From: Balanoglossus misakiensis
Lineage: Eukaryota > Animalia > Hemichordata
Direction: 5' to 3'
Length of the DNA: 64,000 nucleotides
Assembly (NCBI GenBank): GCA_040954595.2
Contig: CM082585.2
Coordinates: 10,342,564-10,406,563, forward strand
Below the pieces are notes generated by a model, which made no database searches, was not told the origin of the DNA, and was given only the letters and a program-made list of their open reading frames with translations. Shown here piece after piece: positions 1-64,000 of the stretch. A program made the position numbers and the translations under genes. The first letter of the stretch is position 1; each line of letters begins with the position of its first letter.

Positions 1-166
1 TAATTTTAGCTCCCTGTCATATCAAGCAACAGTTGACATTCGTTTGAATGAATATCATGTGACCCATTTAAGCCAATGAGAAATAAGAAAGTGATTTCAG
101 GAATGTGGTCGTACATGGCTCTCTACCTTTTCATGAAATATGAAACACTTAATATTTTCTAAACAG

Positions 167-2647
<2,481 letters not shown>

Positions 2648-3814
2648 TGTGCTCTGTTCCATGTTGTCTGAACAGAGCCACTTTGAAGTGGAACTTTCTT
2701 TTTATATTGTGCCAAAGATTTGAAATCTTGGTATGCAACTATTTACAATCAGTGCTGTTATCAAGGTGAAGAATCTTAATCCACCCAAGAAGAAATCAGG
2801 AACAAAAAATTAGCTGGATGCTTAACCCTTTCACCATCATGGTTCAGTCCAAACCGAAAAAGTGACACAGCCTTAATAATGACAATAAGTTGCACCCTTT
2901 TCCCCATGACACATGGATGCCAACCTAGCATCACTTTTCAAATGTGTGCTTCTGAGTAAACTCTTAAGCGACCTGTGCAATGGATTGATGTTTTGTACTT
3001 CCAGGAAAAACAATGTTCCTTAGAGGCTGACAGGTTTACAGGCAGGTGATAATGCAAGTTCAATCGCACAGGTAGCATGTTTTGTTGAAGTAAACATGTA
3101 CATAATTACTATAGTTGCACATCCAAATGTAAGTAAACATTTTTTTTCATTTTATTTCTTTTGGATGACTACATTCACTACCCTGCCATGTACATTTTGT
3201 AGCTCATATTAGTTCATCTTTCGTTTCAGAAGTGTCAAAAGTCTTCCTTTTAGTTCTGTTAATCTTGACAGCAGTGGCTCTACCAGGTGTTGAAATTTTG
3301 TACATGGGACTCCTGTAGGCTTCACCATTGTTTTATCTTGCCAAAAATGTCAGACAACGATGGTGTTAATTGAATGTTTTTATTTACCAGTACTCTCTTT
3401 GTACAACAGTCAACTTATAAAAGGTTTTGTAAAATAAAGAGTCAAGCGAACTTCCAGATTTAGTGTTGTTGTTATAACTTAAAGATGGTTTGGTCCAAAG
3501 ATATCCTCAGATTTACAATTATAGTGTTACACTTCAAATTATGCATCTAGTACAGCTGAAATTACCCCCCCCCCCCCCCAACTTCAAAAAAGATCTCTAC
3601 CACTAGCTTAAATTCTGAAAATTTTACAAATGCGTTGTATTAAAACATACAACTTCTGGACAATCGCTTGTTGATTTTATTAAAGAAGCCCTGAGGATCA
3701 ATACGAAGTATTTCATAAAGCAAGAGTTATTGTACTGTGTAGAAATTTATCAGTTCATCATAACATAAAGTATTTTGACATTTATATGAGAGGTCATCTG
3801 GGATCATGAAATTC

Positions 3815-6341
3815 TCAGCCTTGCATGGCCACTGCTGTGACTTCATTCTCTTGATTGACAGGTATTTCTGCCATCTCTGCTGGTGGTGGTTCTTCGCTGG
3901 CATCCTGGCTCTCCACAATCTGCATGGCCGCCGCATCCTGGCTTTGATCCATCACTTCCACTTGCTCTTCCACATACTTCACCGTTTGAATTTGATTTCC
4001 GTCTTCGTCGACAAGGCGCACCTTCAATAAAGAGAGAAATCAATTGAAGTTAAGATCTCAACCAGAGACTTTTGATTCAGAGATAACGTGCAAATCATGC
4101 CTTGGACGAACTGACAATGGAGACTTGTCCCTTTTGGGAATAAGCAAAGTGTAGTGCAGCACCCCTTATGGGGCAAGGAACCAGTCTTTGTTGTACCTGG
4201 CCTCCATCCTGTGCATACTCAATGACCACTTCTCGGACGCTGCCATCAGTGTCACAACTTTCAAGCTGTGGAATTACGATCACCTGCTCCTCACTGGATG
4301 TTTCTTCAACCTGCCAAAACAATTGCAAACAAAATCAATCAAAGTGGTGTTCAACATCATAATTTTTTCTCAGATGCCTTTGTCACAGGTCTGTATTAAC
4401 AGGATTGTTTGAATTTTTACAATTGCAATTTGCACATTGTTCTCCATTTACCTGCTGTTCTACATGAACTTCCCCACTCTGACTGACAGCTTCTGTTTCC
4501 ACTGTGTGCGTTATGACTTGGTTCTGCATTTCAGTCTGGGCTTGGTAAGCAGCAATGGCATCTGAGATTTGCGACAATGCGTCTTGTGTTTCGCTTGGCT
4601 CTACTGTGGCGACATTGTGGAAGTCTGCAACACTGACGTTCTGGATGCCACTGACATTGACTGGCAACTGGTACTGTTGAGGAATGTGCTCCTTAGCGTG
4701 GACCTTGAGGTCGGCTTTCGAGCTGGTCACGTACTCGCAGCTGGTGCATTTGTAGACGCGCCCAAGTTGGTGAGCTTTGATGTGTGATCGCAGCCGCTGC
4801 TTCCATGAGGTGGTGAACTCGCAATAATCGCACTTCATCTTGACGTCTGAGTGTTTGGCTTGATGCGCCGTTAGATGCTGCTTGTTCGCTGTGGAGTAAT
4901 CACACTTCTCACATTTGAAGGGTTTGACGCCAGTATGCTTGGCTATGTGTACGTGCATCTGCGTCATGTTGATGGCCGAGTAGTCACAGTGACCGCATTT
5001 GAAGGGTTTCAACGTGGAGTGTGTCGCCATGTGGCGCTTTAGACTGTTCTTATAGCCTGTCGTGTAAGTGCATTGATCACAGTTATAGACTTTATCTGGT
5101 GGTGATCTGTTAGGTTCGTGGGTCAATAAATGTCTCGTCAAGCTATGCTTGTGAGCGGTGGCATATTCGCAAAGATCGCACTTGTAGTTCTTTTCTTTCG
5201 GAGGTTGGTCATCCCGGTGTTTTGCTTCGTGGTTTATCAGCTGTTGCCTGTGGGCGGCACTGTACTCACAGAAGGAGCACTGAAATGGCTTGACGATGGA
5301 GTGCCGGAGCTTGTGAGAGCGCAGATTTTGCTTGGTGTTGGTGGAAAAGTGGCAACCTTCGAAGTCGCACTTGAAAGGGCGGAGACCGTCGTGCTTGTCG
5401 ACATGAGCTTTGTAGCTGGACTTGTACTGAGTAGCATAGTCACACATAGAACACTTGAAGGGTTTCTCGCCACTATGAATGGCGATGTGAGTTCTCAGGT
5501 CCTGTTTCCTGGCCGATGCATAGTCGCAGAACTCACACTTGAATGGGCGTAGACCCTGGTGCTTGCTGGCCACGTGGTGCAGAAGGCTGTGCTTGTAGAT
5601 GCTGGAGAAGTCGCATTGGTCGCACCTGTAAGGTTTCTCTGGGTCGTGCTTCTGCATGTGAGTCCTCAAGTCGTGCTTGTACGGGGACACGTAGTCGCAT
5701 TGCGTGCACTTGTAGAGCTCGCTGTCATCAAGTTTCTGGTGTCGCTTCATGTGCGTCTTGAGGTTGTACTTGTGTAGTGTGGAGTAGCCGCACTCATCGC
5801 ATGTGTGCAGTTCCTGCTCATCAGACTTCCCGGATTTTGCCGATTTCGCCCCGCCTTTGTCACTTCCCTCAGAAGCTTCTTCACCGTTTTTTACAGCACT
5901 GGGTGAGGTCTCGTTCTTTCCTTCACCACTCTCTTCAGCATTTTTGTCTGAACCAACAGGAGAGGGTTCAGCTCCATCAGCAGTGGCTCCCTGTGCCTCT
6001 ATTCTGATCACATTCTTGTCGCCGCCACCACCCCCAGCCTCTGCTTCCTGGACTTCACCTGCACCACCCCCATCACTGGCTGCAATGCTTGCTGCAGCCT
6101 GCCGCAAGTCGAAATCTGTGATGATAATAATCGCACTTCCCTGGCCAACATCTTGTATCTGAATATTACCATCCCCTGCAGCAGATACCAGTTCTTGTAA
6201 GTTGCTTGGTTTTTCGCCCTGCTCCCCACTTTTCCCATCAGAAACCTGAGCAGGATTGGCATCTTCTATGTGGGGTTTCTTGTTCTCAGGTTCGTCTGCA
6301 TCACCAGCTTCATCGGCTTTCCTTTTGCCCACTTCTGGCAT
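3815..6341 (-). CDS. C2H2 zinc-finger protein with 13 fingers (CxxCDY-type, REST/ZNF142-like finger style); coding exons 6341-4452, 4310-4197, 4021-3815
   Basis: 13 C-x2/4-C...H-x3/4-H repeats with GEKPF/GLRPF-type linkers; ATG at 6341 just after an acceptor; phase-0 GT-AG junctions join an E/Q/V-rich tail ending VAMQG*; KRK...KKP bipartite NLS-like start. Confidence 0.9.
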
Positions 6342-7299
6342 TTTATACGTGCATGTGACACCAAACCTGACAAGATTACAGGAAAATACATGCATGTGTT
6401 TTAATACAGTATTACTTGAACTGGACTTGAACTTGAAGCAGAAACTATCAATTCCAGGGATCATCCTCAACCCAATGCATTCCTTTCCACTCTTGAATGC
6501 ATCACTAAATTAAAAAAGCCTAGTGTATTTTTCACCTCATCCATAGAAACACCAAACTGCCCTGCCCCATAAAAGGTATGTATGACTAGGCAGTCACTCA
6601 TGTGAGGGGCTACAAATGCTGTGTGATTTTGAATGGTCTCAGGCTTGTCTGCAATGAGCATTGTATTAGTGTATGTATATTGTTAGCTATGTGTGGCAGG
6701 GCTGTGTGTAGGCATTGCCGTAAGACATGCAGCCCTGCCATGCAAAGCTTGTATTATCTCAAGAATCAACAGTGAACAATAACACCTTTTCCACATGTGA
6801 ACACATTTTATTAGATATTTCATACATATTCCGCTATGTACAGATTTTTAAAATGCAACTGACAGTGTCAGTTGCCAGAATATACAGTGCACACAATCTG
6901 TATTAACTGCGGACAATCCAATAAGTCACGCTAGAAAACATTCAAATGTAAAACGTAAGGCTATCAGCATGCAAACGCGTTTTCTAAATGCATTCACGGG
7001 AAGCTTATACAGATGGCGTCTACAGGCAGTGCGCCGTTGCATTTTGATAATAAGTTCAGTTCAGTCGCCATATTGGTTGCCAACTCGTACCGCCCCGAAC
7101 GATCGTGCCGATAATTTTCACAAATCAGGGTACTCATGGACAGAGGTTTGCTGCATTCACGGACTAAATCTACGTCGTCCTTGCTAAAACAGTTACCAAC
7201 CTACAAAATGCATATTTTGACCGTTACCTAAGCGTGTACATAGAACAGACCAAAAGCAAATACTTTCCCTCCAGAAAAACGACTGTTAATGGCGCTCAG

Positions 7300-7790
7300 T
7301 TGGAACGAACACTCACGAACAAACAAACGGTAAGTTTGTTCCTTTTCTCCAACTATAAAATCATTTAAAACTAATTACAGGTCGGGTTGAACCGTTATGA
7401 ATACGAAAGATAACTCTTAAATTTCATACATACCTTGAAAAGCTTGAAAATTCGACAAATACTCGACAAGTCTGGTGTTATAGCCAGCGCGAAGGAGTCT
7501 GGGTAACCGAGACTACACCCGCACGCTGGGTCAGGTCATGCAATTGCCTCTCCAGAGGGCGCCGTCAATGACCTTGAAGCTAGCTTGTGCTGTGTCGTCT
7601 TGAAGTGATAATTAGCGTCACCGACGATTGGCGACAAATACGTCAAGCTAGCCGCCGGAGACTACATTTCCTAAACCCCCAGCTGCAGCTGTGCCGGGCG
7701 GAAGGACCCATCAGCAGTTTCGTCGAAGGTCGAGAAAAGGCTGTCGAACGTTTGTGTTCATATCGCATCGACTAAGCTAAAGGTAATCGA
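7300..7790. promoter_or_regulatory. Putative bidirectional promoter shared by the ZNF gene (-) and the Kelch gene (+)
   Basis: CpG-enriched segment between head-to-head genes; ACTACATTTCC at 7661-7671 (ZNF143/THAP11-type motif), CTCF-like CTCCAGAGGGCGCC at ~7550-7563; donor AAG|GTAATC at ~7782 for a non-coding first exon of the Kelch gene. Confidence 0.55.
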
Positions 7791-8076
7791 ATGTTATGTC
7801 TCGTCTTACTCTGCTTGACCTTGTGGCTTCGAATGACCTCTCCTTTGTCGTATACAATTAGATGTGAAGATGTATGATGTCGATTTCGAACTTAGCAATC
7901 CCTCCTTTGTATCTACTTTGTTTGATTGCACACTTGAAACTTGAAAGCGATATGATCGCAGATGCATGTTGATTGCATATTAAATATGGCCGAATTTTAC
8001 ATCTGATGTGTTTCCATTCGTAATATCTGCTGATACTTTATCGTGGCATTTTTATTTGCATCAGTAGGTCATCACC

Positions 8077-9843
8077 ATGGCAACTGCATCTGGCACAGAT
8101 GAGAAGAGGCTATCGACAGGCGAGACTATTGATTACAACAAGGGTAACCATCCCTCCTATGTTCTGAAAGGTCTTAATGAACTGAAGTCGTTGGAGCTGT
8201 TCACAGATGTAACCCTGGTCGTAGGAAACCATGAATACCCTTGTCACAAAGCGGTGCTGGCGTCGTGTAGTCCTTATTTCAGGGCCATGTTTACCAACGA
8301 TATGAGAGAGAGGAACGCGGACCGCATCCAAATCAAGGATGTACATGTGGATGTGATGAATGACATAATGGGGTTTATTTACACCGGCAAAGTCTCCATC
8401 TCGCCGCAGAATGTCCAGGCTATCTTCGAGGGTGCCAGTCTTCTGCAGGTGCATTCGGTTCAGGATATCTGCGTGCAATACTTTGAGCGCCTGCTGTCGC
8501 CGAATAACTGTTTGGGAATCCTGGACTATGCTGACACCCACGGCTGTAAGGAGCTGCAACGCAAGGCCAGGCAGATGATCCTCAATCACTTTGCTGATGT
8601 GTGCAAAAGTGAGGAGTTCATAATCTTGCCAAAAGATCGTCTGATCGAGATCCTCGCCAGTGATTTGTCCATTGACACCGAAGAGACAGTGTGTGAAGCC
8701 ATCACGGCGTGGGTGAACCATGACCGCACATCAAGGGAATTATTCTTGGCTGATTTGATCGCCCATGTCCGGCTTCCTTACCTCTTGCCTGCATACCTTG
8801 GCAAGGCTTCCAATGATTCGCTCCTCAAACAAGTTCACCTTGGCGCCGCAAAGGACAAGATGTTGGAGCGGACCAGGACCTATTATGCTAAGTCCAGGGA
8901 TAAAGCTGTGACGAGCTTATCAGCTGTCAAGCCTCGGAATTATACGCAGGTTCTGTTGACTGTCGGTGGTCAGGACGTAGACCTGCAACCGGCAAATTGC
9001 ATCTGGTGTTACGATCCCATCAAGGAGAAGTGGAGCTATCTGTATGAACTTCCGGATGAGCTTTTCGACTGGGATCTTGCCGTCACGTCTCTCGGAACGG
9101 ATGTCTTCATCGCTGGGAAGAGACCACTAATCAGCTCGTTATCTCCGGTGTTTCCGGCGTGGATTTACAAAGGCATCAGTCAGCGTTGGATGAAAGTCTT
9201 GCTCCCTCAGAGCCTGGAGATGGCCGAGTTTGCGGTGACATCAGACGGTGCTGGTATTGTCTACATCCTCGGTGGATACGACTCCAACATGCGAAACTTG
9301 GCCACTGTGAGGCGTTACATTGTCGCGACTAACACGTGGGACGAAATGGCTCCCATGATGATGGCTGTCAGCAATTTATCAGCCACGGTCTGCGAAGGCA
9401 AGCTGTACGCGATCGGAGGCTACACCGGCATTGATGACACCAGCATTGTCCAGTGCTACGACCCGACCTTGGAGAAGTGGAGTTACGTCAAGCAGTTGCC
9501 AATGACAGTCCGAGATGCGGTGGCTCTTACGATTGACGATTCGATCTACCTGCTGGCTGGCGTGGCCAAGAGCCTGGTGTATCACTACAATCCAAGACTG
9601 AACAAATGGAAACCACTGGAGGGAATGGCCAAGGAGGTCTTCATGTACGGCGCCACGGCCTGCAACGGTAGCATCTATGCCGTGGGCGGATACTCAGGGG
9701 ACTATTTTGACATTGAAGTGAACAAACTCATCCAGATGTACGATGCTGAAGAAGATCGATGGACGATAACGGAAAGCCTCCCTCACGGCCTGCATAGTCT
9801 GAGGTGTACAACAATGTATAGATTTGCAGCATTGGGATCTTGA
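8077..9843 (+). CDS. Kelch-like BTB-BACK-Kelch protein (probable CUL3 adaptor, KLHL24-like group), single coding exon, 588 aa
   Basis: FTDVTLVVG..YPCHKAVLASCSPYFRAMFT (BTB), NCLGILDYAD and EETVCEAITAWVNHD (BACK), repeated YxxGG...YDP...W Kelch blades; strong Kozak ACCATGG. Confidence 0.93.
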   Translation: MATASGTDEKRLSTGETIDYNKGNHPSYVLKGLNELKSLELFTDVTLVVGNHEYPCHKAVLASCSPYFRAMFTNDMRERNADRIQIKDVHVDVMNDIMGFIYTGKVSISPQNVQAIFEGASLLQVHSVQDICVQYFERLLSPNNCLGILDYADTHGCKELQRKARQMILNHFADVCKSEEFIILPKDRLIEILASDLSIDTEETVCEAITAWVNHDRTSRELFLADLIAHVRLPYLLPAYLGKASNDSLLKQVHLGAAKDKMLERTRTYYAKSRDKAVTSLSAVKPRNYTQVLLTVGGQDVDLQPANCIWCYDPIKEKWSYLYELPDELFDWDLAVTSLGTDVFIAGKRPLISSLSPVFPAWIYKGISQRWMKVLLPQSLEMAEFAVTSDGAGIVYILGGYDSNMRNLATVRRYIVATNTWDEMAPMMMAVSNLSATVCEGKLYAIGGYTGIDDTSIVQCYDPTLEKWSYVKQLPMTVRDAVALTIDDSIYLLAGVAKSLVYHYNPRLNKWKPLEGMAKEVFMYGATACNGSIYAVGGYSGDYFDIEVNKLIQMYDAEEDRWTITESLPHGLHSLRCTTMYRFAALGS

Positions 9844-12659
9844 TTGTGGTCAGAGTGTTTCCATGGAGACCATACAGATGATGTCAGCCATTTTGAATTT
9901 CAAATATGTTTACTGTGTTGTCACAGTGTTACCCTGTGTTTGCTGGTTACCGTAGTTAAAAATGAGTACATGCATTATGTGTTCCGTCCAATCATAAATA
10001 GTGTCTGTTAGAATACAGTACTTGAAAATACAGTGTGACATATTTCAGCAAACATTTGCTGCTGTCCTTACTATTTTTGAAATGTATAGTCTATTGTAAA
10101 ATATAACATGCTGCCGGATTCAAGAAATTGACTGTATTTCCATATCTCTGTAATGTAAAGTTTATCAGAATAGCAATATGGTGGAATCAGGGTAAACAAT
10201 GCACTCACTGTTGCTAGGGAGAGGTGTCAGCGAATTAAAATATGGTTGCATGTATTGTAATCTTAACGGGTTTAGAGTCTATATTATGGGGTATTTTATT
10301 GTGTTTAGATCATGGAGAAATACAAGGTACATCTTACAGAAATGTTTGTCTTGCGATATTATGGCGTTTATAACAATTTCTTTCATTTCATTGTATTTCA
10401 TGATTTTTTAAAGTCACACACACATACACGGCCAGTCTAGTCATTCAATTTTGGCCTTTTACCTAATCCATGTATTTTGACTCAGCCATACCTGAATTGA
10501 TGAAATAACATTGAAACCTCTAAAAACACAACCATAACACCCTCAAATTAGGAGAGAAAAGTCATATCTAGTTATTTTATTATTTATTTAAGTGTTATCT
10601 TTGGAGAATGACTTCATTAAACTTGACATTTACACCTAATTCAATGTAATCACTAGTTTATGAAGACTGTATATGTTGTGTATTTATCACATATCAAGTA
10701 ATTTATTTCTGTGCAAAATCATGAGATGGGTGACTAATTTTCTGGAAACCAACATTTTCTCGTGACACCAGAGGGCGCTGTTTAGAATGGTTTGTTTTTA
10801 ACTTTTGTGAATAATCCAATTTGTTTCTTATTTTTGGTTGTTCATTGTTCATGGTTTTGAAACTTCAGGAACATTTTAAACCAATTACAGCAGAGTTGAA
10901 TTTGAATCTGTGGAGAAAAAAAAGAGAAATATAGTTTCAAGTTTTGTATGTATGATCATGATCACGTGTCATGTTATTTTAAGTCTTTATGAATTATATT
11001 ACTTTATTCACAGTGTGTGGTCTTGCCTAATGATTTCAGCATGTGTCTGTGGAAGCAGAAAAGCACTGGGAACATTTAATTACTTCACATGAAAGAAAAT
11101 AATAGTGATCTTTCTTAAAGGGAACCATTTGATTTCTGGCGTGTAAAAATCATACACTATGGACAGAGAAGTTGACTTGCAGCTTTTGTGAGTACTAAAT
11201 GCATTCCACATCAAGATTTGCATACAAATCTATTGAGTGGTGCAGAGTTGAGCTGTTTACAATCTGGTTTATGTATGGGGATCACGGACCCTTATAAATT
11301 GTTGCTTTAAACTCTTTGTTTGGTTATTTAATTGTTGCTAGGAGCCGCATTGAAAGCAACGTATACAAAAATGGTTGAGATTCCCAGCTGATTGCTATAT
11401 TTTATGGATAAAAAATGTGATGTAAAAAAGAGGATAAGTTTTGTTTAAAAATATATTTGTGTGAATTTTATGACTTATCGGTAATATTGAACATACTTAT
11501 AAGTTTTTTAATGACTCTTTTGTCTTTCATCAAGAATAAAAGTCATCAAATGTGAATTACAACATTTGAATTGTTTTATTGTCTCATTATATGCATACTA
11601 TAAACATACTTTTGTGCCACTTCCCCCTTGAATTAGAATGATAGAAAGTGGGTCATGTCTGAATCAGAAATCGAGGGCCTGGGAGACAGTCACTTCAATA
11701 GATGAGCTGACTGGGCAACGAAAATATGATCACACTCACTCAAATGATATTTTTGTCTTGTCAACTTTGACCTTGACACTATTTTTACATGAATCACATT
11801 CCTTCAATCGCAGAATGTGCACTGCGTACACCCTGAATAAACTAAAACTTTTCTCTCTTATATTTCCACGTGATTTATCACAGTCTCAGTTCCACTTCAG
11901 CTGCAGAGAAGTTTTATTATAGGTGTTTAAATCGCAGCCACACCTCTATACTACGCGTATATGTAATGATACTATTTTTGGAAACTTGGGCATTGATTTC
12001 TCTTCGCTCTTATATTCTATGTTTGTACTCCCTCAATTTTTGTATTGAAAGTATCTCATACACGCTATTGCGTTAAGTACTGCATACATCTTTGCCGAAA
12101 CTGGTAATGCATATATATTCAAATAAGCAGAGATATTTTTTTACAAACAGTATTCACCACTGCAAGATTAAAAGAGTATGCTTTCATGTCTTGAAGGGCA
12201 ATGCTAATATCAGTTGGACGAGCATATTTACTAATTTGTGTGAGGTCGCGCTTCCGTGTGTGTGTATGGGATATGCCTGTAGATAGTTTCCGACTAGTTT
12301 ACGTTGAGAATATATCCGCATATGCCGGGAAAGAAAATCACTGAATATATTTGAGAAATGGGGAGGAGAAGACTGTGAGAAAGAGGAAGAGCCAGAAAAT
12401 TTATCCGATCTGCAACGGGACAGGTATGAACAAGTTACTCTCTTGACTCGTGGCGAAACTGTTGAGAGAACGTACCCACCCTGGCCTGTGGCATTATCAC
12501 CAACCCACGAAAAAGTTGGTATATCGAGGAGTACTGAAACTACTGGGGGTATTTTTAGTCTGCCAGTCATTAAAATGGTTGTCGAATTTGTGAATCCCGT
12601 ACGCCAAATCCGAGATCAACTTGCTCTAGCATGAAATCGACACACATATAAATAGTTTT

Positions 12660-12707
12660 ACTCGACGCGACGTAGTTATATCCAAGATGGCGGCGTCCAT
12701 GCAAAAG
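12660..12707 (+). promoter_or_regulatory. Probable ARHGEF7 promoter and first (5'UTR) exon with YY1-type motif
   Basis: CpG-rich patch, CAAGATGGCGGC at 12683-12694 followed by AAG|GTGATC donor at 12707; strong acceptor at ~14968 upstream of the SH3 ATG. Confidence 0.5.
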
Positions 12708-15037
12708 GTGATCGGAACGCTGAATTACAGTTTCACGTGCATCTGTTAATTATTTGCCGTTTCAGTTTATTTGCACCTGCACCAAATTATTACAGATACT
12801 TCACCCTGCCCTAGCACATGTGCCAGATGGCAATCGCGGTTGCCGATCTCGATCTAGACTCGTAGAATTTCAAGTCGACAAACATCTGATTGGCACACTT
12901 TTCTGACCGTGTCAGGGAGCTTCGAAAGTTGAATACAAGCGCACATTGTCCATGCAAATCAGCGGCCTTCGGTTTTTCCCCAACGTACGAGTGATCATAT
13001 TTCAGGTTTAAATAATCTACCCCATTATACATTTTCAAAATGCGGAAGCAGAATGCACTAAAGATAAGCAGAATAGTGGGAAGGATGTTGAAGTATAATT
13101 TTTGTGGACAAAATGTGCTGAAGAATTAGGGGAAACATTTGTGAAATCTATTTGAGATTTTTGCAGTTGCTTCCCGTCTGATTAGCCAGGGCTGTGATCT
13201 GGTATCTGGTTACTTCCTGGTCAACAGTTACTAAGGAAGCCGTGAATTGCTTTCTGACTGGTGATAATTGAACCTCCTTTGAAAGGGACAAATGGTAAAC
13301 AAAAATTGAATATAACTGTAGTTTAATTAGTTGCACTTATTAACACTTTCCATGTGTGAAAAAAACACAGGTGTTTAGATCAAACTTGGAATTGAGTTCT
13401 GTTGGCATGCAAATTACCTAGTGGTGATAATTAAACCTCACTTGTAGAATTGATTATAACTGTAGTTGTTTTATAAGGCTTCAGTAATTTTTAACAATAT
13501 CTTATTTTGAAAAATGGCCCATTCATCGTAGAATGCTACACTCACACGTCGGACAGCCTTTTGCATGCTTCGTGGCCTCTTTCCGCCGCCTATATTTTTT
13601 TCTGCAATAGGGGCAATGGTGATGCGGGCCTGGCATGTGTCCGGGTTTCGGCACACTTTATATTCTCTGGGGTTTTTGTTGTTGTTGTTGTTGGTGATAT
13701 AAGTCTGGAAAAAGAAACTTAAACTTCAGTTGGAAACTTATGTGTGTGTTCATCAGGGAGAGGGCAGGCAAATTACAGTGGATTGTGGGATACGAATAAA
13801 TGAATAATCATGCAAAATAGTAAGTTCATTCAGTATATTGTGTGTTCATTACAATTACAGTTTCCGTAGACAGTTTCGTTTCTACTGTCTGTGGTGTGTC
13901 AACTTACTTCTAGGAGTTGAACACAACAAAGTACCACAAAGTAACCATGGTAAAAAGATTCATTATTAATTAAAGGTCCAATTGTACATAGAGCTTGGTT
14001 GCATTATGAGCTTTCAACTTTTTGCAGGCCTGAGTGTAATGCACTGAGGAATGATATAGAGTTGCTGCATTTGGATAGACGTACATATGTGACCCACTTG
14101 CCGGCAGAATTTGTTTATTCTTTCATTCAAGTGTGGCCCTGTGTTCTAACACACGGCTAAACCAGGGCAACATTCCAGGAAGTCACCCAGCCAATTTGGC
14201 TGCAGTTTGTTCAACCCCCCCCCCCCCCCAACTTGTGTCATCATGGAACCCATTAGTAGACAACAAACAGCCAATACCTACATGTTCATGTATATATAAG
14301 ACATTTACTTGTGTCAACTAATAAAGCTCATTGGAAAAGACCAAACATTTACATGTGATTCAACAAAATTTGGAAATTACTCTTTGAGACACCCATAACC
14401 ATATGACTCAGAGTGGACGTGGGTTAAGACTTTTGAAAGGGAAGTTCACCAGGTCAGGACAGCTTTATGTAGCGTGTGTCCACCCAGTTGAAAGTCCAGT
14501 ATTTTATTTGAATACTTCCCAGTTGAAACTCCCGTAAGTGTAGCAATCAGTCATTTCAAGACACAGGCGCCAAATGTTCCCTTTCTTACCACAGTCCTTA
14601 CAACCACCAAATCTGTGTACCTGACAACATCAAAGGTTGGTTTGTAAAGTCTTTCACAAGTCCTTGAAAGCTATTCACAGCTAGCCTACATTATCTCTCT
14701 CCCAGTTTCATTCAAACTAACTTGCGTTAAGGTAGGGGGAAAAAACTGTAAAAACCACTGCTGTAGTGTAGATTATCAGCAAGGCTATCAGTCTCATTCC
14801 TCTTTATGTGATCCATATTTCCGCCAAATTTTGATGACTTTCGTGATTTCACAGTATAGAAATGACGCCAAGCATCATTCACTTTTCACGATACCAGCTT
14901 GCACGGTGCTTCCAACTACTTTCTAGTGGTGTAGTTGTTTCATTATTCATAATTTTTTTTCCTTCAGGTTTTTGGTGCTATGAATCAGACAGGGCGAGTT
15001 CTGATTTCACTCTAGTGCGACACAAAAGCATATCGGA

Positions 15038-18000
15038 ATGACAGAGAGCGGACCAACCTACGTACGGGCGCTGTTCCCATTTGCGGGAACCAACGAGGAC
15101 GAGTTGGTCTTCGTCAAAGGAGATGTTATCCAGTTAACTCAGATGGTGGAAGGGGGTTGGTGGGAAGGGACGCTCAGCGGGAAGACAGGCTGGTTTCCTA
15201 GCAACTACGTGAAAGAGTTAAAACTAGGTGAGAGGACAATATGCAATTTCAATGAGAAATTGAAGTTGCAGTGTTGTTTTGAAAGCAATGTACATGCATG
15301 TGTGTCACATGCATGTACATTGCTTTCATTTGAGAATTGGTCCTGTCATCTGCAAGTGAAAGCATAGCGTATATTACAGTATTCGATGTCGCTTGCAACC
15401 CAGGACCGAGGTCAGGGCCGAGGTCATTGCACATGTACTTGACCTAGTTTTTGACAGTTTTTCGCATGCGCTGAATCATCCTACCAAAGTTAGTCGGCAA
15501 ATAATGTGCTTGCTTTGAGTTTGAAATGACTTGTGAAGTACATGACAGGTCCTGTCATCAAATGAAATATTCTAATAGGTTTATGATACAGCTGAGATAC
15601 TGTTGAATCCCCAGGGAAGCATTATATGTAAGGATAATGTACCGTAAAATTAGTTGGATGTTATTAATAGTTACATGACAACGGCTTTCTTCTTTTGATA
15701 ATATCTCTCCAAGATAAAACGAAAAATTTGCTGATATTGAAAGCTAGTTAAATGTCAGCCATGCTCCCAAATGATTTCAACATTGCTCCTCAGGGTTTTA
15801 AAACGAAATAGTCCAGGATAATTCGTGTCAGGATAATTCTTAGCAGAAAAACTATAATCCACAAAAGTGTAAAATATATCAGAGATGAATAGCCAATGCA
15901 TATGTAGCTAATTTAACATTTACTCGACTTGTGGATGACAGCTGGTGACCTCGTAGTGGCCTGACAGTGACCTGATGGTACCATGGCAAGGCTAGGCTGG
16001 TCATGTGATGTTCTCCTGGTGTGATTTATTTATATAATTAGAGTGGGTCACTTGCCCTGATGTTGATCTCTTTCGGATCCTGTAGTCGGGTGTGGTCGGC
16101 CTGTTACTGTGCCTTTATGCTATTTGACCTCATGACCATAGTAACAGGCCGACCACACCCGACTACAGGATCCGAAAGAGATCAACATCAGGGCAAGTGA
16201 CCCACTGGAAAAATAGACAGACTAGCTTACGATTGAATTGCGCATCGTGGTTCCCTGCTAACCTTTGACCTAGACTATGGTCACAGAAACCGCTTATCAG
16301 TTTTTTGAAATAGCAAAACTTTGTACTGAATCATGATAACCTGTGACCTTGTCATAATGTGTAGTGATCAGAGAACTAAAAGTTCATAAGCTACCCCCAA
16401 AAATCTAATTTCTTATTTTGATTTAGCTGTGGGATAGCCTGTATCGCATAACAGGAACATGGTATCATATGGCTAATTTTCCATTGAAGGGTAAAAGGTC
16501 ATGAGAGATATATGGTCTGTTATTTGTTATCTCAGGATATCAACCAGGAATTGGGTTGGGGTTTCTTTTTTGAAGAATTATGTTTCAGATCAAATTATCT
16601 TCAGAGGTGTACATTATACATTAGCATAAACTGACATCAGTATCACCCTCGGTAATTCTCTTTTGGTGAAAAATTATAACAAGATTGATATTTCATACTG
16701 TTGCATAAATACTGCTCATTAGGATTAAATTATAATAGGTTTGGATATGCTTGACTTGTGATTGGGTTGAATTTAAATTCACTTTATTGATGGCATGCCT
16801 GAGGCTCATAAAATTTAATGAGTATAACTCTTAGTTGTCTCGGTTTTACAGAGACCATGACTGGCTTTTGTGCCATAAAATGTGACCCCTGTTATGTACA
16901 TCTAGCACGTTTTAGATTGGCCAATAATAGGTTAATAGAATGTGTGTGAAAACATGCCTGTACTTTCTAAGAATCATGAAAACGGTATGAATCAATAGGG
17001 CTAAAGTAATTTGCTACATACATGTACGTTAACTTATGTGTTGCCCACAGGAGAATGGCCCGATTGTTGCCAATTGTATTATGTGTAACCTTGTGTCACG
17101 TCAGAATTACTTCCCCAGGAACAAATAGGGAATTTTCTATCTCAAGAGGGCTCACTTTACTCGCTCTGTATATGCATGAGGGATTCGTGGTTCTCTGACA
17201 GCAACGAGTAACATTGCACCACCAGTGGCAGAACAGGGAGAGGCACGACTCTGCAGCCATCCTGTTAAATAGGTTCACTTAGGTGTACATGTATTCAGTT
17301 GCCGTATAATCACATATTTGCTTGAAAATGTTTGCTTTGCAGAAGTACCAGGGAAGGTCACAACTTTGTCACCTTGACGTTGTCAACAAAGAAAAAAGAG
17401 GGCAAATTTACCTTACCAAATCAGATTTTAAAGATAACAATTAACTAAGGCGACGATAGGCAAAAATGCATGCTGAGACTTGTTTCAGTGGTATTTAGAC
17501 ATTTTTCAAATTTCAGAAGTGCTCAGCCTACAGAAAATTTGTGTTTTGTGAGTTATTTTTGTGGTTCTGCATACTCACAGAACTTTTCATGGTTAAAGCT
17601 GTATTCTGAGACTTCTTGTAGACAACATGTAAATACTGCCCAGGTAATTTATGGTCTGTACCATAAATTATATCATAAACGTCCTGATATGTTTACTAGG
17701 CTCATTTCCTAGGTATGTGAGAAGAGTTTTAACCACTAATCGAACATATATCAGTAAGCAGAACATAACTATCAAAAAGACCTAAAATAACCAAGATAAT
17801 GTCAGAAGTGGGTGACTTTGTCCCTTTAAACTGTGTGCACGTGGTAGTTGAAGTTTCTCTAGAGGTCATTGAAAGTGCAAATATAGCTCAACGGTTCAAC
17901 ATGCCATCAATCAAGTGACCTTCATTGCTAAAACGTATACATGTGCATTGTGATTGTGTTCTCAGGTGTTTCGTCTTTGGTCAGATAAAGAAAGATTAAA

Positions 18001-21000
18001 CACAAAAGATATTAACACTTTTAAGGGTCTGTTAATAGCTTTGCGATGTCAGCTGTCATACACCTCATGTTGGTTTAAATTTGGGTTAATATTCTAAATC
18101 GGAAAAAGTGGCAAACACTTTATCCTAAGGAAAAATACTTTTTTCTTGCTTTAACCACTTGATATGGTCATTTAAAAGATCTCTCTGACAAGATGTAGAC
18201 ACCAGCTCCTTCATTGTTGTGAGTTTGTGTCATGGCTCATAAAAACGTGTACTACATCATCAATTTGTGTGTAATGGCCTACTCACTGGATACTCATGCC
18301 TGCAATTTGCTTTTTATATGAGATTGGTATACAATGTACCATCGGTAGGGAACAGCCACTACTTTGTTGAGACATTTTCTCAGAGATTCCAATTTGTGAA
18401 ATCTCAAACACCTGCAAAAGTCCAGAAATGACTCTATTTGAGTCGACTTTTGTTGCCATTTGCAAGTCTGTCACCCCAAACTAGACTAGACAACACCCTC
18501 TTTATTCATTGAATTTCACCTTACCAGTAAATTGGTATCTATAACACCAGTCAGTGTCACTAGGGTAAACTATTCGACGTAATTATATGAACATCCTGTT
18601 GGGGAGAAACTGGGGCGGCCACTGCTCTATAAGCCGGGACAGGAAGTCATTTGTCTGTACGTGCGACTGAAGTGTGACTCAATACAAAATGACTATAATT
18701 TTGTCGTCCGTAAATAAAAACCTGACAGTCAGTATTACCTGAGATACAATAGAAGATGACCTCACCCAGTTGTACAAATCTAAAGGACGTCCGTCTTAAA
18801 TACAAATATTTATACAGTACCATTGTAACCCATTCCATGAGGTTTTGTCCTTAAATAGTCCGAAGTCACCACATTGTAGATTTTTGGGCAGAACATTAAA
18901 TACCTTGTAAAATTATCTAAAATGCTTGAAATTTTTGAAAAGTTTTAAACTTGGATACTTAGATGAATTAACTTAAACAAAAGGAAATGCCTCTATTTAG
19001 AAATTAACAAGATCGTTGGATCTCTTCATGTTAATAAATTATCAAAAAATATGTAAGGCACATTTTTACGGTGTCATGTATGTGTGTGCACTATGTCATT
19101 GACCTGTGTCGGCCGTTCTCACCCAATCAAACTGTGCCCTTAGAGTTCATCCATTAATCGCCATGACAACACCTGTGGACAGAAACATGTTGAGTGCGGA
19201 GGCAAATGGAGGACAGCTGTGCGTGAAGTTAGTGACCATGGTTCTCTCACAGCGGCACAACAGCCCTTCAGAGGGACCATGCTTCTATGTTAAATAATCT
19301 CCTTTGTGTTTAATTTTGACTCTGTTTAGTGTATATACACACATTGGTCCATTGTGAGTCCTCAATGAGTTGCTGAAAAGATCACACAACAAAACAAAAA
19401 AGGTGAAAGAAAATGGTGACCTATCATTGAACTCTGCGACCTTGGAAACAGTTTTCCTTTCAGATTACAAAAAAAGGACAAACTTTTCACCTGGGACAGT
19501 TTGTAACAAAGTGACAACCATATAAAACGATCTAAGCCCCAAGATGCTCATTTTATAAATCACTCAGAAAAATCCAGACTGACAGCGAAGAGTGGTGAAG
19601 AATTGTGGCCTGGTGATGACACTGAAGGGTGTTAGTTTTGTAATGTTTGATTTTTGTCTAGGTTGCGTGTTACAAGTTGCCACTTATTATCCACAAAGCT
19701 GAAACGAACTCTCTTATTCTGAATTATGCAAATGTGAACATTGTTCCCACCCGGCGGCGTTCTAACCACTTCCTGTTACAAATGATACTGCTGCTTGTAT
19801 AAAGGCAGTCGCACACTCATCGCAGCTGCACATGTCAGTACTTAGCTGCCGGGGACACTGACTCACAGCCAATTGTGTGTGGGTGCAACGGTATTGTTGA
19901 CATTTCCTCTCCCGTGGTGGGCCCAGCTCGACTACGATTATCCGGCCCGTCTAACTTCCACACCAGTCATTATGTGTTTACGCCGGAGCCAGTTAGGACC
20001 TGCTGCCGTCTGCTTTCCCGCGGAGAAGACTCGAAGTTGGATTTTCTGAATGACTTGGTCAAATGGTGGTAGTATCATGGGGTGCTTTCACTGGTGGAAG
20101 CGTGTGGTCGGGACGCGGAAAAAAGGCGTCAAGAAGAAGAGTAGGAGGACTACGATTAACGATGACTACAATTGGCATTATTTACATGGAAATACATTTA
20201 CATGTAAGGGCTTTAAGATTTCTCTTTTGGAAGGTAATCATTAGCAGGTATGTGTTTAATGACTATGCTGAATGGAGTGTAGACAAATAGGGATTAGTTT
20301 GGGTTCTCTCTTTGAAAAAAAGACGAGAGCAAACTTGGACGTGATGGATGATGTCGTTTACAAGATGCTTAGTGCAGTTGTTTAGTTTCATTGCAACATT
20401 TGATACTTTAATGAGAAAGTGGTTTCTGTTGCCAAAAGTCATCAGACAACTTTTTTAGATCGTAGACGTCATGTGAGACAAACGTTCAAAGGGCAAAAGT
20501 TATGCTACGTGTGCACTTTGAGGAACCTGTAGTTGCTACAGTTTGTGGAATCGCAAATTCAATGTGCATGAATGTTTTGGCGCTCGGATCTAAAAATACT
20601 TTTATTACCATATTTTTGGGATGTGGGGGTGTGTAAACTTGGGCCAGTTTGTTTTGACGCACAAACCACAAATATTTTGGGAAGTTGAAGTTTTGTTTTC
20701 ATTCAAGATTGACTCTTGTTTATACCTTGATAACACGTGTAGTTTGATGAAACCAGAGATGAAAATTACAGGTTTTAGAAAATAGCTGTACCGGAAGGTG
20801 ACTGCAGTTCGCTGACTGAACACTATTGTTATAGGACAGTGACCTGAGTCAGCTCAATCCAGCCTAAAGCTACGAGTTATTTATATGAAAGTTGTGTTGA
20901 TGCACTGGGTGAAATTTCTAAGGTTAGATTCTACATAACTATGACACGTGAATCGATAAAATTGGTGTCTACTGATTTCATGAATTTCTTTTGGGGAGAA

Positions 21001-24000
21001 CTTTGATCGTACCGGTAGTCATAATATTTCATTCGATAATACGGTTAGTCCACAGCTTTGGTTTCATGGTGCAATGCAGACTTTGTGAGAATCAATTAAG
21101 AACGACCTCGTACAGAGAAAAGGTAACCCATTGACAGTTTGACAAAAAAATATTTAGTGAGTAAAATTAACATCCAACAATACTGAAAGAACAGTCAAGT
21201 AATTGAAATTGCACGAGACTATTTTGATCTTGGCTTGTGTCCCAAACTCTCTTCACTTTATGTTGAATGATGGCAAACCTTGAACTCAGATTGAGTTCGA
21301 AATTGGTCATCATGCCGTAACTACTTTTGTCTGATTCCTCAGGGAATGAAATCTACCTTTAGGGGTGATTCCATTCCTGTTGCTAATAAAGGGGTGGGAG
21401 GGTTCAGGGAACGTGGTCTTATCACTTCTTGTTGGCCTTGGGAAGACTGTCTCGCATGCACAGTCCGAGAATTCTACAACCACATGATGGAGGAATGTAT
21501 GGGTTATCTGAAGTCTGGGTTGCCGCGCCGACAGGGTTGGGAAGATGAAGGACCTACCAAGTGGCTGTGTTTGTTGCCGCTCCAGACAATATTTACTCAG
21601 GCGATAATCAATTTCCTACAGCGGTAATCAGTCAAACCAAGGTCAAAGGTCATCGCGTAACTCTGTTACATTCCTGGTACGATTATCGTGCAGTCATCAT
21701 CCGTTAAAACGAGAGAAAAAAATGTCAGCTTCCACTTCTACTTCCAAAGCAAAATTAAAATTTAAACTTTTCAACATCAGTGGTTTACTTTTCTGTTCAA
21801 ATATTCCCATAACACAGGAAATATATATTAAAATTGTCAGGTAATATTTGCCGTTTCCTCGGATGTTTGGACTTGAAATACATGTACATCATCTTGATTT
21901 TGGCTGTGTAATCTGTCATTGGTGTCTGGATTAACTACTTTTTTATGCTTCAACTAATGTTGTGGCGCTTTCTGTGAGAATTTTCTGATATCTGAACATA
22001 GTAATTATTTCAATTCCTGTGGTAGGATGTGTGTTATCGTGTTTATATATAGAACTGGTCTATCTTTTAATTACATTGTATTTCTTTCTTTCTTTGTGGC
22101 AGTTTGAACCTCCAGAAATGGAAGTTGGTACCTGGAAAATGTTGAAAGATTAAAAATTTGGTCCTGAGTTGCATTTCTGTGCTGGGGAACTTTTCCCTCA
22201 AAATTTCTCATTCTAGGAAGTTGAGATTTCTTTGTGGTTGTGTGTGTAAACCAGACATGACTGCAAATAAAGTCGCACCGATTATTAACAAGCAGATCGT
22301 TGCTGTAGAAAGTTGACAGGATCGGTGAGATTTCCTGACAGGATACAGTGGATTTAAGTTTTATGAGTCATCACCTTGATTTGGAATACAGACGCAACAT
22401 TCACTGGTAACTTCACTTTTTGTGAATTAAGAGGACTTCCACAAAATTGCGATACAGCAGATTTTGGAAGTGAAGGGAATTCTGCACAGAAAAAACATCA
22501 ACAAAACACTGTGGAATTGTATCCATCTGTTTACGTGTCCTCACAAATAACAAAGTTGGAAAGTTTTCAGGTCCAAATGTAAAGTTGGACAGAATTCAGC
22601 ATCTGATAAAAAAAGTCGGTAAAGTGTTTTTCTGGCCATTTGCCGCCTCTTTGTTTTGTTAAATCATTCTCTGCCAAGATTCAAGAAAACAGAGCTCTTG
22701 AAAACTATTGAATTGTAGCCAAGCTGAAAAATACCCATATCCCCTGTACCCACAACTCAATTCAGTGAGTTGAAAACATATTCTAAAGCCTTAGCAAAAA
22801 CACTGAGTTTTCATTATCTCAGCATCAGTGTGTTTGTGAGTATTGCCCTGTAGAATCAAGGTGCTAGGTATATTAAAAGAGCTCTTTACACCGTTATTTG
22901 AGCCAGGATATAAATAGGGCTAATATGTCTGACCTTAAATGACCTTCAGCACTTTGATTATATTTATGTAACCTTTTTACTGCTAGACTTCATGCTGGCA
23001 AGAGTTTCTGAACAAATCTGATCTTTTTATTGTTTATCGAAACTGACGAATCTTTACTACTGAATGATAGTGGCAAAACTGGTTAAAGGGTTAAGTAAAA
23101 ATTGTGTGATTGAAGGAAGATTCTCTCTTACTCAATTGTCTCCATTTTTTTTCTCAGATACTTTGAGTCAGTCACGGTCTCCAGTGCAGAAATCCCAGTC
23201 ACCTGTTCCATTTTCATTAGACCAGAGTAAAGATTCAAAAGGATCGAAATATCATAGTTTGGTAAGTTCGACAAAAAAATTCAATCCCGGATCTGTCAAG
23301 TTCATCACAAGAAGACAAGGCTGCATTATTTATTGAGTCAAGGTTTTTTCCCATGGAGCCATGGTATTTACTACAGACCACATAGATGTTGCCGGGAATC
23401 CATATTGGTTGCTATGGCATCTGATTTCGTGCGTTCAGAACTACCAAGTAATGCTGTGTGAATGGTAGAAACGTGTGGAAAAGAACCTGTTGCGAATGAA
23501 CCTCTGAATTAATGAAAGTTTATCTAAACTCACTATGAAAATTTCACATTTCCGTTCTATTCAGTGTGCTTCATTATAACTTGAAATTTAAGACTTTGAA
23601 AGGTTTTTTGATAAGATTTTTCTACCAAGTCGGCACTTTGCTCAACCTGTATGGACACACAATACTTCCAGGTGTAAATAGGATAAATGAGGCATTTGAC
23701 TCTTGGCTCCAAGTCATAAATATTGCTCGGCTGAATATGAAAGGAATTTAAAACTTGGTAACACTCCCATCCTGTTGAATCAAAGGAATTTGTAGGTGTA
23801 ACGTCTTTTCAGAGAATCGAAGTATTTGTACTGCATTATGTTACATGGTGTGTTATCTCTTTACAATTTCTGTGCCAGGTACTTCAAAACATGATAGATT
23901 TTGAGAAAAAATATCTGAGTGACCTTCAGACGCTGCTGAATAAGTACCTACGACCTCTTGAAAGTACAAACATGTAAGTACCACTGCTGATTGGGTAGTT

Positions 24001-27000
24001 GTGACCTTTGAACTCTCCGATCACCAGCTCATATGAACTGCAGTGTTGTGTGATATTGTCTGTCATCATTGGAAACTATTGCTTAAAGTTTGGAATAAGA
24101 ATCAGGGGTCACCAAGCAAAATTTTGAATGAGAGAGTGAAACTGTCCTTAATATGAAATCCTTTGAGCTGGTTTGGTATCGTTTAAAACATGTTGTTTCA
24201 ACCGACTGTTTTTATGCACTAATCACTACTAACCATGAGTTGTGCAAAAGTGAAAGGTCAGCCATTTAGTTTCAATGGGCCTGTCAACACAATCGGTAAA
24301 TGCGAAGAGTAATGAAAGTTTCAAATCTTATCAACATTTTTTACAGCTGCAACAATTGCTGTTTCACCAGATTCACATTTGTCGTTCCAGGCCATGAATT
24401 GTGATAGTTTTCCAGGGACACAGTTTGTGGATTAGGGATAGATCTGGAAGGTTGCACGGAAAGCACTGTCAGACAGATGAAAAGGAACACTCATTTATGT
24501 TAATTCCCGAGATTGTTTTTTTTTTCTTTCCAGTTTAACACCCATGGAGCATTCTCGGCTCTGTGGGAATCTAGAAGACATCTTTGCCTTTCAACAGACT
24601 CTCCTGAGGGAGGTGGAGGAATTTGCCAAGTGAGTGCCAAATTTTCGTCTCCATTTTGCAGGGGAATGTTTTTAAGATTTCCCCCAGGAAGGAAGTAGCT
24701 GAGACCAATTTAAGTCGACAGAGGTCTAGTGTTCAGCTGATTACGACATCACTTTGTTTATTCTCACTCGAAGAACAGTAGACCATTTCTTTCCCAATCA
24801 GGAATTTTACCGCAATAATTCTCACTTTTCAAAAATTCTCATCAACATACATTATGTACAGAAATAAATATCTGCTTGTCATATACATTTAAACAAAGCT
24901 GATGAGTCTCGTTCAATGGATAATATATCACTTGATACGATGAAGACTATGTTTCATTTATTGTCACTGTTTGAAGAAAAGTCCAGTCTTGATACAAGAC
25001 ATTCAAAAGTGTGACATTTTAAAGAAAATATGTCATTTTTGTTTTTGTTTTTTGCAGTGTCGACAAGCAACAAAGAGCAGGTGCATGTTATTTAAAAGAA
25101 GCCCCACAGTTGCAGGCGTTGTACTCTATATACTGCAGCAATCATCCAAAAGCTGTAACCATTCTCAACTCAGACGAGTATAGGTAACTTCTGCTCAAAT
25201 TCTTTGATTTTATGGAGAAAAAAATGAAAATTGTACCCCAAGTTGCATTTAACTTGTGACGCTAAAGAAATGTGTTTACAGTCAACATAAACATCCTTGT
25301 TTTCCTCTCAAAATTTCAGTGACAAAGTTTACCCTTGACGCCACATTCATGAGTTGAACACCGGATACACCTACAGACATTTTGATAGCATCAGGTCTTC
25401 AAGTTTGCGTCAAGCTGCACTGACGTCACTGTCCATAATAAACAAACATTCTGGGTTTTTTTAATTTGTAGTGACAAGTTAGACAAGTTTATGGAAGGCC
25501 AAGGTTCGCCAAGCCCTGGCAGACTGACCCTGACAGCATTACTCAGCATGCCATTCCGGAGACTTGACAGATACCCACTGCTTTTGGATGAACTTGAGAA
25601 GCACACAGAGGTGAGAAATGATTGGTGGAATTTTCCCTGTCAAAATGTGGTGTCAAATTTTTAACATTGTCACATTTTTTCTCTATTTTCCCCTTAATTT
25701 TAGACCAAGTGGGCATATTTTTCCGCCGTCTGTAGGCCTTGATCAAAATTTTAGGGTGGAAATATATTTTATGTCCAAGTCTGTGACATAGAGTTTTGTG
25801 TGAACGCTCATGTGTGGTTATATATATTTTTTATATACAGGAGAGTCACCCAGACAGACAAGACGTCCACGCCGCGATTCAGATTTACAGAAATATTGTG
25901 GTAAGTTGAATCTAGAGACACTGTGGTAAGTTCAACTCTGAACTTCAAATCACAAGGTTGGGTGTTAACCCCTTCATCTCCATGGTTGGGTCCAACTCCA
26001 TTGTACTAGGTGGCAATGCTGGATCTCTATACAAATGGGGGGGGGGGGGTAAGGATGAAAGATTTAGTTCTGTTTTTTTGTTATTTTTACAGGCAATTTG
26101 TCTAGATATCCGGAAACAAAAAGAATTGGAGCAAGAAATTCTTTCAGGAGCTATCAGGCAGTGGGAGGGAGAGGTGAGTCTATATAAAAACTTCATGATT
26201 TGTCACAAAGATAAACGTTGCATGATGGACTTGCAGTGTTCACGGCGACTTAAATGATAACTGAGTTCTGTCGTAAATCATTTTGCAGGAAATTGCCTGT
26301 CTTGGTGAGATTATCAAAATGTCGCAAGTGACTCTCATCGGTGATGAGAAGAAAGAGAGGTTCCTTCTCATGTTCCCATCAGTGCTTGTGATGCTTTCGG
26401 TTAGCCAGCGGATGAGTGGATTCATCTATCAGGTTTGTAAAGTTAAGATCATCATCATCATCATCATTATCACCATGACAATCAATCTGATTAAAATCAG
26501 ATGTAGAGAACGGCGACTTGGTTTTTTTATGCTTTGAGGTCCTGTTGATGTTCATTTATTCATGTTGACTTATTTATTCTTTCATCAAATAACTCTCCCT
26601 TTCCATCCAACAGGGCAAGATTCCTCTGTCGGGAATTAGAGTCACCAAGTTAGAAGACAATGACGACCACTACCACGCTTTTGAAATCTCGGGAAATCTT
26701 ATAGATAAAATTGTTGTGCAGACGACAAGTCCAAAAGAACAGAATGATTGGATCGATTCCCTCCAGAGACAAAGCAAGTCTAGCCCAATACCGTCACAGC
26801 CAAGCTCTGGACAGGTGAATTGAACCACATGTTTTTAAGATTCAGTGATTTTGAAACTAAGCCTTAACAGCTGTCAATTATTTTCATGTTTTGAGTCAGT
26901 AAATCTTACTCTCAATGACATTTTTTTCAAAATATTGTTTAATTTTTGGCAGATTTCCCAACGTTCGACAAGCAGCACAGATAGCAGGAGTTCGGCAAGT

Positions 27001-30000
27001 CCCACACGACACACTTCACTGCCTGACCATCTACGGCCAAAAACATGGAGCATGAGTTGTCTTCGGCCAGCGCCTCCACTCCGGCCAACAACTGTCCTCA
27101 TGATCAAAGACGAGGCGCAGAAAAGTCCCAAGTCAGTTCGGAAAATGCTACACTCCAGCAAACGAAAAACAGGTGAGTGCATGACACCCTGCCAACCTTT
27201 ATAGTGGACTGGTCCAAAATTTTGTCATGGATTTTTAAGCAAATATGATGAAGTGAGAGTTAATCTGTGCTGGCATTGACAAGTGAACAAACCTGAACTA
27301 AAATTATTCTGTGTGCAAAATCTTTAATGTTTTTAGAACGCCCAAAGGTGATGGAAGAAGAAATACAAAAGAAATCGGACAGTAAATCCCTCGCTGAAGA
27401 TGCCCGGATTTTGAAAGTTATTGAATCTTATTGCACAAGTGCCACAGGCAAAGGACACATGTCAGGTGAGATTAAAGACTAATTGTGGAATTTTTGTTTA
27501 CAGCACAGATGAAACATCTGGAAATTTTCGGCACTGGTTTGTTCAGATGTGTGCAATCATTCGCAGAGTTCACCAGTGTTCCGGGTCTATCCCAGAAATG
27601 CATGCGTTGACTCTTGCATGGAATTGACCTCACCCTGTGAATGTTACATTGTCAGCTTTCAACTTTATTCTCTAGTCACTTCTTCAGGACGTCAACACCT
27701 ATGATAGCAATTGTGTTAAAATAATTGCAGTTTACACTGCGTTTTCATCAGGTGAACTTTGGGGATGGGGGTGGGGGGATACAGTGGCAAGTTCTAATCA
27801 AGCAATACAGATATTCTGAAAAGAGTTCTTTTTGCATGTTAAATCGACATTTGCACTTCATTTGCATGTTTGTACGTGGTTTCCAAACTTTGAAACTCTG
27901 GCTAGAAAAAAATTAACTCTTTGGTTTTCAGCATGTAATCTTATTGGGTGCCAAGCACTTCCCATCATTGATCAATTACACTCACCCCCACTACTATGAT
28001 CGGGTTCATTCACTCCCATAATTAAAGTGGAATGTTCCACTCTGCAGTGGAGTTCCATGAGGTCACACCAAAGTAGATGTAGTGATAGGGTGTACAGCTC
28101 TTGCTACATTAACGACAGCCTTAATACAACCCAAGTAGGCCATGGGTGATTGTCTTATACCAACACACAGACACACATTTTTTTTTACTTGCTGGTTTGT
28201 CTAGATTTGACCTTCTTATCGATTTGAGATATTTTGTCAATCTTTGTATAGTTGTGTATTTTTGCAAACAAGGCCCTGAAATGTCAAGTCAAACATATTT
28301 ACCACCGTACCATATCATCGTCGTGCCAACCATAGCAGTCATTCAATCAAGCAAACCATTTCTTTTTTCTACTGTAAGCATACACAATTAATGCATGTGT
28401 TCCATTTTTTTTTATACAAATTACTTTTTTTCATTTTTCCCCAAAATACAACTATTTCAATCTTCATAAACATACCATAAAGTTATTTCAACTATGAAAT
28501 TCATTTTTAGTTTTGTTTTATCTACAGTGTCATGCATACTTTTAATTTCTTCATAAAATCTAATATATATCATTCTTTTTTTTTGTTTGGTTGAGTGGCT
28601 AATGTGGTTTGTGCTTATTCCCTTTTTTCATGGCTTATTTTACCCGTGGCTATACTGACTCACCCAACTTTCTGCACCCTACCACCCCTGCACCACACAG
28701 TGGACCCACCCATACACCACATAGAGTTGTCACAGCAACCGGGCAGTATCTATGGCAACAGAGCAAGAGCTGGAAATGGAAGGGCCGTGGCTATGAGCGA
28801 TTATGAAGACTACTCTCTACTTTTGCCTGGGGGAACAGTAACTTGTTGTTCGGCTTTGCAGTACTTGAAGAAATTTTGAAGCGTAGATGTTGTTACTCAA
28901 ACATGGACACACTGCCATGCAGATTTGTCTGGATTTTTGTGCCAAAACTTTATAAAACAGCTTTTTTAAAAGCTCCTGGGTGAAAACTGAAAGAATCCTG
29001 TGCATTCCTGCCAAATATGTGAACTCCACAAAGAACTTCTCAAGATCCGAAACCCAAGATACATAACGACCAGTAGTGCAGTGAGTGGAGAAGAATGAAG
29101 GATGCCCTCTAGTGCCCTATTGCCATGACTCTGACACCCACCATTGATGCTCTCAACATAAATACTATTACCATAGATAAGTCTGCTATTTATCCAGAAA
29201 TGTATTTACATGAGCACAGAGTGCACCCCTACGCCGTTCCGTGTAAACATTCCATCCCTGTCTTTCTTTGTAAAATGGTTCAGTCCTCATGCCTGCCTTG
29301 TTGGGTCAGTCCACCTCTTCAAAGAATAGGGGTGTGAGGTGTGCAGTTAGAGACCAGACACTCCTTTTCTGTCAGATGGAGTGATTTGATCCAATGAAGA
29401 AGACAGTTGTCTGTTCAACCATTATTCCTTAAGTGTACAATTTCTTGTGATTATGCCAGTAGATGAAATCTTGTATATCTTGCACTATGAATAAATATAT
29501 GTAAATGTTCACTTTATAGAAAATTTTGTGTTTGCCAAATATCAAGGCGTCTTGTTCTTCCAGCACAAAGAAAAATTATATTTTATGTTACCTTTGCATG
29601 TTTTTCATGTGTCTGCCGAATGTTATTTACATGATTAGTATAAACATCACTTCTGTATTTTGGCAATCTTTGCCAGATGAATGATCACTCTACCTTTATC
29701 GATAAAAACATAATATATGAAAATATTTGTGACTTCTGTGTGGATGAAATTCAAGTTTTACTCGACAAGCAATAATACACAGCAATATGATATAGATTGT
29801 AATCTTATAAAAAATAGAGGTTTCAAATCAAGTTTGAGAAACATTGCCTGCCAGTATGCATGAAATTATTTATTTGTTCTGATTGATGTTTGATATTTTG
29901 TTTTATTATAAACCAGACTTTTACCTGCAAAAGACGGAATTCGTTGTCAGTAAAGTTGACCTCTGAACCCAAATTAGCATAAGGGAAGTAAAGGACAGTA

Positions 30001-31072
30001 CTTTGCAACTGTGTATGTTCAAAGGTCATGGCTTAAAGTGTATTTTGTATGCAAGCTCTTAAAAATGTATTTCATGAAAAAATTTAATAAAAAGCTGTGC
30101 AATTTTTTTTTGCAATTAAACAATTTTGAGTGTTCTTGTGATGTGAGTGTTCTGAAACTTGATATTTCAAGAAATAAATACTTCAGCTTTACTACAGTTT
30201 TGCTGTCCTATCTGATGAGTGTATGAGGAAACAATATATCTATGGTAAATATAAAAGTCTGTCATCCCTTACAAAATAAATCCTGCAGAAAAATTAGTTA
30301 GGTCAGATGTATATAACCAAATTTCATAAACACTAATTCAGCAGCAACATTATCGACTTGCTATTGCCCAGAAAATACCCATGTCATCAAATATTGGTCT
30401 TTAAAACAGAGGTGTCTCCCCAGCCCAGTGTGACCCAAAAGGTCAAAGTTCAAATACGAAAGGTCATCCTGGTTTACGGTATACATTGGATTTGATCTAC
30501 TGATATTGGAATGTCAGAGGTCAAATCTAACAATGTGAAACCAATATCACAATCGATTCCATATCAAAATGCAACACTGAAACGAGGAACTTGTGGTGTT
30601 GTGCAATTAAAAGTGACATCATACTTTTTTTGTTTCTTTCAGTTCACCTTTTTGCAGACGACAATCCACAAGTGATAATTGCCGAAGAAGAGAAAATTAT
30701 AGTGGAGGAAATAAAAGGCAATCAAACAGTCATGGAGGAAAGGTCAGTGATTTGGTCTGCATTGTCAAGGGAACGCTCTTTTTAGGTTTTCTAATTTTAC
30801 TCTGTTATGTTAACATATGAACAATACCTGAGTATGGTAGATATGTCATATGCCACTTATGATGTGAATTCTTGTTCTTCTCATCTTTTTGTAGGAGCCT
30901 TGTAGACACAGTGTATGCTTTACGAGATCAAGTGAAAGATTTGACGGAGCAAACAAAACGACTCAAACGAGGACTCGACGATGAAGTCAAAGCCAGGAAG
31001 AAACTGGAAGTTGCGTTTAAAAAGACATTGAAAAGTCCCTCAGACTTTAATGCCGAAGAAACAAAATTATGA
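15038..31072 (+). CDS. ARHGEF7: Rho guanine nucleotide exchange factor 7 (beta-PIX/Cool-1)-like: SH3-DH-PH-GIT-binding-coiled coil; about 14 coding exons
   Basis: SH3 exon 15038-15227 ([21 protein letters not shown]...[20 protein letters not shown]); DH exons ([30 protein letters not shown]); [21 protein letters not shown]; [30 protein letters not shown]; [14 protein letters not shown]; [16 protein letters not shown]; [13 protein letters not shown]; PDZ-binding end EETKL*. Confidence 0.93.
16042..16206. repeat. Perfect 67-bp inverted repeat with 31-nt spacer in an ARHGEF7 intron
   Basis: 16042-16108 is the exact reverse complement of 16140-16206 on manual comparison. Confidence 0.92.
19726..20203 (+). 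promoter_or_regulatory. Putative internal promoter and alternative first exon of ARHGEF7 (coding part 20077-20203)
   Basis: Octamer ATGCAAAT 19726-19733, ETS-type CACTTCCTGT ~19767, TATAAA 19798-19803, TCAGT Inr-like ~19835, CpG-rich leader, Kozak ATCATGG at 20077, donor GTAAGG at 20204 in phase 1 matching the exon at 23158. Confidence 0.6.
28701..28879 (+). CDS. Candidate alternative terminal exon of ARHGEF7
   Basis: Branch-like ACTGAC, C/T-rich tract and CAG at 28698-28700; phase-1 entry gives an open frame [15 protein letters not shown]...LQYLKKF*; AATAAA at ~29490. Confidence 0.4.
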
Positions 31073-32179
31073 CAAGGACTCCTGATGTGTTACTCAAACA
31101 GATAGCAAATGTGTGCTTGTAACAGCACCTTCCACAGTTCTGTGAAGACTGAAATCGTGCCATGCACTGTATGTATATACACAGATTTTGATGGAAATGA
31201 GTTTTTGTGAATGAGATTTGATCAGAGTAACAACAGTCTTAGCCTGGAATCTATGAATGGGGAATGTTGCGCCAAAACTATGCAAAGATCCTTGTGTTAT
31301 TTTCTAGGAAGGCCCAGCAGAGTTTAAACTGGGGATTCGTGGTTTTGTATCCAAAGAGAAACACAAGAGCAGTATTCAGTGTGATGTGCCCCGTGTTGCA
31401 TAGTTGTTAAGGTTAGTGTTCTATAAACAGCCCACACAAGACATTAAGAGCGACATGGGGTTTGTTACCTCGGTTACTGTTTGGGACTGAGGGACCTCCA
31501 TGTTGAAACACTTGGGCACTGAACATAGGTTCCAGGCTGAGATTTCCCCATTGACATATCACAAATATAAGTGTTGTAAGAATGAATCGAGACAGGGGTC
31601 CTCTGCGATCTCAGTTATCTTCAAGTAACCAGGAAAAAGTATAATCAGAGAAACCACAATGCCTAATGTGTTGGCTTTTGTGATAGGAGTAAAAAGAAGC
31701 ATTGCTATGAACAGATTTGTCATGTGAGGGCACACTTGCATCTGTGAAGGTGCTGTGAGAATTGATGGTGCCGTTTCAAAGCATGATGGGATAATGTGTA
31801 ATCGTCCATTTGCTATTGGGTAACACATCTGCTCCACCAATGCACTGGTGTGAAGGTGCCCCCTGCAGAGTGTTAGCTGTTTAGGGTGCGAGTCTGTTGG
31901 CTATACGGTGGTGGTGCTGTTTATCTGGGAATTAAAGTGCTTCAAGTTGACAGCCAGGAAATAAACTTGTGGAAGATCCACAAGTGCATTTATTTCAGCA
32001 GAGTTGTCAGTATCCAAGATATATTATCTTTGCTTAAAGAATGGTTGAATACACAAGACAAATTCTAAATCAAGCACTTAGTGACAGAATGGACAGCAAG
32101 CAATACAGGAAGATGATTTTGACAGGAACTTTTTTACTGGGTGTATACGTGGGCTAAATCATTTAAATAGGAGAAATTC

Positions 32180-32295
32180 TCACCAATCAAATTAGACTTG
32201 TACTGCGTCATTTAATAGAAGACATGTTAACCAATCAAATTAGACTTGTACTGCCATAATTCAAATGTAAGACATGTCCTTCAATCAAATTAGTT
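32180..32295. repeat. Degenerate tandem repeat, ~50-bp unit, about 2.3 copies
   Basis: ACCAATCAAATTAGACTTGTACTGC...AGACATGT occurs twice, followed by a third partial CAATCAAATTAG. Confidence 0.7.
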
Positions 32296-33101
32296 TCATT
32301 GCTAGGATCTTATTGGTTACTGCTGCATCACATGACCTGTTGATTTCTTTGCTGTTGCATCATGGGTAGCCAATGTGGTTTTGAGAATGGCAGCTGCACT
32401 AGCACTATGTTCAAAGTCTCTAGGACCAAAAGCGTTGCTGAAAACAAATTAATTCTGTGCAAGGCATTTGCAGTAACCAAAGGTGGAAGATGATTAGGAT
32501 TAACATATTATTTCCAGCCATTTGTCTGGGCAAAAGATGTGCAGATATTGCTAGCTTCAACTCATTTTTTCAGTGCATTTGAAAAAAATATAGATTAAAA
32601 CTTAAAATGTAGAATAGTTTGGTCCAGAATTTCCACTTGCTAGTTTCTGCCTGTAGACTCTTGTGATTTGCTGCTTTGAGGAGAAAATGTGGATCTTTCG
32701 TTAAATTTGTTCCACAAAAGTATTCAGACAATTCAGTTGTTGTTTTGTTTTTGTTTTTTCGTTTTAAGGTCCTTGCAAAATAATGTGTAACGAAAATTTT
32801 GTGTAAATCCTGTCTGGATCATGTGAGAAATATTCCCATGAAATATCGGATTGGGAAATAAAATAAATTGAAGTGTTTCATATTTTGAGATTATCTTTTC
32901 TGTTTTAATCTGTGTTGGTATGGTGATTATAAACACATACAATAGATCGGAAAAGCACACTTTTGAAAATAAGACTATATTAAATGCACTCATTTAGCTG
33001 TGAAAAACCATGTCCCCATAATGCTTATTATAAATGATTTGTCTCATGTTTGCTATGGCAAGGTTAATATACATTTCTTCAGATTGTCTGCAAGGTTTCT
33101 T

Positions 33102-36100
33102 TTAGTATAACAGTGCTCCCAGCAGCATGATAACCATGGCAACAATCAGGCTGACTTTCGCCGTTTCTTTTGGACCTCCAGAAACTGTTGACAAAATTGA
33201 GAAAAAAAGGCATATTACTGTGACTTTCCATATTCAGACTTGACATGACTGGAAGATTCTGTCGTGTGCAATGATTGTGAACATAAAAAGCATGTGCGAG
33301 CAATGTTTGTCCAGGCAGGGACTTAAACAAGCTGACCTGACCAAGCCTAGTGGACCCTACAATGCAAATCTTGTCTCTATTATTTTCTCAAATCTGACAA
33401 AACATCACATGAAACAAACAATGGGGTAAATAACACATACTGTCCAGATCCCAGCCCGGTACATCTCCATTCTTCTCATTTTCGGCATCCAGGTATTGGA
33501 TCAATGGCGCAAAGTAATCCATTAATGGCCGTGCATCCATTTGTCGACTTCCGGTTAAAGCTTCCATTGCCTCCGGCCATGGTTTGCTTCTTCCGAGCTT
33601 CAACATGTCGCTGTTATGGAAAAGAGGTAAACAACTTGTATTTAATGTTCTGTCATGTGAACTTCAATTGTTATGTTACTTGGGATTTGACATTTTCTGT
33701 TCTACCATTCATTCATGAGTAATTTGCATGTATTCTTCTACATCACCTGTTGAAAGATAACAGAATACTGAAAAAGACTTACGCAAGTTTTTGCCCCGCC
33801 GCAGTTGATTCGTGGATATCGCATCGATGCAGCGGCACGTCACTCTGTCCAGCCAAATCACAGAGCGCCTTATGGAACTGAAACTGTATGATGTAACTTA
33901 TGAAATACCTACCAAACAAAAGAATTTGGAAAAAAAGTTAGAATTACAATACATTGAAATTGATGAGTGTCTGCTTAGATAGGATACTGCTTATTTTGCA
34001 GTCATTCCCATTCTTTGGGACCTGTTGTCATTGTTTTCAATTTCGTTGGAAAAAATAATTTATATAAGTCTAGACAAGACCCACCTGATGTAGGGCGTGT
34101 TGCTGTTGATGTGGTATTTTGCTGCAGGATCAAAATCATCTTCACTTCTTGACACTGGTGGCGCTATACCTTGGTATCGTGTTCTGTTGGTCGAAATTGA
34201 TAAAGGGATAGTCAATCATAGATAGATGACCGCCACTTTTTGCTATATAAGTTCCATCTCTGTATGTCAGTGGTCCAAACATTGACAGTACGTTCACTTC
34301 TAAAGACGACATACCTTAGCTCCCACCACTTGGCATTGTAATTCTCGGGTGTTATTTCGCCAGCGTAGACATCCCACCTCCAGAGATCCATAAGCAAGCC
34401 GAAGGGAAGAAATATTATTTTCTTCAACGCTTGACTCATCAGATAGTTCAGGTCGGACTCTGGGTGGAACAGAGTACAAACACGCGAATAAAAATGGGTG
34501 AACCTCATTTTCCATAGTTTCAACCTTGATCTTGGTCCATCAAATCAATTTTCAAAGTCTCAGCCCATCAAGGAGGACAGACGCATACCTGTATCATCGC
34601 CAACTTCGTCCAACAACCCTATTTTCTTTAAATGTTCAGGTGTAGACACAGACAATGACAGAACATCACCCACAGCTTCGTGAAACCCAGAATTTGCACC
34701 CCTGCGGTAGACAACTGGGTGATGCTTGTACTGAAGATAATATTGTACGTGGCCCATTTCATGATGAACTGTGATGAGGCTCTGCATAGTTATGTCTGTA
34801 CACTGTTTGATTCTATAAGGAGATTCGAATTAGTCCAAGAGAAGATTTATGTTAGTCGTTTTTACCATTCATGGACGGATACTAATTAAATCACTCGTTT
34901 ATCATTCTAAAGTTGTACAAAACTAAGAATTGTGCTAAAACGCCTTACTTGTCATGAGTACTGTCCAATTGCGCTCACCAGGTATCGCGTTTTTTTAATG
35001 AATGACGTCGCTGTTTACCTGACGTCCCTTGCATTGTAGAAATCCCAGGCCGATGCATGGCAGACGACTTCTCTGCCATCGTCAGGTTTTTCTATCATCG
35101 AATCGTCCCAAAACGATTGCGGTGTTGCCGCCAATCCCAGCTTCACGAAAAATTCCTCGGAAATCTCGAACATCTGTCGCGCATCGTATCCCTGTAAAGT
35201 AAATGAATTGAAACGTAATTCCACTGTCAAATACTCTACCCCCCCCCCCCTCGAAATTAATTGTTTTCCCTTATCCCGATGCAAAATGGGAAAAATTGGA
35301 GCTGGTGTCGGTTGACCTTACATCGTCTTTTAGTTTCTGAGTGACGTCCACTGTTGGTTTCCCAGGAAACGGTTCCACAAGGTCCAGGATGTTGTTCCAG
35401 GTCTGAGCCCACATATTACCTGTGAAGTGAAACACAGTATAACAAGCCGAACTTCGTGAGTTTTACAACTAGCGAAATCTATGCATGCTGCTCTCAGGAT
35501 GGAAGAAAGTCCTCAAATCTTACCCAGCAAGTGGGCAGGAATTGGCCCAGTCAGATCTACTTTATCCTCTCCGTAATGTCGACTTAGTTTTCTTCGGACA
35601 TAAGCGTGCAGTTTCTTGTAGAGTGGTTCTAGTTGTTCATACAGCCTGATGACGTCACCTTCCAAATCGGCCACGTCATACGAGTACCGAAGATACTCGC
35701 CGTAGTCGGAGAACTTTACATCTGCGACGGAAGCGAAAATGCAAATGAACTGTGCAACAGGTGGCTAGGATGCTTTGACAGACAGGCACCGGTACCTGTC
35801 CAGTTCATGGACCCCATAGTCTAACAGTTTTTGTCGGGGAGTAAGCATATATAGGTTTACAAAAGTCTGCCTCAATACACTATTGACCAATTGTAAAAAC
35901 TTACCATTTGCATTGGCAGCCTTGTTGGCCAACTCAACAAACCGAGTGTAGGTATCACGTGTTGGTTTACCGGCCTGGTCTCGCCAACCTCGCCAACACC
36001 ATAAAAGTTCATCATAATCTCGACTGTCGGCCATAATCCTAGTCAGGTCTGTAAAAACATGCAATTCTTTACATTCTCCATTTCAATTTCGGACTGTACT

Positions 36101-37908
36101 GATACCATATACTAAATTTATCTGATCGATAATATTTCCATATGGAGCCTGAAAACAAGTTCGCAATCTTTCAATCAGTCGGGCTTTATTAAGACAAGCG
36201 AGGGATCAAATGGAACAAAAGTCAGCACAACAATGTCGAGGGAGATATCTTTAAATCATAGATAAACATGTCACAAGCAAGACAACCCATTGTTATCAAC
36301 AATCGTTATCGTTTTTTTTTTGACATCAAGAAAAGCCTTTATGGTTCGATAAATATGTTTTTCTGCTTATCGTACATATTGTGCGCATATAAATTCTCCT
36401 GCTATCTCATATCGAATAAATCGGCGACTTTTAGTCTGTCGGTGCTATAGCACATTGCCCCGTGACCCACTTTTTAAAATATTCGCCTTTATTTTTACAA
36501 GTTACGTCAACCTTCCGTCACAGTTCAGCGATATCGTCTAACAGTATTGGATTGTAACTTTACCTGGTTCCAGAGAGAAACAATCTGTGGGTTCGTGGCC
36601 AGGACGCCCGCACACTTTAGCTGTAGAATATGTTTTCTTCATAGTAGAGATGATAGAATCATACTGCCATAAAAATTAATAAGAGTAATTAATTTAAACA
36701 TAGATGGATATGTCTGTCACCATTAAAGGGACAGTAGATGTATAAGTTGCCTTTTGTTTGGCAAACCGTGAGAGTTAAAAATGCCTCGCCGATTTTTATG
36801 CAAATAAAACGAGTCAAATTTTTACAGGTACTCCACCTCGAGTTTCTCGTCACTCGGTAAGGCAGCACTGCCGATGTAGAGCAGAAACTCTAGTTGTCGG
36901 TTGGTGTCGTATCCGAAGCCAGTCCGGTCGAAGAGAGACGCGTTCGCTCGTGCCTCTTTGTCGAATACTGCGCTGACAGAACTGGCTTCAAGCTACAAAA
37001 AGTAAGAAGAAGAAAAACGGTGATGACAGCACCGCTAGATTTCCATGAATGGATGGAAGGAAGCGTCCTCAACAGACATCAGATTTGGATAGTTTTGGAT
37101 TGCCACTCTCCATCACAAAGTTTACGGACATTAAATTCTGACTGTGTGCTTTAGTACGTGCAGTAAATCTCCTTAATTGTTTGCTCAAATTCTCGAATGT
37201 TTAAATAAGCAAAATTCCACATTCTATATACTCCATAAAACGTAACTTGAACATTCCTAGTCATTTATTACCACGCGATGAACTGTCTAATGTTCGGTGA
37301 CCGCACTAATATGAAGAAATATTGAAAGAAGAAATGTGACCAAGATAGGAAAGTTCAATCCAAATGGCTTCGAATGCAAAAGACGACATGATTCTTATTC
37401 TGTCGCCAAACTTAATGACCCTTTAAGCTACATTGCTGCGCAGAACTTGAGGCTATTTTATGAGGTACCTGGGTTTTGGATGAGTTTTACTGGGAACAGA
37501 TGTGAATCCGTGCGCATGCACCTGTTCGCGGACAATTTCATTATCTTTCAGTAACCAATTGGGATTTAGGAAAAGTTCATGGACAGCTTAATATTTTCGA
37601 TTTTGACCGGAAAATTCGGTCGAGAATATATTTTGCAAGACGCAGTGAAAGGTGCAAGATATTTTCAACGGAGAAATTTAAGAGCCGGAACGCCCACTTA
37701 CCATTTTCTGTTCGTTGTAGTCAGTGATGTTGGTATTGTAATTCCAACTGGCCAGAGTGCTCTCGTATCGAACTTCTTGGGCTTGATTTGAAACTTCCTG
37801 CAAGAATAGTTTCGCCTGGTCTTCATCTGATATCAATTGGCCGAGGATGCCGTTCGCGGTGGCCGCCACGAGACACCAAAAGACCAGCTCCAGTTTCCGT
37901 CCGCCCAT
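33102..37908 (-). CDS. ACE: Angiotensin-converting enzyme-like peptidyl-dipeptidase (peptidase M2), single catalytic domain, about 13 exons, signal peptide, hydrophobic C-terminal tail
   Basis: Signal peptide [20 protein letters not shown]; [10 protein letters not shown]; YSTAKVC; [16 protein letters not shown]; [15 protein letters not shown]; [13 protein letters not shown]; intact zinc motif HHEMGH and EAVGD; FDPAAKYHI; [11 protein letters not shown]; final exon 33184-33102. Confidence 0.93.
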
Positions 37909-40296
37909 GGTTAAAGAACCGATAGAACTAAATACTTTTGTGCGCGGCGTCAAAGCGAGGTCACTTCGGACTGAAGTGCAGCGGACAATCTCCGCGCTTT
38001 GTACACAAATCAGACACGGGGGCTACCACACCTGTTACTGTGTGTCTTCAAGATCTTAAAATCAGATGGCCGACGAAATTTAATAACTTCTTGACACCAG
38101 GATTTGTTCAAGGTCGATCAAGAATGTATGTCAATAGCTTCACATCAAAACTCCAGTCGAAATTATTCTGTATTCTATCATTACGCATGTTGATATTTCG
38201 ATGGATTGTCTTCTTGTATCTGTGTACAATATTTTTCATGACATGAAGTTTTCTTTCAGCAGACGAAACCTCTTAACTTGAGACATGTAAAAGTAATATG
38301 GTCAAGCCAGGGTTCAGGACAATGAGTAACCATGGTAACGTTGTTCCATGCGTGGGCAAGCTGGTTTTATTCCGCTAGGAAAATGAAAACACGTTTGCTT
38401 CATCAGCAAGATGCGTTGATTTGTGTACTTCTGTGCCAGGGATAAGCACGTTCCGTAAAACACTGAGCCAGCCTCAAAGGCACGACATTGACATCTGCTG
38501 CAGTGTGAACTTTCGCATATTGTCGGCCATCTGCAGATGTAGTTTATATCAAAGCCAGCACAAATGAACCACGTCATCAATCTGGCTGCCTGTGACAGAA
38601 TTTGTCGGCTGACGATTTGTCAAGCACATTCCCGAGTCCAAACTCAATGCTTTGACGTGTAAGACGAAACCCCCCGTCGCTAACGGTCAAGTTTGGCCGA
38701 TGTTTAAGTGGATGTTTTTGTGAAGCACTTTCAAAGTCTACAAAATAACAGTAAAATTGTGTGCGGTTGCTACACCCCCTTGCGTTGGAAAGTCGATACA
38801 ACAGACAAACAAACAAGTATACCAATGACGCAAAACTAAAAATACTGGAACTGTTAAGAAACCCCTCCCAAAGCGACAAGGTGACTTACAGGGAATCAAT
38901 TTAGTTAATTTATACCATTTGATTTATTTTGGGTTTTAATGGGTTTAGGTAAAGAGAAACACTGTAAATGAAACATACTCATTTAATAATTTGGTATAAA
39001 ATTCAGAATAGGAAAGAAATGGACCTTACCACCGGTTTCTTCCTGGTTGTTGCTCATGTAACGACGTCATGTTTGGTATGTGCCATAATTCATGATTCGA
39101 GTATCAACATATTTTCGTATTTTGTTGGGAAACAAAGAATCCCTCCACAAGACTCAGCAAAACGATCTTCATAACTTGTCGACATTGTGGAAACATAGGA
39201 AACATATCACATCATTCAATCAATGTTTTAAGTCATTTGTTTTTTAGTTTTTCTCATTTCAGTCTACTTGAAGTCGGTTTAGAGGGGTGTTTACTGTAGA
39301 TAAGGCCAGCGAAAGGTCCCGAGCTGACGACATCGAATTCTTGATGACCTACTTGATACGCATAACGAGAGTGTACCATACACAAGCAACTCCGAGTTGA
39401 GTTTGTAAGAAGATCTCTGGTGTTGAACGTACTGGCTGGAGACAATTCTGGCATGTGAAAATTGTTGGGGATTTTGAATCACCCCTGTGTCGCAAAACTG
39501 AGGATAGGTTTTATATCATCGATAAAAGACGCGTTTTATGGTATCACGACTGTTTATTGATCTCTGATAAAAATCTGTCAAGCATCGGACGGACGTCAAT
39601 ATACTTTTTAATGTTTAGTTACGCCTGCATAGTTAATTTGAGTTCACCCGGCCGTTAATCTTATCTAAGAGCTATACCTGTATACGTGCATAATCCTCCC
39701 GAAAATTCCTGAGCAAAATTTCGTGACCTCCCTAAACACCTGCAAGAAAAAGACCCCCCCTCCCCCGTTATCATAATTTCCTACGTGTATGCCTCAGTCA
39801 CATTCCTAACAATGAAACCAACAGGCCCCGTAATCTTAAAATCTGTTTTAATACAATTTAAACTATTTAAAAGCCCACAGAAATTTTGATTTGAAGAAAC
39901 CAGTTTGCCAAAAGTGTTTATGCGCCCTCTAGTGTTGGTGACCCGCCCCTCGCAACCCATGCACGTGCATGCTGAGCTCCCGGAATTGTACGAAAAGTAC
40001 ACAGACTGACAGCGACGGTTTACAGGAGTTTTCAGTGACTCGCCAGGCGTCATTTCAGGAGGACATTAATGTAAGTTTTGATAATGAAAAGGGGAAAGCC
40101 TTGGGTTACTGATGGCAGGGACTTTTTTTGACATTTTCATTTGGCGTTGCAACTGTAACAGTTTGCAATGCAACATTGAAAGCATGCATGTTCTTCCAAG
40201 CCCGGCCTTCCAAGCCGCTAGGCGTGGTATGTCGGACGGATTTAAAAAAAATCTGGTTTGTTTGTATCATTGGGGTTTTCCAGCTAACATTTTAAG

Positions 40297-43200
40297 ATGG
40301 AATCAGTTGTTGATGAAGCTGTACAAAGAGGGGAAGGTGATGGTATTGATCAGCGACCAGGGGTATGTGTTATGCCAAAGGATGAACCTGCATCATCATC
40401 ATCATCATCGCCAAAACAGGACAAAGGTCGTAATACCATTGCGTTCAGAGTCAAGGTTAAAGTGAAAGGTATGTTTCTAGGACAGGTACCCCCAGGAATT
40501 TACCCACAAGTCTCGCGGTCTCAGCCCAGTCTCGATTCTCGCCCAAACTGCAGTGGGTCATGGCAGTGGCTAGGCTGGGGGTAATGGCCAGGGGGTGACC
40601 ATCCTAATACCAGAGGGTATCCTTGGTGCTTAATAGTCCAGCACCTATCTTGCCTTTTGCTTGGAACATTAAGGGACAGCATTTCATTAAAAGTTCTGGA
40701 GTTTTGAATGACTTGAGCATGGCATGACTAGTAGTGTAATTTTAAAGGCCAGAAGTGTGCTGCAAGTTTCAGAAGTTGGGTCTTCCCTCGTGAAAAATTC
40801 AATCAAAATATCATCAAACGAAGGTAACATCATCATTTCAAAATATATAAAGATTGTTTCCGATCTGACATGACGTGGTGTCTCCATTACAGGATGTCCT
40901 GTTGATATCATCAAATGTGAGGAAATCTCTCAGGGGGTGCCACAGTATGAATTGCTGTGGAATGGAGGAGATGATCAGCTGAAGTCGATTTTGAAGTGGT
41001 TTCAGGTATGTTGCTGTCCGGTAATACCGTTGCTAATCAATTCTGATACCAAATACGACTGCTTGTTTCCAAACTGTTTTGCGGTCCGCCAAACAACATG
41101 ATTTTTCAGTGCAAACCAATCATGTTTCGGTGTTTCCACTAACTTTCCTCTGAACAGCCGCATAGGGGACAGTAATAGTCCCACGGCTACTGGTTTGACA
41201 GCTTTGACGAGCATCTGTTGTCTCTGGAATTTTTTTTTTACATTTAGGATGAAGTAAAGCCACTTGATCCTGCAGCATTGCTTGCATTCAGCAGCATGTC
41301 GTCACAGGGGAGAGCAGAAATTCACAACGTTGCCAGTAAATTCAACGTGTGGACAACCAGCCATGGTGTGAGAAACACGGTAAGATGACCTCAGACAGAC
41401 AAATGAGGTGGCTGACATGAAATAGAAACGCGAAGAAAAAATGGCTATTGAGTTTAGTTTTACCCAGAAATCGACTGAACGCTCACCTTGAGAGTATTCC
41501 TTTACATAAAGCCAATCCCATCTTTTTTGTCATTTCAGAGATCTGTGAGTGTTTATACCAACAAAGCTTACGTTCCATCCAAGAAAGGAAAGAGGATAAG
41601 GGAGATACGACAGGAAAGCAGAAGGATTCTACTCTGGATACGAGATAATTATGGAAATGTTCCAGCAGATAATCCTGTAATTATTCTTGTCTATTTTTAC
41701 GGAGTTTGAAATGTGCATAAGATGATCGTTGGTCTTTAACTCAAGTTGACATTATATATAGGGCAAGCCATCAATTTTATGTTATTTTTCAATATTTTTG
41801 AGCAGTACTCAAACAATGAGGTGTATGAAATGCTTGCAACAAGAACGATGACTGAAGATTTCAAAGAGATGTACGATGTCTACAAGCGAGCGTCTCAGAT
41901 CGGGCATAAAAAAACAGAAAAGAAAACACCCAAGAAAATGGATATTATGGATGGAGTTACTGGTAACTAGTGGCTTTTCACTTTATTGTCACTTTATGAA
42001 TTAAAAAAAAAGATAAATTCAGCACAGAAATATATCAAACTGCCCGTGTCTTAGAATTGGTATAGCGTTATTGTGGTACACAATGGCATTAGGTTCAAAG
42101 AGCAAATGGGCCCACTTTGAATATACATTAAGTTACGAAATTTCTTAATAATTACAATATATGTTGATTTCTTCAAGATATTGAGTTTGTCCAGCCAGAA
42201 GATGGTACAATGGGTCACTTTTTCATCAACAAACTGGCCTGTGATGCAGAAACGTAAGTTATGAAAGATTTTGGATGAAACGGACTGAAAGATGGTGATT
42301 TGAAGAAAGTTGAATGTCTGGGCAATTTCATGGTTAGACCTAGTCTCTCTGAGAGCCCGATGCTGTGGCTTCAGGATATGTTCATACAGTACAGTACCTG
42401 TTTCAGTTGTTTGTAACTCTCTCGTCTGCCGTATCATTTTGTTTCAGTTTGTTCGAGTTTCCCAACCTAGGTCTCACCAAAGTGATGAACTTTGACGAAC
42501 TCGTGCCATTGGAGGATCTGCAATCAGTTCTGATTACCACTGATGCATGGTTCAACAACTCGCACTACGTCAGTAAATATTTCCCGAAGTCTGTTGATGT
42601 CACCGTAGTTTGTCCATCGGTAAGTCCATGGTTACCCAGCCAACTGGATTGGACATGGTTTTTTTCTACAGTCGCAGATATGGGGGAGAAAGGAATAGTT
42701 CCAAACACTGCATGCGAAATCAATGAGAATGTTCCGTCTTAGTCTCAAATATTTTTTCTTACCAACCAAACCAACTTTTTTTCTTGCAGCGTTTCAAGTT
42801 GCAACAACCAATCAAAAAGACCCTGATTGACTGCCCTGAACATCGCCGTGACTACACCAAATTATCTGACGTCACTGGAGAGTTGCGGGACGTGGAATGC
42901 GGTTGCCCAGAGACGAGACGCATCATGCTCATCCACCCAAAGGAGAAAGTGAATGCCAAGTTGATGATAGCGAGGTAAGGTAATGTTAACCTGTGAGGCT
43001 GTGCAGATCACATAAAACACAAAAAACAGACGTGGTTTCCACATAGATAGTTCTCTGGGTCCAGAAATGCCTTTTTGTACTGTTTTGTTATTATTCTCTC
43101 ATTATTATATTTCAGATACAGTTCACATGCCCATATTGCGATTGGTTCAGCCTCGTTTGACAATGTGTCCTGGGAAAAAGTTGGACAATTTGGATGGTTT

Positions 43201-46200
43201 TGTGATCTTCCCATGGATACTGTTGCAACAAGTGACAAGATTGAGAACTGTAAGTGAGGGGGGAAATACAAAAGTTTGAAAAAAAACTTGCATAATGCAA
43301 CATTCTACTGCGAATACTGGGAAACTGTGCTAAATTACATGAATTCAGATTTAATTGCGAGTGTTTTAATTCACTCTTCATCTTCTTAACCAGGTGATGT
43401 TGGTTTTGGCAGAACCCTTCTGAATTTCCTGGCTTGTCTCTGTCCTGATCTTATTGAGTTCCTGCAAGGGATCGTGCTATCCCGTCTCTCTCCGACTGTG
43501 CAACTTGTTTCGTCCGTTCCGGGTGCTTTTCCAGTGCGAGGTTTGTACGGACATCACTATGGATTTTCAAAGCTTGGAGCATTACTTCACAAGATACCAT
43601 GGCCAAAGGGAAGCAAACCAGCTGTGAGTACTTTTCTAGTTTAGACTCTGTTTTATGAGAGCTGTCTTATCTCCAAACTTTCAATATTTTAGCAATTCAA
43701 AAATTCTTTCTTTTCAGCTGCTGTACCAGACACCAGTCGTTGGCTACGAGAGAAGACTGTTCTCATTGCTGACTTTACTGAACAATATGTTTGACACCAA
43801 GTACTTCACAGAGGTTGACATGAGGAAACCCTGGGATTGGCTTCACTCCAAGTTGGACAGGGACACTCTCAAGGTGAGTGTGAAGTTAATTTCTGGGTAA
43901 AAAAGCCAGCGCCTTTTTCATCCAGCCATTTTTCTTCATGTTTCTAATTTATGTCAGCCACCTTAATGGACATAAAACCATAGCTCGATCACTGGTTGTC
44001 TACCCAGCATGCACCCCCACCATTGGTAAATTGGAAAAGTCTGGGTGGTAGATGTCCAGAGATACCCTTATCACAGCTTTTAGGTTAAGTCTCCTCTATT
44101 TTTCTTCAGATTTTGTTTCCATGTGTCAGTCACTCAGGCCAAGTCACCACGAAATACCAGTTTACAGAGGGACTGAGAAACCTCTCACATGGCAATGGGT
44201 ATGAACAATCAAATGACATGATAATCATATTGAATACATTTTGTACCATGATATTAGTGATGATGATGAGATGATGATGTTGATGTTGACAAACACATTT
44301 TTCTCATTTACAAAATATGACATTCTAAAAATGTTCTTTTTGGATTTGTCCTGGTTCACGTAGCCTAATAGAGTTGAGACTATTCATGGCCGAGAATGAT
44401 GACCCTTTCTTTGGTAAAATCATATGGAATTCTAGGGTGAGTCTGAAGTACTATTTTGTTTTGATGTGGATTGCTGATGTTTTCAGTGATGAAGATAGGA
44501 AAAAAGAAACTGATACTTTCTATCAACATTGTTACTTTGTCGGCAATGCTCTAATTTTCATTTTATAATGCAGATTGTTTGCAGGCTGTGCAATGTGAAG
44601 GATGCAGATCCCGATAAAGGTAAAGATGATTTTTTTCAGAAAAATAATGCAGGCATAATACGGTACTATAGACTTTTTTCTTATCCAGCATGCATTGCAG
44701 CAGGAAGTTAAGCAAGGGTGGCTTGTACACCTGGCTTATGTAGCAGAATAAGGTTGATGTGTTCATGTACGCACAAATATAGAAACATGAATGAAAAATT
44801 CCTGAAAGACTTCACTTGTATGGAATTTTCAGGCACCCATCGCTATGGTTGGCTGTTCGTTGGTAGTTACGATTTGAGCAACGACAATTGGGGTGAAGTC
44901 TTCAGTAACGGTCAATATATTCGATGTAGAAGCTATGAACTAGGAGTTCTGCATCGTCCATGTTTAGTGGATGACCCAATCAAAGGTCAGATTTTAATTA
45001 TTTTTATGCAAATGAAAAGAAAAATGTAAGGTTGATGTGTATAATCTCTTCCATATTGTGCCACTACCTAGAAATTTCTATTATTTGGCCATGATTTTTA
45101 CTGTTGTAACAAAATTTCTCTAAGACTGCTAGCAAGGAGTCTGTCATTGACAATGCCTCTAATTTTGTCTAATTTTTCATATAGGTACAAAGTATATAGC
45201 CCCGGACTTCGTGCACATAACATTGCCATTCAGGGAAGACCGTATCAAGTCCTACCCATGTGGCGCATACCCAGTGTCCCTTCTGCGAGAGCCACCAACT
45301 GGGCCTGTGTCAGAGGAACCCGACCATGCCAGTATCCTTATTGGTAGATTTGTGCCTGGGCAGTTTAACCAATCGCGGCACTTTATAAGGCCAGTGGCTG
45401 AACCGACCAATGAAGAAGAAGCAAAGTTCTTCAGGTTTGTTATCAAAATTGTAGTTTTAGTGAGGCAGCGACTTGAGAATTCAGAAGCACAGTGAGTTGT
45501 CAATTCTCGGGCATGTCGAAAAAATAGAATCCCAGAATTTACCATTTTTCTGTTTCATAGAGATCACGAAATGGCAAGGTGGAAATGTGATGTTTGGCAC
45601 TCTGGGCTGGTCAGCGTAAGTGATTATGTTATCCGGAATTTTCAAGCTGAATTCCACAAGCCACTGAGACCTGGAATGCTGCTAGCATTTATTGGCATGA
45701 AGAGGAACATCATCTGGAAATGTTACTGGGTACTGGACGTCTGTGAAACAAGGTAAGCCAGAATATAACTGAGGTGTTTTATCATTATTTAAGTTTTTTA
45801 GCTCCTGTATGGTATATGAATATATACCAGTGGGAGAGCTAAATTACATTTGGCATCGGTCTGCCTGTCCACTGCGAAAATGCAATGTTCTTCCAAGACA
45901 AATCTTTAACACAGTCTCTGTCTTGCAGAAGTGAGATGGTGTCAGTTGGTGATCAGAAGTCATTTGAAGACAATAAACCCAAGTCTTCTGCCTCTTTTGG
46001 TGGTAGCCATGGTGATGATGAGGTAAAAGGAGACTGGGACAAGAAAGTTCAAATTCCAAAGTAGGTAGCTCATGTTGGCTCATGGGATCAGTTGGTGTCT
46101 GTCAAAAGCTTCAGTGAAAGAAATTAAAATGTATTCTTGGGTATGTGAAACTGTTTAGATGGTTTTGTGAAAACTAATGTTTTCTTCCATTTGGTGGAAA

Positions 46201-46451
46201 CTTCTCTCAACAGGATAAAGTTCTATGGTATGAAAGTGATTGGATTGGATGTAGATGCTCGTACATTGACAAAGCCACGGGTCATGCCAAAGTTGGTCCG
46301 TCCGGAACCTCGGGATGCCTACATCAAGAGACTTCTCTCTGACGTGTACGGCATCAATACCAACAAGAGGGAATCACTCCGTGGACCGACCAGCATCCAT
46401 TACCGGAAATGTGTCCTGAAAGCCACAAAGAAGAGATTCCTGATAACCTAA
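40297..46451 (+). CDS. Uncharacterised ~945-aa multidomain protein: R3H domain, catalytically degenerate TDP1-like (PLD superfamily) domain, possible OB-fold C-terminus; 19 coding exons
   Basis: Exons 40297-40468, 40893-41005, 41248-41379, 41539-41676, 41806-41962, 42178-42253, 42448-42619, 42790-42974, 43116-43249, 43394-43623, 43718-43873, 44110-44198, 44364-44436, 44574-44619, 44833-44985, 45185-45434, 45561-45752, 45929-46060, 46214-46451 are all GT-AG, phase-consistent and stop-free (2838 nt). R3H: FSSMSSQGRAEIHNVASKFNVWTTSHGVRNTRSVSVY. TDP1-like blocks: NAKLMIARY..HIAIGSASF...W..VGQFGWFCDLP, FGRTLLNFL, VQLVSSVPG, YGFSKLGALL, ILFP, GWLFVGSYDLSNDNWG, IRCRSYELGVL. AATAAA at ~46749. Confidence 0.82.
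40474..40610. mobile_element. Degenerate MITE-like remnant in the first coding intron of the R3H/TDP1-like gene
   Basis: Left TTCTAGGACAGGTACCCCCAGGAATTTACCC is an imperfect inverted match to right GGGGGTAATGGCCAGGGGGTGACCATCCTAATACC; no clear TSD. Confidence 0.35.
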
Positions 46452-46997
46452 CTTTTGAACTCCGACCTTTGAACCTACGAGGACTGTGGAAAAAAAAAAC
46501 TTTATTATAGATAGTCCAGGTTTTTCTGTTTTGCTTGAGCAGAATTTCACCAGTTAGTTTAACTATTGCTGTAGAATTTGGTTTCCCTTCTGACAAAGAA
46601 CAAGCGTTTTGTATGGTAAAATTGGATCTGTATACAGGATAATAGGGGTGAAAGGGTTAAAAGTCTGAGACGACCAAGGCAGAGAAGGAGGATGGGGTAG
46701 AGGTAGCGCACTTAGGCCTTAGATTTCTTTTGAGTTTGTGACGTTCCAAATAAAAGTAATGCAAACATCACCATTGTCTTTTACTTAACAGCTATTTCCA
46801 CCCTTTTTTCGCTTGCATTAACACTTGTAATTTATTAGCTGAACTTTTGTGCAAGAATTAAGGCCCATTTTAATTTAAAAAGTGCACTGACTTGGTCTCA
46901 AAATGGTTTGGACCCCTCAACATGCTAATTAAATGCTGATTGGAAAATTGCGCCCTCAATGTCAGCATAGAAAAGAATTACAAACACACAAACCAAG

Positions 46998-48604
46998 ATG
47001 GAGTCTGTTATTGGCGATCGCATGGTCGAACTTTCGTCATACAGAGACCAACATTTTAAGGTAAAGATGAGTTGATATATTTATATGCTTGAGATAGAGA
47101 GTGGCCGAGTTTCACCTTCCTTTCGGCCATGGCAATAGGTTTGGCCTTTGCTTTTGAGGCGCGCAAGCTCAAGGGACTGGGATTACAAAATACAACAACA
47201 AAGCCAGTTACCCCAGTGTGTTTTAGATAGACACTCTGTGTGTGAGTTAGCTGCAATGATTGTAGCGGGTGCTGCTAAATTGACTGGTGTGTTCGCAGCA
47301 GTCAACCTAGCAGCACCCGCTACAATCATTGCAGCTATGTGTGAGTCTATCTAAGGCACACTGACTGGGGTATGGATACTAGGCTACACTAGCCACCACC
47401 TACATGTAACCTGACCAAGTTCAGTTGTTTAATAGAAGAAGGGAGACTGCGGTGCTCCATTGTGCTGCATAGACTCTGACAACTCTATGCTCATAGATCT
47501 GATTAGAGAAAAATTCTCCGGGTCAAATATTCTTACTTTAGTTTCATTTTCCTCTTTCCAGGGAACACTAGGAACCCAGGAGCGTCTTTTAAAGAATAGC
47601 ACAACGCTCTACGTGGGAAATCTATCATTTTACACCACAGAAGAACAGATCCATGAGCTCTTTGCAAAAGGTGGCGACTTAAAGCGGATTGTTATGGGCC
47701 TGGACAAAATGAAGAAAACGCCTTGTGGCTTTTGTTTTGTTGAGTATCCTTTGATTTAAAAAAATGAACACAATGTTGAAAGGATTTCAGATAGTCTAAC
47801 TCTAAAAAAAATTAAAACAAATTTCTTTTGAGGTACCGGGATACCTATACAATCAAGTAGAATTATCCACCTTGTCTGTAGCAAATGTGTATAAAGAAAT
47901 GGGCACACCACTAGCAGCTTAACAAAATGATCAGATATTACCTTCGGAATGATGCTGAAAATGCGATGAGATACATCAATGGGACCAGGTTAGATGACAG
48001 GATTGTGAGGACAGACTGGGATGCTGGCTTTGTTGAAGGGCGGCAATATGGCCGAGGCAAAAGTGGTGGCCAGGTAAGAGAGTGACCTGTCTTGAATTGT
48101 GGTCAGTGCGGGCATTGTTGCCAGGAGAGGTGGTATAAAAGATGATGTTTGAACATTTTCACCTTTTTTGTCATTACGCTTCAGCTGAGATCAAACTAGA
48201 AACTGTAGTAGACACTCAAAAAACATAAATACAGAATAAGTAACTAATACAGTCAAACCTGTGTTAGTGACCACCTCTATATAGTGACCACCTCTATATA
48301 GTGGCCACTTAGTTACAGTCCCTGTACAATTTACACGTGTATAAATTAACCTGTCTATAAAGACCACCTGTCTATAAAGGCCAGTTTGGTAAAGTCCCTT
48401 GACTGGCCACTATAGACAGGTTTGACTGTAATAAGATCTGTAAGATAACAAATCTAATGACTTGTTTGGAAATTTGTCTCATTTCAGGTTCGAGATGAAT
48501 ACAGAACAGACTACGACAGTGGCCGGGGTGGATATGGCAAAGCCGCACTCAAACAACAACAAGCAACTGGAGTGACACAAATTCATCCATGGGGGTACGC
48601 ATAA
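46998..48604 (+). CDS. NCBP2: Nuclear cap-binding protein subunit 2 (CBP20); exons 46998-47060, 47562-47743, 47935-48073, 48488-48604
   Basis: [95 protein letters not shown] closely match CBP20. Confidence 0.97.
47248..47337. repeat. 39-bp-arm hairpin with 12-nt loop in NCBP2 intron 1
   Basis: 47248-47286 pairs with 47299-47337 at 37 of 39 positions. Confidence 0.9.
47744..47934 (+). other. U12-type (minor spliceosome) GT-AG intron in NCBP2
   Basis: 5' splice site GTATCCTTT; branch-like GCTTAAC at 47917-47923, 11 nt before the end of the intron; no polypyrimidine tract; removal restores FCFVE-YY. Confidence 0.9.
48250..48428. mobile_element. Tc1/mariner-pogo-type MITE in NCBP2 intron 3
   Basis: TIR CAGTCAAACCTGT...ACAGGTTTGACTG, TA on both flanks (48248-48249, 48429-48430), internal ~17-bp subrepeats CTATATAGTGACCACCT resembling the TIR interior. 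Confidence 0.88.
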
Positions 48605-49753
48605 TCTAACCAAATTTTAGTCGTCCACACCCTTACACCCCATTCATCTGGTGAACCATTTTGATGTGGTGAAAGGGTATGGTGTACCTATACTGTCTGT
48701 GTCAGAATGTGTGAATTATTTTTGAGATTCCTTATAAAAGTACAGCATTGCAAGAAAAGTATGACCTATGCATAAGCTATTCTAATCTAAAATAGTTACT
48801 TGTACAGTAAAAGTCAAGTTTTAATAGACTGTCTTCAGTGGGGAAGTGTATTACCACAGTAGTGACTGCGCAGTCACTCGCCTCACAATCAAGCTAGTGT
48901 TGTGATGTTGAATATTGTCTCCTGCGCCTAAGTAAGTATTATGTCTTGCATGGATAGAACCAGGATGCATATGCCCCCTTATCTTGGCAAAGAGTGCTCA
49001 TATCATGCTTGTGGTACACCCAGCATCAACACCAATACTTTGATTTGATTGCAGAAAGTGGAACAAGTAGCACAGAGGTACATTGAGTATCGAAGATATA
49101 TTCTATTTTATAAATATTCCTGAAGAAGTTCAGTCAATCAAAGTTAACAGAAAGATTCCAAATTGACATCTACTATTTTGGCATGTTTGTTAATTTTTCT
49201 TCTGTGCTATGCCATTTGGTTGAAGTGAGAAAAATGTATTGACTCTGAACATTTTGTCCCTCCATCTTGTCACCCTGTCACCCCCATTTCCTAATGTACA
49301 AGTCTGACTGTACCATTGGAAATAGTTGGGCCGTAGCAAATGGTGGTTGTGAAAGGGTGACTTGTTCCTGTTTATTTCAGCTGGGTTTGTCACTTTATTA
49401 TTATTTTTTTCTTCGTTGAGACTTGCCTGCACGTGGCTTGCTCATGAAAGGTGTCTACTTTGCGGCAGCCACCTCCAATTTTGTTGCTATGTAGCTCACA
49501 ATTGGCCATTTCCAAGACCCCTATGTACTTCTATGGTAACCTTACATCCTCATACTTCCTTCAGTATGAATCCATCAGTCTGATGAAAAATTTGAAAGCG
49601 AGACGGTTGGTGTTTTGGATGCTTGCACATGTAGAAGTATTTGTGTGTTTGGAAATGTTTAATATTTATTTGCAGGCAATTGGAGTGTGTCCCCAAATAT
49701 AAAGTATAGTAAGTGGTCTATAGCAGTTATCAAAAAACCAACCTGTCTTTCAA

Positions 49754-49829
49754 CCCTTTCACTCTGTATAGAGGTCCAAATTTACCATAGAAAACAATGG
49801 ATTTGGACCAAACCATGGTGGTGAAAGGG
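49754..49829 (-). mobile_element. Copy of short piggyBac-like MITE family (CCCTTTCACC...GGTGAAAGGG)
   Basis: Reverse-complement similarity to the copy at 54295-54383; inverted ends CCCTTTCAC / GTGAAAGGG. Confidence 0.65.
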
Positions 49830-50535
49830 CTGCTTGGAACCCTTTTATGAACCGTGTTGTAGTATTTCCTTTCTCAGGTACAATAGAGACTAGAAGAGAG
49901 AATGACCTGTGGTGGCGCTCTACTTCCCCCTGGGCGTAGTGGAGTGAAGGTGCACTGGCCTGTTTTTGGACATACATTGTGAATCTAAGACATTCAAGCT
50001 TGTGAAAGAATAGAAAATCATCAGCGTATTCAGATTCTAGGTCTTATACAGGGATATGTGAAATCTCGATATATTTGTGTAACTTTTGATCAGTTTTGTA
50101 GTATTTCTGTTATTGTAGATGACCACACTCATCAGCAAGAACATTGAAATTGAACTTGTCAGTGTATGAAACTTCAATACTTGCATCAGTTGTCGGTTTG
50201 AGAGCAGAAACATCAAACCATTAAGTGAAGGATTATTTTAGAGGATGTGCTGTTAGATTTTATGAGTTAGATATGTGTAGTGACTAGTCTTAGTATCAGA
50301 TGTCGTCAAATAAACTATGTGTACTTTTCGTATAGAAGATGACTGGTGTCTGTGTGTGAATAATGGGTGTGTTCTCATTGGGAATGTTGTCCTAAATCAC
50401 CCAAGATCTTGCAAATTACCAATTATTGTCATACTGAACTTTATTGATGGAATAACGTCACCTCAGACACGGGTTGCAAGAAATGCAACTGTTGCAATTT
50501 ACATCATGTTGAATTTAAAGTTAATTGTACATTTA

Positions 50536-52147
50536 CTATATTTGTTTCGCCCCTTTCTTGCTTGGGGTCGTGTACCGACTTCTCAAGTCTCTGGTGAAAA
50601 TATACTCCGGCTTGACCATATTTACGCACACGGCGTTTTTCTTGGCGCTATCTTTCAGCTTGTATGCGACGGCCCGGCTGTTAGCAGGGCTCCAAACGTT
50701 CGGGTTTTCGTTCAAAATCTCGTCGACGCACTCTCCGTACAACTTCTCGTTTAATTCGCGTAATCTCATGACTTCTCGTCGCATGTTTTGCTTGCCGTAT
50801 TGATTAATCAAGCACAGCGTTTTCTCTCGGAAATATTGGTAAAGTTTGGCATCGCCCGCGTTCCATCGCAACACGTGACTGTCAAGACCCTCCGCTCCCG
50901 TGTCCGTGAACTGCGACGCCGCACTTCGGACGTTGTGCTCGAAATATGCCACGTCATGCATATCAAGGCATAGGAACTTTCTCAGCAAAATGAGTGATTC
51001 GTCGAAATATTCGCTCAGGATGACGAAATCAAATTTCTTGTCTAAATATTGCACATATTTCTCAATCTGTCGCAAGTACATCATTTCCTGTGGCGGTATA
51101 CCCAAGTCGTACAGCATGGGGTTCCTGGCCCATTTGCGGAGATGTTCGGACTGCAGATTGAAGTATTTCTCCGGCCTCTCGATGAAATTTTTGAAGGAGG
51201 ATTGAAAGCTGTTGCCGGGGACCCTGAAGAGCTTGTCCAGCTGTGCATGCGTGAAGACGGACTCGAAATGCGTGGTGGGATCGCGAAGTATCGTGATGTA
51301 CGCTGCATCCTCGGGAATAACAGAAGAAAAACCTGGAAGAAAAATTAAATATGACTTTTAAAGAAAAGATCTTTTTGATAAGATGTAGGTGAAATTGCAA
51401 CAACAAACGAACATACCTATTTCGCTAAATCTTGCGTAGTGACAAAGAATATTAAAACTCTCTGGTGTGTTGTTGCTCTTCATCATTTGTGATCTCTGGA
51501 ATGGTATCCCGGAGACGCCGGCGAACTGTATCCCAGACGACGGCAATACAAACTTCAAGCCGTGTTTCTCGCCGTATCGGAATAACAGGTTCTGTACGGT
51601 GCTGCTTCCCGTGCGGCGGGTTTTTAGAAAGAGAATGTTTTTCTTCAGTTGGCAAGGTTTGCGGCTTCGCAGCCATTTTGGAGGTGGCGAGCAGTCGTCG
51701 AGAATACCGTTCATATCGGAGGTTGGAGGTTGGCCGTCTATTCCATCAGTTTCGTTGGGGGACATCCGCGTGTTGCGTGCTTGTAAAACCCCGGTAAAAG
51801 ATGTGTTGTGAACGTTGTTTGAAATGATTGTATTAACCGCGGATCCATGTTGATTCCCTCTGTCAAACCACCTGTAGAATAAAGAAAACATAATATCAAT
51901 CTAGGGAGGGGATACTGCATTTACTTTATCTGGGTAACGAAAGAATGAAGTTCATTAATAGCTCAAACAGGATAGTGCATTTTGTTCCCTCTTGTCCCCA
52001 AAGTTACCTGCTTGACTTGTCTCGGCTCTCAAAGACACGGTGGTTGCTTGCACTCGACAGAAGTGTGGGGAAACAACAGATGACAGAAAAAATCAACAGG
52101 AGTGCCAGTAATATGCTGTATAAACGTCTCCTCTGATGACGTAGCAT
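50536..52147 (-). CDS. Galactose-3-O-sulfotransferase (GAL3ST family) type II Golgi membrane protein; exons 52147-52008, 51871-51417, 51332-50536
   Basis: Basic N-terminus then signal anchor (MLRHQRRRLYSILLALLLIFSVICCF); ILFLKTRRTGSSTVQNLLFRYGEKHGLKFVLP; FNILCHYARF; YITILRDPTTHFESVF; NPMLYDLG; FDFVILSEYFDESLILLRKFLC; WNAGDAKLYQYF. Confidence 0.88.
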
Positions 52148-52329
52148 CGTCAAGTTGGAATACAGGTCACTTCAATTGACCCATGACAGAAATACGGAAG
52201 GAGTTCTTCTCAAGTTGACGATAGCTTGATGCACGCACAAAGGTCAGTTGTTTCAATTCCAGTGCACGCAAATGTAAAGTTAGAGACATTTTGTCTTATT
52301 TTTCGATAGATTCCTTTTCACTAATCCTC

Positions 52330-53000
52330 GAGGTATGGATTATTTGCTGCGATGACGTACTTCCAGAATCCCATAAATGGTAACCACGGTAACGATGACC
52401 AGGGTCCATTTCCGGACAGGTTCGATTTTTGGCCAAAAGGACTCTGACCCATCAGCTTTTAAGCAGTTTCCTTCCGTGTCTGTGGTTTCTAAATGGTTGA
52501 TCAATAACAAGATGGCGACCTGGCAGACATGTGGTAATGAGAAATCGATGAAATCGTTTGACTATGAAATCCGCTTATATTTCAGTATTGAATGACGCTA
52601 TGATCACCAAATAATATCAACATGAGAACTTACTGGGATGTTGTGTGTAGGATCACTGAGATAGGCCTATAAAAGGGCTTGAATACAACTGACACTTTTC
52701 TGTATAATTAAATGGATATAATTGAAAGTTTACAATTTTATGAATAGCTTGTTGAACCATTCTTCCAGATCCTCTACAACTCATTTGTCCGTCAGCTGTT
52801 TACCTAACTTATTGAAGAGAAAGCCCAACCGTTCAATGTTTCGATCAATACAAGAAAAACAAAAGAAACTGTTTGGAAAGTTCAAAGTTCACGGTGACGA
52901 TAGCGAGGCTGTGGAGATGAGTGTCAACAAACACACGTGTTATATCACTTCAGCAAATATGGCCGCCCACAGGTTGTACTTTGGCCACTGACTTTGGTTC
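52330..53000. promoter_or_regulatory. Divergent promoter region between the GAL3ST-like gene and VWA8
   Basis: Head-to-head start codons 935 bp apart; YY1-type CAAGATGGCG at ~52508 and AAATATGGCCGCC at ~52956; CRE-like TGACGT at ~52353. Confidence 0.45.
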
Positions 53001-53081
53001 TCCGGTGAATAAATTATATCTTCGATGATGATAAGGTGATTAAACTTTCTGCAAGTATTACCACAGTGTCAGAGAGCGCCC

Positions 53082-56000
53082 ATGTTGAGAATAGTGAGGA
53101 TGAGTGCCGAGAAAGCACTCCGACGAGTTCGCCAGCTGAACGGAGTTCTCGATAAAACACCGCACACACAGCTTAGATCACAGAGTACAGGTATGTATAC
53201 GGGGTGGGCGGGGCCGGGCCCCGGTGAGTCTTTTGGCGCCGGGCCGCGGGGTCCAGGGTTTACTGTTCCCGGTCCCAGTTTTACATTGTGCAAGTCAGTG
53301 TTTCGTCCGCCGTGTTACACTTTGAACCCTGTGGCTGTGTTATGTGTACTATTTTTCCTGCAGTGGACATGGAGTAGACTTACGTGTTTGCGTGTACAGT
53401 GTACACGTGTGAGTGCTTGTGCATATCTAACTGGCAACATGAGTACTTGTTCTTGTAGCCGTGCTTGGTATGAAAAATAAAACGTTTACGGAACCGTGAA
53501 AACATAGATATTTCGCAATTGTTTGACCCCATTTGCCCACATTTCTAAACTTTTCACCAAACAATTAAAATTGGTATTACGTGTCTTTTCTGTGATTTCA
53601 GATGGTACAGTCAACATTGGTGATGTCAGTATCAAATTGCAGAAAGCAAAGAACCCAGAACTGGTGCCAATCAAACACAGTAAGTCTTTTTACAAAGGTG
53701 AAAGGTGGACTCAGGCATGGGTAAGGTGTAGACCATGATCACTTACCACTCCCCTGGACAAGTCATCAAATGACAGTCAATATTTCCTTTTCAAAATGTA
53801 ATTAATTAATTAATTAATTATCACCTTGTATCTTTATATTTCAGTCCCTGACAGTCCACCCCAGACTTTGATGAGACATTTACGATGGGTTATGCAAAAG
53901 GTACGCAACTTAAAATATTGTGTTTCCTTTTTCTCATTTGTCACTTTTCAGTGTTTGTATAAGTCAGTCTATTTCTGTTATATTTAATTTTGATATTTGT
54001 ATTTTTATCGTTAATGTGTATGAACTCATTTTTCAAAGTGACTCAGCATTTCTGACGTAAATATCATCAAATGTTGGTATATATCGGCTTGGAAATATTT
54101 CATATTGTAGAATGAGTGGTCTTGGTGGAGAATTTTATTTAGAGGGTATTGTGCAAATTTTCTTTTGTTGTTAGTTGAGAGTAATTGATGAACTGATTGC
54201 CTTTCAGGATTTGTTAGGGCAGGATGTGTTTCTCATTGGTTCACCAGGTCCTTTACGCAGAGCTGTGGCCATGCAGTATGCTGTAAGTAAAATCCCCTTT
54301 CACCACCATGGTTCGGTCCAAAACTATTGTTTTCTATGGTAAAGCTGGACCTCTTTGATGGGAACAGGGGGTGAAAGTGTTAAAATGTTCTTGTCGTTTG
54401 TGACATTTTCAGGAGTTGACGAATAGAGAAATTGAATATATTGCACTGACACGAGACACAACAGAGACTGATTTGAAACAAAGAAGAGAAATTAGATCGT
54501 CAACTGCGTACTACATGGATCAGGTAAAGAAACATTTAGTTTGAGTTTGAATCTGTCCACAATCTTGATGTAGTGATTGTTGTCATCATCATCATAGTCA
54601 ACATCACTATTCTTCAAAATTTGCTTTTTCAACTCCAAAACTATTGGGCAGTCACGTTGATATTTGATGCGAAGGTCCCCTTGAAGACAAGAGAATGCAA
54701 TATTCTTTCGAGTTGAGATAATCAGCACAGAATACTTGACTGAGGTTGATTTGTTTCAGTGTGCTGTGAGGGCAGCAACACAGGGAAGAATACTGATTAT
54801 AGAGGGTATCGAGAAAGCAGAGAGAAACGTCTTACCAGTCATTAATAATTTACTAGAAAACCGAGAGATGCAGTTAGAAGATGGAAGATTTCTCATGGCA
54901 GCTGATAGATATGATAAACTTTTACAGGTGAGTGTTTTGACCAATGCGGTGTCCCGACTACTAATGCAAGGCACCATTTGACTGTAGTCTAGCAAGGTTG
55001 CTTCTGATTGGTCAATTGATGAACAAACTTCTGCAAAATGATTTGAAACTAACCACTTCATGTCAATGGATTTCTTGTGAATCTTTCCGTTTGCAAATGT
55101 CAGGATCACACACAGGAAGAACTGGATTCCTGGAAGTTAGTCCGGGTATCAGAAAGATTCCGTGTGATAGCTTTAGGTCTTCCAGTACCACGTTACCAAG
55201 GCAACCCGCTAGATCCCCCTCTCAGGTCAAGGTTTCAAGCGAGAGACATCAACCCTCTTCCATTTAAGGTAAATTTGAAACTTGGAATTCGGAAATCGAA
55301 ATGATTGAGCTTTGCTTGTACTGAGAAAGATTGAGGTTTTGGTAAGTATGTTTCTTTGAAAACATTTTGCTTGACAGAATATTTAATGATTGAGTCTGTT
55401 TTCATTTTATAGGATCAGTTGCAAGTCTTGTATGAAAATGGCCCAAGTGTACCCCCTGAAAGGTAGGTTGGAGTTCCCATCAACTTTCACACCAAAGACA
55501 AGGGTACAACAAATAAAACCATGTTCGTAGAAATGCATTCATTCCTATTTACTTGTCTAATGTTTCATTTTGTTTTGTTGACCTCCCCGACAGAGTATCT
55601 CAGGTCCTGTCCTTTGCAACCACTCTACTTACTTCTGAATCGACCTCAATGGGTCTACCTGATTTTCCTGTAGGGGTGTTAGCCTCACTCCTCAAGATTA
55701 TGGTGAGTGTGAGTCTTCTTTCAGATCTCCCAACTTTCTCAGAAATAAAAAGAAGCACTTCTCTCTCTGGGAGTATGTTTCTCTTCAATCGAAAACTCAG
55801 ATACATGTAATATGATTATAGAATCTACCATTTTAACTAAGGAATAATTCCTGTTGGTTCCGTTTTCCCCTCCAGAATGCTGTTCCCAATTCATCAGCAC
55901 ACAAGTTATTACACAGACTCTATCCATATGAATTTCTTCTCGCAAAGGAAGGCAAGACTGCAGTTGAAGATATACTGAAGGTACGTTTTCAGTTGACGGA

Positions 56001-59000
56001 TAAATGTTTTTCATCTCCCAATGAAATAATAATCTTTTGGTATTTTTCAGAATTTTCTTGTATTAAAATGTACACAGTACAGCTGTCTGTTTGTTAACAT
56101 ATCTATTTCTTTTTATTTGGTGAATCCTAGAAATTTGAATTATTTGAAACTGACTACAAGAAGACAGTTCATCATGTGATTGGCAGTGTGTATCCAGTGA
56201 CCAACACAGAACATCCAACAGCACTGGTGACTCTGCAAGCAGGTGGACTCAACTATCCAATACAGGTGAGTTACTAGTCAGTTAGCCAATCAGATGCCTG
56301 TATGACCAATACATTGTCTAATCATGGCCTAAATCAGATAGATTAAACCAAAATCTGGTGATGAAACTCTGATGTACACATTTGGTGTATTTTATCATCT
56401 CATAAGTATATTTATTTTCTGCATTTCAGGTTACGGCTGGAATCCATGATATGAAATCAAGAGATCCGTTTCACCACTTTATTGCCACGCCATCACATGC
56501 ACAGCTGTTGGCTGATATGATGCAGTCACACATGGTACATGATTTCTGTCTTGTGGGACCCAAAGTAAGTAGTACTTCTATTTTATACAGTTGAAATGTT
56601 CAAATGATGGACAGGGATGGAAAATTAATGTCGCCGTGAACAAAACCTGCAAAGATGAAACTCATTACTTTGATAATGGTGTTCAAAAAAGTTTGTTGTT
56701 ATGGTTGTTCTCATGATACTTCTTGTTTTCTATGCAAGGGTTGTGGGAAAACCGTTCTGACCAAAGAATTTGCCACTTTGTTGGGATATCACATGGAGCC
56801 AATCATGTTATACCAGGTAAGTGACCTTTGACCAATGACCTTTGGTCTTTGATGTCTCAAAACTCACAAACTTCAGAGAGAGAAATAATGAAAACCAATT
56901 GTGTGATCATTTTTGTTAACTTCTAAAACATTCACTTTGACACAGGACATGACATCAAGAGACTTATTGCAGCAACGCACAACTCTTCCCAATGGAGACA
57001 CAATATGGCGGCCATCAGCTTTGGTTACCGCGGCAATAGAGGGTAACCTGGCTGTGTTGGATGGCATTCACAGAATTAATCAGGGAACGCTGGCTGCGAT
57101 CCAGAGGTTAGTAGAAAATAATTTTGCAACAGTACAAGTTGTATATTTGCAGTGTGCTTTTGTGCATAGTACATGCATCTGTGAAATTTCTATTTGGTTG
57201 GTTTTTTACCGTTTCTTTCCTGATCAGATTGATCCATGACAGAGAATTTAATTTATTCGATGGAACTCGGTTGGTGAGACAAGATCGATATGAAGAATTG
57301 AAGAAGAAATCGGAACACACTGATCAGGAAATGAAAGAAAGGTAAGACAGTTTTCTTTACGTGAGCTACAGTGTCATGGGTACTATTTTTATCGTTGAAC
57401 TTGCTAACATGGTTGCCAGGTACTCGCTGACTCCTATCACTTTACTTATATGCCAATGTATGTCTCTTCAGAAATGTATTCCCCATCCATCCGTCATTCC
57501 GGATCCTGGCCTTAGCGGAACCACCAGTATCCGGTAGCAGCACGCAACAGTGGTTGAATTCAGAATTGTTGACTTTGTTCCATTACCACCATACAAAACC
57601 ACTCTCTTACGTCGAAGAAATGGAAGTCATTCAAGGAATGGTAAGACTCTACAGTTTAAATTTATTTCAGTGTTTTTCCCTCCATGATGTCAGTGTATCA
57701 ATGTAGCCTCCACGATAATAAAAAAACATGTTGATGTTTTTGTGATTTGATTGTCAGGTACCCAATGCTGTTCAAGACTTGATGGAGCCACTGTTGAAAT
57801 TTACACACAGATTACGACACTCCAATGATCCTACAGTGAGTAAAAGAATCTACCCTGCTTTGGGGGGGGGGGGAGAACTAGAATAGACTCGAACAGTGTA
57901 GGGTTGGTATGGGTCAGGTTAGATATTCTTTGACCAAAGTGATGGACATACTTGGACTTTTATAGTGCCATTCGATGGTTTCAATTCCGTGGGTGTTATA
58001 CAGATATTTCATCAGAACATTACAACAGATGTTGATTTGGTTATTTATGTACACAGCTGTTGTCATTGGCGTCCTCGTTGTCAACGAGACAGTTGCTACG
58101 GATCGCTAAGCGACTGGCACAATATCCCAATGAGAATTTACACGACGCAGTCAACAAGGCGTGTTTATCAAGGTTGGTTTTAAGTTGTCTATCCCCATTC
58201 TGTGTTTTTACATTCAGTAGTGAAGTGTTCACGAATGTATATGCGTAGAGTGGATCTTTGTGGGCAGATATTTTTATGAAAGAAGTCGTGGTCTATAGCA
58301 CAGATCACCAAGAGCGACTCCTTCAATTTCTGTGCAATTCTATCCCATAATGCAGCATCCAATATGGCTGTCATTTTCAGTGATTCACTGTCAATGTTCT
58401 ACATCCTGGCTTGAATCTAGGCAATCTTACTGCCTTTAAGTGCAAAGAATAGCATTACACTTCTCTGAGACTTGTATTTCTGTGTCAGGTTTCTTCCTCA
58501 GTTAGCAAAACAGACTCTAGAGACAGCACTGGACGATGCCAACATCAAAGCCTTCAAGCAAGAACTGCAACCGATGGAGATTGAGAATGCAGTCACTTGT
58601 AAGTTTAACACTACATGCTCAAGTTTTCACAAATGGATGCCACATGTGACCTCGACTTTCAAGAGAGTGAAAGGTCTCGGGTTAAAAAAATTCAACGGTG
58701 TGCAATTTTGCTAAAGAGGGTAGAATAATTCAACAGTTGTTTATAGTGTTTTTCATTGGTTGTGTGCGTGATATATTTGCCACAGGTGAGATTAAAGATG
58801 GTCTTCTGAGGATTGGCAAAACTCAAGTATCAGTTTATGACCCAGAGAATAAAATGATGGTGCCTGATGTCTTGTTTTATGAGAATCCACAGGTAAGTGA
58901 ACTTGAGTGTGTTGTGTCTAAAAAGCACAAAATCATGCAATTTTTATTTTTCATGCATATTTATTTTACAGTAATATTGAGTGTTATAATAACAATCCTT

Positions 59001-62000
59001 CATGATTTTTACAGCATCTTTCCATCATGGAGGACATGTTGAAGGATTTCTTACTTGGAGAGCATTTGTTACTGGTTGGTAACCAGGGTGTCGGCAAGAA
59101 TAAAATAGTTGATAGATTTCTACATTTACTGAACAGACCAAGACAATATTTACAACTGCACAGGTATGGGTTCCAAAGTTCCAGTGTATATCAGCATACT
59201 ACTTGATTAATTTCTAACATTTTTTTGAGGCTTAGCTCAGTATTGACCGAATCTCAAGACGTTACCTTTGGTCTTATTATGTGGTACCCTGACAGAAAAA
59301 GACTTTGGGTCCAAAAATGGATGGGCAATTTATCTTTGGAAAAGCGTTTCTTGACTTTGCATGTTTGATCTTTCACAGGGATACAACAGTTCAGACACTC
59401 ACCCTACAACCAAATGTACAAGATGGTGTGATAGTGTATGAAGATTCCCCATTGGTGAGAGCGGTGAAACTCGGCCACGTTCTAGTTGTCGATGAAGCAG
59501 ACAAAGCTCCTACCAATGTGACCTGCATCTTGAAAACTCTGGTAGAAAGCGGAGAAATGATTCTCGCTGATGGGAGAAAAATTATATCAGGTGAAGAAAT
59601 GTACATTCTGGGTGATTTGGATCGTACAGCTTTCGTTTTGTTGACACAGTCAATGTGTCTCTGACCACTGTTCTGTGTTAAAGAAAGTCTTGTGTCTTTG
59701 GTCTCTTCTAGGTCATCCTGGTCAACAATCAACGGAAAACACAATTGTCAGTCATCCAGATTTCCGAATGGTGGTCCTTGCCAACAGACCTGGTTTTCCA
59801 TTCTTAGGAAATGATTTCTTTGGATCTCTTGGTAAGTGAGAACATTTCAGGGAGAGGTTTTAGAGGGTTGAAAGGGGTATATGATATGGCTAAATGATAG
59901 GGACTTGAATTCTGATTAAGGTACATGTATGGATAGATACCAATTCATCCCTGTATGAAATCACTTCACAGGAGATATTTTCAGTTGCCACGCCGTCGAC
60001 AATCCAAATATGGAGTCGGAGATGTCAATGCTGCGGCAGTATGGACCCGACGTGCCGGAATATTTATTGAAGAAACTGGTTCTTGCTTTTGGTGAACTGC
60101 GGGAGATGGCAGACCAAGGTTTGATAGCATATCCGTACTCCACAAGAGAAGTTGTCAACATGGTCAAACATCTACAGGTAAGTTAAGCTACATGTAATAC
60201 ACACTGCATACGGCAGCCATTTTGAAACGGCCATTTTGAATTTCATATTTGTGACACTTTCGCATTCTCGTTCAAAGTTTTGTAGGCTGGCCTCCAAATT
60301 TATTTCCAATTTTAAGAGAGAATATTTTAAAGTTTTGTCTGTTTGTGTATTTCAGAAATTTCCCAAAGAAGGTCTGTCCAACGTGGTGAAGAACGTTTTT
60401 GACTTTGATGCGTATAACAAAGAGATGAGGGAATCCATTGTTGCTGCACTTCACAAACATGGTATTCCTGTTGGAGCCACTCCTGATAATGTGAAACTTG
60501 CCAAAGAGTAAGGAAGTTGTTGTTTTGTTTGCTTTGTGGCCTTTTTCTGCATCGGCCTTGCAGATAATCTAAATAGAGCAATGCACTGAGAGTATTTAGA
60601 TTAAAATGCCAATCATTGTATAAACTGGTAGAAGTCAGTGGGTACTTTATTTATGCAGTGTTGAAGTATCCATTTTAAATAGTTCATGGGCCAATATATG
60701 AAATTGCCAGCTTTTAAAATTATCTTAACTCAGGGTGAAGAAAATTTATTTTAAACTTTGTTAAATCGGAAATTATTCCAAACTAATTGTATGAATAGAT
60801 TTTACAGTTCAGTTTATTGGTGATGTATTGTTTTTAAGAGAGAATGCTAAATAAAATAAATATTCTTAAAATCTTATCATTATTTGTGTTTCATTTGTAG
60901 TTTTTTTGTTTTTGACATATTCGCTTTAAATGGGGTCTGAACCGGAAGTAGGGGTTATATAGCTTTCTAAAGTTCATTCGCAAAGGACTTCCAGGAAATT
61001 TCTAAAGTGGTTGAGTTTCCTTTGAACTATTGACCTTCACATGACCACAGCATTCTCTCTTAAAATCATTAGATAATCTGCCAAATGTAATGTTGATATT
61101 ATGACAAAATTGAACAGAAGCTTGATCATTCGACGGAGTGTATACTACTAGTATTCCGGTTACAGTAGCATAAGTATGCATACATTTAATCCAAAACTTT
61201 CATTGGTAGATTTGAATTGCCGGAGCCACAGCTGACATCTCATTGGATAGTTGGAGGTCATCAAAGGTCGTCCAGACGGCAACTGATGTGTCCGGTTGAA
61301 GACAAACAAGTCCGAGTCAAAGTGAGTGTTCATACTGTCATAGTACTGCTTTTATTTGTTTGTATGTCTGTCATACAACGCACACTTCAATGCATATATC
61401 AGATATCAAAATGATATCTACTGCAATAGTTAAAGCTGAACTGAAACAGGATAATTCCTGAAGTGATGCTTTTCATATAAGAGAGACACCTGACAGTTTT
61501 CACTGCTGTACGAATCACAGGGTCCAGTCTTTCTGAACGTCAAGAACTTCCCACTGGATAAGTTCGAAGCTCGGTCCATGGAATTTTCAGAATTGATGTC
61601 ACATTGGAATCTGCCGTTGCAAGAGACAAGTGTGATTGGCGATGTGGCAGCCTCTACAGGTCAGTTCAGAATTTACATTTATGTCTTTCCAACTTCTCAC
61701 AGTTGCAACTAATGTGACATTTCCCACTATACATAAATCTGGATTTACAAAACTCTTTTTTTCGTTTAGATTTATTGAACGATATCATCCATGTGGTTAC
61801 ATCCAACCCAGTTGGTCTGTACAGTACATTCACCAACAACCAAGCGATTAAGTATGTTGACCTCTATGATGTCTTCCCAAATACTCGATATTCCTGGCAT
61901 CCCAGGTTCAAACTGGCTGCCCTTGGATCTCCTCTGGATGGACAGGCAATAGTACACGAACAACAGGTGAATATTTGTAGTTCAGTCGTACTTTTATTTC

Positions 62001-63938
62001 TGAAAAAAAAGTTAAATATGTCAGAAAAACAAACCACAAAATGTTTACTTTGATACAAAGGCATCTGACCATTTATGCTAATCTCACTTTTTGATAGACA
62101 AACACCATTCTGTTGATTGACCCAAACACTGGTGCCTTGAGACGACTTTTTCTGACCTCAGCTCTGGAGGGCGCTAGAGACAAGATTGCCGGCTACTTCA
62201 GCGGTTCGACCGATGATCCAATGCACAAAATGTGCTCTGAATTCGCAAGTCAAAACTGGGCTGTCTTCTATGAAGAATCTGGGTAAGTTTGAATTCAAAA
62301 CAGTAGTATTTCAAATCACCAAGTTTCAATATTGAAAGTGATGGTGAAGATGTTTCATGTGTTATGTGATATATGATAGTCAGGGATTTTTCCATTTCTA
62401 GGTCTAAGTTGGATGTTATAGATGTGCTACAAGGAACTGGATACAGTGTGGATTTACCGATAAATCTGAAATCTGTACATCTGCCGTCGAAAGATGCATG
62501 GCTTCTGACTGAGACCGAGACAAACAGGTACTGGAAACATTTAGAAAGCTTCTGTCCTCTCAGACTAGACCTTTGGTCTTTCAAACCTGATGATGCTTTA
62601 CTCTTTGATGAAATCTTATGAATTTTACATCATTTGTATGTTTTATTTCATAGGCGGTATTTGCTCACCAGACCTTCTGCTGATATGCCAGTTTGTCAGT
62701 TCAACACTGTTGATGTCAGACCTCCAAGAGACGATCAAGGTACATCTTCACGCATTTTGCACTTTTCATGAATAGATTTCAAGAATCCTGAATAAATAGC
62801 TCTAGTTCTTCTCCAATAAAATACACTGCAGTGTTTGACATCTGAATTGATCTTCTTTTTTTCAACTCAGAAACTCCTGGATTCAGTCTCATCACCGGTC
62901 CAGCCTATGCCGTAGCTGACAAACCACTAGCTAAGGATCAGCTCAGCGCAGCACTGAGACAGAACATCGATTCCCCAAACAGAATAATGGCAGACAGTAA
63001 CCACTATGCAGCTATCGCAGTAGGATTCCCAGACTTACAGGTTGGTTTCCATCATGAAAATATTTTAATATACATCTTTACCAGGTGACCTATGATATCT
63101 GATTTTTATTCATACAGGTATTTGTGTTGATGTCATTTTGCATTATATCCAAATTGTTGTTTTTTTAGTCTGAGAGTGAAATTTACACAATACCAAGGAA
63201 ACAAGTGGAAGAGGTGAAAATTACAAGCAAGCAAGATCCATTATTCAGAATGGCAAGTGTACCTACCCCCAAGAAAGAAATGGATCCTGCATTTTTACCA
63301 AATGCCAACCAGGTCATTAAAGTCTTACCGTTACGGAAAGTTCCAACAGAAGTCTTCCCAAAAGGTAAATGCTAGTAGTTGAACCGTCTCTGACTCCATT
63401 TCAGTTTTAACGTCAAAATTTAATTTCATAAATTCATCACAAATTCAGTTCACAAAATCAATGTTATGTGGCACACCTAGAAAGTAGTGTTTTCTGTGAC
63501 ATCTAAACATGAATGCTTATGAGAATATCATTGTCTGTTACTTTGATATTAGGACTTCGTCCCAGCGGGGTCAGTGCGTACTTGGAGGTCACTGATCTTG
63601 GTGATCACAGATTGAGATATATACCAATCCCGATGTAAGTACACAAAATCTATGAGTTATTGTCTTTTTATAAAGAATGTTAAGACTGAAGTTGTGGGTT
63701 GCCATCTTGGTAAATGTTTTCCAATCTTCCAGGCCTCCTTACATCCCACCGTACTCACCCTGGCTGTCCAACTACTCGGAGACGGATGTCGCCATGACAA
63801 CTACTCCCTCTGAGGCAGTAGTGACGGTGGACGCGGGTGGAAGTGTCCGTGTGTGGGAGACCGGCGTGGACAGTCTGCAGCGGTCATTGATGGAATGGCA
63901 ACAGATGATCGGAGCGGATGAAGGACGCACTCTACAGG
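53082..63938 (+). CDS. VWA8: von Willebrand factor A domain-containing protein 8 (mitochondrial AAA+ ATPase), 5' part, many small exons, 3'-truncated by window edge
   Basis: Arg-rich presequence-like N-terminus; RHLRWVMQKDLLGQDVFLIGSPGPLRR; LTRDTTETDLKQRREI; IEGIEKAERNVLPVINNLLENREMQLEDGRFLM; GNPLDPPLRSRFQAR; QDMTSRDLLQQRTTLPNGDT; LVGNQGVGKNKIVDRFL; LVVDEADKAPTNVTCILKTL; VTVDAGGSVRVWETG. Confidence 0.95.
54295..54383 (+). mobile_element. Copy of short piggyBac-like MITE family in a VWA8 intron
   Basis: CCCTTTCACCACCATGGTTCGGTCCAAA...TTGTTTTCTATGGTAAAGCTGGACCTC...GGGGGTGAAAGTG followed by TTAA; related copies at 2822, 25965, ~46600, 49273, 49754. Confidence 0.65.
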
Positions 63939-64000
63939 TGGGTTCACAAAATGCCTTCATTTGATTTTTATTGAAATTTCATTGAGATGTGTACTTTTTG

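Follow-up and report, generated by a model that had tools for sequence, protein, structure and literature searches.

The 64 kb window (the whole stretch of Balanoglossus misakiensis DNA analyzed here, 64,000 nucleotides) carries on its forward strand an intact and maintained gene of 19 exons, which are listed in Table 1 with the domains that they encode. Splicing these exons in silico yields a coding sequence of 2838 nt, which specifies 945 amino acids and ends in a single terminal stop. All 18 introns have GT-AG borders and lengths of 94–424 nt, and their splice sites stand above the background of the same stretch: the donor has a purine at +3 in 16 of 18 introns (vs 45% of 403 background GT) and G at +5 in 15 of 18 (vs 23% of background GT), the acceptor reads YAG in 17 of 18 (vs 45% of 399 background AG), and the T fraction ahead of the acceptors is 0.60, compared with 0.30 in the background. 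The GC content is 0.45 in exons vs 0.37 in introns, retention of any one of the 18 introns introduces at least one in-frame stop, and the remaining five frames of the spliced coding sequence contain 30–68 stops each. The sequence-only reading of this DNA, which had placed 19 GT-AG exons here and predicted a product of about 945 residues, is thus correct in its coordinates and length. We note, however, that the exons were chosen by eye such that the frame was preserved, making the open frame alone a partly circular proof, and it is for this reason that the homologous proteins discussed below serve as an independent check.

A strong donor follows position 40070 (in 39969–40070, forward strand), and the start codon at 40297 abuts a T-rich AG acceptor, with 40071–40296 lying between the two; an additional exon is probably present upstream of 40297. 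An in-frame ATG at 39969 could provide 34 extra residues, though both homologues start in the same way as the 40297 start. A plausible poly(A) signal of this gene, AATAAA, lies ~300 nt past the stop codon.

Table 1. Positions of the gene, its exons, the domains of its product, and neighboring features in the window.
Feature	Positions	Strand	Basis or remark
19-exon gene; product with R3H, pseudo-TDP1, beta-rich and basic C-terminal domains	40297..46451	+	splicing, homologue alignment
Exons 1–5	40297–40468, 40893–41005, 41248–41379, 41539–41676, 41806–41962	+	
Exons 6–10	42178–42253, 42448–42619, 42790–42974, 43116–43249, 43394–43623	+	
Exons 11–15	43718–43873, 44110–44198, 44364–44436, 44574–44619, 44833–44985	+	
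Exons 16–19	45185–45434, 45561–45752, 45929–46060, 46214–46451	+	
Beta-rich segment before R3H, aa 48–83, exons 1–2	40438..40969	+	10/36 columns invariant
R3H domain, aa 84–147, exons 2–4	40970..41562	+	Pfam R3H
Likely helical segment and unconserved linker, aa 148–237, exons 4–5	41563..41961	+	invariant columns: 13/66 in aa 148–213, 0/24 in the adjoining linker
Two-lobed TDP1-like (PLD-superfamily) domain, aa ~238–710, exons 6–16	42178..45288	+	PF06087, human TDP1 chains
Cys335-x-x-His338 ... Cys357-x-Cys359 cluster (candidate zinc site)	42832..42906	+	invariant in 3/3 proteins
Degenerate catalytic motif 1: H263=Asn375, K265=Lys377 (kept), N283=Ser395	42952..43155	+	human TDP1 alignment
Degenerate catalytic motif 2: H493=Phe601 (inferred), K495=Lys603 (inferred, kept), N516=Asp638, S518=Ser640 (kept)	44410..44879	+	
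Beta-rich domain, aa ~723–824, OB/cold-shock-like by pattern only	45325..45932	+	18/102 columns invariant
Conserved basic C-terminal domain, aa 866–945	46056..46451	+	27/80 columns invariant
AATAAA, plausible poly(A) signal	46749–46754		
Angiotensin-converting-enzyme gene	~33400–38000	-	Pfam Peptidase_M2
RRM gene	~47020–48600	+	Pfam RRM_1, E 3.7e-10
Nested inverted repeats	47214–47363		42-nt arms, 93% complementary, 6-nt loop; outer 19-nt arms
Galactose-3-O-sulfotransferase gene	50536–51900	-	Pfam, E 6e-42
Long single-exon frame	4383–6509	-	
Long single-exon frame	8068–9843	+	

Homologues in Two Acorn-Worm Families

Two proteins known as NCBI gene models, both "uncharacterized" there and originating from two different acorn-worm families, are homologous to the spliced product: one from Ptychodera flava (P0001, 991 aa, 50% identical to the 945-residue product over 933 aligned columns) and one from Glandiceps talaboti (P0002, 978 aa, 41% identical over 922 aligned columns), with 42% identity between them. 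Both are colinear with our product from the segment before R3H through the last residue; of the 18 exon junctions, 14 align without gaps to both homologues, and the other four have 1–4-residue indels. As both homologues join the R3H-like and TDP1-like parts colinearly, the single chain is borne out by independent gene models, and the fusion proposed in the sequence-only reading is thus found in two further species; a split between the two parts, which would have counted against that reading, is not seen in these models. Within the window, tblastn searches with both homologues gave matches in this gene only, in order.

These models also weigh on the very unlikely case that the fusion is an artefact of gene prediction, with two adjacent genes in its place, or a short isoform that stops in intron 5 and carries R3H alone, apart from a TDP1-like transcript. 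Reading through exon 5 does reach a stop at 41968–41970, with ATTAAA at 42000 (within 41963–42005), and the acceptor of junction 5, which falls in the linker in which no column is invariant, is the single one of the 18 that does not read YAG; however, intron 5 is just 215 nt long and joins in frame, and the two NCBI models, being independent and from different families, join the same parts. Similarly, the view that this is a decaying TDP1 duplicate without current function, for which the loss of the active site and a family known from three sequences might be cited, is largely refuted, and we leave it almost no probability: the frame is intact across 19 exons, and conservation is domain-wise among proteins that are only 41–50% identical. 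Among the three proteins, the TDP1 lobes and the C-terminus have 34–44% invariant columns vs 0–15% in the linkers, and 194 of 473 columns (41%) are invariant in the TDP1-like domain vs 10 of 112 in linkers, the linker regions for this last count having been picked after viewing the alignment. The earlier proposal of a maintained gene and not a decayed duplicate agrees with both the intact frame and this pattern.

In a search of 1.84 billion representatives with the 76 aa of exon 10, two proteins were found at E ≤ 0.001, those of P. flava (E 7e-12) and G. talaboti (E 6e-7), and when 5.8 billion proteins were searched with a profile (lengths 537–1735, 3611 candidates, pre-filtered by words from the first 500 residues), the same two acorn-worm proteins alone were returned. 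As the first query was just 76 aa long and the word filter of the second search also missed canonical TDP1, distant relatives in other phyla may exist. A literature search, covering largely the main texts of papers outside subscription, found no description of an R3H-TDP1 protein, a TDP1-like pseudoenzyme, a hemichordate TDP1 or the Glandiceps locus tag. This accords with the sequence-only reading, which did not recognize the architecture from any named family; it is apparently an undescribed TDP1 pseudo-enzyme architecture, with three sequences so far, although the gene tables of genome papers could carry both homologue models without comment. Since the database domain labels of both homologues list PF06087 alone, neither R3H nor the loss of the active site would show up in automatic annotation.

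N-Terminal and C-Terminal Domains

The sole Pfam match of the beta-rich segment at residues 48–83 is chromo, at chance level (E 0.078). In the R3H domain that follows, an RxxxH helix (Arg117 at 41311–41313, His121 at 41323–41325) precedes an S-x-G hairpin with a second Arg, and both Arg137 and Arg140 are invariant in the three proteins, such that an invariant Arg lies 19 residues past the motif His. Pfam R3H (PF01424) matches exon 3 with E 3.9e-5 and 24.0 bits, over model positions 21–49 of 60 only, and residues 97–156 of the P. flava protein with E 9.1e-5 and 22.9 bits, both scores being lower than the gathering cut-off of 26.8 bits; the full-length G. talaboti protein has no Pfam R3H match. 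The SMUBP-2 R3H entry, from a domain that reportedly (by the title of a study) has 5′-end specificity, was matched at E 0.31. The RxxxH motif is present in two of the three proteins, with Arg/His in the window protein and P. flava and Glu/His in G. talaboti. We therefore regard R3H as well supported by sequence in the window protein and P. flava and as degenerate in G. talaboti, and the R3H called "clear" in the sequence-only reading is supported less firmly than put there, given the sub-cut-off scores and the Glu that replaces the motif Arg in G. talaboti.

R3H domains bind single-stranded DNA or RNA through the motif Arg and His and a further Arg located 20 residues beyond the His, as described in the available part of the source (PMC12408800). 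The present domain resembles the R3H domains of SMUBP-2/IGHMBP2 (PDB 1MSZ/2LRR) and KhpB in its RxxxH helix, S-x-G hairpin and second Arg, and differs in its partner, which is a helicase or KH domain there and a dead TDP1 here, as well as in its Pfam scores and the absence of the motif Arg in G. talaboti.

At the other end of the protein, the beta-rich tail noted earlier is present, but its possible OB-fold is not confirmed: the predicted model has a pLDDT of 39.7 and no structural match, and there is no Pfam match to this domain in the exon scan or in either homologue. The C-terminal domain (residues 866–945) contains 20 Lys+Arg vs 6 Asp+Glu and is 58% and 49% identical to its counterparts in the homologues; it gave no match to a known family. 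This domain and the invariant Cys/His cluster go beyond the features noted in the sequence-only reading.

A TDP1 Fold without the TDP1 Active Site

PF06087 was matched above its cut-off of 22 bits by exon 10 (23.1 bits) and exon 15 (33.6 bits), in a single-exon scan that covered 17 of the 19 exons (exons 6 and 14 were left out), and in one stretch by each homologue, with 81.7 bits in P. flava (E 7e-23, model positions 76–406 of 445) and 82.2 bits in G. talaboti (E 5e-23, positions 40–407). Chains of human TDP1 structures match at E 2e-10 in two stretches, in order. These comparisons make the assignment of a TDP1 fold solid, with the two PLD half-domains following each other in the TDP1 order within a single chain, in line with the colinear TDP1-like domain described from the sequence beforehand. 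A profile match to TDP1, the lack of which would have refuted that description, is thus present.

According to the available part of one study (PMC5778467), TDP1 is defined by the motifs H263-K265-N283 and H493-K495-N516, its activity is reduced 3,000–15,000-fold in the H263A, H493A and H493N variants, K265 and K495 take part in binding the substrate, S518 contacts a DNA phosphate, and the DNA groove is lined by S400, S403, S518, F259, P461, W590, K410, K469, K519 and R535. At motif 1, the H263 position is occupied by Asn, Gly and Ser (in the window, P. flava and G. talaboti proteins, respectively), K265 is Lys in all three, and N283 is Ser in all three; the PDB alignments begin one residue past H263 and are gap-free to N283, such that the H263 assignment is a one-residue ungapped extension. 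At motif 2, alignment to human TDP1 gives Asp, Gly and Gly at the N516 position and shows S518 kept in all three proteins. We take the invariant Lys603 to be the equivalent of K495, based on TDP1 topology outside the tool alignments, and the corresponding H493 position then holds Phe, Asn and Phe. No His is found within 6 residues of this position in any of the three proteins, no HxK motif is common to them, and the only invariant histidines of the domain are His338 and His665. Among the ten groove residues, four were placed, with S400, S403, P461, W590, K410 and K469 outside the comparison: S518 is kept in all three proteins, K519 is lost in all three, R535 is Arg, Lys and Tyr, and the F259 position is non-aromatic.

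With H263, N283 and N516 replaced and no His near H493, the protein lacks the motifs that define TDP1, and thus, judged by motifs, it is a TDP1 homologue outside the TDP1 enzyme family, a maintained pseudo-enzyme that retains the fold, such that the term "pseudo-TDP1" of the sequence-only reading was apt. As both catalytic histidines are absent, no phosphohistidine intermediate would be formed or resolved under the known TDP1 chemistry. An active enzyme with rewired chemistry, acting, for example, through a metal site at the CxxH...CxC cluster or through a relocated residue on 3′-phosphate or cyclic-phosphate ends, seems to us improbable. The strong constraint on the domain (41% of columns invariant) would fit such an enzyme, as would the Cys/His cluster (a candidate zinc site), which directly precedes motif 1, and the H493 register was inferred rather than tool-aligned; set against this, the three proteins have no HxK in common and no invariant domain histidines beyond His338 and His665, and their catalytic positions vary freely, as released sites should.

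A Putative Non-Cutting Binder of Nucleic-Acid Ends

The reading that we prefer, to which we give about an even chance, is that this TDP1-fold protein, joined to an R3H-like domain, may be a non-catalytic binder of single-stranded nucleic-acid ends. The gene would have originated from a duplicated TDP1. A terminal phosphate would still be held in the pocket, with its kept equivalents of K265, S518 and (presumably) K495, R3H would grip the single strand, and extra binding surface would come from the Cys/His cluster and from the basic C-terminal domain; a DNA or RNA end could in this way be marked, shielded or passed to other enzymes. Of the pathways suggested in the sequence-only reading (RNA surveillance, small-RNA or antiviral pathways, or DNA repair), neither the small-RNA nor the antiviral ones are specifically indicated by the present results. 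An end-binding pocket is favored because these three residues bind substrate in TDP1 and are kept here, although the retained lysines are weak evidence, as 13 of the 28 lysines of the domain are invariant anyway. In addition, H263A TDP1 may persist at TOP1-linked breaks (PMC12663148, available part), so that a TDP1 fold lacking this His could stay on an end.

Several observations speak against an end binder. K519 is lost, R535 is variable, the F259 position is non-aromatic, acidic residues outnumber basic ones in the N-lobe (31 D+E vs 22 K+R), and both asparagines (N283 and N516), also substrate-binding in TDP1, are lost; furthermore, the G. talaboti protein has Glu at the R3H Arg and lacks a Pfam R3H match, and the FAM83 pseudo-PLDs bind protein and not their old substrate (PMC6008594, available part). 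By analogy with FAM83, the dead TDP1 domain could instead be a protein-docking scaffold, with only R3H and the basic tail touching RNA and tethering a partner enzyme to transcripts. We consider this possible but on balance unlikely: the residues at all four His/Asn positions differ from those of TDP1, as do several in the DNA groove, the FAM83 domains bind CK1 in place of substrate (PMC6008594), and R3H is usually found alongside other nucleic-acid-binding domains (PMC12408800), but the equivalents of K265, S518 and (inferred) K495 are invariant together with many further basic residues of the C-lobe, and the sequence comparisons suggest no protein partner.

A more elaborate form of the end-binder reading is a reader of two-ended breaks, in which R3H would sit on the 5′ end and the His-less pocket on the 3′ end, blocked or phosphorylated, of one and the same nick or cleaved RNA. 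A zinc module would lie beside the pocket, and the ends would be shielded or routed to a pathway. This is doubtful, but if true, the protein would be the first natural animal TDP1 pseudo-enzyme with its own function.

Research on TDP1 treats it as a repair enzyme present in a single copy and as a target for drugs. TDP1 engineered to be His-less prevents repair and has harmful effects in human cells (PMC12663148, available part). A natural paralogue that lacks both histidines and is constrained across at least two acorn-worm families would indicate that the TDP1 fold can be retained for a role other than catalysis, probably with a changed substrate preference. The acorn-worm protein thereby offers a ready test of the TDP1 pocket as a pure end sensor and of its cooperation with R3H, with an importance that is limited by its range of three sequences.

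Comparison with Known Systems

In comparison to TDP1 itself (tyrosyl-DNA phosphodiesterase 1; PF06087; human PDB 1JY1, 6DHU), the acorn-worm protein shares a profile match over most of the catalytic domain, the lobe order, and the kept K265, S518 and (inferred) K495, but differs in the replacement of H263, N283, N516 and (inferred) H493, in the K519 and F259 positions, which are not kept, and in carrying, in addition, R3H, the Cys/His cluster, a beta-rich domain and a basic C-terminal domain, at a length of ~950–990 aa vs 608. Among TDP1 duplicates that gained a nucleic-acid-binding domain, the closest precedent is plant TDP1beta, a paralogue with a HIRAN domain that occurs alongside canonical TDP1 and, in the available part of its description, retains His and Lys in each of the two motifs, with HIRAN between the motifs (PMC7762302); the acorn-worm protein, which would likewise derive from a duplication, has lost the histidines, and the domain that it gained is R3H, at the N-terminus. 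The FAM83/SACK1 pseudo-PLDs (DUF1669) are similar in having a PLD-superfamily fold without catalytic elements and a non-catalytic role, but are described, in the part of the source available, as vertebrate-only and CK1-binding (PMC6008594), whereas the acorn-worm protein matches PF06087 and carries nucleic-acid-binding modules. No DUF1669 match was obtained at E ≤ 1 in either full-length homologue or in the 17 exons scanned.

Neighboring Genes

The R3H/TDP1-like gene and, ~2.3 kb upstream of it, the angiotensin-converting-enzyme gene are arranged head to head, and the RRM gene, presumably encoding a cap-binding protein like CBP20/NCBP2, begins ~570 nt past the stop codon of the R3H/TDP1-like gene; given these two neighbors, the window is animal DNA. 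The nested inverted repeats look like a hairpin or MITE-like element in the apparent first intron of the RRM gene, and a Galactose-3-O-sulfotransferase gene lies further downstream. Of the two long single-exon frames near the start of the window, we take that on the reverse strand to encode, by eye, a C2H2 zinc-finger protein and that on the forward strand a BTB-Kelch protein.
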